The translations under genes were made by a program, and so were the position numbers. Positions 1 through 62,355 of a stretch of DNA of 62,355 nucleotides are shown here, piece after piece. The stretch comes from a virus (Duplodnaviria; Caudoviricetes). Position 1 is the stretch's first letter. Every line of letters begins with the position of its first letter. Below the pieces are notes generated by a model, which made no database searches, was not told the origin of the DNA, and saw only the letters and a list, made by a program, of their open reading frames with translations. The stretch is from the IMG/VR virus record IMGVR_UViG_3300030372_004273, positions 1 to 62,355 of that record; one strand, given 5' to 3'.

Positions 1-1
1 C

Positions 2-78
2 TACTAAATTGCCAAAAAAATCATCTGGTTCTGGACTTACTTGTACAGACTCTTGCTCCTGTTCTTCTTCATCAGTCG
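2..78. repeat. 77-nt terminal direct repeat, copy 1 (assembly overlap of a circular or terminally redundant genome)
   Basis: TACTAAATTGCC...CATCAGTCG at 2-78 is identical to 62279-62355; base 1 (C) differs from 62278 (T). Confidence 0.95.
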
Positions 79-190
79 TTACATCTACTTCATAAAAAGC
101 ATCTTGTTGATCCTGTAGATCCATAATTTCAGCATCTGTTTCAGGAGCTCTATATAAAGCACGGTCAATGTTAGTTGGTTTCATAGCCAT
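2..190 (-). CDS. Portal protein, N-terminal 63 codons; continues across the junction into 62278..60122
   Basis: ATG at 190-188 overlaps the terL TGA; MAMKPTNIDRALYRAPETDAEIMD... stays in frame with the portal ORF after circularisation (781 aa in total). Confidence 0.88.
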   Translation of the reverse strand, partial: MAMKPTNIDRALYRAPETDAEIMDLQDQQDAFYEVDVTTDEEEQEQESVQVSPEPDDFFGNLV

Positions 191-1659
191 CAGTAATAAA
201 TCCTCTCTCTTGGTACTGGATCATCATCTTCATAATCACTTGGGTGAGTTATAAAACCACCCTCTCTAAATCTTCGTAGAGCCTGTGTCACCGTATCAAC
301 ATAATCATCATTTTCTCCTGCAGGAAATTGAGCACACTCTTCAATCACCTCTTCAGACCAACGAGACTCTGGAGCCCATACTAACCCACTTTCTAGCAAA
401 GGTGCAACAGAATTTACTCGCATGTGTTTATCGTTACCTCTACTTGGGCTGTAGTTTGTTACTGGAACTCCCGTAGCTCTTAGCTCTTGGGTCAATGGCA
501 TACCTGAAGCTTTTGCTTCTATTAATACCATTTCTGGTTCCCAGTATTTATATTCTTCATAAGATATTCTTTTTAGTTCAGGAAAGTCCCATCGTCCACG
601 CTTGGCATCAACAAGAATAATGTTTGGTGCTTCACCTTCCTCTGGATAAAAAACTCCCCAAGTTGTTATCGCACTATAATCAGCAGATTCCTTTTTGCTA
701 TATGCAGTATCATAACTCTGCATTATATATTGTAAAGGGGGTAAATCTTCCTTTTCCCATTTTTTCCACCACTCACGTTTCAAAATCGCGGCTGACTCAC
801 TAGTGGGGTTTTGTTGCCATTGGGCTTCCCATTTACCTATAGACAAACTACCCTTTACAGCTAATAAGTCTTTCTTGTTCCAAAACTCACCCCACAAAGG
901 TTCATTAGTTTCAGGCATCAAAGCAGGGAACTCAACTACTTCCCATTGGTCTGCCAATATATCTCTGCCTTGTTGCTTTAATAATTTACCAGTCAAATCA
1001 TTTTCAGCCCAACGTGTCATCACGATTACTATTGAACCTCCTGGCTGTAAACGCTGTCTAGGTCCAGAAGTGTACCACTCATACGCATTTTCCATAGCAG
1101 TTGGCGATAAAGCATCTTGTTCGGAATGTGGGTCATCAATAATTAACAAGTCAGCACCTCGCCCTGTAACAGCACCCCCGACTCCTGCGGCGAAATATTC
1201 ACCTCCTGCACTCGTCTCCCAACGTCCTGCCGCTTGAGAATCTGCTCGTAACTGGACGTTTTGAAAAACCCTTGTATACTCAGAACTATTCATCAAGTTC
1301 CTTGTTTTACGACCAAATCTAAAAGCTAACTCGGCTGTGTGTGTTGTCTGCATAATTTTTAAAGTTGGCTTACGTCCCATCAACCAAGCAGGAAGTAAGT
1401 AACTCGCAAATTCAGATTTCGTATGTCTTGGTGGCATGTTCACGATTAAACGTTTCAACTCACCACGAGCTAGGCGATTGAATTTTTCCGACATAATAGC
1501 ATGGTGTCTGCCATGTATAAAATCAGACCAAACGCTTTGTACAAAAGTAAGGAAGTCTTCTTGGCAAGCTTCAGCTTCTTGCATGGACTTTGCCCTGTCT
1601 AACAAAAGAGCAAAATTCCTCAGTTTGTCTTCAGGCAATAGAGATAAATCCATAGTCAT
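190..1659 (-). CDS. terL: Terminase large subunit
   Basis: MPPRHTKS Walker A variant, LLIIDDP Walker B, VIVMTRW coupling motif, RNase H-like nuclease (SYDTA...NDDYVDT). Confidence 0.95.
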   Translation of the reverse strand: MTMDLSLLPEDKLRNFALLLDRAKSMQEAEACQEDFLTFVQSVWSDFIHGRHHAIMSEKFNRLARGELKRLIVNMPPRHTKSEFASYLLPAWLMGRKPTLKIMQTTHTAELAFRFGRKTRNLMNSSEYTRVFQNVQLRADSQAAGRWETSAGGEYFAAGVGGAVTGRGADLLIIDDPHSEQDALSPTAMENAYEWYTSGPRQRLQPGGSIVIVMTRWAENDLTGKLLKQQGRDILADQWEVVEFPALMPETNEPLWGEFWNKKDLLAVKGSLSIGKWEAQWQQNPTSESAAILKREWWKKWEKEDLPPLQYIMQSYDTAYSKKESADYSAITTWGVFYPEEGEAPNIILVDAKRGRWDFPELKRISYEEYKYWEPEMVLIEAKASGMPLTQELRATGVPVTNYSPSRGNDKHMRVNSVAPLLESGLVWAPESRWSEEVIEECAQFPAGENDDYVDTVTQALRRFREGGFITHPSDYEDDDPVPRERIYY

Positions 1660-1821
1660 AATTTTCTTATATATCGAAAATTTTCAAACGACAATGAACC
1701 TAATGAATTATTTTGAAAAAAGGGGTATACGATTTTAATAATTTTTTGATATACCACGAATCGCGGAAAACTTGCCACGCCCAAGGACATGGCTATGAAC
1801 GTCGTCAAAAATGGTGGGTAT

Positions 1822-1854
1822 AAAAAAAGGGCGTTAGGTGTTACCCTAACGCCC
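1822..1854 (-). terminator. Rho-independent terminator of the Asp/Glu-free gene
   Basis: Perfect 10-bp stem GGGCGTTAGG/CCTAACGCCC with a 6-nt loop, followed by T7 on the minus strand, just after the stop at 1868. Confidence 0.85.
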
Positions 1855-1867
1855 CCCAAGTACCTTT

Positions 1868-2338
1868 TTATTTGGTTGTTGGTTTAACTTGCAAAGTTAT
1901 AAAACCAACGCCCCAAGTGCTACTACTAGGGCTGTAACCACCATTTAACAGTGCTAATAAACAAATTGGGTTTTTTGCACTATGCCCCAATTTACTTGCA
2001 AAGCTTAAAGCACTACCAACATTTTTAAAAGGTTGGTTGCTGTTGGTTGGGTTAGTGCCAAACAATAAAGCATTTTGTATAGTTGCCCTAACACCGTTGC
2101 CCTTGCCACCATAACCAAATGGCGTTGCAGGTTTATTTGGTGTTGGGTTGGTAACAACGTTTTTATTTGGTACTACTACAACGTTGTTAATATTACCATT
2201 GGCATGGGTGTTTATAAACGCCCATAACATTGTATTAGTTACGCCAGTTTTACCAGTACCATTATTAGTTAATACTGGTGTTTTAGTTTGGTTTGCACCT
2301 TTATTGCTAGTGCTAGCATTTTTATTATTTTGTACCAT
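1868..2338 (-). CDS. Hypothetical protein of 156 aa with no Asp or Glu; paralog of 2790..3221
   Basis: ATG at 2338 with AAAGGGG RBS-like element and its own terminator; shares PFGYGG..GVR.TIQ, KLGHS.K.P.CL.AL..GGYSPSS.TW with the neighbouring ORF. Confidence 0.88.
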   Translation of the reverse strand: MVQNNKNASTSNKGANQTKTPVLTNNGTGKTGVTNTMLWAFINTHANGNINNVVVVPNKNVVTNPTPNKPATPFGYGGKGNGVRATIQNALLFGTNPTNSNQPFKNVGSALSFASKLGHSAKNPICLLALLNGGYSPSSSTWGVGFITLQVKPTTK

Positions 2339-2750
2339 TGTACGACCCCTTTGGGTTACCACCTAAACATAATTGTTTGGGCTTGCTTATATTATTACTA
2401 TACTTTTAATATACTTGTAAATAAAAAAATTAACTCCTTGACAACTTTTTTAAGGGACATTTGTATTGAGCGTATAGGTGTAAGGGACTCTCTTATGACT
2501 GGGACAATCCTTTACCGTAATGTGGTAAGTATTAAGATTGTCAGTATAAGTATTAGTATTAAAAACATATAAGCACTATAACCCAACAATTATAATTGAG
2601 TAGTCCTTGATTTTTATATTATTATGCGGATCAAGGATTTTCCTTGATGATAAATAGTGATACTCTAAGAGTGTCAACGCTAACGTTCACACTATGACAA
2701 GTCTTGTTCTCGGGAATGGGACAGTCCCTGATTCTCTTGAATGGGATGGG

Positions 2751-2781
2751 AAAAAAGGACGCCAGACATAGCCTGACGTCC
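2751..2781 (-). terminator. Rho-independent terminator of the paralog 2790..3221
   Basis: GGACGCCAG/CTGACGTCC imperfect stem followed by a T run on the minus strand. Confidence 0.7.
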
Positions 2782-2789
2782 CGATAGTA

Positions 2790-3221
2790 CTAGCCTTTGA
2801 CAACTAGTTTGATGTATGGAGTCATCCAAGTTTTACTGCTTGGTGAGTATCCACCATGCATCAAAGCATGCAAGCAATTAGGACGTTTCTTAGAGTGACC
2901 AAGCTTGGCAGACTTATCAAGTATAAGCCTTAACGACATAGAGCCGTCAATCCCTCTAAGCATCCAATCTTGGATGGTTTGCCTGACACCTCCGGACTGT
3001 CCGCCATAACCAAAGGGGACAGGCTTTGGATCGTCAAGTTTTACATTGTCAAGAGGTTGGATGTAGACGTTCGCGTCGTTGCCTCCTGCATGCTCGTTGA
3101 CAAATTGCCACACGTCGTCATAAGACAACTCTTTATCGGTGACTAGGAGCTCAGCCTTTACAACTTGAGCTTTGGACTTTGGTGCAGTCTTGACAACTGC
3201 CTTAGTTGACTTTTTAGCCAT
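2790..3221 (-). CDS. Hypothetical protein of 143 aa; paralog of 1868..2338
   Basis: Likely start MAKKSTK at 3221 after AGAAAGGAG RBS; same conserved C-terminal blocks as the Asp/Glu-free protein. Confidence 0.88.
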   Translation of the reverse strand: MAKKSTKAVVKTAPKSKAQVVKAELLVTDKELSYDDVWQFVNEHAGGNDANVYIQPLDNVKLDDPKPVPFGYGGQSGGVRQTIQDWMLRGIDGSMSLRLILDKSAKLGHSKKRPNCLHALMHGGYSPSSKTWMTPYIKLVVKG

Positions 3222-3366
3222 ATCAATTCTCCTTTCTACGAGAATAGTGTAAATGCTTAATTGCAAGTACAAGTATAGAATAGCAAATAAAAAGTCCGGG
3301 AACAACAATAAAATGCTCCCCGATGATCTTTTTTTATCCCTGACATAGACAGTCAAGAAAAGAGAA

Positions 3367-3487
3367 TCACGGAATCAAGGATTTTCATTTCCTCTCTTCT
3401 CTCAAGGGAATCAAGGATTTTCAAGGATCAAGGAAGATCAATGAATCAAAGATCAAAGAAGATCCTTGACGAACCGATGATCAAGGA
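3367..3487. repeat. Non-coding cluster of TCAAGGA / TC-NNN-GA motifs
   Basis: TCAAGGA at 3375, 3411, 3421, 3428, 3481; reverse TCCTTGA at 3463; variants TCACGGA 3367, TCAATGA 3438, TCAAAGA 3446 and 3453. Confidence 0.85.
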
Positions 3488-3496
3488 TTCTCTCTT

Positions 3497-3943
3497 TTAG
3501 GATGGGAGAATCTTTCTCTTTCCTGAATGGGATTGATGTGATAAGATATGATGCAAGAGTCCAGTCCAATCGTAGGGAGCAGGACATGTCCAGTCAGGGA
3601 GTGGTGGCTCATCTCCCGTCAATCCTTTTCCTAATAGAAGGCTCTTGTCACCCCTAAATAAATACAAGGTGCGAGCGGAAGGGAGCTTCGCCAAGTTCCA
3701 GACTTGTCCACCATTGAGAAAATACTGGGTCTGCCACGATATTTGATGTGGACGTAGATTTAAAGACTTTAGGGACTTTAAGTTACTCACCTTTAACTCA
3801 AGCCAAAAACTTTTGCCATTTTTTATGCCATGCACATCAGGGATTCCTGGCATAGCCCATGACTCAATTCTAGTCCAAAAGACACCTAACTCCTTTGTGC
3901 CTTCTCTTAAATCTTTCCATAATTTTGTTTCGGGATTACCCAT
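3497..3943 (-). CDS. PD-(D/E)xK nuclease, VRR-NUC / Holliday junction resolvase-like
   Basis: E...RIE...PGIPDV...FWLELK...LRPHQISW motif set. Confidence 0.8.
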   Translation of the reverse strand: MGNPETKLWKDLREGTKELGVFWTRIESWAMPGIPDVHGIKNGKSFWLELKVSNLKSLKSLNLRPHQISWQTQYFLNGGQVWNLAKLPSARTLYLFRGDKSLLLGKGLTGDEPPLPDWTCPAPYDWTGLLHHILSHQSHSGKRKILPS

Positions 3944-3999
3944 AAAGAAAAGATAACAAGGTGCAACAGGATTTGCTACACCTTATTTATCTTGTTTAA

Positions 4000-4248
4000 T
4001 CAGCAGGAAGTGACCTCATATAAAGGTGCATCTTCTTCAAAATACTTGCCATGACCATACATTTCTTTTGCTATCTTTCTAACAGTTTTTGTCCATGAAC
4101 TTTCAACACCATCAGCATAAATTTCCTCGCCATCTTCTCCATATACGACTAGTACATTGCTGTCTTCTTGAAGGTCACCATAACAATAAACATCGTGTTT
4201 CTCACCTTTGTCATCTGTATAAGTGACTTTACATTTATAATCGCCCAT
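4000..4248 (-). CDS. Hypothetical protein
   Basis: Acidic 82-aa ORF with AAGGAG RBS and AT-rich upstream region. Confidence 0.7.
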   Translation of the reverse strand: MGDYKCKVTYTDDKGEKHDVYCYGDLQEDSNVLVVYGEDGEEIYADGVESSWTKTVRKIAKEMYGHGKYFEEDAPLYEVTSC

Positions 4249-4323
4249 AATTAGCTCCTTAAAAATAGTTATTAATTAATTTATACTAATAATATAATAA
4301 AAGATTTTATGGTGGACTACTCT

Positions 4324-4893
4324 TTAATTATCTTTTGTTATCTGGTTTTTATGTTCTATAATTAAGTTATCTTGAGTTACTGCTTTGAGTGCAGGAAACT
4401 CATTTTGGAGTCGTTGAATTTCTTTCATAACTTCCTCCTTACTCATTTGATCTATCTTTCCATGCAGTATCTCTTTACGATCAATATAAAGTCCTGCCGC
4501 TTGACCTCTGCTTTTTTCAGCCGCGACTGCTGATGCGAAGTTCCCTGCTGTGATTGCCTGATCGCGAATTTCCGCGAGTTTTTTTACATGACCTTCAAAA
4601 GTCACTTCATATTTCTGTGCTAACTCTTGTTTGATTTCACGTATTCGCTCTACAACATGAGGGTAACGTCTGCCATCTAACAACTGCGAAGCAATAGCAT
4701 GAGCAGATGCGACTGAATATCCTGCACGAATCGCGGCTTCGGTCTGGGTTATGTCTTCACAAACATACAATCTAGCAAATTCTTCTTGCTTTGGAGTAAT
4801 TTGTTTTTCTTTACGAGGATTTGCAACTACATCAAGTTTTTCTTTGTGTGTTTTCTTTGCGAGTACCATAGATACTTTATATAATAGTACCAA
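4324..4893 (-). CDS. terS: Terminase small subunit (start may be 4869)
   Basis: ITPKQEEFARLY...TQTEAAIRAGYS...ASQLL HTH signature of TerS. Confidence 0.88.
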   Translation of the reverse strand: MVLLYKVSMVLAKKTHKEKLDVVANPRKEKQITPKQEEFARLYVCEDITQTEAAIRAGYSVASAHAIASQLLDGRRYPHVVERIREIKQELAQKYEVTFEGHVKKLAEIRDQAITAGNFASAVAAEKSRGQAAGLYIDRKEILHGKIDQMSKEEVMKEIQRLQNEFPALKAVTQDNLIIEHKNQITKDN

Positions 4894-4930
4894 ATGATAT
4901 TAAAGTAAAAAATTAAAGGGCGTCCTGTTT

Positions 4931-4952
4931 TTTCCCAGAAAGCCCCGAAAGT
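4931..4952. repeat. 22-nt dispersed intergenic repeat, copy 1
   Basis: TTTCCCAGAAAGCCCCGAAAGT is identical to 25948-25969. Confidence 0.85.
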
Positions 4953-5074
4953 AGAATAAAATATACAATCTTGCCACTAACTCATTGTTATTGTTAGATA
5001 GCAAGATATTGTATATTATGGATTGTGTAAAAACGATTTTACACTTTTATGAATTTACCTTCTATATAGTAAAG

Positions 5075-5284
5075 TTATCTGTCTTGTAATGCTTTTGTGA
5101 CAGCTTCTTCTACCATCTTTGGCGTTTCATCAAATACTGCTTTGCATTTTATCAAATACGAAACAGTATTATTTAAGCTCAAAGTGGTGAATCCAAGTTC
5201 CTTGCACAATTTGTCACGACATATTTTTAATTCATTCAATACGTCAGTTTCAAGTGCTACGACTCGTTTTTCAATATCAGCCAT
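5075..5284 (-). CDS. Small putative ribbon-helix-helix-like DNA-binding protein
   Basis: Start MADIEK after GGAGG RBS; beta-alpha-alpha pattern ending NTVSYLIK, similar to 6967..7179. Confidence 0.55.
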   Translation of the reverse strand: MADIEKRVVALETDVLNELKICRDKLCKELGFTTLSLNNTVSYLIKCKAVFDETPKMVEEAVTKALQDR

Positions 5285-5501
5285 TTTTACCTCCTTCCTG
5301 AAAATTTTGGTCCCACATTCTTGCATAGTAGTCAACTAATCGTAGTTGTTCTCCAGTAATTTTATTTGTCACTTTTTGTTTTTCCCCACACGGAGGGCAA
5401 AACTCCAACCAGTCATTATCATTGAGTATAAGTATGTCGGTATCGGTTTTTTCCTCACAAAAGCTACATCTATTTCCCATTTTGTTTCTCCCATTTATCA
5501 A
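5277..5501 (-). CDS. Small Zn-ribbon-like protein (start possibly 5480)
   Basis: CSFC...CPPC pairs; coupled to neighbouring genes. Confidence 0.6.
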   Translation of the reverse strand: MINGRNKMGNRCSFCEEKTDTDILILNDNDWLEFCPPCGEKQKVTNKITGEQLRLVDYYARMWDQNFQEGGKNG

Positions 5502-5676
5502 TTTGGATTAACAGATTTTTTGCACATTCATATCTGCCTTTACATATATCTCCCGTGCCGTCGGACAATACTTCTACTCCGTCAACCACGCCTTGCCAAG
5601 TTTCAATTTCCTCCTGCAACCAAGTTTTCGTTAGTTCTAGTACAGGGACTTCAGCACATTTAGCAAACTTACTCAT
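5470..5676 (-). CDS. Hypothetical protein
   Basis: ATGA overlap with the upstream ORF. Confidence 0.65.
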   Translation of the reverse strand: MSKFAKCAEVPVLELTKTWLQEEIETWQGVVDGVEVLSDGTGDICKGRYECAKNLLIQIDKWEKQNGK

Positions 5677-6008
5677 GCTGACACCACTTTTTGAGTAACG
5701 TAATCAATTCTAGCTAAGTGATCTAAACGAGCACCACAAGCAAGTCTTTGGTTGACCCATTCCTCATGCTCTTGAATAATATCTTCAAAAGTTGTTTTAC
5801 GCTCAACTTCTGTATAACTATCACGCCAAGCTCTCATGTGGACATCAGGTTCACACTGATGCCATCCATTACTAGACATACATTCTGTATAATATACAGT
5901 AGTGAGAAGTACCTTAGGAGATTGCTGTAAGTCCTCAGGTTTAGGGACAGCTAATATATAACCACGATTAGCTTTATATTCTGTCACACTAGGTAAATAA
6001 TTTTCCAT
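5673..6008 (-). CDS. Hypothetical protein
   Basis: AAGGA RBS; first gene left of a divergent AT-rich intergenic region. Confidence 0.7.
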   Translation of the reverse strand: MENYLPSVTEYKANRGYILAVPKPEDLQQSPKVLLTTVYYTECMSSNGWHQCEPDVHMRAWRDSYTEVERKTTFEDIIQEHEEWVNQRLACGARLDHLARIDYVTQKVVSA

Positions 6009-6213
6009 TTTAATATCCTTTCATTATTATTAAAAATTAAATATATATTATAAGTATACACATTATTTATCTTTAATATACCAGTATTTTATCTTTTGTT
6101 TTCAAGGAGTTGACCAGTCTAATCAAGGAAAATAAAGGACTAAAAAAGAAGTGTCTTAGTATATAATACATATATATTTAATATAACGTTAACAATTAAC
6201 AAGGAGACATCAA

Positions 6214-6573
6214 ATGTCGTACAATCCAGTAATTAATAATAATCGTTACTCACTTTTTATGGACGTCGTTAGCCGTATACATGACGTCGCAAAATATTAT
6301 GAGGGTCAAGGTAACGAGTTATCCCAATTAAACTTTGGTGGTAAGGAAGTCCACCCAAACGTAGCAGTTTGGCATATTGACGACCTCCAACAAATGACCA
6401 TCGTACACTCACCAGTTCAACCAATGCCGTTGGCAAGTAGTGTTGAGGTCTTTTTAACCAACTGGAATAATGATGATGTCAAGCCAGACACAATCAAAAC
6501 TTGGTACATTTACGAACCTCAGCATGTGGAAGATTTTCATAGTTGGGTCGTTGAGGAATATCTAAAAACTTAA
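6214..6573 (+). CDS. Hypothetical early protein
   Basis: AAGGAG RBS, TATAAT upstream and its own terminator. Confidence 0.8.
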   Translation: MSYNPVINNNRYSLFMDVVSRIHDVAKYYEGQGNELSQLNFGGKEVHPNVAVWHIDDLQQMTIVHSPVQPMPLASSVEVFLTNWNNDDVKPDTIKTWYIYEPQHVEDFHSWVVEEYLKT

Positions 6574-6579
6574 ATCAAG

Positions 6580-6611
6580 TAAGGCATGGTTTTGACTGTG
6601 CCTTATTTTTT
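6580..6611 (+). terminator. Rho-independent terminator
   Basis: TAAGGCATGG/CTGTGCCTTA stem (G-U pairs) followed by a T run. Confidence 0.75.
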
Positions 6612-6642
6612 AACTTAGCTTGGTCAAGGAAAACAAAGGATT

Positions 6643-6666
6643 ACAAAAGACTTTATACTTGATTAT
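6643..6666 (+). promoter_or_regulatory. Conserved 24-nt upstream element, copy 1
   Basis: ACAAAAGACTTTATACTTGATTAT recurs exactly on the minus strand at 10951-10974; both lie about 50-55 nt upstream of a start codon in the sense orientation. Confidence 0.75.
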
Positions 6667-6715
6667 GTAGCTTGTATATTATTAGTATATTTCAACAATT
6701 AGTAAAGGTGATGTC

Positions 6716-6970
6716 ATGTCTCATAAATTTTATACTTTTGTGTCTTTATGTAAGCTCACTAAAAGTTTAGTAGCTGTCTATGCTTCAAATGATTTAAGTG
6801 ATGCTGAACTCAAAAAAATGAGGGGTATGTTAAAAAGTGAACGCAGTTATAATCACAAATACCCTAACTTGATTTATAAATGGATTGGTACAGTAAGTCA
6901 AGATCAAGTGCGTAAAACTCCTTATAATTTACTGTTAAATGGGAACGTCATTTACGGCTCACAATCATGA
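6716..6970 (+). CDS. Hypothetical protein
   Basis: AAAGGTG RBS; ATGA overlap with the next gene. Confidence 0.7.
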   Translation: MSHKFYTFVSLCKLTKSLVAVYASNDLSDAELKKMRGMLKSERSYNHKYPNLIYKWIGTVSQDQVRKTPYNLLLNGNVIYGSQS

Positions 6971-7179
6971 GTGAGGTTAAACAAAAAGCTACTCGCAGGA
7001 GTATGTATAATAAAATTACGCATAAAGATATTCCTACTACACAAATTGGTATTAAGGATCCAAAAACAATAGAAGATTTAACATATATCAAAGGTTGTAT
7101 AGAGGAAGAAACGGGATTAGTGGTTAGTTATCAAAATACAGTTAACTATCTTATCAAGTATTACTTAGCCGAGACATAA
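6967..7179 (+). CDS. Small putative ribbon-helix-helix-like protein
   Basis: TTQIGI followed by two helices ending NTVNYLIK; resembles 5075..5284. Confidence 0.55.
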   Translation: MSEVKQKATRRSMYNKITHKDIPTTQIGIKDPKTIEDLTYIKGCIEEETGLVVSYQNTVNYLIKYYLAET

Positions 7180-7188
7180 AATTTTAAG

Positions 7189-7217
7189 TTGGAGGGCTAT
7201 ACGTCCTCCAATTTTTT
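7189..7217 (+). terminator. Rho-independent terminator
   Basis: TTGGAGG/CCTCCAA stem followed by a T run after the stop at 7179. Confidence 0.75.
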
Positions 7218-7389
7218 ATACCTAGCCTGGTCAAGGAATATCCAAGTTCCTTGGTTTTTGGCAATTTTTGGCTTGTTTGATTAAAATTAAGACTGTTTTA
7301 AAGCCCTTCAGACAGTCACAAATGTGTTTTAGGTAGTAAACTAACCCAAAATATTTTGACTATTTTAGCTAAATTGATTGTTTTTGGTC

Positions 7390-7417
7390 AAAAAAAGCCC
7401 CCAGTCTAAGACTGGGG
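7390..7417 (-). terminator. Rho-independent terminator
   Basis: CCCCAGTC/GACTGGGG stem with a T run on the minus strand, downstream of 7483..7812. Confidence 0.75.
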
Positions 7418-7482
7418 AGAGGAAAAAATAAAATCACTTTTAAATATATCTTGGGAGAAATATTGTGTTAATTTACTCTAAC

Positions 7483-7812
7483 TCATTTTCTGCCGAGGAG
7501 CCAATCAAAAAATGAGATTCCTGGAATGTTTTTTCTTTTCTTAGCGAGTACAGGACGGAGTGTGACGGTTGCTTCTTTGATGTTACGTTTAACTCTAGAT
7601 GGCTCTACATGTTTAATTGCTTTTTTAATTTCCCTTTGCAAATCTTTTCCTCTGTTAGAATGGGATCTATTTGGGTTAAGATTATAGAGTATGTAGTAAA
7701 GCTGTCCTGCTTTAAGACCTTCCTCTTTAGCTAACTGCTTCAAAGTAATGTTTTCATTAGCGTTTCTTTTGTGAACTCTTGCAACTAATTTTGAATCGTA
7801 TTTAGATTTCAT
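7483..7812 (-). CDS. Basic helix-turn-helix protein
   Basis: ITLKQLAKEEGLKAGQLYYILY HTH-like pattern; AGGAG RBS. Confidence 0.6.
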   Translation of the reverse strand: MKSKYDSKLVARVHKRNANENITLKQLAKEEGLKAGQLYYILYNLNPNRSHSNRGKDLQREIKKAIKHVEPSRVKRNIKEATVTLRPVLAKKRKNIPGISFFDWLLGRK

Positions 7813-7905
7813 AAGTTTCTCCTATTTATTTTGGTGGAGAAAGATAGGCTAAAACATATCCAGCGAGGAAACATTTGAGAGTTTTGCCTATCCCTCTCCA
7901 TAACT

Positions 7906-8319
7906 TTAATCCCTCATTTTAAGTTCATATATTTCATCGTAAAGTTCTTTTATCATTGTATCATACTTTGCGAGTTTTTCGTTAATTAAATTGATTATTT
8001 GTTTTCTGTTAGGATAACCTTCGTCCCTTGCAGAAATATCACTGAATGCACCTCCCGAATAAATTTCCTTGCCAAGTTGCTCGCGTGGATCTTCATCGTT
8101 GTGTAAAGTATCATGCTCTGCTTGCTTATCTTTTTCGGTGGGGTTGTCTAGGCTTCCAGTAAATATCTTAGGTGGTTGTCTAAACTTCCATGGTCGTATG
8201 TAATCGTCGGAATAAATATCTTCATATTCATTTAAAAAAGGCGATTTAGTAATCGACTGAGGAACTTTAGCTTCAGGGTCGTAACCCTGAAGCTTTTTAA
8301 TTAAATCTTTTACTTTCAT
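7906..8319 (-). CDS. Hypothetical protein
   Basis: MKVKDLIKKLQGYDPEA N-terminus of a type common in small phage proteins; ATGA overlap. Confidence 0.7.
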   Translation of the reverse strand: MKVKDLIKKLQGYDPEAKVPQSITKSPFLNEYEDIYSDDYIRPWKFRQPPKIFTGSLDNPTEKDKQAEHDTLHNDEDPREQLGKEIYSGGAFSDISARDEGYPNRKQIINLINEKLAKYDTMIKELYDEIYELKMRD

Positions 8320-8717
8320 ATAACCCTTTCCTCATAGTATTTTGCTATGCGTTGCTCAACATTATTGAAGTGGTCTGTTACATAAGATACTTCATAGTCT
8401 GAGTTTTCGTCTAGCCACATTTCGTCAAGTATTGCAGTATCTATAACAGTACTCTGTGCAAATGCGTCACCGTTTCTACGAACAATGCGAAACTTAATAT
8501 CTAAAGTTTTTAGTAGACCATTTAACCTTTCCCTCGTGGTATGGGTATTCCATCCACAAAGATTAAAGTACATACCGTCAACATCTTTCCAAGCAATTAA
8601 GTTCCCAAACAAATACATGAATGTACCATCAAACCCGACAGTAATTACTGTATTGTTTGAACTAAATCCTTCATTGTTTCTAAATGCTTCACAAGCTTCT
8701 TCAGTTATTTTTCTCAT
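8316..8717 (-). CDS. Hypothetical phage protein
   Basis: Likely start MRKITEE after AGAAAGGAG RBS; GW.T.TTRERLN motif. Confidence 0.75.
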   Translation of the reverse strand: MRKITEEACEAFRNNEGFSSNNTVITVGFDGTFMYLFGNLIAWKDVDGMYFNLCGWNTHTTRERLNGLLKTLDIKFRIVRRNGDAFAQSTVIDTAILDEMWLDENSDYEVSYVTDHFNNVEQRIAKYYEERVI

Positions 8718-8815
8718 AAAATGCTCCTTTCTACGAACATTGGTTAATATATAATTATAGTATAACACGGGATTTATAATTTAGTAACACCCTCGACAAA
8801 AAAAGATGCAACTTT

Positions 8816-9244
8816 TTACTCAACGTCCCACCGATAAAATATATGGTCATTTATTCTTACTGTCTGTGTAAACATTTCACTCCAACTGGGACTAACCCAA
8901 TATGCGTGATAATGAGTAGAACCTTCAGTAAGATCTATATGATTTAACTCACCATATAATAAACCTGATGCAATTTCCTCAGCCCATAGATAAGCTTGTT
9001 CATCTTCTATTGTTTCTGGTTTACCATCACAGTAAAAACTAAATTGACATTTATCAGGGATTGGAATGCTCGTGTTCCATGAATAATAGTATCCTTCTTT
9101 TACTACTTCGCATACAGTACTAGGATAGCGATAGTCTGCTACCCTAGTCATGATTACTTGCCCGACTGCAATTTGCCCGACGGTAGGTTCACCTCTGGCT
9201 TCAAAGTAAATTGCAGTTGCAAGACATACCAACGCTTCAAGCAC
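8816..9244 (-). CDS. Cell wall hydrolase, SleB / Hydrolase_2 family
   Basis: CLATAIYFEARGE, YPSTVCEVV, CQFSFYCDG, GSTHYHA, HIFY motifs. Confidence 0.9.
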   Translation of the reverse strand: MLEALVCLATAIYFEARGEPTVGQIAVGQVIMTRVADYRYPSTVCEVVKEGYYYSWNTSIPIPDKCQFSFYCDGKPETIEDEQAYLWAEEIASGLLYGELNHIDLTEGSTHYHAYWVSPSWSEMFTQTVRINDHIFYRWDVE

Positions 9245-9449
9245 GATGTGCCTTCATCCACTCTGATAATATATCAGTGGCTTCGTTTTTGCTAATGTCG
9301 AACTGCTCCATGAGGTAAGGTCTAGCCCCGAACATGTTCGTTTGACCACTTTCCCTTAATTCGTCTAAGTAGTTAAAGCAGTCTAATTTGAATTGTAGCC
9401 AATCATTCATTTCGTCTTGGCTTAACATTTGTAGATCTTTTCCTTTCAT
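9237..9449 (-). CDS. Conserved small phage protein
   Basis: YLDELRESGQTNMFGARPYL motif; GGAGG RBS. Confidence 0.75.
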   Translation of the reverse strand: MKGKDLQMLSQDEMNDWLQFKLDCFNYLDELRESGQTNMFGARPYLMEQFDISKNEATDILSEWMKAHRA

Positions 9450-9458
9450 AATATCCTC

Positions 9459-10121
9459 CTATAATCCTGATCTAAAGGTAAGATTGATTCGCGAGCCACC
9501 TTGACCAAGTAGCTCAGGTACGCCATGTCTGCTTTGCATTTGGCTATCGCCATCAAATATAAGAACATCACCATGCTCCATAAGAAACAAATCAGTTGTA
9601 TAGGCATATCCAGTTTCACCTAGCTTGTGGTCAAGAAACTGTAGCTTGCTCGTATTTGAATGGGCTTTTATATTCAACTCATATTGTCGCCACTCAAATA
9701 TTCTTGTTGCACCAAACGATACTGAAAACACTAGGTCGTCAATATCTGGTACAGTATCAGTATGTAAAGGTATGCCCTCACTACCATCACGGTATAAACC
9801 GACTAGGCAAAAGTCATAACCTTTGAATGTTTTACGGTCAAGCCAATCATCACAAATAGCCATCTTGGTTATTTTGTTGGCTTCAACCAATAAGTCGTGT
9901 ACGTCAGGGTGAGCAGTCCAAGGTTCAGGAGTCATAAGCTTTCCTGCATAGTTAAACTCTCTATTACCAAACCCTCGTGTGGGTCTGCCCTTTATCACTT
10001 TCCCATTTGCTTCCCTATCTTGGGGTACATCCCATTGTAGAAATTTAGGGTCATATTGTTTTAAGGCTCCCTTTATATGGTAGACTGAACCACTAGAGGG
10101 ATAAAATCGTTTTATTTCCAT
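9459..10121 (-). CDS. AlkB-like 2OG-Fe(II) dioxygenase
   Basis: LYRDG...HTD (HxD), SVSFGATRIF, HGVP, terminal RINLTFR. Confidence 0.88.
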   Translation of the reverse strand: MEIKRFYPSSGSVYHIKGALKQYDPKFLQWDVPQDREANGKVIKGRPTRGFGNREFNYAGKLMTPEPWTAHPDVHDLLVEANKITKMAICDDWLDRKTFKGYDFCLVGLYRDGSEGIPLHTDTVPDIDDLVFSVSFGATRIFEWRQYELNIKAHSNTSKLQFLDHKLGETGYAYTTDLFLMEHGDVLIFDGDSQMQSRHGVPELLGQGGSRINLTFRSGL

Positions 10122-10185
10122 ACTTCCTCCTATTTAAAAAATAAACTGATAAATAATATTAAGAACACGAAACAGAAAAACAGCG

Positions 10186-10431
10186 TCATGATCCCCACCA
10201 ATTTTTCGGTTTGTTCCTTGTCCAGAAAGTATATATTCTAGAACGGTGGTTCATTTCATGCTCAGTGATCAACTCGTCGATGATACATTCTATTTCATCT
10301 TCTTCCATACCAAACTTTCGCAGTTTAGCGATAGCTTGGTCTTTGTTGATAATGGCTTCTGCAAATTGGGAGAGCGTGTTTTCACGCTCCTCCATTAGAA
10401 ATGCTTTCATCTTACCCATTGTAGTCACCAT
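10186..10431 (-). CDS. Hypothetical protein
   Basis: Operonic 81-aa ORF. Confidence 0.6.
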   Translation of the reverse strand: MVTTMGKMKAFLMEERENTLSQFAEAIINKDQAIAKLRKFGMEEDEIECIIDELITEHEMNHRSRIYTFWTRNKPKNWWGS

Positions 10432-10894
10432 GCTTTACTCGTACAACTTTTAGCTGACGCTCTTCAATGTGTTCCCAACACTTATCCATAAGATAGAAGT
10501 GTATCTTTTGGCGACCATTCCAATTACTGTAGGCATGATGAAGGTGCTCTTCAAGACCAAACTTTTTCATAATATCTTCAAGAACATCGTGACACATAAT
10601 GCCTTCACTTTCTTTTATTATGCTACCATCCTTTGCGAATATAGTAGTCTTATAATTGCGTGTATCACTTTTGAATGTTCGGATAAAGTGATCCATATAA
10701 TATTGTGGTAGAGGGCAAACACCATCTTCAAAGTGTGTGCGATAAAATATATTGTAACGATCACCAAGTAGTTCATAGAACTCGTCTTTGGTAATAGTCT
10801 TGAAACAATCATACAACTTACGTGTCGTAATCATGCTTAGTACTTGCTCCATCTTTTCAAGTTGGGCTAGACGATATTTAGTAATGCTAGGCAT
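10412..10894 (-). CDS. Hypothetical protein
   Basis: AGAAAGGAG RBS and conserved upstream element. Confidence 0.75.
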   Translation of the reverse strand: MPSITKYRLAQLEKMEQVLSMITTRKLYDCFKTITKDEFYELLGDRYNIFYRTHFEDGVCPLPQYYMDHFIRTFKSDTRNYKTTIFAKDGSIIKESEGIMCHDVLEDIMKKFGLEEHLHHAYSNWNGRQKIHFYLMDKCWEHIEERQLKVVRVKHGDYNG

Positions 10895-10950
10895 AGAAGC
10901 TCCTTTCTGCGAGCGTTGGTTAAAATTAATATTATATTTATTACATATAA

Positions 10951-10974
10951 ATAATCAAGTATAAAGTCTTTTGT
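10951..10974 (-). promoter_or_regulatory. Conserved 24-nt upstream element, copy 2
   Basis: Reverse complement is identical to 6643-6666. Confidence 0.75.
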
Positions 10975-11236
10975 TATCTTATTAATTCAGATGGTTCACC
11001 GTGATAGAGGACCTTTAAAACTCTATCACGGTTCGCCAACGTCTGCTTTCGTTGTATAGTTTTTCCGTGAATTTATAGGGCATGCCTTTGTGATAATCAC
11101 CCACTTTGCTTTCTATAGTTTTTCACAATGAACGGTGTGTCTCTTCACACATGGGGGGAGCGAAAAACAGAAAGATCCACAGCTCAGGTGAGACGCGTCT
11201 ATACAACTCGCCCCGAAAGGATTGATTATCTCCCCC

Positions 11237-11539
11237 TTACTCCGATAAGACAAATTCTCTAGAACCTTCACCAACATAGTTTTCATTGTGGATATATAAC
11301 GTATTACCGTCAATCACAAATGTATGGTCTTTGGTAAAAGAAATCCTGCCTTTTAAACTGTTGATACCAAAATGTTTCGCTTCAGGTACTGTAGGACTCG
11401 ACCAATCTAAACAAGCGAGTGCTTCAAGTGGCGTCATTGGGGTATCAGGTAAATTAGAATTTTCTATCTTGTTGAGTAAACGCTCATAAGTTACATCGTC
11501 ACTCAACATGTTCAAATATGTTACATTGTCATTATTCAT
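11237..11539 (-). CDS. Hypothetical protein
   Basis: AGAAAGGG RBS; 100 aa. Confidence 0.7.
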   Translation of the reverse strand: MNNDNVTYLNMLSDDVTYERLLNKIENSNLPDTPMTPLEALACLDWSSPTVPEAKHFGINSLKGRISFTKDHTFVIDGNTLYIHNENYVGEGSREFVLSE

Positions 11540-11618
11540 TTTATTCCCTTTCTAGATAAAATGGTTAGCGTGTATTATATTAAATAACTATAAATAAAAA
11601 TGAGCAAGTACTATTTTG

Positions 11619-11858
11619 TCAGTGGGGTTTCCACGTTCCTGCTATCAAATTTCCACAGTTCGTACATCCTATTTCACCTCCAGTTGAGCTCACTAGAAAA
11701 AACTTATCGTTGTCACAAAGACTGCAGAGACAAGTTTCTACCTCTTCTTTTGTAAGCATAACAGGACCTTTTATGAAACGTTTAATTCTTTCCTCTGGGA
11801 ATGGGATAATATTTCTATTTGGTTTTTTATGAATGGGGGTTGACTTCTTTTTTTCCAT
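11619..11858 (-). CDS. Zn-ribbon-like protein
   Basis: CSLC...CTNCG; NIIPFP motif. Confidence 0.6.
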   Translation of the reverse strand: MEKKKSTPIHKKPNRNIIPFPEERIKRFIKGPVMLTKEEVETCLCSLCDNDKFFLVSSTGGEIGCTNCGNLIAGTWKPH

Positions 11859-12283
11859 GTAGCTATTCCTAATTTTTCGTTAATGTAATAAGACCTATAA
11901 GCAACTATAGGATCAGTAGATTTATACTCGTCAGGCATTGCCTGAGCAAACTTTGTGAACCCTCTGCTTTTTAATTTAGGTGGAGGGCATTTTAAAAAAG
12001 ATAATACTTTTTCACACGCATGTCTTTTTTCGTATCGATAAGTATACTCTTTACATAAAGCTATAGCGAGCTTCCATAGAAAAGAATAGTTTTCAATTGT
12101 TCGTCCTGCCCATAAAGTACAAGGATGTTTGGCATGGACAGGCTTGTAAGGTGCAGGACTATCGTAGTGCCAATGGACAGTGCATAACATTTGAGTGCTT
12201 TCAAGTGGCATTTTGACGACATGTTTATCACAATGCCATTGAACGCAGTTTTCAATATTCCAGTCGAGTAAAAATATATTCAT
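11771..12283 (-). CDS. Pyrimidine dimer DNA glycosylase-like (DenV-related) protein
   Basis: MNIF.LD...HCDKHVVKM.LE..QMLCT, H..HPC..W, AQAMPDEYK, AYR.YY..EK. Confidence 0.8.
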   Translation of the reverse strand: MNIFLLDWNIENCVQWHCDKHVVKMPLESTQMLCTVHWHYDSPAPYKPVHAKHPCTLWAGRTIENYSFLWKLAIALCKEYTYRYEKRHACEKVLSFLKCPPPKLKSRGFTKFAQAMPDEYKSTDPIVAYRSYYINEKLGIATWKKRSQPPFIKNQIEILSHSQRKELNVS

Positions 12284-12321
12284 ACGTTATATATACAACA
12301 ACTAAAAATAGAAGACTGTAA

Positions 12322-12843
12322 TTATTTTTTCAGTGAATATAAAGTCATACTGAAGTGGGCTGTTTCATCATTGCGTCTTATCCAACCCTTACCAAATGTA
12401 TCAAAGGTTTTCAATGAACGATAAAAGTTTTCTCTTTCTTCTGATACTCTGTCAATTATTTCTTTTGGTGATTTAGTATCTACAAGTTGAAGAGTTTTAG
12501 GACCAATGGCTCCATCTTGTGTTGCACCAATTACTTTTTGTAAAGCTTTTGATGCTCTTCCAGGACCACTATTCACAGCCCAGTCAAAGATTGAAAAGTC
12601 GACTCCGTTAGGTAAATCATCTCCCTTTACTTTATCCCAATAATTTTTCTTATATATTTCTTCTACATGATCCATTGGAATGTTTTTTAATTCATCAATA
12701 GTACATTCCCTACCAAGATATTCGTCGTAAACCTTTTTGGTTACTCCTTTATTTGTTGCACCTCCTGGATCTTTTGGGTGGTCTACAAAACCTCCCTCAT
12801 GTTTTAAAAGCATACTCAAACAATCTTTAAAGTTTTCTTTCAT
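12322..12843 (-). CDS. Lysozyme, glycoside hydrolase family 108 with peptidoglycan-binding domain
   Basis: HEGGFVDHPKDPGGATNKGVT, FDWAVNSGP, DGAIGPKT, FGKGWIRR. Confidence 0.92.
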   Translation of the reverse strand: MKENFKDCLSMLLKHEGGFVDHPKDPGGATNKGVTKKVYDEYLGRECTIDELKNIPMDHVEEIYKKNYWDKVKGDDLPNGVDFSIFDWAVNSGPGRASKALQKVIGATQDGAIGPKTLQLVDTKSPKEIIDRVSEERENFYRSLKTFDTFGKGWIRRNDETAHFSMTLYSLKK

Positions 12844-12856
12844 TTTGTTCTCCCTT

Positions 12857-13051
12857 TTATTTAACGTAAAGTAATCTTCTGGCTTGTCCTTCCGTTATGT
12901 TAAAATGATCTGCTAAATCTTGCAAACCATATTTTTTCTCTGTTGTTCTTTCTATGTGAATACCACCAGTTTTATCACCCAAAGTTTTACCTTTGTTCTT
13001 TTTCCAATGGTTTTTTACTTCATGAATAAATTCATCATTAAATTTTGTCAT
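12857..13051 (-). CDS. Small HTH protein
   Basis: LQDLADHFNITEGQARRLLY pattern; GGAG RBS. Confidence 0.6.
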   Translation of the reverse strand: MTKFNDEFIHEVKNHWKKNKGKTLGDKTGGIHIERTTEKKYGLQDLADHFNITEGQARRLLYVK

Positions 13052-13060
13052 TTTTTTCTC

Positions 13061-14980
13061 CTATGTTTGCATGACAGAGTGATTATCTTTCAACCCTCGA
13101 GTCCAAGGTTTATCACTCAAAGTTTGTTTAGCTTCCCCCCAATTAGGACCAAGTTCAGCATCTACTATACTTGGTACTTCTAACTGGACACATTCCTGCA
13201 TAATTTCTTTTATTTGCAGACATTGTTTTTCATTTTCTACACTAACATCTAACTCATCGTGAACTTGTATCATGGGTGTAATACCCTCTTCGTGTAGAGC
13301 TACCATTGCTGATTTAGTTTGATCAGCGGCTGATCCTTGAATTAGTTTGTTGAGTGCTTTATATGTAAACGCTCGTTTGATTGCAGGACCATGTTCCGTG
13401 TACGCTTCTTGATATGACATAGGTTTCCATGAACCGTAGGCATTTGGCTCCCATTTATCAAATCTACATCTACGCCCAAGCAATGTTCTTATAACTCCTT
13501 TTTGTGTAGCACGATTAGTAGCATAATCGGATAAGGCTTTTACGAATGGGACCTTTTCGTGGTAGATAGCAAACAACTCTTTTGCATCTTCATATTCTAA
13601 TCCCAAGCTTGCTGAAAGTTTCTTGCTCCCCATACCATAAAACAAGCCGAGGTTAATATCTTTAGCTTGCTTGCGTGGGACACCTACAATGTCAGACGCC
13701 ATTTGATGAAAGTCTGTTAATGGGTCTATGTTATACTGCTCTGCAAACTTTTCTGCTCCTCTAAAATTCATTAGTTTTGCATAATGCACCACAAGGCGAG
13801 GTTCTTGGCTACTATAGTCAAATGCCCCCCATAGAGTGTCTTGTTCGGGTATAAATAAGCTACGAATTAGTGGACCAATTTCACCGTGTCGTGCAGGGAT
13901 TTGTTGTAAATTAGGATTACTGTAACTAAACCGACCAGTGACTGTGCCACCAGAATCACTACGCAAAGGATGTAACTCTGCATGAATGCGACCATTAACC
14001 TGATGTTTTAATATTGTATCTATAAAGGTAGTTCTTGCCTTGTTTAACTCCCTCGCTTCTACAATCATTTTAGGTAACTCATGTTCGTGGTTAGCTAAAA
14101 ATCCCTTTGTAAAACTAGGTGCTCCAGTTTTTTCTGTTTTACCATAAGTAAGACCTATTGAATCAAAACTTTTAGCTACACTTTCAGCAGACCATATTTC
14201 TACATTTACATCAGTTTTAGCTTTTATCTTTTTTAAAAGTTCTTGTTCTCTGTAATAAAGATTTGCCTTTACGTTTTCAGCTTTATTTAAATCAACCCTT
14301 ACACCCTTTGCCCTCATGGGTATAATTGTTTTGAGTACTTTTAGTTCTAAATCAAATATGTCCTGAATGTCCTCCTTTATTATAAGGGACTTAAATAACT
14401 TCCAAAGTTTTAGAGTTAATGAAGCATCTTTTTCTGCGTATGTTCCTACATGGTGAGCAGGAAGTTTCCACATCTCACTTTTATGGCTCACACCAAATGC
14501 TTCAGCGGCTTCTCTAAGTTCTACTTCTGATTTTTTCTCTTGTAGGTAATCTTTACCTAGCGAGTTAAGTGCATAGCTAAACCTATTTTCATCTAATAAA
14601 GGAGCAACCACCATAGTGTCTACTATTCTACCTTTTACATGGATATTATTAGCCAATAACCAACCGACGTCATACGGAGCATTGTGAAATACATAGTCAC
14701 GATCAATAGATACAAGGTCTCTAACCCATTCAAGTGTAAGCCTTTCATCTAAGTTAGGACCAATTTCATGTCGTATGGGAAAGTACCATTGTCCACCCTC
14801 TACAGCTACAGCTACACCTATTATATATCCATCTCTTCTAGCCCACCCTGAACCAAGCGTGGTTAGATTAGGGTCTTTAGTTTCTAAGTCTATAGCTACT
14901 TCTGTGTAACCTTTTAAATCTGGATAACCATCAGGCATTACCCATTCAGTAGGGGGTTGAAATAGGGGGAGTTGTCTCAT
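13061..14980 (-). CDS. polA: DNA polymerase family A with 3'-5' exonuclease
   Basis: ExoI DLET, ExoII HNAPYD, motif A DYSSQEPR, motif B KDINLGLFYG, motif C VHDEL. Confidence 0.95.
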   Translation of the reverse strand: MRQLPLFQPPTEWVMPDGYPDLKGYTEVAIDLETKDPNLTTLGSGWARRDGYIIGVAVAVEGGQWYFPIRHEIGPNLDERLTLEWVRDLVSIDRDYVFHNAPYDVGWLLANNIHVKGRIVDTMVVAPLLDENRFSYALNSLGKDYLQEKKSEVELREAAEAFGVSHKSEMWKLPAHHVGTYAEKDASLTLKLWKLFKSLIIKEDIQDIFDLELKVLKTIIPMRAKGVRVDLNKAENVKANLYYREQELLKKIKAKTDVNVEIWSAESVAKSFDSIGLTYGKTEKTGAPSFTKGFLANHEHELPKMIVEARELNKARTTFIDTILKHQVNGRIHAELHPLRSDSGGTVTGRFSYSNPNLQQIPARHGEIGPLIRSLFIPEQDTLWGAFDYSSQEPRLVVHYAKLMNFRGAEKFAEQYNIDPLTDFHQMASDIVGVPRKQAKDINLGLFYGMGSKKLSASLGLEYEDAKELFAIYHEKVPFVKALSDYATNRATQKGVIRTLLGRRCRFDKWEPNAYGSWKPMSYQEAYTEHGPAIKRAFTYKALNKLIQGSAADQTKSAMVALHEEGITPMIQVHDELDVSVENEKQCLQIKEIMQECVQLEVPSIVDAELGPNWGEAKQTLSDKPWTRGLKDNHSVMQT

Positions 14981-15128
14981 CTTTTTTCACTTTCATTGGT
15001 TTTTTACATTTACAAAAAATCCATTTGTTTTTCAGCCTACGAAAAGTTGTTACCTTACTCTCCAAGCCACAATCACAAACAGCTTTAACTTCTTTATCTA
15101 GTTTGTTTGGAATGTTTAGGGTAGTCAC
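14946..15128 (-). CDS. Small Cys-rich hypothetical protein
   Basis: CDCG...CKC; fills the gap between polA and the upstream gene. Confidence 0.5.
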   Translation of the reverse strand: MTTLNIPNKLDKEVKAVCDCGLESKVTTFRRLKNKWIFCKCKKPMKVKKDETTPPISTPY

Positions 15129-15429
15129 TAACTGTTCCTTGCCTAATTAACTCTGCTTCAACTAACATTAAATAACGCCTGAGATCACGCACATCGTCGA
15201 TAATACCTTCTTTACGTTTGTCGGCTTGGGCTGATTTAAATATATCGTAGTGTTTATCCTCTACTTGTTTTTCTAGCCTGTCCCATTTACGAGCAAGCAT
15301 CATAAAAGCACCTACACCTCCTCGTTGTTTCCAACTATCGCCGTAGCTTTGCTCAGACACATGTAGCCCTTCAACATCATACAAGGCTACTCTTTCTACA
15401 ATTTTAATAATTTCACTTGGGTTTTTCAC
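15094..15429 (-). CDS. Nucleotide-modification-associated all-alpha (MazG/DUF1599-like) putative dNTP pyrophosphatase
   Basis: SYGDSWK.RG...RKWDRLE...DDVRDL..Y helical motif; adjacent to the thymidylate synthase homolog. Confidence 0.65.
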   Translation of the reverse strand: MKNPSEIIKIVERVALYDVEGLHVSEQSYGDSWKQRGGVGAFMMLARKWDRLEKQVEDKHYDIFKSAQADKRKEGIIDDVRDLRRYLMLVEAELIRQGTVSDYPKHSKQTR

Positions 15430-16603
15430 TTTTTCTGCCTTTCTTTGGTTTTATTGGATCATATAACTTTCTAGTTATCCACTCTACGCAAGCTTTTCTC
15501 CACGCTAGATCTTTAATGCTCTTTGCTGATTCTAGTGCATGGTATCTACCTCCTTCCCAAGCTTCTTTGTGTACTTCTTTTTGGTGTCTGTTTAAAAACA
15601 AACCCCACTCTTCTTTTTCGAATGTTTCTTTTTTACTTTCATCCTTATAAAAAGTATGAATTTCTCTAAAGTCAGCCATCTTTGCTCTTTTGTAATTAAA
15701 GTAACATTCCAACATGGGGACAGCTACCTCAGAAAAAATAGAGTTTTCAAACTGTACCTTTTTTAATTCATCTAAAACATCATACGTTTCTTTATCGTCC
15801 CATATTTTGAAAAAAGTATTTAACTCATCATCAAAAGTTGTAAACGAATCCATTATAGGCATTGGGTTATAACTCGTACCATCTTCACCTAAAGTTAAGT
15901 AAGGCTCGTAGTCTGGTGGCATATCTTTTAATCTTTCTAGTATATCAACATAAGCGTGAAGATTATTACTAAATTGAGTATAAGTACCAACACCTAACTC
16001 TAACCTTCCTGCAAAGTATTCTTGAAGCATAGACATGTGAACAGCGTTTGCACCATACGCTCCCCAAATTAAATCATTACTACGATTTACTACTGTCATG
16101 TTAAGTAGGTCTTTTCTTTCACTAAAAAATATTTGAGTATTACATGGGTAGTCTTTACCATTGTTTGTTTCAACTAAATCTTTTACTGGATCCCACATTG
16201 TTAAAACTGTACGTCTGTCGTTTGGAAAAGAAAGCAACCTTTCTATTACTCTATCAAACTGATCATAGCCAAACCATTTTCTCCACCTATAACCATAAGC
16301 ACCATGATACGTTATACCATCGTCTGAGTATTGGTTCATGCGTCCATTAAAAGTATTTACAAACTGCACGTCATTACGTCCTGCTAACATCCATAAACTT
16401 TCCATAAAATGGAAAAAAGGGTTAGCGTCCCGTTGTGGATAAAACAATACTCTTTCTCTTGGGTGAGTATAAGTAGTGGTAACTGGACCAGGAAACTCTA
16501 AAACATCACCACCACGAGTACTTACAGCTACCCCATTCTCTTCTAAGGACTGTTTTACTACAAAAAGTGCTTCGCTTACGTTCCTAACATAAAAATTATA
16601 CAT
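15413..16603 (-). CDS. Thymidylate synthase-fold dUMP hydroxymethylase-like protein
   Basis: NPFFHFMESLWMLAGRND, GAYG.RWR, DYPCN catalytic Cys, RSNDLIWGAYGAN (Asn at the base-specificity position, indicating dUMP), NNLHAY, plus a C-terminal extension ending WRKACVEWI. Confidence 0.82.
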   Translation of the reverse strand: MYNFYVRNVSEALFVVKQSLEENGVAVSTRGGDVLEFPGPVTTTYTHPRERVLFYPQRDANPFFHFMESLWMLAGRNDVQFVNTFNGRMNQYSDDGITYHGAYGYRWRKWFGYDQFDRVIERLLSFPNDRRTVLTMWDPVKDLVETNNGKDYPCNTQIFFSERKDLLNMTVVNRSNDLIWGAYGANAVHMSMLQEYFAGRLELGVGTYTQFSNNLHAYVDILERLKDMPPDYEPYLTLGEDGTSYNPMPIMDSFTTFDDELNTFFKIWDDKETYDVLDELKKVQFENSIFSEVAVPMLECYFNYKRAKMADFREIHTFYKDESKKETFEKEEWGLFLNRHQKEVHKEAWEGGRYHALESAKSIKDLAWRKACVEWITRKLYDPIKPKKGRKSEKPK

Positions 16604-16682
16604 ATAAAGCTCCTACGCTATTTGATTAATATTTTGGGGTACAAACATACTACCCACCTTGTTTATGACCGTCTGAAGGGCT

Positions 16683-17990
16683 TTAAACGGAGTCATTTTT
16701 TGGCTCTATTGGGTCAATATTAAAAAACTGCAAGTTTTTATTACATTTTTGAAAAACTAGGTCATCTACTTCACCTTTGTCTGTTTTTTCATAACCACCA
16801 TTAATAAAGTCAATATATTTTTGTGCTACATTTACTTTATCAAACTGAGGTAAAATCTGTTTTCCGTTTTCTTGCAACTTTAACCACCTGACTTTTACTG
16901 TTACAGCATCGTCTACTATGTCTGCAAATTCTTGAGGAGTAGAATCGTGTGGTATTTGAATATAGTTTTGTTTATCACCCTGACTATGAAAAGGATGTTT
17001 TACTTTTTGAGATGAAGTTATCATACCTAAGTCTGTTGCCATTGGAACAGCACCACAAATAATCGCTTCTACAGTTGTTCTATTAAAATGGGATCCGAAC
17101 CCTGAATATTTAACCGACCAACTTGGATCAATTTGTACACGAGCGTTTTTTAAAATAGAAAAAACTTTTTCGTTTGGTAAAACTCCTGCATAATGCATTC
17201 CGTGTTCTAAAGCATTATCCCAAATACGAGTACCATCAGGTTCAAAGTACTTTTCTTTACACTTATCTTTACTTGTCATGTACCTATATTCAATCCCTGC
17301 TCCACCAACTATTTTGCTTTGCTCATTTTTCATATAAGAGATTGCTCTTACTAAAGTATCCATACGTTTCCAAGCTTTGAATATTTGTACTGCAACCAAA
17401 CCAGTCCTTTCTTCAAATGAATTTAAGTTTTCTTGGGTAACATCAAAAGGGTTACATATCATAGTGCGAGGTAAATCCATTTTAGCAGAAGATTCATAAG
17501 CTGAGTTATGTACACAAACAGAGCCGATAAAGTGTTTTGAAACTTTTGCTAAGTGAGGATACAAATGAGGTAAGTTACCATCATGTATGATAGCTATGTT
17601 TTTAGTTCCATTATCATAAAGTTCTAACCACTCCTTAACACCTTCATTATCTTTATTTAACGTAGGTACTGGAATATGCCAAAGGACAGCATCATACTTA
17701 CCCATATCATGCACAAAGTTTTTTCTATGGTAAGAACTTAGATATGGTATCTTTGGTACTCTAATCCAACCTCTTGCTTGGTGGTGTGGATATCCAGTAC
17801 CTTCAAGCTTTGTAGTGTATTCCCTTATATCTTTAGGTAGCTTTCGCATAGGAGTATACTTGTCTCTAGGGATAAGCATACGGAAATCAACTTCATGTCC
17901 TAACTCTTTTAGCCCTTGAGCTAAAAACTCTACATGATTTATAATACCACCATAATCTTGAATCTGATACATTGTCATAAGTATTCTCAT
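16683..17990 (-). CDS. GT-B fold glycosyltransferase (GT4-like), putative DNA-modifying
   Basis: MRILM...YGGI..H...LA.GL..LGHEV N-terminus; KAWKR.D.LVRA; TTVEAIICGAVPMATD donor-binding segment. Confidence 0.8.
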   Translation of the reverse strand: MRILMTMYQIQDYGGIINHVEFLAQGLKELGHEVDFRMLIPRDKYTPMRKLPKDIREYTTKLEGTGYPHHQARGWIRVPKIPYLSSYHRKNFVHDMGKYDAVLWHIPVPTLNKDNEGVKEWLELYDNGTKNIAIIHDGNLPHLYPHLAKVSKHFIGSVCVHNSAYESSAKMDLPRTMICNPFDVTQENLNSFEERTGLVAVQIFKAWKRMDTLVRAISYMKNEQSKIVGGAGIEYRYMTSKDKCKEKYFEPDGTRIWDNALEHGMHYAGVLPNEKVFSILKNARVQIDPSWSVKYSGFGSHFNRTTVEAIICGAVPMATDLGMITSSQKVKHPFHSQGDKQNYIQIPHDSTPQEFADIVDDAVTVKVRWLKLQENGKQILPQFDKVNVAQKYIDFINGGYEKTDKGEVDDLVFQKCNKNLQFFNIDPIEPKNDSV

Positions 17991-18910
17991 AGTACTGCTC
18001 CCTCAGGTGGTTTTTGGAAAAGGTCATCTTGCTTACCATTATATCTACTTCGTGGTTTACCCTCCCCATTTTTTACTCGTATATACTTATCAAACTCACA
18101 AAGGCTATGTTCAATGGTTCGCATATCTACTTGGTCTTTTGGACCAAACCTAAAAGGCAAATGATCTTGAGCTTCGTATAATAGAGTTTGCATTTCTAAG
18201 TTAGCTTGAGTTTGTGAAAGCGACTTTTTTAAATCTCTCTTGTATAACCTATTCAGTCCCCTCTTTGCTCCTGGTCCTGCGTTAGCCCAAGTATAACGGT
18301 CTTTTGCCGTCCCCAAAACAGACGTGTAGTTGAGGTCGGTAACGACTTCGTATGACATAAAGCCTCCCCCTCCCCATCCCCTAAACTTACCCATCGCTTC
18401 ATGCGTGGCTTGTAACGACTGCGTTTCTTGGGATACCTTCGCCAGATCTTCTTTCGCTTTCCATATCGGGATGAGAAACTCATCTACAACAACCTCAGAT
18501 TTAGGTTTCTTTATACCTTGATTAGTAATTATATATGCTCCAGTAAAAGTTCGTAAACCTTCGTGTAACCTTTTTTCTAAAATAAATTTAGTTGATTCAG
18601 GTTCCCAATCTTTTACCCAACCATGCTCTTCAGCAAACTCACTTGTACCTATCATTCTAAACAAACAACAGTTAAATATAATTTCAGCAGGAGGACGATT
18701 GTCATTTGGTTTAGTCCAGTTCTGACGCATCCAAACTGTTACCCTATCATTTTCCCTAAACGGATTTGTAAATTTATAATCCCTTAATATGGGGTCGTAA
18801 GTCCAAGGAGGAGGCTTTCCTGCACTCCTCACTTTGAACATGTTATGGCGTTCATCTATCCAATAGAAAAACTTTTCAACCATACTTTCATCTAATAACT
18901 CACTAACCAT
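17987..18910 (-). CDS. 5hmdU DNA kinase-like protein (aGPT-Pplase1, helical glycosylase-like fold)
   Basis: FFYWIDERH...PPPWTYDPILRDYKFTNPFRENDRVT, FTGAYII, FMSYEVVTDL, GPGAKRGL, IEHSLCEFDKY.R. Confidence 0.85.
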   Translation of the reverse strand: MVSELLDESMVEKFFYWIDERHNMFKVRSAGKPPPWTYDPILRDYKFTNPFRENDRVTVWMRQNWTKPNDNRPPAEIIFNCCLFRMIGTSEFAEEHGWVKDWEPESTKFILEKRLHEGLRTFTGAYIITNQGIKKPKSEVVVDEFLIPIWKAKEDLAKVSQETQSLQATHEAMGKFRGWGGGGFMSYEVVTDLNYTSVLGTAKDRYTWANAGPGAKRGLNRLYKRDLKKSLSQTQANLEMQTLLYEAQDHLPFRFGPKDQVDMRTIEHSLCEFDKYIRVKNGEGKPRSRYNGKQDDLFQKPPEGAVL

Positions 18911-19541
18911 TTGCAGGACGCAACTCTATAGCTTTAGCTTCTATAGCTATCTTAACATCTTTTAAACTTCCAGGAGAAGGATTTAAGTTTCTTAGCTTAT
19001 CTAAAGCTTCTGCCAAGTTTTTAGATTCTAGTATTACTTGTTGGTTGCGATGTCTGTTAGTGCCAACTTTAGGAGTTGGCTCCTTTACCAAAGCTACAAT
19101 TACATCGCTAGGATCAAACCCATTACTACTCTTGGGTTGAGTTACTTTTGGTTTTTCTTCATTTACTTCCATTTTGTTCTCCACAATTTGATTGATATAT
19201 TGGTCTGAATATAGTTTTGCTTTTTTCTTTACGAGTGAATGTAAAGCCAAGCATGAAGTATTATGGTTAGGGAATCCTTTATTATTGTCCCATCTACCAC
19301 CTTCTATTTCGGCACAATCCTTCAGACCAAAGGACTGCCAAATAGAATCAATTAATTCTTTGCTATAATTTTCTTTTAAACTTTCAAGGCTATCGTCGTT
19401 GTACACAACTAGATTACAAAGCATTTCTGGATGAGCCAATACACCCATCGCTTTAGAAGCTACTCGTAAATCTTTAAATTTATAAAACAAAAAAGGTGGA
19501 CCATCACTTCCTGGAACACCATCGCTAATAACATAAAACAT
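18903..19541 (-). CDS. Hypothetical protein heading the modification operon
   Basis: Likely start MFYVISDG at 19541 after GAAAGGG; overlaps the kinase-like gene. Confidence 0.7.
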   Translation of the reverse strand: MFYVISDGVPGSDGPPFLFYKFKDLRVASKAMGVLAHPEMLCNLVVYNDDSLESLKENYSKELIDSIWQSFGLKDCAEIEGGRWDNNKGFPNHNTSCLALHSLVKKKAKLYSDQYINQIVENKMEVNEEKPKVTQPKSSNGFDPSDVIVALVKEPTPKVGTNRHRNQQVILESKNLAEALDKLRNLNPSPGSLKDVKIAIEAKAIELRPANG

Positions 19542-19570
19542 ATATTTCCCTTTCTTTGGAAAATTAAGTA

Positions 19571-19597
19571 ATGCCCCTATTCTAATAATAGGGGCAT
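19571..19597. terminator. Stem-loop after the DUF932 gene (terminator or processing site)
   Basis: Perfect 11-bp stem ATGCCCCTATT/AATAGGGGCAT. Confidence 0.6.
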
Positions 19598-19618
19598 CAC
19601 AGGACAACAGTTATTTTA

Positions 19619-20662
19619 TCAAGCTACTTTAGCATATTCAACTGCTTTGTCTAGTGCTTTTCTTTTGGTCATAGCACCAGTCCCAAACCATGCAGAGTGT
19701 AAAGCGTTACCCTCAGCTTTGGATTTTTTCTGGTGGTCTACAACATAAGTTACTGCGTTCAACGCTCCCCACCAAGTACCTTTTGCAGATTTAAGGTTGC
19801 TTCCTGGAGATAAGTCAACAGCATCATAAACTTGTTGTGCCGTATGCTTAAACTCATCCCATAGTGGTGGCAATGGTACGCTATTGTTCACATCTAACTC
19901 ACGGTGTTTAGCCCTTTCAATTAACAAGTTAGATTGAAACAGTTCGGCAATATAGTTAGCTATTTGTGAATCCTTTGCTCTTTTGCTAGCTAGGAACTCA
20001 GACTGTTCTTGGAACAACTTCATTTGTTGTGAACTAATACCAAGAGCTTCTTCAGCAGACTTTTGTATTTCCTCATCAAACATTTGTAAGTGTAATACTC
20101 TAAACCTATTGCCATCTGCATTAAGTGCCATCGTAAGAGTGTTATTACAAACAACTCTTATTGGTGTGAACATAACTGTCATAGCTTTACCAACTTGGTG
20201 ACTATTATTCAAAAGCAAGTAGCCTTTAATTTCATCACCTCCTGCTAGTTGGAAGTTTCCAGTTAGTTTAGCCAACCCCCAGATGTCCTTACCTTGTTTT
20301 AAACTTCCTGCAGTTTCCATTTTCATTTTTCCTGCTTTAGTAAACTTGGTAAAAAAGTTCATCACTTCTGAGTTTTGGAAAGGTACATAACCTTCACCAC
20401 AAGGCGATAACACCTTGTTATCACTGTCACGAACTAAGAAGTAATTGTCTTCACAGCGAAGAAAACTTGCTTCGCCAGTCGGATCAATTATGTTCCAACA
20501 GTTTGGTTTGTCAGTTGTATAAGCAGGACGTTTACTAACTGTCCAGTTAAGACCTGCTGATTCTAACATTTGGTCAGGAGTAAAATTATCATCTACTTGC
20601 TGACCTAGCCCATGCCAAGGAACTTTCCCTGCATAAGCCATAGTTTCTACTTCGTGTGCCAT
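19619..20662 (-). CDS. DUF932 / TIGR03299 phage-plasmid protein
   Basis: MAHEVETMAY...PWHGLG, AGLNWTV, ETAGSL..G, TPIRVVCNNTL, GTWWGALNAVT. Confidence 0.9.
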   Translation of the reverse strand: MAHEVETMAYAGKVPWHGLGQQVDDNFTPDQMLESAGLNWTVSKRPAYTTDKPNCWNIIDPTGEASFLRCEDNYFLVRDSDNKVLSPCGEGYVPFQNSEVMNFFTKFTKAGKMKMETAGSLKQGKDIWGLAKLTGNFQLAGGDEIKGYLLLNNSHQVGKAMTVMFTPIRVVCNNTLTMALNADGNRFRVLHLQMFDEEIQKSAEEALGISSQQMKLFQEQSEFLASKRAKDSQIANYIAELFQSNLLIERAKHRELDVNNSVPLPPLWDEFKHTAQQVYDAVDLSPGSNLKSAKGTWWGALNAVTYVVDHQKKSKAEGNALHSAWFGTGAMTKRKALDKAVEYAKVA

Positions 20663-20674
20663 ATATCCCCCTTT

Positions 20675-20962
20675 CTATGAGTTTAGTTGCACGATTTCAC
20701 TTATGTTAGGTAAACTATCATAAGTTTCAAATGGTACGTCTAAGTACCCTTTACCCCCCTCACCGTCTAGCAAAACGCCTAAACGTAACTCTACATCATT
20801 ATGGGGCATTGTAAATATTACTGGAAACTTGTCTGTATCAGAAAGCTCAAGTAACTTAGTACTATCCAATGCTCTGTTCCTATTAGTGCGTAAAGCTTCG
20901 TTGTTAGCTTCAAGCAAAGACTGCTTGGTAAAGTATTTGTAGTCTGGTATTTCTTTTTTCAT
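20675..20962 (-). CDS. Hypothetical protein
   Basis: AAGGA RBS; 95 aa. Confidence 0.7.
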   Translation of the reverse strand: MKKEIPDYKYFTKQSLLEANNEALRTNRNRALDSTKLLELSDTDKFPVIFTMPHNDVELRLGVLLDGEGGKGYLDVPFETYDSLPNISEIVQLNS

Positions 20963-21043
20963 TTAATATTCCTTATAAAAAATTAACCATGTATAATATA
21001 AACCACATATACTTTACCATGATAATTCTTATTAGTTCTTATT

Positions 21044-22564
21044 TTATCTGCCAGATAAATTAAAACCTTGACTAAACATAGGATGCACTAAATGTAGGTT
21101 TTGCTGTGCTCTAGTCAACCCTACATAAAATACTCTTACTTCATCTTCTTCAAATGTATTTATTTTTCTCCACATAGAATAAGGTCTACGCATCGTATCT
21201 GTTAACATTAAAACATTAGTAGCTTCTGCTCCTTTTGCAGAGTGTATAGTTGAAATCCTAATTCGTGGTTCACGAGTAAGTGACTCACCTTTTCTTAAAC
21301 AAGCTTTTAAATATGCCTTATCTGTTTTTGATATTTTACCTAATCCTTCATCCCATGAAAGGCTATGCAACAACCCATGTTGTTGACGTAATTCTTCCAT
21401 TGAATAAAAAACACCCTCTTTACCATCAGGCATTGTTTTTTGTCCATAAGCAACTTCTGCATTCAAAAGCATAAATTTGTATATGTTTCTTACTTGATCG
21501 GCTGTTATTTTACCACCTTCTCTTAAATGTTCCCACAACTTAACTGCTTCAATAACTTTACTGTCTAAACTTTTAGAGCCATTGTAAATATACAAATGTC
21601 CTCTACGTCTTACCTCTTCTTCTATTTGTAATGCTCCCCTTGTAGTACGACTTAATAATAGCCAATCACCTTGTGATAAATCAACTTTTTCTGAATGGGA
21701 ATGCCACATGATAGTACCTTGCTCCTCCTTTGGAGCAAACGGTTTTTCGTGCCTAGATACCAACTTTTTTATTACTTGATTAGAAAGTTCATGGTGCTTT
21801 GCAGGAATTCTATAGCTTTTATCTAACAAAATTATTTCCCCTTGTAGATTCAAAAAATGTTGAACATCAGCTCCTGCATATCTAAAAATAGCTTGGTCAT
21901 CATCTCCTGCAATATATACCTTATCAGAATTTTTTATGAGTAAATTAACCATTTCCCATTGAATGGGTGAAAGGTCTTGGGCTTCATCTATAAACAAAAC
22001 TTCTAGCTTGGGGGAAAGGCTTCTATCAATGAACACCTCTAACATATCTGTATAGTCATATAATCCAAACTTGTTTTTGAAATGTTTTAACCCTCTACTA
22101 ACATAGTCTACTCTAGCCCAATCTGTTTTGAGTGGTACAATACTTTCATTGTAAACTTTTCTCAAAGGTTGACGAAGTATCCTCGACATACCTATTATTT
22201 CTAAAAACTTATCACCATAACCAAAGTCTTTGTAAGGTGTTTGTTGCATACTAGAATCATTGTAAAAGCTACCTATTTTCAACCACTCTGATATTTCTTT
22301 ATATTTTTCTGCATTCATAATTTGATTATGATTTAATCCTGCTTGGAAAAAAGCAAGACTGTGTAATGTTCTAAAATAAGGTAACTCTTTTTTAGTAAGC
22401 TTAAACTCTACACATGCTCTATCAATCGCTTCAGTCGCGGCTCGTCTAGTAAAAGCAAAGTACCCTATTTTATCAGGCGATACTCCTGCTGTAAGGTATT
22501 GCCTAACTAGACTAAGTAACTTGGTTGTTTTTCCAGTTCCAGGAGGACCAAGTACAATGTTCAT
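21044..22564 (-). CDS. UvrD/Rep-like superfamily 1 helicase
   Basis: GPPGTGKT, TLHS, DEAQD, GDDDQAIF, SYR, STIHSAKGAE, YVGLTRA. Confidence 0.93.
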   Translation of the reverse strand: MNIVLGPPGTGKTTKLLSLVRQYLTAGVSPDKIGYFAFTRRAATEAIDRACVEFKLTKKELPYFRTLHSLAFFQAGLNHNQIMNAEKYKEISEWLKIGSFYNDSSMQQTPYKDFGYGDKFLEIIGMSRILRQPLRKVYNESIVPLKTDWARVDYVSRGLKHFKNKFGLYDYTDMLEVFIDRSLSPKLEVLFIDEAQDLSPIQWEMVNLLIKNSDKVYIAGDDDQAIFRYAGADVQHFLNLQGEIILLDKSYRIPAKHHELSNQVIKKLVSRHEKPFAPKEEQGTIMWHSHSEKVDLSQGDWLLLSRTTRGALQIEEEVRRRGHLYIYNGSKSLDSKVIEAVKLWEHLREGGKITADQVRNIYKFMLLNAEVAYGQKTMPDGKEGVFYSMEELRQQHGLLHSLSWDEGLGKISKTDKAYLKACLRKGESLTREPRIRISTIHSAKGAEATNVLMLTDTMRRPYSMWRKINTFEEDEVRVFYVGLTRAQQNLHLVHPMFSQGFNLSGR

Positions 22565-24117
22565 TAGATGATATTGTCAGGTGAATTTAGTTTAGGTAGT
22601 GGCATCTCTTTTTCCTCCGTTTCAAAATGCTCTTGTGGCATTGACCATACATGTACACCTTTACCTCTAACTCGCCAAAACTTTTTTTCTGCTTCAAGCT
22701 GTTGAAGTCTTAGTGTTATTTTGTTAGAAGTATAATGGTTAAAATCATTTACGGACAAATGCTTTTTTATATCTTTTACTTGGAAATAAACTCTGCCATC
22801 TAACCATACAGCTACTCCCTGCAAGATATCCTCACGCTCTTCACCCCTTGCTCTTTCACATGCAAATGCATGAAGTAAATCTTCAAACTCACCACGAAAA
22901 GTAGCATCAGGTGGTACTTCAATAATTGTTACATTATCTAACAAAGTTTGTATTCTAGTTTGCCATGCTCTTTGGTTTACTGAAACTGGAAACTTATTTA
23001 TTTGTGAAACACATTCTTTTTGAAATTGTGTTTGAGTAGTTAATCCTCCAGTTGTTAACTCTACACGCTCTCCATCTACATTCAATATCCAAATAGGTGG
23101 ATCACCATCTATTTTAGTTAAGCTACTTAAATCATTACGAGTAGAAGCAGGACCAACCCCATACTTTCTACCTTTACATAACTCTTTATCACAAAAAGGT
23201 TTAATAGGTTGGTCATCACATTTGTAAAAATACTCTTTCTTTTTCAATTGTCTTATTACTGCTCCAACTTCTGAATGACTTAGTGGAGGAGTTAGGTAAT
23301 CCATATTATATTTTTGTACAAGCGTTTCCCAATTTTCTTCATCAAATAAACGAGCATATACTCCTAAATTAAACAAACCATTGTTGCGTGAACCTTGAGG
23401 AAAGTTCATTGATATAAGTCTCTGTAAACATGGAGGACCATCTGTTAAAACATCTTTACTTGTTCCAAAAGATAAGTCAAGTTTACTTAATTCTTTTGGT
23501 GAGATGATAAATTTTTTACAATGTTCTATAAACTGTTCGGGGGATAAAACTTCACCATTGTATGGATTAAAACCATAGCGAGTGCTGTTCTTACCTGAAT
23601 GGTAGGGCATATTTAAAAAATTTCCAGTGTCTCCTCTATCTAATAATATTTCAGATTGTTTTGGAAATATTTCACTACCTGAAAAACCAAGTGCTGAAGA
23701 TAGTTCCGTCATAACTCTTTGTAATTCACTTGCTTCTATAGGCTCATTCAAAAACAACCATATATGAGCTCCACCACTTTTAGTCCTACCAACAACAGCA
23801 GGAACTTTAGCTTCTTTGAGTGAATTAACAATTTGTTTATGATCTATATCATACTTATCAATATCAATAGCACCCCATTGACAAGTATTATCACTACGAA
23901 TTGGTATTATTCCTAATCCAGTACCACCCTTTAAATGCTCTTCCCACATTTCTAAAGTAGTAGATTCTCTTATAATCTTAGCGTAACCTTGCTTTTTAGC
24001 ATCACTTTGTCTGTTTGATTTTACAACAAAAGTGCCATGAGCAATATCACTACCTTTGAATAAGTTAAAAAATTCTTGTGCTAAAGACATACTTTTTCCT
24101 TTAAAAGTGAGAGCCAT
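22564..24117 (-). CDS. Primase, AEP-like with PriCT-type region (start possibly 24090)
   Basis: WGAIDID, TKSGGAHIW, FPKQ, GNFLNMPY; PPCL...GSRNNGLFNLG C-terminal region. Confidence 0.8.
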   Translation of the reverse strand: MALTFKGKSMSLAQEFFNLFKGSDIAHGTFVVKSNRQSDAKKQGYAKIIRESTTLEMWEEHLKGGTGLGIIPIRSDNTCQWGAIDIDKYDIDHKQIVNSLKEAKVPAVVGRTKSGGAHIWLFLNEPIEASELQRVMTELSSALGFSGSEIFPKQSEILLDRGDTGNFLNMPYHSGKNSTRYGFNPYNGEVLSPEQFIEHCKKFIISPKELSKLDLSFGTSKDVLTDGPPCLQRLISMNFPQGSRNNGLFNLGVYARLFDEENWETLVQKYNMDYLTPPLSHSEVGAVIRQLKKKEYFYKCDDQPIKPFCDKELCKGRKYGVGPASTRNDLSSLTKIDGDPPIWILNVDGERVELTTGGLTTQTQFQKECVSQINKFPVSVNQRAWQTRIQTLLDNVTIIEVPPDATFRGEFEDLLHAFACERARGEEREDILQGVAVWLDGRVYFQVKDIKKHLSVNDFNHYTSNKITLRLQQLEAEKKFWRVRGKGVHVWSMPQEHFETEEKEMPLPKLNSPDNII

Positions 24118-24192
24118 AGCCCAAAGTTATCAGAAAAACTATGGCTCTCGCAACGTAGAGGAACTAATTACGATCAACCTCTACGTTGAACT

Positions 24193-24999
24193 CTACATTA
24201 TGCTATCGTCGTTTTCCTTTGAAGAGTCAACATCTTTAGCTTCTACTTCTCCTGCTTTAGCAGAGTTAGCAAATTCTACTGCCATTTTGAAAATAGAATT
24301 TTCATCACTGTTTGAAAGGTCAATTTCCCTTTCGCGAACTACCTCCCAACCAAACCAACTACCTTTTTCATTTGATTCTGGAACAGTAGTCAGCTTATAT
24401 ATTTGAGACATAAGTGGCATTGTATAAATACCATTCTTGCCTTTACGAGTAAGTGATTGTGATTGGCTCAACCACTTCCTAGCTTTTTTCAACTGTGAAC
24501 TTGTCATAGTAATTAAGGCTCGTTGTGGACCAAGTTCAGGATGTAAGAAAATTACATAAAACTGAGCTGTTCTAGTTAACTCATTTCCATTTGGTAACAT
24601 ATCTTTACTACTATCTTTATCTCTTACAGCAGTTTCTACTATTGGGTCGCTTGGCAAATAACTTTCTACAAAGCCACCTCCTTTTGCAATAGGTATCCAT
24701 TCAACATATCTAGTGTTGTAATGGCATGGTATAACTCTAATACCATCTGTGCCACTGTACCTTTCACTTAATACTGTATTAAAGAAGTCTCCTGCTTCAG
24801 CACCTTCAACATAAGCACCTTCACGCTTTTTAGTTTGGGGACTACTAGAATCTAGTATTCTTAGAAAAGGAATGGCAAGGTCTTCAGCAGTTATTTCACT
24901 GAATCCTGCTCCTGCCATTTCTTCAAATTGTGTTGCACTAGCAACTTGAGTATTTGTTGCATTAGCAACATTAGTATTCGGTTTATTCATATCTTTCAC
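24193..24999 (-). CDS. Putative single-stranded DNA-binding protein
   Basis: DLAIPFLRIL...SPQ, SSQLKKARKW, N.KGSWFGW, acidic C-terminal tail; located in the replication module. Confidence 0.7.
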   Translation of the reverse strand: MKDMNKPNTNVANATNTQVASATQFEEMAGAGFSEITAEDLAIPFLRILDSSSPQTKKREGAYVEGAEAGDFFNTVLSERYSGTDGIRVIPCHYNTRYVEWIPIAKGGGFVESYLPSDPIVETAVRDKDSSKDMLPNGNELTRTAQFYVIFLHPELGPQRALITMTSSQLKKARKWLSQSQSLTRKGKNGIYTMPLMSQIYKLTTVPESNEKGSWFGWEVVREREIDLSNSDENSIFKMAVEFANSAKAGEVEAKDVDSSKENDDSIM

Positions 25000-25538
25000 C
25001 TCTTAATTTTAGTTTCTTCACCGATGTATACACCGAGCAAGTCTTGGGGCAACTCTGCACCAGACTCTACTTGCTCTCTAACCCAACCTTTTAATGTCAT
25101 AGGTTCAACCCATTTTTTAGTGCTAACTGACATATCACGTTGGGAAAGTTCTTCAACAAACTTTTCAGCTTTTTCTTCTTGTCCTCTTACAAAACTTGTT
25201 GATACAACATTTTTTATAAGATCACCGAAACCGTTGTCCACCAACCATTTAAAAGCTTCATCTTGTTTATCTTTTGTAATGGAAGCTCTATAGAATGGTT
25301 TCACTTGTATAGTAGAACCATCATCTAATTTTAACTCTTGTATACTATGCTCAGCCATAGCTGAGGGTAGCTTTTCTTGTGAAATTTCACGCAAGTTAAT
25401 CTTAGCTTCCTTTAATTGTAATTCTAATTCTGATATTGAGTTTTCTAACTGCAACTGTTGTTTGGCGAGTTTACTTACTTGGCTCAAACCACTTTCATCT
25501 ACAGTTTTTAAGTTCTCAGCTGTTGATTCAAAGTCCAT
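24996..25538 (-). CDS. Conserved replication-module protein
   Basis: Coiled coil then AFKWL..NG.GDLIKN, VEPMTLKGWVREQ; start MDFEST after GGAGG. Confidence 0.75.
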   Translation of the reverse strand: MDFESTAENLKTVDESGLSQVSKLAKQQLQLENSISELELQLKEAKINLREISQEKLPSAMAEHSIQELKLDDGSTIQVKPFYRASITKDKQDEAFKWLVDNGFGDLIKNVVSTSFVRGQEEKAEKFVEELSQRDMSVSTKKWVEPMTLKGWVREQVESGAELPQDLLGVYIGEETKIKR

Positions 25539-25873
25539 TATAAACCTCCTGGTTTCCAATTTAAATCTGCTTGTAAGGGATAATATTTTTCTTGTTGCCT
25601 ATCCCATTTCAGCAACTTGAACCTACCATTGTTATGTCTAGAAGCTATAGCAGAAGCAAGAGCAATGGCTACTGGATCTCCTGCTAACAGTAAATAATCG
25701 TTATCTGTAAACTTTTCTAGCTTTCTACCCATTTTTCTGATAGTGGGCTGAGTAGAAAAAGTAGTCTGCTTATCGCTTGTTAACAATATCTCTACGTCTC
25801 CAAACTGTGTAGCATCTGTTATATCTCTGCCACGCATTTCTTGTATTATGTAAACAGTCACGCCTTTCTCCAC
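25538..25873 (-). CDS. Hypothetical protein
   Basis: DYLLLAGDP motif; first gene of the leftward replication arm. Confidence 0.75.
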   Translation of the reverse strand: MEKGVTVYIIQEMRGRDITDATQFGDVEILLTSDKQTTFSTQPTIRKMGRKLEKFTDNDYLLLAGDPVAIALASAIASRHNNGRFKLLKWDRQQEKYYPLQADLNWKPGGL

Positions 25874-25947
25874 ATGCTTTAATTCAGGTGTACTTTACAT
25901 TATAAACGTAATTTTAAAAAATAGTACATTTATTTTTTCTCCCATTA

Positions 25948-25969
25948 TTTCCCAGAAAGCCCCGAAAGT
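25948..25969. repeat. 22-nt dispersed intergenic repeat, copy 2, in the divergent AT-rich region
   Basis: Identical to 4931-4952. Confidence 0.85.
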
Positions 25970-26116
25970 GGAAGATATTATATATTGTATATTATAATAT
26001 ACGAAAAACAGAAAACATTGTTTTATCGTTTTTACCTCTATATATAAAAGTGATAAAAAATTACTGGTAAATGATAACATATAAATATAGTATTTTTATA
26101 TACGCTCTAAAAGAAA

Positions 26117-27565
26117 GTGAGAGCAATGCGATATAAATTTAAATATAAACCTTATGATCACCAGATTGAAGCGTTAGAACGTTCATGGAAAAAACGATAC
26201 TATGCTTACTTTATGGATATGGGTACTGGAAAGTCTAAAGTACTTATTGATAACATAGCAATGCTATATGATAATGGTGAAATAGATTCAGCTTTGATCA
26301 TTGCACCTAAAGGTGTCTACAGAAACTGGGAACGTAAAGAATTACCAGAACATATCCCTGAACACATAGAAAGGGATATAGTTGTATGGTCACCAGAAAA
26401 AACACAAAAGAAACAAAAAGAGTTACAGATATTAAAAAAAGTAACAGATAACCTTGTGCTTTTCATAATGAATGTTGAAGCTCTATCAACCAAAAGAGGT
26501 TTTGAACAAGCAGATAAATTTTTGTTTACACATAGAGCAATGTTAGCAGTAGATGAAAGCACCACTATAAAATCTAGAACTGCAAGCAGAACAAAAAACT
26601 TAATAAAACTTTCTAAGAAAGCACCTTACAGAAGAATACTCACAGGATCACCAGTAACTAAATCACCTTTAGATTTGTTTACACAATGTGAGTTTTTAGA
26701 AGATCATATACTTGGTCACTCTTCGTTTTGGACTTTCCAAAATAGATATGCTAAAATGGTTAGAAGAACATTAGGTTCACATAGTTTTAACCAAATAGTA
26801 GGATATCAAAACCTGAGCGAGTTGAATGGGTTAATTGAAAAGTTTAGCTATAGGGTTAGAAAAGAACAATGTTTACAGTTACCTGATAAGGTCTACCAAA
26901 AAAGAATAGTTGAACTTACAGATAAACAAAAAGCTATATATGTTCAAATGAAAAAATCTGCTCTTGCTTTTGTAGAAACAGAAGGCATGATTAGTGCTTC
27001 AACTATATTGACACAAATTATAAGATTACAACAAGTGTGCTCAGGCTTTGCTAAGTTAGATGATGGTAAAACCATTTATCTAACAAACAATAAACTACCT
27101 GAGTTAATGTCAGCACTAGAAGAAACAGATGGCAAAGTAATTATATGGGCTAACTTTACTTACGATATCGAGAGTATATCTGCGAAGCTTTCTGACATAT
27201 ATGGTTCCAATACTGTTGCGTCTTATTACGGAGCCACTCCCAACGACGAGCGACAAAAGATTGTAGAAACATTTCAAGACCCCCAAAGTGAGTTAAGGTT
27301 TTTTGTTGGTCAGCCTAGAACTGGAGGGTTTGGTTTAACTTTAACTCAAGCTCATACTATAATATATTACAGTAATGGTTATGATTTAGAAGTTAGACTA
27401 CAAAGTGAAGATAGAGCTCACAGAATAGGTCAAACCAACAAAGTTACATATATAGACATTATTGCAGAAAAAACAATAGATGAAAAGATTTTAGTGGCAT
27501 TAAGAAATAAAATTGATATCAGTAGCCAAATATTAGCTGAGGGCTATAAGGAATGGATAATTTAG
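26117..27565 (+). CDS. SNF2-family (superfamily 2) helicase
   Basis: MDMGTGKS, VDEST, LTGSP, GFGLTL, QSEDRAHRIGQ. Confidence 0.93.
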   Translation: MRAMRYKFKYKPYDHQIEALERSWKKRYYAYFMDMGTGKSKVLIDNIAMLYDNGEIDSALIIAPKGVYRNWERKELPEHIPEHIERDIVVWSPEKTQKKQKELQILKKVTDNLVLFIMNVEALSTKRGFEQADKFLFTHRAMLAVDESTTIKSRTASRTKNLIKLSKKAPYRRILTGSPVTKSPLDLFTQCEFLEDHILGHSSFWTFQNRYAKMVRRTLGSHSFNQIVGYQNLSELNGLIEKFSYRVRKEQCLQLPDKVYQKRIVELTDKQKAIYVQMKKSALAFVETEGMISASTILTQIIRLQQVCSGFAKLDDGKTIYLTNNKLPELMSALEETDGKVIIWANFTYDIESISAKLSDIYGSNTVASYYGATPNDERQKIVETFQDPQSELRFFVGQPRTGGFGLTLTQAHTIIYYSNGYDLEVRLQSEDRAHRIGQTNKVTYIDIIAEKTIDEKILVALRNKIDISSQILAEGYKEWII

Positions 27566-28008
27566 AAGAAGAAGAGAAAAAGAAAAAACGAAATTTTCTT
27601 AGGAAGAAAAGGTGGTATCAAAACTGGTTGTTTGAAAAACTTGGATTAGAAAATGTAGATCCAGACCACCAAGAAACGCTTTTAGATAATACTCCTTTAG
27701 CAGAACAATTAGAAACTATTGACTTTGTAAAACATAAACCAAGAGTTTATTCAGACTGTTATATGCTCAATGAAAACATAACAGCAAATGAAGCTAGGGA
27801 ACGTGCAGAGCGTGCCGATAGAGAAAAAATTAGAAAACATTACATTAAACTTGGATATAAAAATGTAAGAGTAAAAAGCAGATGGGCTAATCAATCAGAA
27901 GCTACAAAAAAAGCTTGGGCGAATAAAACAGAAAAACAAAGAGCCAAGCATCTTAAAAATATCGCTAAAGGTATTAGAAAAAGTTTAAAAAATAAGAAAG
28001 CTAAGTAG
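27553..28008 (+). CDS. Hypothetical protein with a basic C-terminus
   Basis: Overlaps the helicase stop; SEATKKAWANKTEKQR resembles NUMOD3-type helices. Confidence 0.6.
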   Translation: MDNLEEEEKKKKRNFLRKKRWYQNWLFEKLGLENVDPDHQETLLDNTPLAEQLETIDFVKHKPRVYSDCYMLNENITANEARERAERADREKIRKHYIKLGYKNVRVKSRWANQSEATKKAWANKTEKQRAKHLKNIAKGIRKSLKNKKAK

Positions 28009-28474
28009 GTCTTTGCATGACCAAATAAATAATAGCTATTATAGAGCCAACAAGCACTATAGAACCCAATATAACTCCAGTTATATTTATTATATTTTGT
28101 CTTAACTCTTGTTGAGCGTACAGTTGTTCCTGACGTTCTTTACGAATTTTTACTTGCATTTTAAGTAGATCACTCCATGCGTTTGGTCCATGAACCATGT
28201 TTATCCAAGTGCGTAGTTCATCTTCCATTGCCTCAGCTTTTTTCTTAGCCGCGAATGCGTCCATAGCTTCTTGTTCTACTGAAGAGCCATTAAATAATTT
28301 TTTAAATATAGGTGGATTTTTTGCCATTTTTTCTGCATGATTAACATCTGATATTGCTCCCATCCATTTACCAATGTCACCATACATAGATTCAACATCT
28401 CTCCCTGCTTGGAAACCTTTCTTTATGATAGAAAAAGCTGAACTTGCAACAGCTAAAGCACTCACTGGATCCAT
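28001..28474 (-). CDS. Hypothetical membrane-anchored protein
   Basis: MDPVSALA N-terminus, coiled region and C-terminal hydrophobic helix. Confidence 0.75.
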   Translation of the reverse strand: MDPVSALAVASSAFSIIKKGFQAGRDVESMYGDIGKWMGAISDVNHAEKMAKNPPIFKKLFNGSSVEQEAMDAFAAKKKAEAMEDELRTWINMVHGPNAWSDLLKMQVKIRKERQEQLYAQQELRQNIINITGVILGSIVLVGSIIAIIYLVMQRPT

Positions 28475-28476
28475 AA

Positions 28477-31400
28477 CTAACCTATAAGATTAGTTATACC
28501 ACCTGATCCTCTTCTATTTTCTATGGCTTGGGAAGTAGGGTCAAATGGGAATAGCTCAGATACAGATGTATTAACGTTTGTGTTCGCAGGAGAAGGAGCA
28601 GTTGTATTCATAGCTAATTGACTTACGTTAGGTATAGGTTGAGTTTGGGGTAAAGGTTCTGGCTCCGTTAAATCACTGGCACTTGTAGGTTCTATGGTGA
28701 TTGTTTGTGGTTTTGGTGGACCTTTAACATCATCAAGTGGAATAATCATATTTCTTTGTTCAGGAGTATCATAAAAATAAGGTATACCCATATTGAAAAA
28801 ATAAGCACCAATTTGTCTATCTAATTCAGGAGTAATAGTAAAATCTTTTTCAGATTGTTTTAATAACATTTTAGCAAACTCTGGATCCATCATTGCATTT
28901 TCAAATATTGCATCTGCTTTTGCTTGAGCATTTGCTCTGTACGCTCTGCCTAACAAAAAGATTAAAGCTGTTCTTGGGCTAATTCTTCCTTCAGCTTGTG
29001 CATAGAACCTTGATTGAATAGCCGTAAAACTTGAACCTATTTTTTGTTGTACTTTAGCCATGAAATCTCTTGCACCTATACCAGGACCTTCTTCCATGCC
29101 TGTGAGTAAAGCTCTTTCAAAAGCATCAGCTATAACAAACATATTATTTGTGTGACCTTTACTAAAAGCTGTATCTAAAATATTTGAGTTTTCATTTATC
29201 CATTGTTTAAATTTTGCAGGATTTTCCATAGCACTTGGAGCTTTTTTCAACAATGTTTCCATTACAGATTGATTGAAAGCCTTTAAAACTCCAGGATCAT
29301 TTTCTTTTTTAGCAGTACTTATAGCGATTTGTTTTAAATCTTTTAAAATACTTAAATCATCAAAAGCTGAGTTTAATAATTTTTGAGGTTTGTCTGTATC
29401 GTTTGCTTTCATGACTGCTTTCCACAAACGACTATTAGAAACTGTTTTTGCTCTTTGATGTAACAAATCTTTTCTTGTAAAAGCATATTGTAGAGCTGAA
29501 CCTTGTTGGCTTAAATCACTCCAAATACCAAATTCTTTTAACCACTCTGAGTTTTTATTAATATATTGTTGTACTTTTCCAGGATCTAAAAACCTTTCTC
29601 CTGCTTTTCCACTCATAGACTTAGAAACTAAATCATCAATAATAACATTTTTTAAATCCGCACGAGTAATCCTATCTGTTCCAAGACCTGTTTCAGGGAA
29701 AATTTCATTAAACTGTTTAATCGCTTTCACACTACCAATAAAAGCATTTGCTTGAGCTTCACCATCTAATAAATAAATAGGACTAGTGTCACTTGATCCT
29801 GCATCTTTAGATAAAACTTGTTGAATTCTTCCGTTGGAAAAAGGTATTGTATACTGCTCATTATAAGCTTTATTGAAAGTTTCAAAATTAGGTTTTGTGT
29901 TAGCGAAAGCACCACCAAAATCATCTATTATTTTAGAAAAACTAATTAACATTCTAGCACCAGTTTTATCTTTTACTGCTAAAGCTTTTCCAATTTCATT
30001 GCTTATTTGTTCTTTGTATATTTTCCAATCTTGAAAAGTAATTTTATCTTTAGGTCTTTTTAAAAATTCAGTTATGATTTTAGGCAACCCCTTATAAGAC
30101 AAACTATCTTGAACGTTTATTGGCAACATTGCTGACAATTGAGTTTGTGCTGACCCCATTTGGCTAGCACTAGCTATTTCATCAGTATTATTAATTCCAA
30201 GAGTTGTGGCTAAATCTTCTAAATTTTGTAAAGCATTCTTTTTAGCTTCTTCTACTCTTTTGGCTATATTAGTTCCCACTTGAGCTTTGTTATCAAGAGT
30301 ATTAAATCCACTAGTTGTAATGTCTTCTAACTTATCTGACCACTTATCACTTCCCTTTTGCCAGTTGTTAGCTATAGTTTCAAGTTTATTTTTTGATACA
30401 TTCATAACCATAGTGGGAGCAGACTCTACATTATTTACTGTAGGAGAATAATCAAATTTAGCTTTCATAAAACCTCTAACAGCATTTATTATATTTGCTA
30501 TTCTTGCTTGGTTAGCTCTTATAAAATCAGGATCTGCGGCTCCTAATATATTTTTTTGTTCTGCTGTTAATGGTGCATCTAATGTCATTTCTGCAGGAGT
30601 AAAAATTATTTCTTCATTTGCATAAGGGGCTAAGTCAGTAGCTATTTCTTCTGCTCTTTGTGCATTTACTAAACCATCTCCTGAATCATACGCTTTTTTA
30701 ATTTGTTTTTGTACTTCATCTGTAGCTTTTACTTCTGCGTCTCTTTTAGCTTGTCCAGTAAGCCAGTTTTTCATGAAGCCAAACCCTCTTCCTATAAAAC
30801 TGTTTCTAGCCATATTGTAAGTACCCATAATTAATCCAGGAACGGCAATCGTAGGAGCCATAGCTCCTGCAGAAGCTCCGATTCCTGTATCTGTACCATA
30901 TATATCTTTTTCTAATTGTCCACCCATTTCTGCTCCACCACCTGATAAACCACCAAACAAAGTATCTAGAGCAGTCATAAAAACAGGATTTTTACCATAA
31001 GAACGAGCCATGTCTTGATATATTCTTTGAAACGTCGGACCCATTTTAGTTCCAATAGCTTGACTAGCATAGTTTAGTGGCATTTCTAAAGCTTTAGATC
31101 CTTTTGATAATAATCCTCCACTTATAGGAAGAGTTAAAGCAGTACCTTCTCCTATTCCTCGTAATGTTTTAGCTACAGCACCTGTAGGATCTACCTTTTC
31201 ACCTAGACCATAACTTAATATGTATGGGATAAGAACTTTTTTAGTTTCGTAATCGTTACTATTAAACAATCTATTTAAATAATTTCTACTCGTTTCATTT
31301 TCTTTTACAAAGCCTAACTTTTCTCCAATTTCAGCACCTACGTTTATAATTTCATCAGGTAGTTTTGTAAGTATATCGTTTGCTCCTGCAAAAGGTTGAT

Positions 31401-31602
31401 ACAACATGTTGTATAATGTTCCATAATTATCGCTAACAGGAAAAGGTTGATTTTCTAATGTTATAGGAGCTTTTTGAGAAAGGTCAGCTCCTCGTAAATC
31501 AGGCACAACATTAAAAACATCTGGTCTTACAACGTCTAAATTTTGTACATTGTACTCTTTTATTTGATTAGAATTTGGTGGAGTTATTGAAATTGTTGCC
31601 AT
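28477..31602 (-). CDS. Large putative internal virion / DNA ejection protein
   Basis: 1041 aa, helical, Gly/Ala-rich segments; distal to the tail genes. Confidence 0.6.
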   Translation of the reverse strand: MATISITPPNSNQIKEYNVQNLDVVRPDVFNVVPDLRGADLSQKAPITLENQPFPVSDNYGTLYNMLYQPFAGANDILTKLPDEIINVGAEIGEKLGFVKENETSRNYLNRLFNSNDYETKKVLIPYILSYGLGEKVDPTGAVAKTLRGIGEGTALTLPISGGLLSKGSKALEMPLNYASQAIGTKMGPTFQRIYQDMARSYGKNPVFMTALDTLFGGLSGGGAEMGGQLEKDIYGTDTGIGASAGAMAPTIAVPGLIMGTYNMARNSFIGRGFGFMKNWLTGQAKRDAEVKATDEVQKQIKKAYDSGDGLVNAQRAEEIATDLAPYANEEIIFTPAEMTLDAPLTAEQKNILGAADPDFIRANQARIANIINAVRGFMKAKFDYSPTVNNVESAPTMVMNVSKNKLETIANNWQKGSDKWSDKLEDITTSGFNTLDNKAQVGTNIAKRVEEAKKNALQNLEDLATTLGINNTDEIASASQMGSAQTQLSAMLPINVQDSLSYKGLPKIITEFLKRPKDKITFQDWKIYKEQISNEIGKALAVKDKTGARMLISFSKIIDDFGGAFANTKPNFETFNKAYNEQYTIPFSNGRIQQVLSKDAGSSDTSPIYLLDGEAQANAFIGSVKAIKQFNEIFPETGLGTDRITRADLKNVIIDDLVSKSMSGKAGERFLDPGKVQQYINKNSEWLKEFGIWSDLSQQGSALQYAFTRKDLLHQRAKTVSNSRLWKAVMKANDTDKPQKLLNSAFDDLSILKDLKQIAISTAKKENDPGVLKAFNQSVMETLLKKAPSAMENPAKFKQWINENSNILDTAFSKGHTNNMFVIADAFERALLTGMEEGPGIGARDFMAKVQQKIGSSFTAIQSRFYAQAEGRISPRTALIFLLGRAYRANAQAKADAIFENAMMDPEFAKMLLKQSEKDFTITPELDRQIGAYFFNMGIPYFYDTPEQRNMIIPLDDVKGPPKPQTITIEPTSASDLTEPEPLPQTQPIPNVSQLAMNTTAPSPANTNVNTSVSELFPFDPTSQAIENRRGSGGITNLIG

Positions 31603-31611
31603 GTAATTCCT

Positions 31612-34218
31612 TTAATTATTAAAAGTGAATGAATTAGTATTTTGGTCATATCCAATAATTGTTAAATCTTTATAATCAGCATCTTGAGGTATGTTAATTC
31701 CTAGCTGTAGAGCTTGTTGTTTTGGAAACCTTACTGTTATACCTTTACCACCATTGATATTACTCCAATCTACACCTTGTTTAGCTAAAACTTGCAAATA
31801 ATCCATTTGTCCATAACCCATGTATTTTACTGGATCGTTTGGAGTACCAGAAGGCATAGAATTTAATTGATAAGCCATAACGCCTGAACTGGCTCCTCCT
31901 GCCATTTCTGCTGTTAAATAGTTTACTTGATTGATCATCATTCGTGTTAACTCTTGAAATCTTACTTTACTCGCGGCAGGATTATCAATCCACTTTCTTG
32001 GGTCTTCTGCTAAGTTAATAATATATTGTTGTTCAGCCCATGCGTATCTATCACTGATTGCTAAACCACGAGCTAATTCTTTTGCGTATAAATCCATAAT
32101 TTCTTTACCTTGCTCTGAACCTAAAAATTCAGTCCATTTATTCAAGGTAGTTGGATCAAAAGGAGCAAGAGTATTAGTTGCCATACCTTTTAAAGTAGCT
32201 TTAAAACCAACTGCTTGATCTATAGCTTTCATAACATCTTGTGTTTTGTTCAAAATTAAATTTAAGTTATGAACTTTTTCAGTCATTTGTTTCATTCTTT
32301 CAGTAGAAATCATACCTACTGGAGTATTGGTTAATGGCATATATTCAGCTAAAGGATTACCACCTATATGATTTCCGTTAGCATCTTCTTTGCGAGGAGC
32401 AACTTGATATTCAGGTGACATATTAATTTGTCGTAAAACAGTATCTTTTATACCATCACCAGTTGTATCTACTTTAATTTCCTCACCTAGCAGTTTAAAT
32501 AAATCAAATTGAGAAACAACCTTTTGTCCTGCGTTCGGTCCTGTTTTATATGTTGTTATTGTTCTTCCATCACCTTTAGCATCTACTGATATTATATCAC
32601 TTTCATTTCCTGCTATAGCATCAATAGGAACTTGTTTTCTCTGCATAGTAACCGTTCCGTCTTCAGCTTGCACAGGAACATCTATAAAATATCCTGCTTT
32701 TGGTGCGAAATATCCAGGAACTTGCACATAACCAGATTGATCTGTTCTCAAAGGTTGACCATTGATTAACATATCAATTGTTCCATCACCGTTTGAATCT
32801 TTACCAAAATGTGTATTGTACCAACGTAAAGGAATTAAAATATTTTTTGCTTTTGAACCAGAAAAATCAACTCCTGGTTTATTTGCTTCAGTGTAGTTCA
32901 TTGTATTTAATTTTATGGCGTTTTTAGGAATAGGAGTTCCATCAAGCATAACTAAACCATCTCCAGATTTTCTAACTGTAAAAGGTTTACCATCTCCACC
33001 CTCTTTTTTTGGAACATAATATGTATCTGTCGTTGCAAGCATAAAGCTATTATTGTCTCTGTAAGCCATTTCTTGAGCATTATTTATTGTAGCTACATTG
33101 AACTTCATTGTTTCTAATGCTTTTGTTGTCCCCGTTTTAAACATTTCTAACTTAGCTTGTTCAAAAGTTTTATTTTCAAGGTTTTGTGTGCTGAGAGCAT
33201 TAACAGCTAAATTTAAATCTTGTTGTTCTTTAGCAAGTCTTTCTTGAGTAGCTATAGCTAAAGCACCTTCTTTTTCTTTAGCTTCTGCTTGAGCAAGTAA
33301 AGCAGACACTTGTCCGAGGTCTTTTGTAAGTCCAGGAGCTTGAGCAGTTAAAGCTTGTAATAAACCACCTAAACCTTCACCACCTTCGCTAGCAACTCCT
33401 GCTCCAAACCTAGCTAGAGCTAAAGCATTTTGAATATTGGCTTGTTTCTTTACATCATCACTTAAACCTAATGCTTCCCTTTCAGCCATAATTTGCTCTA
33501 CTGTTCTAGGCTTTTTAATAAAAGGAGCTAAAAACTGTTGTTGATCTGCTAAAATTTCTTCTTTTGTTCTAACAGTTGGTAGGTAAGGAAGACTTGCTTG
33601 TACATATTGATTACCTTCTTGCACAGCTTTATTAAGATCTAACAAGCTATAATTTGGCACACCAGAACCTGACAAAGGATACATTGAAGTATCAGGAGTA
33701 TATGTATTTCCTAAATAATTTTCTCCTAATCGTCGTAAATTTAAACCTCTTTGTTGCTCTGCAAACATTTCATTCATTCCACCCATGTAGAAATTTTTAG
33801 GTTGTTCTCCCATTTGTATTCTAGAAATAGCTTCTTCCATTCCTGGAGATTGTACAATCCCACCTTGTAAAGAAGCATCTTGTTCCATGGGCATGGTTTC
33901 TTCTTGCATGGTGCTTGGATTCTGTGCAACCTCCATTGCTTCAAACAAAGGCTGTACAATAGTTAAAACAGATTCAGGTGTTTTGCTTGCATCAGTTTCA
34001 CCTACATATCCTGCTAATTCAGCACGACGTTGATCAACTGTTGCTGAGTCACCCCTAATTAAATCCATTATTTGTTTAGGGTCTTCAGCATTATCTACTT
34101 CTTGGTTAAATTGTTCAAAACCTTCAGCTAATTCTGTAAGACCAGAAGTAATCCCAGTACCATCAGAAGCTTGTGTTGTCGGTTGTTGAAGTTTTAAAAT
34201 TTCATCTAGTCCTGCCAT
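31612..34218 (-). CDS. Putative internal virion / ejection protein
   Basis: 868 aa, Gln/Ala-rich coiled N-half; ejection-module position. Confidence 0.6.
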   Translation of the reverse strand: MAGLDEILKLQQPTTQASDGTGITSGLTELAEGFEQFNQEVDNAEDPKQIMDLIRGDSATVDQRRAELAGYVGETDASKTPESVLTIVQPLFEAMEVAQNPSTMQEETMPMEQDASLQGGIVQSPGMEEAISRIQMGEQPKNFYMGGMNEMFAEQQRGLNLRRLGENYLGNTYTPDTSMYPLSGSGVPNYSLLDLNKAVQEGNQYVQASLPYLPTVRTKEEILADQQQFLAPFIKKPRTVEQIMAEREALGLSDDVKKQANIQNALALARFGAGVASEGGEGLGGLLQALTAQAPGLTKDLGQVSALLAQAEAKEKEGALAIATQERLAKEQQDLNLAVNALSTQNLENKTFEQAKLEMFKTGTTKALETMKFNVATINNAQEMAYRDNNSFMLATTDTYYVPKKEGGDGKPFTVRKSGDGLVMLDGTPIPKNAIKLNTMNYTEANKPGVDFSGSKAKNILIPLRWYNTHFGKDSNGDGTIDMLINGQPLRTDQSGYVQVPGYFAPKAGYFIDVPVQAEDGTVTMQRKQVPIDAIAGNESDIISVDAKGDGRTITTYKTGPNAGQKVVSQFDLFKLLGEEIKVDTTGDGIKDTVLRQINMSPEYQVAPRKEDANGNHIGGNPLAEYMPLTNTPVGMISTERMKQMTEKVHNLNLILNKTQDVMKAIDQAVGFKATLKGMATNTLAPFDPTTLNKWTEFLGSEQGKEIMDLYAKELARGLAISDRYAWAEQQYIINLAEDPRKWIDNPAASKVRFQELTRMMINQVNYLTAEMAGGASSGVMAYQLNSMPSGTPNDPVKYMGYGQMDYLQVLAKQGVDWSNINGGKGITVRFPKQQALQLGINIPQDADYKDLTIIGYDQNTNSFTFNN

Positions 34219-34227
34219 TTATGTTCC

Positions 34228-35133
34228 TTAGGTAAAAATATTTTTTCCTGCTCCATATAAACTAGCTCCAGTTATACCACCACCTACTAATTGATTTAAA
34301 AAGGAAGGTCCTGGGTCAGCAGGAGCTGTAGTATACTGCATAGTAGAACTAGGAGCACCTTGATAAATGTCACTCAAAAAAGCTAAACGTTGATAAGGCT
34401 CTTGTTGATCTTTCATTATATTTTTCCTTGCTACGTCTAACTCTGCTTGTTTTTGGGCTTGTTGTTTTGTACCCATGTCGTACAACATTCCTGCATCTTT
34501 AAACCCTAAGTCTTGTGTTAGTCCTGCAATCCCTGCAAACTGATTACCTAATCCTGCCATTGCTTTTCCTGCCGCGAGATCTCTACCTCTAGCTCCTTCG
34601 AATGCACCAAGAGCCATTTTACTTGCATCACCATAACCTTTATATAATAAGTCTGCAGTAGCTTTACTGGTTCTGTCAGCTACATCTCCTGCCATTTGAG
34701 CACCTACAATAGCTTGACGACCACCACCAAATGCGTTTTGGGAAGCAGACCCTAAACCTAATTGATTTTGTAACATAGCATTTTGTTTTAAAGCTTCTTT
34801 CGTATAAACATCAATAACATTGGGTGCGTAAGGATTCATAAAGTCAGCAATAGTATTAGGATCAAAATCACCCTGACTTGCTTTAAAAGCTACATCGGCA
34901 TCATCTAAACTAGCAATACCTTTATCTAAAGAAGTTGTGTAGTTACCTACGTTATCTAATATTTGATTATAAGCTTTTGTTTGAGCAGGATCCATTCCTG
35001 CTATTTCAAAATCTGGTATACCACCTTTAGGAGCTTTACTAGCTAACTCTTTAGCCATTTCCATAAGAGATAGTTTATAAGCTTCTACTTCTGGACTTTC
35101 TCTTTGTATTACTTCAGTTGTTTCGTACGCCAT
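34228..35133 (-). CDS. Putative DNA ejection (pilot-like) protein
   Basis: FMNPY, AFGGGRQ, Q...Q.ELD, PYQRLAF motifs; Gly/Ala/Gln-rich. Confidence 0.65.
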   Translation of the reverse strand: MAYETTEVIQRESPEVEAYKLSLMEMAKELASKAPKGGIPDFEIAGMDPAQTKAYNQILDNVGNYTTSLDKGIASLDDADVAFKASQGDFDPNTIADFMNPYAPNVIDVYTKEALKQNAMLQNQLGLGSASQNAFGGGRQAIVGAQMAGDVADRTSKATADLLYKGYGDASKMALGAFEGARGRDLAAGKAMAGLGNQFAGIAGLTQDLGFKDAGMLYDMGTKQQAQKQAELDVARKNIMKDQQEPYQRLAFLSDIYQGAPSSTMQYTTAPADPGPSFLNQLVGGGITGASLYGAGKNIFT

Positions 35134-36398
35134 TACGCCACCTTGTTTTCTAATTGTTTCATCATTTTGTACATCTTCGCGGCTCCTTTTTTACGGTTGC
35201 CTCCTCCTGCTCCTTTTACAGCACTTGCAGTAAATACAAACTCACCATCACTAAGCATGGCAGGAATAGAATCACTTGTTCCTGTTCCTGGTCCAGATAT
35301 TTCTCCACCAGAATCTCTATATACAATAGGCAAGTAACTAGAATCATAATAAGGATTGCCACTAAAAAAATCTTTTCCACCATAGTATTTATCAGGTTCC
35401 ATTTCCAATAAATCTGCACCTGTCATTGGAATGTACTCTTCTCCCTCTTCAGGCTGATTCATTAAAGAGTAAGCACCAATACCTCCTGCTCCTACCATAG
35501 CTAATGGTAAATATTTTTGGAAAGTAGAAGGTTCTGCGTCTTTAATAAGTTTATCTAACATAGCTTTCTTAGTATCTGCATTTATAGTACCTTCACCTAA
35601 AATGCCTTCATACTTGGCTACATTAGTATCTAAAGCTTTTTCCAAAGCATCATTACTTACGTTTAGTGATGGTCTACTAGGACTAAGGTTAGTTTCATAA
35701 AATTCTTTTCCTACGTTTATTGGTCTTTCAATATACTTTTCATAAAAATTTGCATCGTCTCCTGTAAACATGCCTGTTTTGTCAGGCATACCCATAGATT
35801 CTGGTGTGGTTACGTTACCAGATAAATCTACACCATACTTATCATAATAAGCTTGCTCACTAGCTAACTTTTCCATAGGAGTTTTGTAAGTAGGCGACCT
35901 ACCCAAAAATCCTCTACCACTTGCCATACTTCCAAGTCCTGCAACTCCTCCTGTAACTAAAGCATTTTTCAAAGCATCTTTAGGTTTAGATCCTCCTATC
36001 ATACTTCCTGCAAAACTACCAATACCAGTTGACAAAGCTAAAGGCATAGCAGGAAACAATATAGGAGCAACCATAGGTAAAACTACGGGAGCAATTTTTT
36101 TAACAACTCCTTTTAGTTTTTTAAATAATTTTTTGAAGAAAAATTCTGGTTGACCAGTTACAGGATTTATACTGTTTAACTCATTACCTACAACATATTG
36201 TTCAGGGTCTAGCCCCATTTCTTCCATTTGGCTAAACAACATCTTTTTCATTTTAGGATTAGCTTCTAAAACTTTTAAGGGTACGACTGTTTCACCCTCT
36301 TCAGCGTGAACAATGTATGTATCACCTTCACGACCAAAGGTTGCAAGGTAGTCTGCTGTTTGTTTAAATTCTGGTAGTGTTTCTATTCCTTGCGTCAT
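35133..36398 (-). CDS. Putative virion / ejection protein
   Basis: GREGDT..VH, INPVTGQPEFF, hydrophobic Gly-rich segment, C-terminal GPGTGTSDSIPAMLSDGEFV. Confidence 0.65.
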   Translation of the reverse strand: MTQGIETLPEFKQTADYLATFGREGDTYIVHAEEGETVVPLKVLEANPKMKKMLFSQMEEMGLDPEQYVVGNELNSINPVTGQPEFFFKKLFKKLKGVVKKIAPVVLPMVAPILFPAMPLALSTGIGSFAGSMIGGSKPKDALKNALVTGGVAGLGSMASGRGFLGRSPTYKTPMEKLASEQAYYDKYGVDLSGNVTTPESMGMPDKTGMFTGDDANFYEKYIERPINVGKEFYETNLSPSRPSLNVSNDALEKALDTNVAKYEGILGEGTINADTKKAMLDKLIKDAEPSTFQKYLPLAMVGAGGIGAYSLMNQPEEGEEYIPMTGADLLEMEPDKYYGGKDFFSGNPYYDSSYLPIVYRDSGGEISGPGTGTSDSIPAMLSDGEFVFTASAVKGAGGGNRKKGAAKMYKMMKQLENKVA

Positions 36399-36634
36399 GT
36401 CACTATCTTAACAGTTCCTGAATCATTATACAATGCTCCTGTCTCTAATCCTGATGCACTTGTGGGTAAATCGGTTAAAGTGAGTTGCGATCCACGCATT
36501 ATTCCAGGATTGTTTGTCTGCTCTATAAATACTTCTAACGCACGAGTTAAATCTTGTAAATAGATTTGTACATTAAAAGGTAAATCTTCTGGTGGGTTAG
36601 GTAGTCTTGGTGGTGGCACATCACGAGTAGGCAT
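36395..36634 (-). CDS. Small virion-associated protein
   Basis: LPTSASGLETGALYNDSGTVKI terminal motif; coupled to the nozzle gene. Confidence 0.7.
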   Translation of the reverse strand: MPTRDVPPPRLPNPPEDLPFNVQIYLQDLTRALEVFIEQTNNPGIMRGSQLTLTDLPTSASGLETGALYNDSGTVKIVT

Positions 36635-39105
36635 TAACGTCTCCCATCTGGTCTTACTTCTACTCTAGGTGAACCTAACTTCCATTTCATACCTAAAGCA
36701 CTAGAATCAATACGCATTGCAAAAGACCTACCTCTTGCTCGTACATGTAGTTCTTTTGTAAACTGTTCTACTGGCGAGGTAGAAGTTCTAGTTGCTGTGC
36801 CACTACTTGTTTCATGAAAATTAATTCCAGGAAAGTTTCGTGTTTTTATGCTAAACTCAGCCGAAGGGTTGCTTGTATCTACAGAGCCATTAAAAGTTAA
36901 GTCAGGTATTATTCTACTAATCAAAGTAAATTTATCACCATCACCTATGTCTATTGGTGCAGATTCAATAAAAGAAGTTAAAGCAGAACCATCATCGTCA
37001 AAACCAAACTCATGATTGTATAAATAGTTATTTGTTCCTGCACCTATAGGATAATTTTTTACACCTCTATCAAGCCAAGCTGTGCGAGACAATACACCAT
37101 AATACCAAACTTTTTCGTTATAATTGTAAATAACATATTTGTCATTATCACCAGTACCACCATTAGCTATAGAATTACTTTCTGAAGGATAATACCAAAT
37201 TATTTCACCAAACTCACTATTTACTCCTGCCACTACTTTTTCTTTTTGGGCTAAATTAAAATCATTAAAAACTTTATCTTTTACAGAGCATGGCAACTGT
37301 TGAGTTTGACCAGAGTAAACATAGAAATTATCTATACCCATCCAAAACACTACATCTTCTGTTGCTACAGCAGACTTTGCTCCTGCTATAGTAATGTTAG
37401 AAGACAACGATTGTAAACCAAATACTAACGGAGCACCTATAAATCGCATAGAAAATAATGCAGTATCTGTCCATACAAGTATTTCTCGTTTAGTTTCTAC
37501 AGCTTGTACAAATGTAGAACCTGAGCCTAGTCTTAAACTTCCTGCTGTTGTAGTGGCACTGATAGTCCAGTTTTCAGGTGATGCTTGTTGTGACCAACGA
37601 ATTAACAGAGGATCTTGAGTACTTGTTCCATAGGTGTTTGTACCAAAACAAATAACATGACGATCGTTGTTACTTATGATAACTTGTTTAGCAACTGTAG
37701 GAGTGTTAGAAGCACCCCCTAAAGTGCTTAACTCTACAGCTCTAGAACTTAATCCTAAAGACCTATCCCAATAATAAACAGCACTATCTCTTGGGTTTAT
37801 AATTAAATCTTCACCAAAGTTATCATGCGACCATGTTCTAAGTTCTGCTGTTGTAGTTGTATTAGAAGGCATACCCCAACCAGTCGTAGCATCAGTTACC
37901 GTTGCTCCATTAGAATGGGTACTGGCTGTTGTTAAATACATTCCTCGCACACAACCAGTTAAATTATTTGTGCTAACACCACTATAAGTAATTAATTCAG
38001 TACCGATAAGGACAATACCAGAGCTAGGAAAACCAGTAGAACTTGTAAGAGTAATAGTTGTAGCCGTAGCATTTAATCCACTACCCATGTTTATAGTGTT
38101 TGTTTGAGCAGAGGTTAATTGTCCACCCCATATTCCACCACTCCAACCAGTACCACCAACACCTGAATCTAGTCCAACATTTATTTGATAAGTAGCTGTT
38201 ACAGCATTGCCCCCTCCTGCACCACTACTAGATGCAGTAGCATCAACAATAATTTTATATGTACTGCCATCTACTATTTCAGTAATTTGGTGTTCAGCAT
38301 TTATAACAGAAGCATTGACACCGTTTGTGGTTGTAGCTCCTGCGATAACTACAAAGTCATTTTCTACAGCTCCATGATTTGTGTCACTAATAGTTAATGT
38401 TGTTTGAGGAGTACCACCACTACCTGAAGAAACTGTTGTAATAATATTACCCATTCCATTTCCGTGTACTGTACAATAATATCTGTATGGGAAGGGTGCA
38501 GATGTTGGAACAACTATAACAACTTGTGAACCTGAAGTTCCTGGAGCATTTGAACTATAGTTATTAGTTACTCCCGTTGTGTAAGAACTACCACCACTGT
38601 CTTGAAAAGCTAGAGGATGACCACTATTAGAAGAATCACTTAAATCAAAAGTATAAGTAACCCCTCTAGTAAGAGTAAGTGTTGGAGCAACAACACCGTC
38701 TATAGCATATTTGTTGCCACCTGAGTTCACAACAGTAACTGTAAAAGTAACTCCACTTAAAGCATTTGTATTAGTAGAAGTAGCTGTTGTTATGGGATTA
38801 TTGCCTAATGATTGAGCTCCTCCTCGTGTAGGAGTAATATCATTATATGTGCCACCTTCTTCAATATAATATTTTAAATTTGTTCCTATTCCTAAATAGT
38901 TACTTCCATCTAAACTAACCCAATCATGCAACCTTCTAGCTGTTCCCAAATAAGTGTTTTGAGAATACTTTGACCAACCACCTATTTTTTCTGGATAACC
39001 AAAACGGAAACGTATTTTATCGCCATCTGTCCAACCACCTTCATTACTGTAAGCAGTTATTTCTCTATTGATTCCTGGTTTAAATTGTAGCTTCGTTAAA
39101 GGCAT
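36634..39105 (-). CDS. Tail nozzle / head-closure (P22 gp10, T7 gp12-like) protein with inserted domains
   Basis: KPGINRE...KIRFR.G.PEKIGGW N-terminus, LIRWS, GEIIWYYPS, YNY.EKVWYYG.L.RTAW, terminal RPDGRR. Confidence 0.75.
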   Translation of the reverse strand: MPLTKLQFKPGINREITAYSNEGGWTDGDKIRFRFGYPEKIGGWSKYSQNTYLGTARRLHDWVSLDGSNYLGIGTNLKYYIEEGGTYNDITPTRGGAQSLGNNPITTATSTNTNALSGVTFTVTVVNSGGNKYAIDGVVAPTLTLTRGVTYTFDLSDSSNSGHPLAFQDSGGSSYTTGVTNNYSSNAPGTSGSQVVIVVPTSAPFPYRYYCTVHGNGMGNIITTVSSGSGGTPQTTLTISDTNHGAVENDFVVIAGATTTNGVNASVINAEHQITEIVDGSTYKIIVDATASSSGAGGGNAVTATYQINVGLDSGVGGTGWSGGIWGGQLTSAQTNTINMGSGLNATATTITLTSSTGFPSSGIVLIGTELITYSGVSTNNLTGCVRGMYLTTASTHSNGATVTDATTGWGMPSNTTTTAELRTWSHDNFGEDLIINPRDSAVYYWDRSLGLSSRAVELSTLGGASNTPTVAKQVIISNNDRHVICFGTNTYGTSTQDPLLIRWSQQASPENWTISATTTAGSLRLGSGSTFVQAVETKREILVWTDTALFSMRFIGAPLVFGLQSLSSNITIAGAKSAVATEDVVFWMGIDNFYVYSGQTQQLPCSVKDKVFNDFNLAQKEKVVAGVNSEFGEIIWYYPSESNSIANGGTGDNDKYVIYNYNEKVWYYGVLSRTAWLDRGVKNYPIGAGTNNYLYNHEFGFDDDGSALTSFIESAPIDIGDGDKFTLISRIIPDLTFNGSVDTSNPSAEFSIKTRNFPGINFHETSSGTATRTSTSPVEQFTKELHVRARGRSFAMRIDSSALGMKWKLGSPRVEVRPDGRR

Positions 39106-39301
39106 TATGTTTTCCTAAGGGACAGTTACTTCCTTTGAATTTAACTTTTAAAGGCATGATGCACTTGCATTGTTTACAATGTTTCGTTAGTTTTACATAT
39201 TCTTCACAATTTTTACAAATGTTTAATTTCTTTTCAGCTATATCTGATTTTTCTAAAGCACCGAAAAAAGAAGTATTTATTTGCAAATAGGGATTAGGCA
39301 T
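39080..39301 (-). CDS. Small Cys-rich protein
   Basis: CKNC...CKQCKC...CPLGK; likely start MPNPY. Confidence 0.65.
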   Translation of the reverse strand: MPNPYLQINTSFFGALEKSDIAEKKLNICKNCEEYVKLTKHCKQCKCIMPLKVKFKGSNCPLGKHNAFNEATI

Positions 39302-39674
39302 ATTCATTACCAGTAAGTGAAGTTGGAGCAGTATTAGGATTACCATTAAGTTCAATGGCTATAGCTCCTTCTAACCATCTAGAAAAATCAGACAAATGAG
39401 TTATAACACCTCCTGCTTCTGCAACTCTATTATCTCCACCAAAAAGAATAATACAAGGAAGAACTGGAGGAGCAAAAGTTGGTGGCTTTGTAACGTAAAT
39501 TTTAAACCATTTTACATTAGGAAAATTAGGCATAACGTTTTCTATTAATTGTTTTTCAAAAAACAAACAATCTGGTTCTTCTTTTAAATTAAGAAAAACT
39601 GCATTAAACCCATTAGGATTACTTGTTAAATGACTATCTAGTGATTTTAAAGTAATTTCTTGCATTTTAATCAA
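39294..39674 (-). CDS. Thioredoxin-fold-like protein lacking CxxC
   Basis: AVFL...EPDC...VKWFKI...LPCIILF pattern. Confidence 0.45.
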   Translation of the reverse strand: MIKMQEITLKSLDSHLTSNPNGFNAVFLNLKEEPDCLFFEKQLIENVMPNFPNVKWFKIYVTKPPTFAPPVLPCIILFGGDNRVAEAGGVITHLSDFSRWLEGAIAIELNGNPNTAPTSLTGNEYA

Positions 39675-40275
39675 ACTGACCAGATGTTCTAAAACATAAT
39701 CTTACTCTTACTGAGCCATAAGGAAATCCTGATTGTCCACAAAAAACTCCACTTGTACTCATAGAATGAATTAACCACGACCAACCAAGTTGATTAGATG
39801 TTCCATAATAATTTGTTGTCATGCTTGCTCCAAATAAAGCTGAAGTTAAAACAACAGAACCCGAAGAGTCTGCTTCACTTGTAAATCCTGAAGGACAATC
39901 TGGAGGAGCTACACTTCCAGTAAAATTAGGTGCAGACCAACATTGATTACCAAAAGGTTGAGTCATATTTGACTTAACCAAATATAGTTTTGGTGTGCCT
40001 GACAAATTTTGTGGATGATGAAAATGCCCTGTATACATTGTCATACCTGAAACACTACCAAGATGTGCATAAACAGATTGTTTTTCAGCAGATGTATTAG
40101 CAGGGATAAATATTGTTGATCCCGTTCTATTTTCAAACTGGCAGGAAATGCCCGATAGAGCGGCTTTAGCTATAAAATTTGTTGTTCTATTACCCATCTC
40201 TAACACGGGAGAACCTGAATTAGTTGTCAAACTAAAAGCTGTACCATTAATTCCAGTTAAAGTTGTAAAAGTCAT
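39667..40275 (-). CDS. Putative tail fibre tip / accessory protein
   Basis: Ser/Thr/Gly-rich; ATGA-coupled to the fibre gene. Confidence 0.55.
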   Translation of the reverse strand: MTFTTLTGINGTAFSLTTNSGSPVLEMGNRTTNFIAKAALSGISCQFENRTGSTIFIPANTSAEKQSVYAHLGSVSGMTMYTGHFHHPQNLSGTPKLYLVKSNMTQPFGNQCWSAPNFTGSVAPPDCPSGFTSEADSSGSVVLTSALFGASMTTNYYGTSNQLGWSWLIHSMSTSGVFCGQSGFPYGSVRVRLCFRTSGQFD

Positions 40276-41669
40276 TTTTTCAGTTCATCTATTTGTTTTT
40301 GTTGATCTTTAACAGCTTCTATTAAAAGACCAATCAAATGTCCATAATTAACAGTTTTAGTATCCATACTATCGGATTGTGCAACAAGTTCTGGAAGTAC
40401 TTTTTCAACTTCTTGAGCGATTAATCCTATATCTTTTTTACCTTCTTGTGTAGAGTTTTCATTCCATGTATAACTCACACCTCTTAATTGTTTAATTTTT
40501 TCAATAGGTTCTTCTATAGTTTTAATATCTTTTTTTAAACTTTCGTCAGAAGAATACATAAAACTTCCTGCAGTGATTGTGCCTGTCGCTGTTAAATGTC
40601 TAAACGACCCTATGTCTTTATTACCATCAACAACAACTGCTTTAGAAGCTACGACTGTTCCTCCAGAAGAACCATCAAGAAAGTTTATTTCAGTTGCTGT
40701 AGAAGTTATTGCAGTTCCACCTAATGTTATCGAGCCAGAAACATCAAGGTTTCCATCAAGATCTACTGTAGGAGCTACGAAAAAAAGTGTGCCATCTGCA
40801 ACTAATTTAAGGACACCATCCGCTGACTGGTGTATATATGTGCCACTATCACCAAATTGTAATTGTCTTGAACTGTTTAACAACAAGGCAGTATCATGAA
40901 CATGAGTTAAGGTTGTGTCACCATCTACACCAAAAGATAAAGAGATATTATCAAGAACTAATTGAAGATTTCCTGCACTTGTTAGTTTTAATTTAGTTGT
41001 TGCAGGAGCATCTAAACCAGTTTTAAATTCAAGAGTGGTTGGGTTAGCCGTTGCAGAAAAAGTATTTTCAGCTACAGCTTCTATGGAAGCAGAAACTTCA
41101 ACAGCATCACCACTATCCGAATCGGCTGAAGATCTATACTGTAATTTACCTAAAACATCATTAGCTGTTATATCTGTGTCACTTGAGCGTAAAGTTAGTA
41201 CACCACCCGAGCTAGTTGTAATAAAAACATTTTCTCCAAACGAACTGGTGCTTGTTTCTATTACTGCAACATCTGCTCCTGCCCCACCTCCATTTGCAAA
41301 CACAATCGCAGTTTTACCATTCGCTACTGTAACTGTCGTGCCACTACCTTGTTTAATAATAACATTATGTCCACCAGAAGTAGAGTTTTTACAAAACAAT
41401 ATTTTTTGTTGATCATTAGGCTCTATGGTAACTGTATTATCCCCACTAGGACTACCATTGAAAATAATAAGTTTATACATGCCATCAGACAATGTTCCAT
41501 CTGTAGTGGTTAGAGTATGAGTTGTTCCTGAAATAGTTACAGTACCAACACCGTTGATTAAACGATCTATTATATCTAAGTTTAAATTAGTAGTTGTTCC
41601 CCAAGTTCCTGCTTGATCACCAGTTCCTATTTTTTCTATACCACCGTTAGTTGTATATGTACTTGCCAT
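40272..41669 (-). CDS. Tail fibre with C-terminal peptidase S74 intramolecular chaperone
   Basis: GDQAGTWGTTTNLN N-terminus; SDESLKKDI...GLIAQEVEKVLPELV...LIEAVK. Confidence 0.85.
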   Translation of the reverse strand: MASTYTTNGGIEKIGTGDQAGTWGTTTNLNLDIIDRLINGVGTVTISGTTHTLTTTDGTLSDGMYKLIIFNGSPSGDNTVTIEPNDQQKILFCKNSTSGGHNVIIKQGSGTTVTVANGKTAIVFANGGGAGADVAVIETSTSSFGENVFITTSSGGVLTLRSSDTDITANDVLGKLQYRSSADSDSGDAVEVSASIEAVAENTFSATANPTTLEFKTGLDAPATTKLKLTSAGNLQLVLDNISLSFGVDGDTTLTHVHDTALLLNSSRQLQFGDSGTYIHQSADGVLKLVADGTLFFVAPTVDLDGNLDVSGSITLGGTAITSTATEINFLDGSSGGTVVASKAVVVDGNKDIGSFRHLTATGTITAGSFMYSSDESLKKDIKTIEEPIEKIKQLRGVSYTWNENSTQEGKKDIGLIAQEVEKVLPELVAQSDSMDTKTVNYGHLIGLLIEAVKDQQKQIDELKK

Positions 41670-41678
41670 CTTATTCTC

Positions 41679-42266
41679 CTACACGTCTAAATTTGTCCAA
41701 GTATTTGTATTGGAAGGTGTTACTTCTGTCCATGTTCCCCCAGTTGGTGTTACTTCTGTCCATGTTCCCCCAGTTGGTGTAATAGGTGTCCATAATAATC
41801 TACCGTCTGTTGTTACTATAAAATGGGAACTAAGTCCTGCAACTCCAGAAGCAATATATATTCCAGAAGTTGTTTGCGTAAACGTAAAATCTAATGACGC
41901 TATTGCTGTCCTTACTCTATTACCAATCGCAGTAGATGTAAAGCTAAACAATAAATCAGCTTCACCTGAAGCTATATAAACAGCGTCCGAATCTAAAGTA
42001 AAATTAGTTGATTGTTCAGAAACACCTGATGCAATATACATTCCATCGGCATTTTTGGTAAAACTAAAATCAAGTTGACTTAGTCCTGCACTTTTTATTA
42101 TAGCATTAGCCGTAGCTATAAAGTTAGCTGATAAAGAAGCTGTGCCATTGTATACTCTGTTGCCTACATTTACTTTCGTAAATGTACCGATCATACTAGA
42201 GGAGCCAAAAAATAAAGTGCCTTGTACTCCTATGGCACGTTCACTTAAAGCTAGCTCACCTAACAT
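41679..42266 (-). CDS. Virion structural protein
   Basis: Repeated YIASG units; C-terminal TPTGGTWTEV repeats. Confidence 0.65.
   Translation of the reverse strand: MLGELALSERAIGVQGTLFFGSSSMIGTFTKVNVGNRVYNGTASLSANFIATANAIIKSAGLSQLDFSFTKNADGMYIASGVSEQSTNFTLDSDAVYIASGEADLLFSFTSTAIGNRVRTAIASLDFTFTQTTSGIYIASGVAGLSSHFIVTTDGRLLWTPITPTGGTWTEVTPTGGTWTEVTPSNTNTWTNLDV
41716..41780. repeat. 30-bp perfect tandem repeat (about 2.2 copies), in frame
   Basis: GGTGTTACTTCTGTCCATGTTCCCCCAGTT twice, plus GGTGT. Confidence 0.9.
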
Positions 42267-42274
42267 AAATTATC

Positions 42275-42544
42275 CTACTCTGGTTTTTTGCTTGCTTCTT
42301 TGTTTACTTCTTCAGCAGTTTTTACAACTTTCAAATCAAAGGCTTGTGCAACTTGTGCATCTTCTCCAGTAGCTATTTGAATACTATTTGCATTACAATG
42401 TGCTGTGTTAAGAGCAATAATTTCATCTTTAGCTATTCTTGCTCTATTTTTTAAAGCATTTTCTACCCACTCTTGAGTAGATAAAGCACAGTAAGACATA
42501 GCCTTATCTTCTGTGTCTGTTAATTTTACTGTATAATCTGCCAT
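42275..42544 (-). CDS. Small tail-fibre-associated protein
   Basis: EW..NA..NRARIA.DEI motif; located in the fibre module. Confidence 0.7.
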   Translation of the reverse strand: MADYTVKLTDTEDKAMSYCALSTQEWVENALKNRARIAKDEIIALNTAHCNANSIQIATGEDAQVAQAFDLKVVKTAEEVNKEASKKPE

Positions 42545-42562
42545 AATTTTTCCTTATATTTA

Positions 42563-43402
42563 TTAAGCTATTAGTGAAATACTTGCTCCACCAAAAGTAC
42601 CTTCATGGAATTGCACATCAGTACCACCACATTGAAAATTAAATCTAATCGTGTCATTAGCACTAGCTTGTATAATTGTACTGCTACTAATATTTTGCCA
42701 AGCCGTGTGTACGTCATTATAGGCAGTACATATGATAGTAGAATTATGTTTTGTATACATAGCTACCCAAGTAGACGAAGATGAATAAAATAAACCAAAA
42801 AGAGTACAATGATATTTACCAGCATATGGAACTGTAAAAATATTTGATGACACATGATTTCCATTATTTATATAATTACTAAATGGAATTACTTGGTCGG
42901 TAGTCATTGTGTAACCATTTGACGTTCTTACTCTTGTTGAACTCCTTTGTGCTGACCACATAGGTGTTTGTGGTGCTATAAGATAACCAGCACTTGTTAC
43001 ATCAAAAAGTGTAGTAGAACCATTAAGTAATGACATTGCACCATTGCCATAAAGTCTAAAACAATCAAAAGCATTACCACTGTTTAAATTTGAGTTTGTT
43101 GTTGTAACAGCTATTACTTGTCCATCACCTTGATTTTGACCTGCATTTTTAATATGTAATCCTTGTTTATCTCCAGGATTACCACCTTCACCAGTTTGTT
43201 CTAAAACCATTGTTGGTAAATTAGTTGCACCACTTTGTTTTACATGGACAACACCATTTGCTGTATTGTGACCAGAAGAGTTTAAAAAAGTTCCATTAGT
43301 GGTATTGCTTGTAGTTGTTGATATTGTACCAGTTGTATTTATAACTTGATTTGCTTTTGTGCTAGTTCCTAAAAAATTAGCAAGGTTTCGTGCATTACTC
43401 AT
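42563..43402 (-). CDS. Tail fibre / receptor-binding protein with C1q-like C-terminus
   Basis: MSNARNLA start; FTVPYAGKY; beta-sandwich end. Confidence 0.7.
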   Translation of the reverse strand: MSNARNLANFLGTSTKANQVINTTGTISTTTSNTTNGTFLNSSGHNTANGVVHVKQSGATNLPTMVLEQTGEGGNPGDKQGLHIKNAGQNQGDGQVIAVTTTNSNLNSGNAFDCFRLYGNGAMSLLNGSTTLFDVTSAGYLIAPQTPMWSAQRSSTRVRTSNGYTMTTDQVIPFSNYINNGNHVSSNIFTVPYAGKYHCTLFGLFYSSSSTWVAMYTKHNSTIICTAYNDVHTAWQNISSSTIIQASANDTIRFNFQCGGTDVQFHEGTFGGASISLIA

Positions 43403-45066
43403 GCTTCCTCCAGTGCTTTAACTTTGGCTTCTAGTGTTTCTATTCTTGTCATTGCTTCTTGTAAGGCTTTAACTGCTTTCATGTAAAGAATACTATCTTT
43501 AACATTTTTAACATTTGACTTTACTTCTTTAACATCACCATCTTCATTTAAAGTTCCAAACTCCGAACTATGTTTTATTTCTTGTGCTTCTGGTGGAGTT
43601 TCAAAAACTAAATTAGGACAAACTTTTTCTACATCTTGTGCAACTAAACCTAGCTGTTTTAAATCTGGATTATCAAATTTAGTAAAGTTCTTAAACTTTA
43701 ATGCCTTTATATCTTCCCATTGTGATTTAGCATCTACTATATCAGACTTTAATCTTTCATCAGAAAATGAAGTATAAGTTCCAGTTGAGTTTTTAAGTGT
43801 TCCACTAGAAAATATTTTCATCCTACCATTACCTTGTGAAACACATGATAGAAAATAGTTGTCAGTATTATTTACGTTTACATTTGGAAATTCTATGTAA
43901 ACTCCATAAGGTGCTGAACTATGAAGATTTTGAAAATATTGTGCTACTGAATTTCTTGTGTTTTTAAAAATTGAATATTCATTTAAAATAGAAGCTATTG
44001 TAGTAAGAGTTGCATTTTGTCCTGCATTTACGTTTGCTGAATATTGATAATGAAAAACTCCAGAAGTATCTATATTAATAGCACTACCAGCACCATTTTC
44101 TTTAGCTACCCAACTACTTCCATTATAGTATCTATTTTTAACTATGTATAAAGAACCACCATCATACTCACCATAAAATGCTTGATCACCTACATCTACA
44201 CCTTTCATATTTGTGTCGTGTGAATAGGTAGCACCATTTTCAACACCAATACCATTAGCTGTAGTTTCTAATTTTTTAACATCATCATAGTAAAGACTAA
44301 CTGCACCATCAGCTACAGCATTTATCATGGTTTCTCCAGTATACTTGTGCATAGTTACTCGGCTACTTCTTATAAATAAAGAACCATCATCAGCTTCATC
44401 TATAAATGAACCAGTACCAGGAGTATGATATATCTGTAAATCATTACCAGTGCCTACTTTAATTTTAGCATTATCCGGAAGGTTAACCCCACCACTATGA
44501 GTTGTAGCTCCAGTAAAAGTTCCACCAGTGCTAGCAGGGACTGTGTCAGCTAATTGTACTGTATTATATGCTAATACAACCAACTCATCACTTGTTGTAG
44601 CTCCTGATCCTAATACAACAGAAGTACCATTCGTAGCTGTGTAGTCTGTTTGATCTAAACGCACCCCATTTAAAAATACATCAATATCTTCAACAGTATA
44701 AGAAAGTGTTAAACCATTAGAGTCTTCTCCTGAAAAAGTTTGCTGACCATTAGTAGCTACGTATCTATATCGTATAATTCTTTTATAATTAGTAGCAACA
44801 TCAACAGACCTACCTAAATAACGTATAATAATATTATCACCGTTTGCAGGAGGTCCAGTGAAAGTAATTGTATTACCAGAAGCTGTATAAGCTCCTGCTA
44901 TACCTTGATGAGTAGGTTGTTGAACAACATTACCAACTAATACAATTATACTTTGACCATCAGGAACTGTTTGGTCTAATGTAAAACTTGTAGCAGAACC
45001 ATTTGCACTCGTTATAATTTGAGTTGCTACTGTTCCTGCGTTTGGTGATACTCCTATATATGCCAT
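43399..45066 (-). CDS. Tail fibre with peptidase S74 chaperone
   Basis: MAYIG.SP start; DVFLNGVRL..TDYTATNGTSV; SDERLKSDI...LGLVAQDVE...RIETLE. Confidence 0.85.
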   Translation of the reverse strand: MAYIGVSPNAGTVATQIITSANGSATSFTLDQTVPDGQSIIVLVGNVVQQPTHQGIAGAYTASGNTITFTGPPANGDNIIIRYLGRSVDVATNYKRIIRYRYVATNGQQTFSGEDSNGLTLSYTVEDIDVFLNGVRLDQTDYTATNGTSVVLGSGATTSDELVVLAYNTVQLADTVPASTGGTFTGATTHSGGVNLPDNAKIKVGTGNDLQIYHTPGTGSFIDEADDGSLFIRSSRVTMHKYTGETMINAVADGAVSLYYDDVKKLETTANGIGVENGATYSHDTNMKGVDVGDQAFYGEYDGGSLYIVKNRYYNGSSWVAKENGAGSAINIDTSGVFHYQYSANVNAGQNATLTTIASILNEYSIFKNTRNSVAQYFQNLHSSAPYGVYIEFPNVNVNNTDNYFLSCVSQGNGRMKIFSSGTLKNSTGTYTSFSDERLKSDIVDAKSQWEDIKALKFKNFTKFDNPDLKQLGLVAQDVEKVCPNLVFETPPEAQEIKHSSEFGTLNEDGDVKEVKSNVKNVKDSILYMKAVKALQEAMTRIETLEAKVKALEEA

Positions 45067-45785
45067 TATGATCTTATTCCATATAAACTAAATTTACCTT
45101 GATTAATATTACCACTATTAGCTGTGAACTTTAGATTATTTATTTTTGTTCTATCACTGTTTGATGAGCCTATAATTTTTGCACCACCAGTCCACCAGTA
45201 GTCGTTGCCAGTATTATGACCACCATCATTATCATGTGCATTATGACAACTAAAATACATTGCTTTAAAACCAGTAGTTTGTCTTAATCCAATAAAATTT
45301 ATATCTGCACTAAGACCTTTGTTTGCAGTATTTTCTGTGCCAGCACCTATTTGTACTTTAGCTTCACTATTTCCATTTGTTCCTGCAGTACCAGAAGCAA
45401 GAGATGCCTTTAAATCTGCATAAGTCATATGTTGCTCAATAAATATATCATAAGTTGAACCATTATTATCTGATGGATGAACAAAAAGTGCTTGTCCATT
45501 TGTTACTGGTGCATAATTCCTTATAACAACTTTGTAATCCATATAAGTATCTGTAATATGGCTAGATGTAAAAGTTACTGCAGATTGATTAGATGCAGTT
45601 ATTGTATGTATTAAAGCAAAGTCAGAAGCAACTTTAGTTGCTTCAATCCCTGCACTTGCATTAACTTCTGTGTTTGTAACAGCTCCTGCTCCAATCTTTG
45701 CATTAGTTACAGCATCATCAACTATTTTAGCTGTAGTTATTGAATTGTCAGCTATTAAATTTGCACTTATTGTTGATAATGCCAT
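45066..45785 (-). CDS. Tail fibre-like protein
   Basis: ITTAKI/VTNAKI repeats; GKFSLYGI end. Confidence 0.7.
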   Translation of the reverse strand: MALSTISANLIADNSITTAKIVDDAVTNAKIGAGAVTNTEVNASAGIEATKVASDFALIHTITASNQSAVTFTSSHITDTYMDYKVVIRNYAPVTNGQALFVHPSDNNGSTYDIFIEQHMTYADLKASLASGTAGTNGNSEAKVQIGAGTENTANKGLSADINFIGLRQTTGFKAMYFSCHNAHDNDGGHNTGNDYWWTGGAKIIGSSNSDRTKINNLKFTANSGNINQGKFSLYGIRS

Positions 45786-46357
45786 TATGTTTCTCCTAAT
45801 TTAAAAAATTGTACATATGTATTATTTGCAGTTGTGCTTCCTTGTATCCAAACATTAGATGGACTTTCAAAATTTACTAAAAATTTAATCTTACAATTTG
45901 TTGTATTTGTAACATCAAATTGAGCACTTGTAGAACCACCAGTATGCATATAACTAGAAGCCCATGGAATAGGAAAAGAATGATACATATTTGTATAATA
46001 ATTTGAATTATCATTTGTAACTTGAGCATACATATCATTTACTCTTGTAAAAGAATTTGAATAAACATACAGATGAAAATTTATTAAATACTTACCAGTA
46101 CTTGGAAAAGAAAATACACCAGAAGAATTTGTCATTCCAGTTCCTATTTTTTGAAAACTGTTATCGTTTCTTTCCCAACTATTTAATGTACCAGTTATAT
46201 TATTAGGATTAGTATTAAATCTAAACTCATCAGCTTCAGTTATACCATTGGTAACTCCAGTTAATTTAGAAAAAGCTATTCCTGCACTCGCATTAATTTG
46301 AGTATTAGTTATGGCTCCGTCTGTTATACTGTTTGCAATTATCTTGCTTAGTGGCAT
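45785..46357 (-). CDS. Tail fibre-like protein
   Basis: GITEADEFR, GVFSFPSTGKYLI, F.KLGET end. Confidence 0.7.
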   Translation of the reverse strand: MPLSKIIANSITDGAITNTQINASAGIAFSKLTGVTNGITEADEFRFNTNPNNITGTLNSWERNDNSFQKIGTGMTNSSGVFSFPSTGKYLINFHLYVYSNSFTRVNDMYAQVTNDNSNYYTNMYHSFPIPWASSYMHTGGSTSAQFDVTNTTNCKIKFLVNFESPSNVWIQGSTTANNTYVQFFKLGET

Positions 46358-46365
46358 AATTTATC

Positions 46366-46869
46366 CTATTGTGCAATTTCCATGACTGTTAAAGTTGATG
46401 GAAAATTCTCATTATTTCCTTTATCTCTGTTATAATAAAAATTACCACCATTGTAATTGTTAGCTTGTACAAAATATGATACTTGTGCTGTAGCACCTGG
46501 ACTATCTATAAATTGTGGTAATACTGAACCTATAATACCATTTACATCAGCACTAGCTGTTCCTCTAATTGCAGTGCAACCTACTCTACCTACATTTGCT
46601 CCAACACCAATAACAGTTGTTATATTACCTTGAGTGCGTGCATATCTAAAAATAACTAAATAACTATCTGTATCATGGTCTACACAACCTAATTGTCCAG
46701 ATATAAGCATTTTACTATTAGAAAGTTTAGGTGTTATATCTACTTGTAAGCCACCTAAATTAAACCATGTATTTGAACTGGTATAAATATGAGCAGTTGT
46801 TGCATAACCTTGTTTAACTTGAACTATTGAACCAGTTGGATAAATTCCAGAAGTTGATATTCCTGTCAT
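46366..46869 (-). CDS. Tail fibre-like protein
   Basis: GSIVQVKQ, ITP..SNSKMLI, STLTVMEIA end. Confidence 0.7.
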   Translation of the reverse strand: MTGISTSGIYPTGSIVQVKQGYATTAHIYTSSNTWFNLGGLQVDITPKLSNSKMLISGQLGCVDHDTDSYLVIFRYARTQGNITTVIGVGANVGRVGCTAIRGTASADVNGIIGSVLPQFIDSPGATAQVSYFVQANNYNGGNFYYNRDKGNNENFPSTLTVMEIAQ

Positions 46870-46878
46870 ATAATTTGC

Positions 46879-48027
46879 CTATATCGCATATCTAATCACC
46901 ACTATTCCAGAACCTCCATCTTCTCCACTAGTATTATTACCAGAAGAAGTGGAAACTCCTCCTGCACCATTTCCAGTATTTGGACTTCCAGCGATACCAA
47001 GTATATTATCACCTCCTTGTCCTACACCACCAGTAGAATAAGTTACATTACTTCCAGTTCTAAAATTATTTGCTCTTCCTGCTCCACCTGTTACTGTCCC
47101 ACCATTTGCAGTAGCTCCTGCACCTCCTGCACCACCACCAGAGCCACTACCCCCACTCGGGTAAGAACCTCCATTACCACCTACATTTCCGTATCCAGTT
47201 ACATTGGTAGTTCCAGAATAAGTATCTTGTGTTGTACCTCCACCACTTTCACCATCTTCTGAACCTCCTGCTCCAGAGCCTCCATTTCTTATACCACCTT
47301 CGTAATCTCCACCTCCTGCACCACCAGTAGCAGTAAAACCATTAAATGAACTATCGCCACCGTCAGAAGCACCAACAGAAACATTAGTAGATTTAGCACC
47401 TCCTGCACCTACTACTACTGTATAATTTCCTGCAGATAAAGATTGTGAAGTACCTTCAACTAAACCTCCTGCTCCACCTCCACCAGTTGAACCTTGATGA
47501 CCTTCAGCACCTGCTGATCCTCCACCTCCTGCAACAATTAAAAAATCAACAGTTACTGCAGAAGAAACAGAAAATTTATGCTCACCAGATGTTAAAAAAG
47601 AATGAACTCTATAATTAGTTGAACCAGATTTATACTCAGTAATTTCACCACCGTTTGAAATAACAAAATTTGTAGATGAAATACCCCCAGTTACAGTTCC
47701 AGTAATAGTTTGATTGCCAGTAAATGAGTTATTTCCATCTAATCTAGGAGCTCCAGTATCTGTTCCATGTTGTTGGGCTAATCCTCTAAATATAAAATAA
47801 ACTGTTCCAGTACCTGAGGGAGTAGTTTCAGTAAAAGTTAAACTTACTCCATCAGAAGCAACACTATAAGCTACGGTAGGCTCTTGTTGGACATTATTTA
47901 CAAATACCTCAAGTTCTTCTGCACTATTAACTCTAGTATCTAATGTATAAGTGGCTGACCCACCATTTTCAACTTGTGAAGTAGGAGCTGAAAAAGAGCC
48001 AACTGCAGGAGCTCCAATAATAGACAT
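46879..48027 (-). CDS. Glycine-rich tail / virion protein
   Basis: VFVNNVQQEP; IVAGGGG...GGGGAGG; GGSGIVVIRY end. Confidence 0.75.
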   Translation of the reverse strand: MSIIGAPAVGSFSAPTSQVENGGSATYTLDTRVNSAEELEVFVNNVQQEPTVAYSVASDGVSLTFTETTPSGTGTVYFIFRGLAQQHGTDTGAPRLDGNNSFTGNQTITGTVTGGISSTNFVISNGGEITEYKSGSTNYRVHSFLTSGEHKFSVSSAVTVDFLIVAGGGGSAGAEGHQGSTGGGGAGGLVEGTSQSLSAGNYTVVVGAGGAKSTNVSVGASDGGDSSFNGFTATGGAGGGDYEGGIRNGGSGAGGSEDGESGGGTTQDTYSGTTNVTGYGNVGGNGGSYPSGGSGSGGGAGGAGATANGGTVTGGAGRANNFRTGSNVTYSTGGVGQGGDNILGIAGSPNTGNGAGGVSTSSGNNTSGEDGGSGIVVIRYAI

Positions 48028-48368
48028 TAACTAATCTCCAAATAACTAACTATGGCATCAGAAGCACTTGCTTGACTTGCCCTTATTCTTAATTTATCTC
48101 CTGTTTCTAACACAACTTTTTGATCACCACCGACAGGAACTTGACCACCACCTACTGGAACGGGAGCATCTTTTAAAATAAATACTGTAGAACTTGCACT
48201 TACGTCTTCATACGCAACATCAATTGTTATACCACTTGATATTTTGTTAGAAATAGTTAAACCTATAATCACAGTACTGTTTGCTCCAGTGTGAACAACT
48301 GCGTCTCCGTGAGTAATTGCATTGTTTGTTACGTTTGATTTTATAGCCTTTTTAAATGTATTTGCCAT
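48027..48368 (-). CDS. Virion structural protein
   Basis: MANTFK...KVVLETGD...SYLEIS pattern. Confidence 0.7.
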   Translation of the reverse strand: MANTFKKAIKSNVTNNAITHGDAVVHTGANSTVIIGLTISNKISSGITIDVAYEDVSASSTVFILKDAPVPVGGGQVPVGGDQKVVLETGDKLRIRASQASASDAIVSYLEIS

Positions 48369-48372
48369 TGTG

Positions 48373-48771
48373 TTATCCTAACGCTATTGCCATTGCTACA
48401 CCAGTTCCTGCAGGATCAAAATGAGTTGCTCCTGCTGTGGCTAAATTATCTGTATGAATTATTTTGCTAGCAGGAAGAGTACAAAATACAGTTTTAGTTC
48501 CTGCCCCCCAATCAACAAGTTGGTTAGTTGTATTGTTCGGAACATCTTTTGCATCTAAAACAGTAGTCCTAGCTAATAAAGTACCAGAAAGAGTATATGT
48601 CCCCACTCCCACTTCAAAACTTGTGCCGTCTGTACATGAGTAAAAAGTTGTATTACCATCACCAACTATTGAAAAAGGTTCAAAACCAGTTAACGCTCCT
48701 GCTAAATTAAATGTTCCAGTTCCCGTTGTAGTAGTCGTTTCTTTTATTCTATCTGATAATACAAGTGCCAT
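48373..48771 (-). CDS. Virion structural protein
   Basis: DRIKETTTTTGTG...FEVGVGT...VFCTLPASK...AMAIALG. Confidence 0.7.
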   Translation of the reverse strand: MALVLSDRIKETTTTTGTGTFNLAGALTGFEPFSIVGDGNTTFYSCTDGTSFEVGVGTYTLSGTLLARTTVLDAKDVPNNTTNQLVDWGAGTKTVFCTLPASKIIHTDNLATAGATHFDPAGTGVAMAIALG

Positions 48772-48772
48772 C

Positions 48773-49222
48773 TTAGTTCAACTGTATTGTTATATTTCCT
48801 GAATTAATTCTGAATATATCGCCACTAGCTATTGTTCTAGGTGAATCTAGTTGTCCTACAAAAAATATTCTATTAGAAGCACCACTTGTAGCAATAGTTC
48901 CAGTTCCATTAATTATAAAAACATGAGTAATTGTATTAGACCCACTTGTAGAAGCACTCCATTCAACATTGTTAGTATTTGAAACAATTTGTGCATCTGT
49001 GCTTACTGCAGGAAGCGTCCAGTTTGCATGAGCTACTTGTACTCTAGAATAATTTCCAAAGTTAGCTTCTGTAACAGTTCCTGCTTCTATACTAGAAACT
49101 GCTGTGGCTAATCCTATATAGATATTATTACCCATTGTTTGAAACGACTCACTATTGTTTTTAAACAAAAAATCAAGTATCGCATGCTCTAGATAAGTCG
49201 TCGCTGCATTTGATGTTGCCAT
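48773..49222 (-). CDS. Virion structural / tail protein
   Basis: TYLE..ILD, Y.RV, ITHV.I, I.SGDIFRI..G.I pattern. Confidence 0.7.
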   Translation of the reverse strand: MATSNAATTYLEHAILDFLFKNNSESFQTMGNNIYIGLATAVSSIEAGTVTEANFGNYSRVQVAHANWTLPAVSTDAQIVSNTNNVEWSASTSGSNTITHVFIINGTGTIATSGASNRIFFVGQLDSPRTIASGDIFRINSGNITIQLN

Positions 49223-49233
49223 CTTTTATCCTC

Positions 49234-50085
49234 CTAAGTTCTAGGTCTCTTTACAAGACCTTCTCTATAAGCGTCGCTATTCTCTCTAGCTTCACCTAAA
49301 TCTTTTAACCTCATTATTTCTTCTGAAAATCTTTTTTCATAAGCAGTCATTAAATCGGCTTCACCTTTCATATATGTATACGCTTCTATTAATGATCCGT
49401 AAAGCATTGCATTCATCGCATTTTTACTTAACCATGTAGTAGTTGAATCTAAATTTTGTGAAGATATAGTTGTAGTTGCCCCACTTCTAGCTCCAGTAAT
49501 AGTTTCACCAGTTGTAAAAGCATTTAATGGAGCTATTACATTCATTGAAGTGTTATTATCTTTTGAAAAAATAACTGTAGTAGAACCACTTGTTGATCCA
49601 GTAATTGTTTCATCTAATTGAAAACTTGCACTTGCAGGAACTGTAAAAAGAATAGTACTGTCTGCTAAACTTGTTGGTCTATAATAATAATGTAACTCTA
49701 TTGCATATGCAGAATCGGGTGTTGGGGCGACTATAAAATTATCTGTATCAAAACGACCATAATATTTAGGTGTGCCAGTTGTTCCTGCGTTTGGTCCGTA
49801 CTCTTGTAAAAAGTTTACATCTTTTTCCAATAAAAATGTTTTTACATTATTGTTAGTTAAAGACATACTAAAAGGTGCTAAAAAATCACTGGGTGTTGAA
49901 ACATATTCGTCGTTTTGAGTTAAGGCACTTGTAGCATTTTTTCTAAAATTTTCAAAATCAACCAACTTAAATATTCTGTTTTCTGTTGATCTTATAAAAT
50001 TTCTTAAATTATCATTAAATGTAGTTTCACTATTTTCTGTGTAATTTTGTATAGCCGATCTTAATGTGGTTAGAGTGTAACTCAT
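49234..50085 (-). CDS. Head-tail adaptor-like protein with inserted module
   Basis: L...IQNYTEN, TGTPKYY, APTPD..Y..ELHYYYRP, LYGSLIEAY.YMKG. Confidence 0.7.
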   Translation of the reverse strand: MSYTLTTLRSAIQNYTENSETTFNDNLRNFIRSTENRIFKLVDFENFRKNATSALTQNDEYVSTPSDFLAPFSMSLTNNNVKTFLLEKDVNFLQEYGPNAGTTGTPKYYGRFDTDNFIVAPTPDSAYAIELHYYYRPTSLADSTILFTVPASASFQLDETITGSTSGSTTVIFSKDNNTSMNVIAPLNAFTTGETITGARSGATTTISSQNLDSTTTWLSKNAMNAMLYGSLIEAYTYMKGEADLMTAYEKRFSEEIMRLKDLGEARENSDAYREGLVKRPRT

Positions 50086-50610
50086 TTATTTCTCCAAAGT
50101 CACTGGTCCTGCTGTAGCTCCTGGTCCCCCACCTTTAGTAGAACCATTAGTTGCTGTAGCTGAAACAGTAACCCTATAATTGTCTGAATCGGTTGTACCA
50201 TCACTTAATGTTATCAATGATACATCATATCCAGTAGCACTTTGCATCACTGTAGCCGATATTCCGTCAAAAGGAAATACATTTCTAAATCTAACTTTAC
50301 TTCCTGCTGTACGACCATGACCTATTTCATTAACAGTGATTACAGTCGTTACTTGTCCTCCTGTACCAGTTTTAAAAGCATCAAAAGGTAAAAGACGAGC
50401 TACTTGTGGTTCTGTTCTATCTACTCTAGGTTGGTAAAGTGACTGAGGTTCAAAAGGAGGTTTTTCTGGCTGTAGTTGAGGTTGTTTTGATTCATACTCC
50501 GAAATGTGTACTACTGATCCATTCCATTCCGTAATGCGTTCCCTGTAAGGAAACTGCATGCCACTTCTATCGGATATAAATTTTGAACGTCTTCCAGAAG
50601 AAAATTTCAT
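50086..50610 (-). CDS. Conserved virion-module protein
   Basis: ISDRSGMQFPY...EWNG..VH.SEYE.KQPQL. Confidence 0.7.
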   Translation of the reverse strand: MKFSSGRRSKFISDRSGMQFPYRERITEWNGSVVHISEYESKQPQLQPEKPPFEPQSLYQPRVDRTEPQVARLLPFDAFKTGTGGQVTTVITVNEIGHGRTAGSKVRFRNVFPFDGISATVMQSATGYDVSLITLSDGTTDSDNYRVTVSATATNGSTKGGGPGATAGPVTLEK

Positions 50611-51512
50611 ACTAAATTATAATAAGTAGAACTTGGAGTTAAGGATAAAGTTGACCTATCTCTATCTTCACTCGCGGCTCTCTCAAACTCCTCTTCATAA
50701 ATTGCTTTTAATAGTTGAACTCTATCAGGTGCTTTTTTAATTGCTAAATAATAAGCAAGTCCTGCAGACAAACATGGATAAAAACGAAAAGGCACTTCAG
50801 CAGTGTTAGCATAACCATCTGCATCATCTATTCTTACCATTCTATCATAAACTAACTGATAAGCTGTGCTTGAATCAGGAACTGACCACAATTTTATTAC
50901 TGGTGTGATTTGTCTGTCTACATAATATTGCGTTGGTCTAGCAGAATTTCGTTTACTGTTTAAAGATAAATAAGCATCTCTACTAATTCTAGAAATACTT
51001 ATATCTGATTGTGTTGAAGTTCCTGCATTTTGTCTAATAACAGCAGATAAAACATCTATACTAGCTTGTACATCTTCAAAACTAACTACACTAGATACAG
51101 TTGTAGTTGCTCCACTTGTCCCACCAGTAATCGTTTCAGCAACAGAAAACGTTCCTACTGGAACGGTAATGGCTAAAGAAGTTGCACTCGGTTTACTCGT
51201 AACACTAGCCGTAGCAGTACTTGTACCTCCAGTAATCGTTTCAGCAACGGAAAAATTTGCAGAGTTTGCAACACTTATTGTTAATGTTCCCAAGGGATAA
51301 ATATCAACACCATTGGCTAAACTTATTGTTTCTTGCTTCATTGTCCAACGATTCAACCCTCTGTTAGCCCAATCAGCAAATAATAAATTTAAAGAACGTT
51401 TGGCTGTTTTTAAGTCATATCCAGTTCTTACTTGTAAACCACAACGCTCAAAAGCTTCTTCTACATATTCGTCTACAGCTAAATCGAAATCTTTTGAGCC
51501 TGAAGTTGCCAT
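50607..51512 (-). CDS. Head-tail connector-like protein with inserted module
   Basis: EEAFERCG...GYDLKTAKRSLN...WANRGLN.W; PFRFYPCL.AGLAYYL; YEEEFERA..ED. Confidence 0.72.
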   Translation of the reverse strand: MATSGSKDFDLAVDEYVEEAFERCGLQVRTGYDLKTAKRSLNLLFADWANRGLNRWTMKQETISLANGVDIYPLGTLTISVANSANFSVAETITGGTSTATASVTSKPSATSLAITVPVGTFSVAETITGGTSGATTTVSSVVSFEDVQASIDVLSAVIRQNAGTSTQSDISISRISRDAYLSLNSKRNSARPTQYYVDRQITPVIKLWSVPDSSTAYQLVYDRMVRIDDADGYANTAEVPFRFYPCLSAGLAYYLAIKKAPDRVQLLKAIYEEEFERAASEDRDRSTLSLTPSSTYYNLV

Positions 51513-52187
51513 TTACTCCTCGTTATATATATTATCAAAAATCTTATTTACATCTAGTGTATAGTCTAAATCAGATTTTGAATAGTGTATATGTTGTGAT
51601 GGTAAAAAATCTGGAGCACCTTTTCCTGTTTCAAACCATGCAGGATGTGTAACACGAACTCTATTATTTGGCAAGGCTACAATATTTCCTGTCCACTTTC
51701 CTGCATCAACTAAATACATAACATGATTTTGTTTGTGTTGTGCAGGATCATCAGCTATTTCACTTTCTGTATAGTCTACAGTAAATAAATATTTAGCAGG
51801 GAAAAACTCCCCATCTATTTTAGCTATCCAAGGACATGGTGTCGCTCTATCTAAAGTATAAACAGCGTGTGTATGAGAAGCACAATCCCAAGGTTGAGCT
51901 TCGTGAACAGCCATCGGTTCAGCCCATTTTTCAACAGCAATGTCAGCAACCATAGCTGTTATAGGCATTCTAGCCCACATAGCTCCACCGTGTACGTTGG
52001 GATTTTTAGTACCATCTGTTTCACAACCAGTAAAGATAACTTGGAAACTTAAACATCTATTCGGTATAGTTGTTACAGCTATTGCCATAGCGTGTAAAAA
52101 CTCACCATGATACTTTTGATGATTACAAGTATATTCCCTTCTTACCCAACATTTAAAATGAGGAATATTACTTTGTAGATAAGGCAC
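51513..52187 (-). CDS. Conserved hypothetical phage protein
   Basis: GGAMWARMPI, QPWDC, YLFTVDY, ALPNNR; GTG start. Confidence 0.8.
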   Translation of the reverse strand: MPYLQSNIPHFKCWVRREYTCNHQKYHGEFLHAMAIAVTTIPNRCLSFQVIFTGCETDGTKNPNVHGGAMWARMPITAMVADIAVEKWAEPMAVHEAQPWDCASHTHAVYTLDRATPCPWIAKIDGEFFPAKYLFTVDYTESEIADDPAQHKQNHVMYLVDAGKWTGNIVALPNNRVRVTHPAWFETGKGAPDFLPSQHIHYSKSDLDYTLDVNKIFDNIYNEE

Positions 52188-52345
52188 TACTTCTTTTTCT
52201 TTTTAGACCTTAACATCTTCATTTTTTGAGCCATAGTCATTTTTTTGGCTGTTGGCTTTTTCTTCTTTTTCATCAAGCCACCTTTAGCCATACCTTTTTT
52301 CTTCATCAAACCACCTTTAGCGTAGCCTTTTTTCTTTTTCATCAT
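52187..52345 (-). CDS. 52-aa Lys/Met-rich basic protein (absent from the ORF track)
   Basis: MMKKKKGYAKGGLMKKKGMAKGGLMKKKKKPTAKKMTMAQKMKMLRSKKKKK; AAGGAG RBS; exactly fills the gap. Confidence 0.8.
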   Translation of the reverse strand: MMKKKKGYAKGGLMKKKGMAKGGLMKKKKKPTAKKMTMAQKMKMLRSKKKKK

Positions 52346-52361
52346 AAGATTTTCTCCTTTA

Positions 52362-52550
52362 TTATGATATTAATGTAAACACTAAACCAAATAATTGAGC
52401 AATAACTAAAATAACAATTACCCAAATTTTTTGGTTCAAACCTTTTATATCTTCTCTTAAATGGACTAAATGATTAGTCTCAATAATATCTAGCCTTTGG
52501 GCTATAAGTCTTATATCGCTTTCCAGACTAGATATTTTTCTTGCAGACAT
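52362..52550 (-). CDS. Small membrane protein (coiled coil plus one TM helix)
   Basis: TNHL.HL motif; C-terminal hydrophobic helix. Confidence 0.7.
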   Translation of the reverse strand: MSARKISSLESDIRLIAQRLDIIETNHLVHLREDIKGLNQKIWVIVILVIAQLFGLVFTLIS

Positions 52551-52831
52551 TATGATAGCAATATTGTTAATTCGTTACTACTACCAGTAAAAGCACTAAC
52601 ATACACCCCTTCAGTGGCTAGTATGCCATCATCAGGAATGTATACGTCAGAGTCTCCTGCCTTAAATTTTTGAGTTAAAATTACTTCGCCAGAGTTGCTT
52701 CCGTTTTTAAATGTAAAAGCTCCATCTGCATTTCCGTAAATTCTAACTCCTCTTAGCCTAGAACGAGAAGGACCAACTATTCCTGCACTCGTTCCTTGAG
52801 CCCAATTATACGCTCTAATTGGTCCTGCCAT
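52550..52831 (-). CDS. Virion-associated protein
   Basis: YIPDDGILATEGVYV motif. Confidence 0.7.
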   Translation of the reverse strand: MAGPIRAYNWAQGTSAGIVGPSRSRLRGVRIYGNADGAFTFKNGSNSGEVILTQKFKAGDSDVYIPDDGILATEGVYVSAFTGSSNELTILLS

Positions 52832-52843
52832 TATTGACTCCTA

Positions 52844-53305
52844 TTAAGCTAGGTTATTGTTTTGTTGATATAAGACTGTGATTCTAACTTCTCCTGCGTT
52901 AGTTCCTGCTGAATTAGTTACATTCATTCTTACATCAGTTGTTCCAACATCTTCCCAAGCTAAAGCTCCCCCTGATTTTGTAGTTGGATATTGTCTTCCT
53001 GCAGTTGTTCCGATTGTATGTGCGTTTACAAATGCAGTTGCACTTCCACCTACTTTACCAAGACTGATATTAGTTGATGTGTTCGCGGCAGTGATGACGT
53101 CAAATACGCAATCTATTATTTGAGAGTTCGCTGGAATGATCATATCAGTTGCTTGAGCCGCGATAGCACCACCTGATAAATCAATAGCAGTAGTCTGTGC
53201 CATTACAACCTGACCTGTGTTTTTCATGTCAGAGCCGACTGTAGTTCCAGTAGTTTCTTTGATAGTTCCTGCTTTAATAGGACCTGAAAAAGTTGTAGTA
53301 CCCAT
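52844..53305 (-). CDS. Putative capsid decoration protein
   Basis: MGTTTFSGPIKAG, IPANSQIID; follows the major capsid gene. Confidence 0.65.
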   Translation of the reverse strand: MGTTTFSGPIKAGTIKETTGTTVGSDMKNTGQVVMAQTTAIDLSGGAIAAQATDMIIPANSQIIDCVFDVITAANTSTNISLGKVGGSATAFVNAHTIGTTAGRQYPTTKSGGALAWEDVGTTDVRMNVTNSAGTNAGEVRITVLYQQNNNLA

Positions 53306-53372
53306 AATACCTCCTTGTCTGGGTTTAGTCTATCACATTATGCAATAGTCAAGAATACTTATGTTGTACTAT

Positions 53373-53412
53373 AAAAAAAGGGAGGCGACAAGCGTCACCT
53401 CCCAATTTTTTC
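53373..53412 (-). terminator. Terminator after the major capsid gene
   Basis: GGGAGG.GAC/GTC.CCTCCC stem flanked by A and T runs. Confidence 0.75.
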
Positions 53413-53433
53413 TCCATCGGGTTAAAGAAAAAA

Positions 53434-54342
53434 TTATGCTCCTGGAGAACCAAACACACATCGTGGGTCTGATACGCCAAAAGAATATCTTTCTCTAGCT
53501 TTATATCTGACGTTGCCAGTTTCAAAATCACCTTCCATAGATGTTTTGACTGAAGCTCTTTCAAAATGTTTAAAGCCATTTGGAGCATCGGTTTTGATGA
53601 AAAACGCATCTGGGTCGTTAAGGAAATGGTTTACAACATATCCCTCAGGTAACATACCCATGTTTTTCATTGCGTTAATATCATTGTCTGCTGTTGCAGA
53701 TCTTAGAGTAGATTCTAAAATTCTGTCAGCAACAAACTGTAATTGTGGTGGGATAATTAATTTCCTACCTTGTAACGCAATTTTTAAACCACGCTCGTCA
53801 ATGAAAGCTGAAATATCAATTAAAGCAGTTTCCAAAGAAGTTTCATTTAAATCAGCAGATGTTGCTAATTCATTTGAAAAGTTACCTCCACCTACTGTTG
53901 GGTGGTCTGTAGCACAAAGCTCTTTACCATCACCATAAGTAACAGTATTGCTGAAAGCATTATTTAAAATACTCGCGGCTTTGACTTGCTTTGTGTTAGA
54001 CATGGAACGAGCTAGAGCTTTTGTATAACGACTTGAAAGTCTATCGTAGAGATTATCTTCAATAGCTTCTTCTGTTATAGCAAATGCTAAAGCAACAGTT
54101 TCATGAGTATAACGAGCAGTATATGCTTCGTTAGCATCATCATAAGTTACAGACGCACCTTCACCTTTGGTTGGGGCTTGTCCAAAACCTGACAACATCA
54201 CTTCTTCCTCAAACGCTCTGTCTGAAGATTCAGTATCAAATATTTCAGCATGTTCGTTATCATAACGATCATACTCAAGACCAAACAATGCGTTTAGTCC
54301 TGGCTCCAGTTCTTTCAGGAGTTGACTTCTACTTATTGCCAT
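53434..54342 (-). CDS. Major capsid protein
   Basis: MAISRSQLLKELEPGLNALFGLEY...TEEAIEDNLY...YKARERYSFG.SDPR; strong terminator downstream. Confidence 0.88.
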   Translation of the reverse strand: MAISRSQLLKELEPGLNALFGLEYDRYDNEHAEIFDTESSDRAFEEEVMLSGFGQAPTKGEGASVTYDDANEAYTARYTHETVALAFAITEEAIEDNLYDRLSSRYTKALARSMSNTKQVKAASILNNAFSNTVTYGDGKELCATDHPTVGGGNFSNELATSADLNETSLETALIDISAFIDERGLKIALQGRKLIIPPQLQFVADRILESTLRSATADNDINAMKNMGMLPEGYVVNHFLNDPDAFFIKTDAPNGFKHFERASVKTSMEGDFETGNVRYKARERYSFGVSDPRCVFGSPGA

Positions 54343-54353
54343 TATCTATTCTC

Positions 54354-54971
54354 CTATATTCCTGCACCAGTACCGTTAGCATTGTAACGATAAAAGTGAT
54401 TGTTTAACATTACGATCGCTAACATTCCTGCAGACGCAGTATCTGAGTTTGAAGGTGTATCTTCTAAACCAACAATTCTCAAATTCAACGTATTAGTGCT
54501 GTTTAACGTTCCCTGAGCTAATTCACCAAGTGATAAACCAGTAGTATCATTACCAGTTAGGCAAGTTGCAAAATTAGCGTTCCTAAATACATCAGCTTGT
54601 GTTACTCCTGCATTACAATTGATCAAAAATAATTGATCAGGATGATCTGCAACAAGTGCTGTCACTTCTGTACTTGATTTTACTGACGCAGTTCCAGGAT
54701 ACTTATTTGTAAAAACAGTATTTCCTAGTAAGTCAGTATAGTTACAGCCTATAAAGGCTCCAAGAATTGGAACAGTACCACCATTAGCATTTCCACAATA
54801 AGAAATCAAACCATTTGCAAGAGGAATAACTGGCTGACCTTGATAGATCGCATTCGCTACTCCTTGTGTGCCTGTAGTTTGAATTTTATATGTTGACATA
54901 CCACTAGTATTGGCTCCTGAACCAAGCATTTTATATGGTCTAAGACCAAAACTGGCATCAATATTTGCCAT
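54354..54971 (-). CDS. Minor capsid / cement-like protein
   Basis: MAN.DA.FGLRP start; immediately upstream of the capsid gene. Confidence 0.65.
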   Translation of the reverse strand: MANIDASFGLRPYKMLGSGANTSGMSTYKIQTTGTQGVANAIYQGQPVIPLANGLISYCGNANGGTVPILGAFIGCNYTDLLGNTVFTNKYPGTASVKSSTEVTALVADHPDQLFLINCNAGVTQADVFRNANFATCLTGNDTTGLSLGELAQGTLNSTNTLNLRIVGLEDTPSNSDTASAGMLAIVMLNNHFYRYNANGTGAGI

Positions 54972-54986
54972 ACTTAATTCTCCTAA

Positions 54987-55445
54987 TTAGTTACTGGGAG
55001 CTTTGCCCCCAAAGGTTACACGAGATTGCCTTTCAGGTTTACTGATCGGCATACTAGGGTGCTCTTCTCTCATCATATCATTATCAACTGCAAGTTGCTG
55101 ATCTTCAGTTCTTCGTTGAAAATAAGCAGTTCGCTCTTGTTGAGTTTCAATGGGAAAGCGAGCTAAGAGTAATCCTCCAACTCCAATAACTCCTGCATGT
55201 TTTCCATCTTGGACAGTAGGAGCTTCAAAATCAGGGTACTCATCAGCACGAACTAAATCAAAGCCTTCGCGTAGGCGAGCAGAGAGGTTCTTTTTATCAT
55301 CGCGACCCATTATAGATTCACGAATCCATCTATGAACATAGCCTTCTGGGGCTTGTGGAGCGTCTAACGTAGACGGTGGCTTCCAAGGTTTTCTACGACC
55401 TTGTTGTTCCCTTGTTTGGGAAGTGCGTGGGGTTTTATCTACCAT
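54987..55445 (-). CDS. Conserved head-module protein
   Basis: W.PPS.LDAP.APEGY.HRWIR...REG..LVRADEYP...IGVGGLLLAR. Confidence 0.75.
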   Translation of the reverse strand: MVDKTPRTSQTREQQGRRKPWKPPSTLDAPQAPEGYVHRWIRESIMGRDDKKNLSARLREGFDLVRADEYPDFEAPTVQDGKHAGVIGVGGLLLARFPIETQQERTAYFQRRTEDQQLAVDNDMMREEHPSMPISKPERQSRVTFGGKAPSN

Positions 55446-55464
55446 AAAATATCCTTCACGTTGA

Positions 55465-56376
55465 TTATCTGTCTTTATTCATTAATGCGACTTGTTGTGC
55501 ATACTGCTTTGGTGATACACCAAGTTTCTTCGCTATTGCAAGCTCTGATTGAGATAATTTGATAGTTTTTCTATTTGCCGTAGCATTTTTATTACTACCA
55601 GACATCACAGTCGGTCTTGTAGGGGTTTTAGGCTTTTCTTCAAATTTATGAGGAAATTGAGTTCTCATTCTTGAATCAAGCTCTTCATAATATTGGTCGC
55701 TAGTAGTGTCATATCCTTCTTGCTCGACCAATGTTTTATGAATACTAAACGCAGTTAAGGTCATAGGTTCATCTTGACCAAACCATGTATTTCTGCTCGC
55801 CCAAGCTGTAGCTTTTGGATCAGGAGGTGCTTTTTGTTGAGCTTGGGGTGTTGTTTGTTCCTGTTTTGGCTCTTCTTTAGATTTTTCTTCCTGTTGCTGT
55901 TTTACATAAGATAATCTTTCATTATCGTGAGCAACTTTAGCTAATTGTTTTTGTGCTTCTACTTGAGCATCTACATCACCTGAGTCTATAGCTCTTTTTA
56001 ATTGATCTTTTAACAGTTGTTCTTGGGTTTTGACCCTTGTTTCAAACTCTGTCATATAAGAAGTATCTAAAGTAGTGCCTTTTTTCTCAGCTTCTGACAA
56101 TTTTGATTGTAAACCTTTTGCATAATCGATCGCGGCTTGCTCCCTACGTTCGGCTTCTCGCATTTTGGCTGTTAATTTATTAATTCTTTTTTGAACACCT
56201 TCGCTGTAGTCTTCAAGTTCGTCAGTTTTTTCTTTTGACTCAACTTTTTCTTCAGTTTCTGGTGGTTTTTCTGGTTTTTGTTCAGTTTCAGTAGATTCTT
56301 CCTCTACTTCAACATCTACAACCTCTTCATTTTCTGGTTTTTCTTCTTGAGTTTCAATTTTTTCTGCTTCTGGCAT
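55465..56376 (-). CDS. Capsid scaffolding protein
   Basis: Acidic N-terminus, coiled coils, C-terminal LSQSELAIAKKLGVSPKQYA helix pair. Confidence 0.78.
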   Translation of the reverse strand: MPEAEKIETQEEKPENEEVVDVEVEEESTETEQKPEKPPETEEKVESKEKTDELEDYSEGVQKRINKLTAKMREAERREQAAIDYAKGLQSKLSEAEKKGTTLDTSYMTEFETRVKTQEQLLKDQLKRAIDSGDVDAQVEAQKQLAKVAHDNERLSYVKQQQEEKSKEEPKQEQTTPQAQQKAPPDPKATAWASRNTWFGQDEPMTLTAFSIHKTLVEQEGYDTTSDQYYEELDSRMRTQFPHKFEEKPKTPTRPTVMSGSNKNATANRKTIKLSQSELAIAKKLGVSPKQYAQQVALMNKDR

Positions 56377-56388
56377 AACTTTTCTCCG

Positions 56389-56817
56389 TTATGAATGTAA
56401 AATGTCTTCAGGATTGTTTATTGTTGCTAAAATTTCGTCGTCGTTTAGCAATCTAACTTCTCCACCTTCTATTTTGAAACGACTTCCTGCGTATCGCCCA
56501 AAAATAACCCAGTCTTTTTCTTTGCACCACGCTCCTGTGTCTCCAAATTTAGAGTCATCTTTGTAAGCTAGTGGTCCAACTTTCAAAACATAACCACAAA
56601 CGGTCGCTAAAGCTTCACGATCAATATGTGCATCTGGTAAATATACGCCAGATTCAGTTTTAGCTTTACCTTTGTATGGCAAAATTAAAATTCGCCATCC
56701 AGTTGGTTGTGGTAATTTTTCCAAAGAAGGAGTTTCAGGTTTTGATGAGGGTGAATTTGTTTTTTCTTTAATGTAGCTCGGTAGTATTAGCTTCTTTTTC
56801 GTTGTCTTCATTATCAC
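56389..56817 (-). CDS. groES: GroES-like co-chaperonin
   Basis: PTGWRILI...TESGVYLP, VLKVGP, VIFGRYAG, LLNDDEILA. Confidence 0.88.
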   Translation of the reverse strand: MIMKTTKKKLILPSYIKEKTNSPSSKPETPSLEKLPQPTGWRILILPYKGKAKTESGVYLPDAHIDREALATVCGYVLKVGPLAYKDDSKFGDTGAWCKEKDWVIFGRYAGSRFKIEGGEVRLLNDDEILATINNPEDILHS

Positions 56818-57001
56818 TCACTTTATTTAGCAGGGATTTTAACTCCTGTTCTATTGTTGCAAGTTCTTGATACTTAGCTCTTAACTCTTTAAACATTGTG
56901 AAATCTTCTACAATGCCATGCATAAGTTGTTCTTGAACTTGATCTTTTCTATTCCTGATCAATTTAAGGGATTTTTCATAAATGTAAAGGTCTAAAGTCA
57001 T
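56768..57001 (-). CDS. Hypothetical coiled-coil protein
   Basis: 77 aa, operonic. Confidence 0.7.
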   Translation of the reverse strand: MTLDLYIYEKSLKLIRNRKDQVQEQLMHGIVEDFTMFKELRAKYQELATIEQELKSLLNKVSDNEDNEKEANTTELH

Positions 57002-57417
57002 TATTTTTTCATTTGTCTGTTTTTATTTATCATTTGCAACCCTTGCTTACCAAACCTATATCCAAAACTAGCACCTATAGAAATGTATAAACAATTTTGA
57101 AACCATGTAGGACAATGCTCATCTAAGAATATAAACCCTTCTTTTACATACTCTTGTGTCCAAGGGAGAAAACATCCCAGTAAAATACCACCGAATATAA
57201 TTGTCCAAAACTCATCTTTCCAACTTCCTGCCATTTGGCTAGTTAAGTTTTGTTCCATGAGCATAGAACTCGTAGCTTCTGTTTCGTAAACCTTTGCTTC
57301 AGCTTTTGCTCTAGCTACCTTAACTTCGGTTTCTGCTTTTGCTTTATTTACTCTGCCCTCTAGCCAAGTTCCAGCGAGACTAGCTATTGGTGAAATTAAA
57401 CTGCTTAACATTTCCAC
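57001..57417 (-). CDS. Putative holin-like membrane protein
   Basis: SWKDEFW followed by two hydrophobic segments, SFG.R and a basic tail. Confidence 0.65.
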   Translation of the reverse strand: MEMLSSLISPIASLAGTWLEGRVNKAKAETEVKVARAKAEAKVYETEATSSMLMEQNLTSQMAGSWKDEFWTIIFGGILLGCFLPWTQEYVKEGFIFLDEHCPTWFQNCLYISIGASFGYRFGKQGLQMINKNRQMKK

Positions 57418-57677
57418 CTTCTTCTTGCTTGCCTGATTCTAGAATTAGGATTATTTCTTGTTTTAGCTGAACTTCTTTTCAACTGTCCTAACGACCTAGC
57501 ACAATAAGACTTACGTCTCTTCGCGGCTTTACTCCCTTTTTTTACTTTTCCAGTAACAGCTCCTTGAAGTTTACTCCCAGGATTTTGCCTACGATAAAAC
57601 TTTATTCCTGCTTTTGTCATTCCTGCCCCTTTTTCAGTAGGGCGATAATACTTTTTACTTCTAGGAGGGTTAGCCAT
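57405..57677 (-). CDS. Small basic protein
   Basis: GAGMT.AG...NPGSKL...RRKSYCARS...ARRRWKC. Confidence 0.75.
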   Translation of the reverse strand: MANPPRSKKYYRPTEKGAGMTKAGIKFYRRQNPGSKLQGAVTGKVKKGSKAAKRRKSYCARSLGQLKRSSAKTRNNPNSRIRQARRRWKC

Positions 57678-57679
57678 AC

Positions 57680-57808
57680 TTACTTCCTTTTCTTTTTAGG
57701 CTTTTTCTTTATAATGTTTTTTAAAGTTTTAGCTTGTGAAGCATGCAATTTAGAAGCTTTATTTAAACCTTTAATTACTTTTTTCATTTTTTTAACTGCG
57801 TGGGGCAT
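57680..57808 (-). CDS. 42-aa Lys-rich protein (absent from the ORF track)
   Basis: MPHAVKKMKKVIKGLNKASKLHASQAKTLKNIIKKKPKKKRK; tightly packed between neighbours. Confidence 0.72.
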   Translation of the reverse strand: MPHAVKKMKKVIKGLNKASKLHASQAKTLKNIIKKKPKKKRK

Positions 57809-57809
57809 T

Positions 57810-57938
57810 TTACTTCCTTTTCTTTTTAGGGAATCCTGCTTGCATTCTTTTGTATGCTTTTCTAGTTATTGTAGAATTTTTCTTAGAACGTGAAGTGCCA
57901 GATTTTTTTCTTCTGTTGATGTTTTCGTATAGTGACAT
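57810..57938 (-). CDS. 42-aa Lys/Arg-rich protein (absent from the ORF track)
   Basis: MSLYENINRRKKSGTSRSKKNSTITRKAYKRMQAGFPKKKRK; TAATG overlap with the upstream gene. Confidence 0.72.
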   Translation of the reverse strand: MSLYENINRRKKSGTSRSKKNSTITRKAYKRMQAGFPKKKRK

Positions 57939-58189
57939 TATGTTTTCTTCTTTCCTTTTCCTAATAAATCAGAATCTGCTTTTCTTGCTCCACCTCTACC
58001 AGAAACGAAACTCTTTACACGACCCATAGCCCAAGCGTGTTGAGATGTTTTTGGTCTACTACCAGAACTAAAATACGCTCCTAATCCTCTTTTGTAAACC
58101 TTATCTAAAGTTGATTTAGAAAATTTTCCTGCTCCAGGAATAGATCCATACTTACCACTGCTTTTCTTTTTAGTTACTTTTGTAGCCAT
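57938..58189 (-). CDS. Small basic protein
   Basis: VYKRGLGAYFSSGSRP..SQH.WAMGRVKSF...ARKADSDL. Confidence 0.75.
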   Translation of the reverse strand: MATKVTKKKSSGKYGSIPGAGKFSKSTLDKVYKRGLGAYFSSGSRPKTSQHAWAMGRVKSFVSGRGGARKADSDLLGKGKKKT

Positions 58190-58371
58190 TAACTTTTACT
58201 CCTTTTTTTACTTATTCTTTCCATCATTGCAGGAGTCAGTTTACCCTGTCTATATAACTTAGCTGTTCTTTTTATTTCAGCTTCTCTAGCTTTAGGGTTT
58301 TTCGCTCCTTTTAAATAAACTTTAGGAACACCTTTTTTACTCTTAGGTACTTTAGGAAATTTTCGTTTCAT
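58189..58371 (-). CDS. Small basic protein
   Basis: GVPK.YL.G...RE.EIK; Lys/Arg-rich. Confidence 0.7.
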   Translation of the reverse strand: MKRKFPKVPKSKKGVPKVYLKGAKNPKAREAEIKRTAKLYRQGKLTPAMMERISKKRSKS

Positions 58372-58373
58372 AC

Positions 58374-58574
58374 TTAACCTTTTATCTTTTTAGTTATCCA
58401 CAAAAACATAGCGTATACTGCCAAACCATAGACAGTTGCAATACCAATATCAACTAAATGTTCACGCATGTGATATATAAACTGTATCCCTGCTTCTACA
58501 TCACTACTGCCACCATCATTAAAATTAACTGTTTTAGTTAAATTTTCTACATCGCTTATTGTTTGTTCCATCAT
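58374..58574 (-). CDS. Small membrane protein
   Basis: C-terminal hydrophobic helix. Confidence 0.65.
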   Translation of the reverse strand: MMEQTISDVENLTKTVNFNDGGSSDVEAGIQFIYHMREHLVDIGIATVYGLAVYAMFLWITKKIKG

Positions 58575-58580
58575 TTTTTC

Positions 58581-58769
58581 TTACTCTTTTTTCGGAACCG
58601 ATTTAGGAACGCAATAAGCTTTAACCCAAATTTTGCTGTCCCCTGCGAGGGAAGGGTCATAGTTTTGTGACCTAATTTTCTGTGCAACTCTAAGACACGC
58701 GTCCAAATCACTGAAATAGACACTTTCTTGCACCGTTCCTGATAAAAATACAACTAAGAGCCATGTCAT
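58581..58769 (-). CDS. Small protein with hydrophobic N-terminus and a Cys pair
   Basis: MTWLLVVFL...F.....C...AYCVP. Confidence 0.65.
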   Translation of the reverse strand: MTWLLVVFLSGTVQESVYFSDLDACLRVAQKIRSQNYDPSLAGDSKIWVKAYCVPKSVPKKE

Positions 58770-59095
58770 TTACCATTTTCTTTTGACCGAGTAAAAGCAG
58801 TCGTTCCCATAAATGTTGCAACTATACCCAAGTTTGCCACGACATAAGTAGAAAGTAAAGCTGTAACCATCTCAACTCTTGTATCTGGTATTACTGGTGA
58901 CATAACTAAAACAATTAAAATAATAGATGATATAGAAGATACCCAACAAAGCATACGTTGTTGGTCTTGCATCTTATCGGAGTTTTCTAAACGTATCATG
59001 TGTTCAGACCGTGCCAGTTCTGTGTCGGTAACTACGCCATCACCGTCTAAATCAAACTGTTCGTACTTACTGCCTTTTTCTAGTTTTTTAGACAC
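58766..59095 (-). CDS. EF-hand-like loop plus two TM helices
   Basis: DLDGDGVVTDTE loop; two hydrophobic segments; GTG start. Confidence 0.7.
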   Translation of the reverse strand: MSKKLEKGSKYEQFDLDGDGVVTDTELARSEHMIRLENSDKMQDQQRMLCWVSSISSIILIVLVMSPVIPDTRVEMVTALLSTYVVANLGIVATFMGTTAFTRSKENGK

Positions 59096-59367
59096 TAGAA
59101 AACTCCGGAAAACTTAGTCCCTCTAATCGCGGCTCCTGTCCCACGCATAACGTTTTTAGTTTTCTTCTTTTTCTTTTTAAGTATTTCTCCACCCTTTGGG
59201 CTTCCTTTACTTCTCATTCTTATTTTTCTACCCATAACTTCTCCTTCTTGTGGTTGATTACCAAAATGCAATTGAATCATTGCATCAATTTCCATTACTT
59301 TATCCATGTCTCCTGCTTCTTGTGCAAATTTTCTTTCTTCTATAAGCATATCTAAGTTACTTGACAT
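59095..59367 (-). CDS. Hypothetical protein with basic C-terminus
   Basis: RGTGAAIRGTKFSGVF end; AAGGAG RBS. Confidence 0.7.
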   Translation of the reverse strand: MSSNLDMLIEERKFAQEAGDMDKVMEIDAMIQLHFGNQPQEGEVMGRKIRMRSKGSPKGGEILKKKKKKTKNVMRGTGAAIRGTKFSGVF

Positions 59368-59378
59368 TTATTTCTCCT

Positions 59379-60122
59379 TTACTTGGGAACACCCATTATA
59401 CGTTGTAATGCAATTAACGGACTTTCGTAAGCCCTGTTTCTTAGTGTAGAAGCAACTCCCGTTTTAAATAAAGGACTTGTTTCATCTACTCCTGCATAGC
59501 CTAATGATCTCATAACATTTGCGTATGGATTATTGGTTACTATACCCTCTACCATATTGCTTGGATTTTGGTAAATATTATCTATAAATTCTTGTGCTGT
59601 AGCAGGAGGATTATAACCTTCCAAAGTAATAACATTTCTTATAGGGTTTCCAGTTTTATCTGTACTACCTACATTGATATTACCAGTTCCATAACGTTGA
59701 GCATTGAGAGCAGATTGTAATAACGCTCCCTCGTTTTGTTGCAAAAATTCTGGCAACTTATGTTTCGGTCCATATAAAGCAGTGCCTAAACTAAACGGTC
59801 CTTTATCTAAAGTGAAACCCTGTATTCCATCAATTGAAAATTCTTTGCCATATAAATCTTTGTTAGGTATAGTTACATTTCTATCACCACTTCCAGAGGG
59901 CATAAGACTAGCTATACCTTTTTTTATTTTGCTAAGAATGTTTTCTTTTTGCAAAGCTTCTTTAGGAACTTGGTCTTGCATCATACTTGCAAATTCTTTT
60001 TTCTTATCTTTTGTAAGTATGTTTTTATCTCTAGTTTTTTTAGTGGCGATTGTGCCTTTACCACCTTTTTTATCTTTTACTACACCATCGTCAGTTGAAA
60101 TAGTCCCACTAAAAGTGACCAT
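59379..60122 (-). CDS. Hypothetical protein
   Basis: 247 aa; TAATG-coupled to the portal gene. Confidence 0.7.
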   Translation of the reverse strand: MVTFSGTISTDDGVVKDKKGGKGTIATKKTRDKNILTKDKKKEFASMMQDQVPKEALQKENILSKIKKGIASLMPSGSGDRNVTIPNKDLYGKEFSIDGIQGFTLDKGPFSLGTALYGPKHKLPEFLQQNEGALLQSALNAQRYGTGNINVGSTDKTGNPIRNVITLEGYNPPATAQEFIDNIYQNPSNMVEGIVTNNPYANVMRSLGYAGVDETSPLFKTGVASTLRNRAYESPLIALQRIMGVPK

Positions 60123-62278
60123 TATTTGTTACCTCCGTGTGCTTGTTGAGTTCTTTCCATTGCTATCTTAGCTCTCATTTCAGCTATATCTTCAGTGCTA
60201 TCTATTCTTTCTTTTTGAACTCCAACGTTTTCTTGCTGTTTTACTTTATCAAAATTTAAACGCATTTGATCTAACTGTTGATTAGCCACATTGTCTTGTT
60301 CTCTTATAGCTAACTCTTGTTTTTTGATTTCAACTAACGGATCACTGTTTGGTTGTGGTGGATACTGTTGTTGATATTCAGCAATTAACTCTGCTTGTTT
60401 TCTAGCTATGCTAGACTGCATCGCCATTTGCACTTGTGGGTTTTTCATATCAGCTTGACCCATTTCCTGTTGCACCATATTTTGAGCCTTTAATGTTAAA
60501 TGTTCATAAACATGATTTTCTAAAGTAGTAGCTATCTGTGGTTGCAAAGTACTTGCTTTTGATAACATGTATGCCTGATGTACTGCAATATGTGCATCAT
60601 GGTCTTGTTCAGGAAAAGCTTTCAATTCACCTTGCCCTATAATTACTTTCATGATTTCATTGTTTTCTGTTCCAGGATCTTTTGGCTGTGGTGGATTAGG
60701 TGGTGTTAATATTTGATCAATTTGATCTACACCTAATGCTTCATACATTCTACGATAAGACTCATACATATTGTGCATTTGAGGGCTTGCTTGAGCTAAC
60801 TTCAACTGCTCTTGAGCAAGCACTACCCTTTGTGACATACTAAAAATATTAGGATCACTTACTGGAATTACATCAATGCGTGGGTCAAAATCTTGAGCCT
60901 TGATTGAAGGATCAGCCCCCACGTCATAAGGATAAGGAGTTGGGTCTTCTGCAAAAAGAGTAGCAATCATTTTAAGTTCTAACTTCAAACTTGCATGTAA
61001 TCGTTTATGTATTGCACTGATTATCCGTGAACCACGCTCCAATAATGCTATTGTTGTTCCAACTGGCATCTCTTGTCTGCCATCGCCTACACCTATCTCG
61101 CTTGTACCAACAAACTTTTCTGCAGAGCCAACAACAAAACCCATCAACTGAAACAATGTTGCACTCGGCTCTTTATAAGGTAAAGGTATCAAACTACTTT
61201 TTAAATCACCTCCTGGAACATCAACATCTCTAAACTCTCCTGGCTGTAACGGATCAGAATCATCTGCTATACGCAAACCCCTCGCTTTAAATCCTGCAGG
61301 CATATTTGCGAGTGTTCCTGCATCTATCAACTGACGCAAATTAGCTGTTGCTGTTCTAGATAAATTACCCAACAAGTGAATCAAACCAAAACCATAAAAC
61401 CCTAATCCTGGAGTAAACTTGTACTGCACAAAATGTGGGATTTTATTTTTCATAGTATCTTCAGGTGAATAGTTTCTACGAATAGAAAGTACTTGTTCCG
61501 TGTCTACACAAACTGTTATTATGTATGGTAGCTTAATTTCGTTTTCGTCAGGGAACTCTTCTAAGTTAAAATAACAATGACATTCATATAAAGTATAATC
61601 TTGGCTTCTGTCACTAGGATCACGACCTTCTAAGTCATCATACTTTTCTTGTATTTCAGTATCAGATCTACTTGCAGAACCAGTTAATTCCATATCAGCA
61701 TATACACCACTCACTTGAAGTTTGCGTAGCTCGTTTTCTGATATTTTAATTACATGCGTTACTCTTTCTGCTGATTTTAAATCAGTTGCTGAGTAGCTTA
61801 CCAATATATCTTCTGATGTTATGAATTTACTTACAGGACGGTTTAGGGAAGTATCGCGATATACTTTTTTAAAAGCACTTCCTGCCAAACCTAAAAAATA
61901 GAGCATTTGGTCATACTCTGGCTCATACTCTTCCATGTTATACATAATTTGATAATTCAAATATTCTTGTACTCGTTGAGCTTGTTGTTCTAACATTGGA
62001 TTAGCTGTGCCAATTATCTGAGCTCTAACTGGTCCACTAGAAGGCAAAAGTTCCTTGTACGCTTGAGCTTGAAACTGAGTTACTGCTTCGTTTAAAATTG
62101 GATGTGTTACACCAGTTGCTCCATCAAAAGGCTCTGTACGGTTTTCGTATTTTAAACCAAGTAAATCTAAACCACGAGTATACGAATCTTCCCAATCTTT
62201 ACGGCTTGCTCTATCCTCTTCTGCATTAGTAAGAACATAAGAAGAAACTTCGTCAAGCGTAGAATCGGAAACACTATT
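60122..62278 (-). CDS. Portal protein, main part (begins at 190 across the junction)
   Basis: SRKDWE...GLDLLGLK...HPILNEAV.QFQAQAYKELLP, GSAFKKVY, GFYGFGLIH, RQLIDAGTL.N.PAGFK; follows terL. Confidence 0.9.
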   Translation of the reverse strand, partial: NSVSDSTLDEVSSYVLTNAEEDRASRKDWEDSYTRGLDLLGLKYENRTEPFDGATGVTHPILNEAVTQFQAQAYKELLPSSGPVRAQIIGTANPMLEQQAQRVQEYLNYQIMYNMEEYEPEYDQMLYFLGLAGSAFKKVYRDTSLNRPVSKFITSEDILVSYSATDLKSAERVTHVIKISENELRKLQVSGVYADMELTGSASRSDTEIQEKYDDLEGRDPSDRSQDYTLYECHCYFNLEEFPDENEIKLPYIITVCVDTEQVLSIRRNYSPEDTMKNKIPHFVQYKFTPGLGFYGFGLIHLLGNLSRTATANLRQLIDAGTLANMPAGFKARGLRIADDSDPLQPGEFRDVDVPGGDLKSSLIPLPYKEPSATLFQLMGFVVGSAEKFVGTSEIGVGDGRQEMPVGTTIALLERGSRIISAIHKRLHASLKLELKMIATLFAEDPTPYPYDVGADPSIKAQDFDPRIDVIPVSDPNIFSMSQRVVLAQEQLKLAQASPQMHNMYESYRRMYEALGVDQIDQILTPPNPPQPKDPGTENNEIMKVIIGQGELKAFPEQDHDAHIAVHQAYMLSKASTLQPQIATTLENHVYEHLTLKAQNMVQQEMGQADMKNPQVQMAMQSSIARKQAELIAEYQQQYPPQPNSDPLVEIKKQELAIREQDNVANQQLDQMRLNFDKVKQQENVGVQKERIDSTEDIAEMRAKIAMERTQQAHGGNK

Positions 62279-62355
62279 TACTAAATTGCCAAAAAAATCA
62301 TCTGGTTCTGGACTTACTTGTACAGACTCTTGCTCCTGTTCTTCTTCATCAGTCG
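62279..62355. repeat. 77-nt terminal direct repeat, copy 2
   Basis: Identical to positions 2-78. Confidence 0.95.

What the first reader, a model, noticed from the sequence alone, without database searches (positions are those of the whole stretch)
15094..19541. Thymidine hypermodification cassette with a glycosyltransferase in place of the amino acid:DNA transferase
Seen: a co-oriented, mostly overlapping run next to polA of an unknown ORF, an aGPT-Pplase1/5hmdU DNA kinase-like gene, a GT-B glycosyltransferase, a thymidylate synthase homolog with dUMP-type Asn, and an all-alpha pyrophosphatase-like gene. Established: in M6/ViI/PhiW-14-type pathways 5hmdU is incorporated, phosphorylated on DNA by this kinase family, then substituted by an amino acid:DNA transferase (aGPT-Pplase2). 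I see no such transferase, PLP enzyme or radical SAM gene here. Inference: the product could be a sugar-phospho-methyl-uracil, or a base J-like glycosyl-hmU alongside phospho-hmU, and so possibly an undescribed base.
Basis: partly seen in the sequence, partly recalled or inferred. Interest (0 to 1): 0.88.

Follow-up and report, generated by a model that had tools for sequence, protein, structure and literature searches.

The report
Kinase-free sugar-on-hydroxymethyluracil phage DNA cassette
An uncultured marine phage carries a gene block that most likely swaps thymine for 5-hydroxymethyluracil and then hangs a sugar on it without the DNA kinase used by every characterised thymine-hypermodifying phage, a chemically untested but widespread way of disguising phage DNA.

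Summary
The gene run is real: on the minus strand, behind a terminator-like hairpin, lie a 212-aa unknown, a 307-aa aGPT-Pplase1/HMUDK_hel protein, a 435-aa GT-B glycosyltransferase, a 396-aa thymidylate-synthase homolog, a 111-aa unknown, then PolA. One correction matters. The "kinase-like" gene is only the helical domain (homolog of M6 gp55), not the P-loop 5-hmdU DNA kinase (M6 gp54). The complete 62-kb genome gave no match to the kinase, amino-acid:DNA transferase, aGPT-Pplase3, thymidylate-kinase or Tet/JBP models. So the sugar-phospho-methyl-uracil idea has no support, and a base J-like glycosyl-hmU is the better reading. The TS homolog has the published dUMP-hydroxymethylase signature (Asp143, Cys146, Asp169, Asn177). 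The GT model is confident; its nearest folds are GT4 enzymes, T4 DNA alpha-glucosyltransferase and phage SP-15 glycosyltransferases. Of 80 viral loci with this GT, 64 carry Pplase1 and 69 the TS homolog, mostly adjacent. In sister phages the same slot holds a TET-associated glycosyltransferase plus a radical SAM enzyme. The MazG-like call for the 111-aa gene is unsupported. The role of Pplase1, which has an invariant Cys-Glu motif, is open. This scan has already noted the same cassette type in at least 20 other genomes. I rate it a new variant of a known kind.

The parts
19568..19600 (-). terminator-like hairpin (14-pair stem, then a T-rich tail) between the DUF932 gene and the cassette
   Evidence: It overlaps the TTG-started 5' extension of the first ORF, so the ATG at 19541 is the likelier start.
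18903..19541 (-). 212-aa protein of unknown function. It sits where M6 has its kinase gene but has no Walker A motif. Only its C-terminal ~50 residues are conserved among relatives, and the position holds other small ORFs in some relatives.
   Evidence: No Pfam, PHROG or NCBIfam family. Best atlas score 0.76.
17987..18910 (-). aGPT-Pplase1 / HMUDK_hel protein (307 aa). It is a homolog of M6 gp55 and consists of the helical domain only. Glu267, Cys271 and Glu272 are invariant.
   Evidence: PF18723 5.7e-53. M6 ORF055 at 37.7% identity, 1e-43; phmmer 8.6e-50. Invariant columns. AF2 pLDDT 87.2. No significant PDB fold match.
16683..17990 (-). GT-B (GT4-like, retaining-type fold) glycosyltransferase of 435 aa. 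Its start overlaps the Pplase1 stop by 4 nt. Inferred to be a DNA 5hmU glycosyltransferase.
15413..16603 (-). thymidylate-synthase homolog (396 aa) with a dUMP-hydroxymethylase signature: Asp at E. coli position 143, Cys146, Asp169, Asn177
   Evidence: M6 gp58, 1.1e-77; best PDB hit MilA CMP hydroxymethylase, 5.9e-19. Criteria from PMC13326640 sections 24 and 28.
15094..15429 (-). 111-aa conserved helical protein of unknown function, kept between the TS homolog and PolA in relatives. The MazG/pyrophosphatase call is not supported.
13061..14980 (-). family A DNA polymerase with a 3'-5' exonuclease domain (context; it would have to incorporate 5hmdUTP)

Best explanation
This is a pre-replicative plus post-replicative thymine-replacement pathway that works without a DNA kinase. 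Step 1 (inferred from residue signature and homology): the TS homolog hydroxymethylates dUMP to 5hmdUMP. Host kinases make 5hmdUTP, and the phage PolA incorporates 5hmdU in place of some or all thymidine. Step 2 (inferred from fold, gene position and co-occurrence): the GT-B enzyme transfers a sugar from a host NDP-sugar to the 5-CH2OH of hmU in duplex DNA. Because the fold is GT4/retaining-like, the product is probably an alpha-glycosyl-oxymethyl-uracil, a relative of trypanosome base J. Step 3 (open): the aGPT-Pplase1 protein is the constant partner of whatever enzyme modifies hmU. It most likely recognises and flips or activates hmU in DNA through its invariant Cys-Glu site. It is not a kinase and is not shown to be a transferase. 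The sugar shields T-containing restriction sites.
For: TS homolog. In the alignment with E. coli ThyA, Asp at position 143 is shared by all 9 phage homologs, and Cys146, Asp169 and Asn177 are invariant in all 10 sequences. By the criteria in PMC13326640 sections 24 and 28 these mean hydroxymethylase, not 5-hydroxylase, and a dUMP substrate. The best PDB relative is a hydroxymethylase, MilA, at 5.9e-19, against about 1e-9 for true TS. The M6 TS homolog gp58 scores 1.1e-77.

GT. The AF2 model has pLDDT 93.1 and pTM 0.91. Foldseek against PDB finds GT4 enzymes at 1e-11 to 1e-13, and T4 alpha-glucosyltransferase-DNA complexes, one with an HMU base, at about 1e-10 with TMq 0.56-0.59. Against the viral library, two phage SP-15 glycosyltransferases rank 2 and 7, and 'DNA alpha-GT' entries rank 9 and 15.

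Linkage. Of 80 viral loci with a GT homolog (36-100% identity), 64 have Pplase1 and 69 have the TS homolog within 5 kb, mostly 0-100 nt away on the same strand.

Slot logic. Among 22 loci related through Pplase1, the gene after Pplase1 is this GT in 3, PF20691 TAGT in 16 (with radical SAM/SPASM in 15), and another possible GT-B plus an FkbM methyltransferase in 1. Two loci are cut off.

No kinase or AADT. See for the window. In the 5 nearly complete relatives, 0 of 5 match the kinase model and 0 of 5 match the AADT model above its cut-off. With M6 proteins as queries, 0 of 80 loci hit.

GC-only palindromes, which a T modification cannot protect, are missing: GGCC 0 against 41.7 expected, GCGC 0 against 33.5, CCGG 4 against 16.7.
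Against: No chemistry was measured. The acceptor of the GT is inferred only from context and fold, and GT4-like folds also act on lipids, small molecules and proteins. The query GT does not itself reach any Pfam cut-off. TCGA is strongly depleted (19 against 90.9 expected) and ACGT mildly, which is not what blanket protection of T would predict. The window lacks the HD hydrolase (M6 gp59-like) found in 56 of 80 related loci, and no dUTPase or dCMP deaminase was seen in the 32 ORFs scanned with Pfam. Replacement of T may therefore be partial. Kinase absence rests on P-loop models and a Walker A scan, so a kinase of another fold could be missed. DNA of this phage type assembles from ordinary metagenomes in 14 studies, so the modification does not block sequencing as it does for YerA41.
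Confidence: 0.6

Rival explanations
1. Pplase1 is the real group transferase, and the GT plays the part that the kinase plays in M6. In this reading the sugar only activates the 5-CH2OH as a leaving group. Cys271 attacks C6, an exocyclic methylene forms, and an amine or other nucleophile ends up on the base.
For: The Cys-Glu motif is invariant in 33 of 33 aligned homologs and is kept in M6 gp55 and in 6 of the 7 longer fused forms; in P0241 the match ends before the motif. It aligns with the Cys region of the M6 amino-acid:DNA transferase (hhalign E 0.016; PF18724 partial hit at E 0.002). By Table 3 of PMC5889632, SP10 has only a kinase-fused PPlase domain and no second PPlase, yet that paper groups it with the thymidine-hypermodifying phages.
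Against: A glycoside is a much poorer leaving group than phosphate (general chemistry). Relatives add radical SAM/SPASM or FkbM methyltransferase genes next to their GT, which looks like tailoring of a sugar that stays. The hhalign probability is only 2.8%. M6 gp55 was left out of the minimal M6 reaction, in which gp54 and gp51 sufficed (PMC8989533 passages).
Confidence: 0.12
2. The GT does not act on DNA. It glycosylates a host envelope component, a virion protein or a small molecule, and the phage DNA carries plain 5hmU (as in SPO1) or something made by Pplase1 alone.
For: The best PDB matches are non-DNA GT4 enzymes (HepE, PimA, MshA, BshA). The acceptor cannot be read from sequence.
Against: The GT start overlaps the Pplase1 stop by 4 nt inside a replication module. 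It travels with Pplase1 in 64 of 80 loci and with the TS homolog in 69 of 80. The same slot in sister phages holds PF20691, a family named for its association with TET/JBP DNA-base oxygenases.
Confidence: 0.15
3. The TS homolog is an ordinary thymidylate synthase or a cytosine-directed enzyme (5hm-dCMP or 5-hydroxy-dCMP synthase), so the sugar, if on DNA, sits on a cytosine derivative.
For: TS homologs next to GTs make glycosylated 5hmC in T-even phages and arabosylated 5-hydroxycytosine in RB69 and DLP3 (PMC13326640 abstract and sections 24, 28).
Against: Asn177 is invariant, whereas dCMP enzymes have Asp. Asp169 is kept, whereas 5-hydroxylases have Asn. Position 143 is Asp, whereas true TS has Leu. 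The adjacent PF18723 gene is known only from thymine pathways.
Confidence: 0.08

Closest known systems
Thymidine hypermodification clusters of Pseudomonas phages M6/YuA and PaMx11, Salmonella phage ViI, Delftia phage PhiW-14 and Bacillus phage SP10 (Lee 2018 PMC5889632; Lee 2021 PMC8989533)
   Same: Both have a TS-homolog dUMP hydroxymethylase and an aGPT-Pplase1 gene close to PolA. The order Pplase1 ... TS ... PolA is syntenic with M6 gp55-gp58-gp62. Pplase1 is 37.7% and the TS homolog 46% identical to the M6 proteins.
   Different: No P-loop 5-hmdU DNA kinase, no amino-acid:DNA transferase (PF18724), and no PLP, radical SAM or FAD enzymes. A GT-B glycosyltransferase is present instead, so the product should be a sugar adduct, not an amino-acid-derived one.
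Base J pathway of kinetoplastids (JBP1/2 thymidine hydroxylase plus JGT) and phage 5mYOX/T-dioxygenase plus GT clusters (PMC13229309; Pyle 2024, bioRxiv 10.1101/2023.12.21.572611)
   Same: The proposed end product class is the same: a sugar on the hydroxymethyl group of uracil in DNA. Sister phages use a TAGT-family GT-A enzyme in the same slot.
   Different: Here hmU would be made before replication by a TS homolog. No Tet_JBP domain was found. The GT is GT-B, not GT-A. The Pplase1 partner has no counterpart in the base J pathway.
T4 alpha-glucosyltransferase (GT-B) acting on 5hmC DNA
   Same: GT-B fold. Foldseek E about 1e-10 and TMq 0.56-0.59 to the AGT-DNA complexes 1ya6, 1y8z and 1y6f. 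Both follow the scheme TS-homolog hydroxymethylase first, DNA glycosylation after.
   Different: 12-13% identity only. The predicted base is hmU, not hmC. T4 has no Pplase1.
SP-15 / YerA41 / Carin-5 type phages with glycosylated thymine derivatives (PMC13697223)
   Same: Sugar-bearing thymine replacement. SP-15 glycosyltransferases rank 2 and 7 among viral fold matches. Related phages RP13, EP_H11 and IME92 carry aGPT-Pplase1 without a detectable kinase (passage).
   Different: Those phages attach sugars through a dihydroxypentyl-type linker, have a UDG-fused giant PolA, and their DNA resists sequencing. Here PolA is an ordinary 639-aa enzyme, and the DNA assembles from standard metagenomes.

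Membership tests
PF18723 HMUDK_hel / aGPT-Pplase clade 1 | Pfam model matched over the gathering score across its whole length | tested here: met
   180.5 bits against a cut-off of 25; profile positions 2-278 of 281
PF18723 HMUDK_hel / aGPT-Pplase clade 1 | homology to the clade-1 protein of a characterised T-hypermodifying phage (M6 gp55) | tested here: met
   tblastn 37.7% identity, 1e-43; phmmer 8.6e-50
5-hmdU DNA kinase (5-HMUDK, PF18748 P-loop kinase) | P-loop kinase domain with a Walker A motif | tested here: not met
   PF18748 and PF02223: no match at E<=1 in six frames of the whole genome (the PF02223 control rang in 14 of 14 genomes). Walker A was found only in helicase- or primase-size ORFs and one 76-aa plus-strand ORF. 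M6 gp54 by phmmer found nothing at E<=10.
Amino acid:DNA transferase (PF18724 ADDT, formerly aGPT-Pplase2) and aGPT-Pplase3 (PF18746) | model match over the cut-off | tested here: not met
   PF18724 best 12.9 bits (cut-off 26.2), lying inside the Pplase1 gene. PF18746 none at E<=1.
M6/ViI-type thymidine hypermodification pathway | kinase plus AADT acting in turn on 5hmdU DNA | tested here: not met
   Both genes are undetected in the window. In 5 relatives at least 90% complete, 0 of 5 match the kinase model and 0 of 5 match the AADT model above its cut-off.
GT-B fold glycosyltransferase (GT4-like) | two Rossmann-like domains; structural match to solved GT-B enzymes | tested here: met
   AF2 pLDDT 93.1. 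Foldseek 8.6e-13 to HepE; 352 PDB matches at E<=0.001. A profile of 51 homologs hits GT4 chains at 2e-4.
GT-B fold glycosyltransferase (GT4-like) | Pfam Glycos_transf_1 or Glyco_transf_4 over the cut-off | tested here: inconclusive
   The query gives only PF13439 at E 0.017, 15.6 bits against 28.5. Many of the 120 listed homologs carry precomputed PF00534 or PF13692.
DNA base glycosyltransferase | transfers sugar to a hydroxylated pyrimidine in DNA | not testable with these tools
   Context only:
dUMP hydroxymethylase (TS-family) | TS fold with catalytic Cys146 | tested here: met
   PF00303 66.3 bits against 24.3; Cys146 column invariant
dUMP hydroxymethylase (TS-family) | Asn at E. coli position 177 (uracil), an acidic residue at 143 (hydroxymethyl product), Asp kept at 169 (not a 5-hydroxylase) | tested here: met
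   alignment A4; criteria read in PMC13326640 sections 24 and 28
dUMP hydroxymethylase (TS-family) | produces 5hmdUMP | not testable with these tools
   needs an enzyme or in vivo assay
   No Pfam hit other than DUF1681 at E 0.035. No NCBIfam hit. A profile of 10 homologs against PDB found nothing relevant. PF07659 found nothing at E<=10. The only lead is an atlas cluster in which 11% of members carry DUF1599.
Base J-type pathway (Tet/JBP oxygenase plus GT-A) | Tet_JBP dioxygenase | tested here: not met
   PF12851 none at E<=1. The 2OG oxygenase at 9459-10121 is AlkB-like (PF13532).

The most novel reading that the evidence does not exclude
The virion DNA carries an undescribed base, an alpha-linked glycosyl-5-hydroxymethyluracil made without any DNA kinase. 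In addition, the PF18723 protein is a general hmU-in-DNA recognition and activation module with a catalytic Cys-Glu site. Evolution has coupled this module in turn to kinases, GT-B and GT-A glycosyltransferases and even bacterial MmeI-like restriction-modification enzymes.
Probability: 0.3. Interest if true: 0.85.

Novelty: new variant of a known kind. Interest (0 to 1): 0.62.

Why it matters
Every biochemically reconstituted thymine hypermodification described in the papers I read (M6, ViI, PaMx11, PhiW-14, SH-Ab 15599) goes through 5-phosphomethyl-dU made by a P-loop kinase. This cassette keeps the hydroxymethylase and the enigmatic clade-1 Pplase but replaces everything else with a glycosyltransferase. 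It recurs in at least 80 viral contigs, and near-identical DNA occurs in marine metagenomes from 14 studies (13 if the possible source sample's study is left out). If the product is glycosyl-hmU, base J-like DNA would be common in ocean phages. That would yield new DNA glycosyltransferases for 5hmU labelling. It would also give the first functional handle on PF18723, a family with more than 1600 homolog clusters and no assigned activity.

Tried and rejected
Nucleotide search of the cassette against cultured phages found no match. tblastn of the GT against the same collection found no match at 1e-5, so no cultured carrier of this GT is on hand.

The Pplase1 fold search against PDB gave nothing significant (best E 0.27; QNG1/DUF2419 and AGOG glycosylases at TM about 0.3). 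The HhH-glycosylase-like fold stated in the literature could be neither confirmed nor denied here. A profile of 33 Pplase1 homologs against PDB sequences gave only chance-level hits.

Complex prediction of GT with Pplase1 gave no verdict (score 0.00, controls not run). It is not evidence either way.

For the 212-aa and 111-aa proteins, the atlas, PDB profile, Pfam, PHROG and NCBIfam searches gave no function.

A search for GT-Pplase1 fusions through the 'longer' homolog search found only 7 long proteins, none with a GT domain. The fusion reported by an earlier scan note was therefore not reproduced here. That search is word-limited, so it is weak evidence of absence.

The look-up of sequencing runs listed no RNA holder, and all runs are kept as contigs. 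I therefore did not lay reads, because contigs cannot show base modification.

Iyer et al. 2013 (the original aGPT-Pplase prediction) is not held. I rely on what Lee 2018 and 2021 say about it.

Supplements are closed. Supplementary Figures S7 and S8 of PMC8989533 (omission experiments with M6 gp55 and ViI gp160), the contig lists of Pyle 2024 and Dataset S10 of PMC13229309 could bear on whether this exact cassette is already catalogued.

Literature searches for a described Pplase1-plus-GT or glycosyl-hmU phage pathway were. I saw listings and abstracts only, except for the passages and sections cited above. None describes it. Pyle 2024 (passages) does report, in general terms, GT-B genes near thymidylate-synthase homologs in metaviromes.

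Full report
WHAT IS THERE. The window is a whole IMG/VR virus record of 62,355 bp that CheckV rates 100% complete. The finding lies in a minus-strand replication module. Read in the direction of transcription, the module holds a Pam3 gp34-like gene, an AEP primase, a UvrD-type helicase, a 95-aa ORF, a DUF932 gene and a terminator-like hairpin at 19600-19568. Then come the cassette and a family A DNA polymerase. The cassette is a 212-aa ORF (ATG at 19541), a 307-aa ORF, a 435-aa ORF, a 396-aa ORF and a 111-aa ORF. By coordinates the junctions are an 8-nt overlap, a 4-nt overlap, a 79-nt gap and a 17-nt overlap.

THE 'KINASE-LIKE' GENE IS NOT A KINASE. The 307-aa protein matches PF18723 (HMUDK_hel) at 5.7e-53 over positions 2-278 of the 281-position profile, so it consists of that helical domain alone. 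Among cultured phages its best relatives include M6 ORF055 at 37.7% identity, and several records annotate the match as aGPT-Pplase clade 1. In M6 the kinase is a different protein. Pfam assigns gp54 to PF18748 (HMUDK_HMUD1, a P-loop kinase) and gp51 to PF18724 (amino acid:DNA transferase), in line with Table 1 of Lee 2021 (passage). Table 3 of Lee 2018 shows that SP10 gp186 fuses a kinase to a PPlase domain. That fusion probably explains the Pfam name, though this is my inference.

Six-frame searches of the whole genome gave no match at E<=1 for PF18748, PF02223, PF18746 or PF12851. PF18724 gave only a 12.9-bit partial hit inside the Pplase1 gene itself. phmmer with M6 gp51, gp52, gp53 and gp54 found nothing at E<=10, and no small ORF carries a Walker A motif. 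Five relatives that are 90-100% complete also lack the kinase (0 of 5) and have no AADT match above the cut-off (0 of 5).

THE TS HOMOLOG. It reaches the Pfam TS cut-off. It is far closer to the M6 TS homolog gp58 (1.1e-77) and to the hydroxymethylase MilA (5.9e-19) than to true thymidylate synthases (about 1e-9). Lee et al. 2026 (PMC13326640, sections 24 and 28) give diagnostic positions in E. coli numbering. Asn177 means dUMP and Asp means dCMP. Leu143 means a methyl product and an acidic residue means hydroxymethyl. Asp169Asn marks 5-hydroxy-dCMP synthases. I aligned E. coli ThyA, fetched, with the window protein, M6 gp58 and seven homologs from related loci. All nine phage proteins have Asp at 143. 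Cys146, Asp169 and Asn177 are invariant in all ten sequences. This is the dUMP-hydroxymethylase signature. Activity itself is inferred.

THE GLYCOSYLTRANSFERASE. Pfam barely sees it (Glyco_transf_4, E 0.017). It has 246 homologs at E<=0.001, and many of the 120 listed carry Glycos_transf_1-type domains. A model built on 51 homologs is confident (pLDDT 93.1, pTM 0.91). Against the PDB it matches retaining GT4 enzymes (HepE 8.6e-13, PimA, MshA, BshA). At ranks 16-29 it matches T4 DNA alpha-glucosyltransferase bound to DNA, including DNA with an HMU base (E about 1e-10, TMq 0.56-0.59). Against predicted viral structures, the best named matches are two glycosyltransferases of phage SP-15 (ranks 2 and 7) and 'DNA alpha-GT' entries (ranks 9 and 15). 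According to passages of PMC13697223, SP-15 thymine carries sugars. The fold fits a DNA glycosyltransferase but does not prove one.

CONTEXT IS THE STRONGEST ARGUMENT. I fetched 80 viral loci that encode a homolog of this GT at 36-100% identity. Of these, 64 have a Pplase1 homolog and 69 a TS homolog within 5 kb, usually 0-100 nt away on the same strand. Several of the loci without them are cut at the contig end. None hits the M6 kinase or transferase.

I also fetched 22 loci through Pplase1. They share the backbone primase-helicase-DUF932-Pplase1-[slot]-TS-111aa-PolA, and only the slot varies. It holds this GT in 3 loci. In 16 it holds a PF20691 TET-associated glycosyltransferase, with a radical SAM/SPASM enzyme in 15 of them and an NrdR-type zinc ribbon in 10. 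In 1 it holds a different, possibly GT-B protein (hhalign E 0.003, probability 10%), and that locus also has an FkbM methyltransferase downstream of the TS homolog. Two loci end before the slot. The two glycosyltransferase types exclude each other: 0 of the 80 GT-B loci have TAGT or the radical SAM gene. A slot that swaps one glycosyltransferase for another between a hydroxymethylase and a thymine-pathway protein is what diversifying selection on a DNA sugar would produce.

WHAT PPLASE1 DOES IS OPEN. The family is large: 1673 clusters at E<=0.001, and the 120 listed are nearly all about 300 aa and standalone. Glu267, Cys271 and Glu272 are invariant in 33 of 33 aligned homologs. The Cys-Glu pair is kept in M6 gp55. 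It is also kept in two of the three thymidylate-kinase-domain fusions (the match to the third, P0241, ends before the motif), in three 1820-1872-aa bacterial proteins with MmeI-type methylase/endonuclease domains, and in one 1302-aa eukaryotic protein. The motif aligns weakly with the region of M6 gp51 that holds a cysteine. Lee 2021 showed that a conserved Cys and a nearby Glu are essential in the clade-2 enzymes (passage).

Two readings remain. In one, Pplase1 is an hmU-recognising and activating partner for whatever catalytic enzyme sits beside it. In the other, it is a transferase in its own right. In M6, gp54 and gp51 sufficed without gp55 (passage). A complex prediction between the GT and Pplase1 gave no verdict.

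WEAKER POINTS. The MazG-like label for the 111-aa gene has no support. The gene is conserved in this position (54 of 80 loci) but its function is unknown. The 212-aa gene is not a kinase, and only its C-terminal ~50 residues are conserved. The window lacks the HD hydrolase found after PolA in 56 of 80 loci, and no dUTPase or deaminase was found in the ORFs I scanned. Thymine exclusion may therefore be incomplete.

Palindrome counts are suggestive only. GGCC and GCGC are absent (41.7 and 33.5 expected) and CCGG is rare, while most T-containing tetramers are near expectation. However, TCGA is also depleted (19 against 90.9).

KNOWN OR NEW. Pyle et al. 2024 reported from metavirome mining that GT-B genes often neighbour thymidylate-synthase homologs (passage). 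PMC13229309 links phage T-dioxygenases with GTs. PMC13697223 notes phages with aGPT-Pplase1 but no kinase. My five literature searches turned up no paper that describes this Pplase1-GT-hydroxymethylase cassette or shows glycosyl-hmU in a phage. Supplements that might list such contigs were closed.

This scan has noted the same type of cassette in at least 20 other genomes. I tested two of those variants on this lineage: the kinase-less state and the TAGT plus radical SAM form. I could not reproduce the reported GT-Pplase1 fusion. Near-identical DNA occurs in marine metagenomes from 14 studies between 2014 and 2025, one of which may be the source of this record.

VERDICT. The feature is real and recurrent, and is best read as a kinase-free glycosyl-hmU pathway (confidence 0.6). 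It is a new variant of the known thymidine-hypermodification kind, not a new category. Interest is 0.62.

Noticed in passing
whole window: GGCC and GCGC do not occur at all (41.7 and 33.5 expected from a maximal-order Markov model). CCGG occurs 4 times (16.7 expected) and TCGA 19 times (90.9 expected). GGTACC, GTGCAC and CTTAAG are also absent. CGCG is not avoided (27 against 15.6).
   Followed up: partly
P0244, P0246, P0247 (bacterial proteins, 1820-1872 aa; one on an 8.1-Mb contig): The PF18723 helical domain, with its Cys-Glu motif intact, sits at the C-terminal end of MmeI-like type IIL restriction-modification proteins (PF02384, PF07669, PF20466, PF20473). It is also found in a 1302-aa eukaryotic protein (P0245). 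This suggests a role in sensing or processing modified thymine in defence.
   Followed up: partly
L003 6891-8975 and 14-15 further related loci: Sister phages fill the slot after Pplase1 with a TAGT (PF20691) glycosyltransferase and a radical SAM/SPASM enzyme, preceded in 10 of the 16 loci by an NrdR-type zinc-ribbon ORF. L014 instead has a 348-aa possible GT-B in the slot and an FkbM methyltransferase after the TS homolog.
   Followed up: partly
window 12857-13061, compared with L028 and others: An HD-domain hydrolase (M6 gp59-like) follows PolA in 56 of 80 related loci but is missing here. In the window, PolA is followed by a 64-aa ORF and a GH108 lysin.
   Followed up: partly
window 15413-15700 (C-terminal part of the TS homolog): The window's TS homolog (396 aa) carries an insertion of about 45 residues, rich in Lys and Glu, near its C-terminus. 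It is absent from the eight other phage homologs aligned (325-357 aa).
   Followed up: no
window 9459-10121 (-): AlkB-like 2OG-Fe(II) oxygenase (PF13532, 3.1e-19). It is not Tet/JBP. I know of no link to the cassette.
   Followed up: partly
window 8816-9244 and 12322-12843 (-): Two separate cell-wall hydrolases (Hydrolase_2, and GH108 with a PG_binding_3 domain) lie in the early and replication region.
   Followed up: no
window 1868-3487: Other first-reader notes on this genome describe a TC-free island and TC/GA-linked survival of restriction sites. If true, this could reflect a sequence context of the T modification. I did not test it.
   Followed up: no
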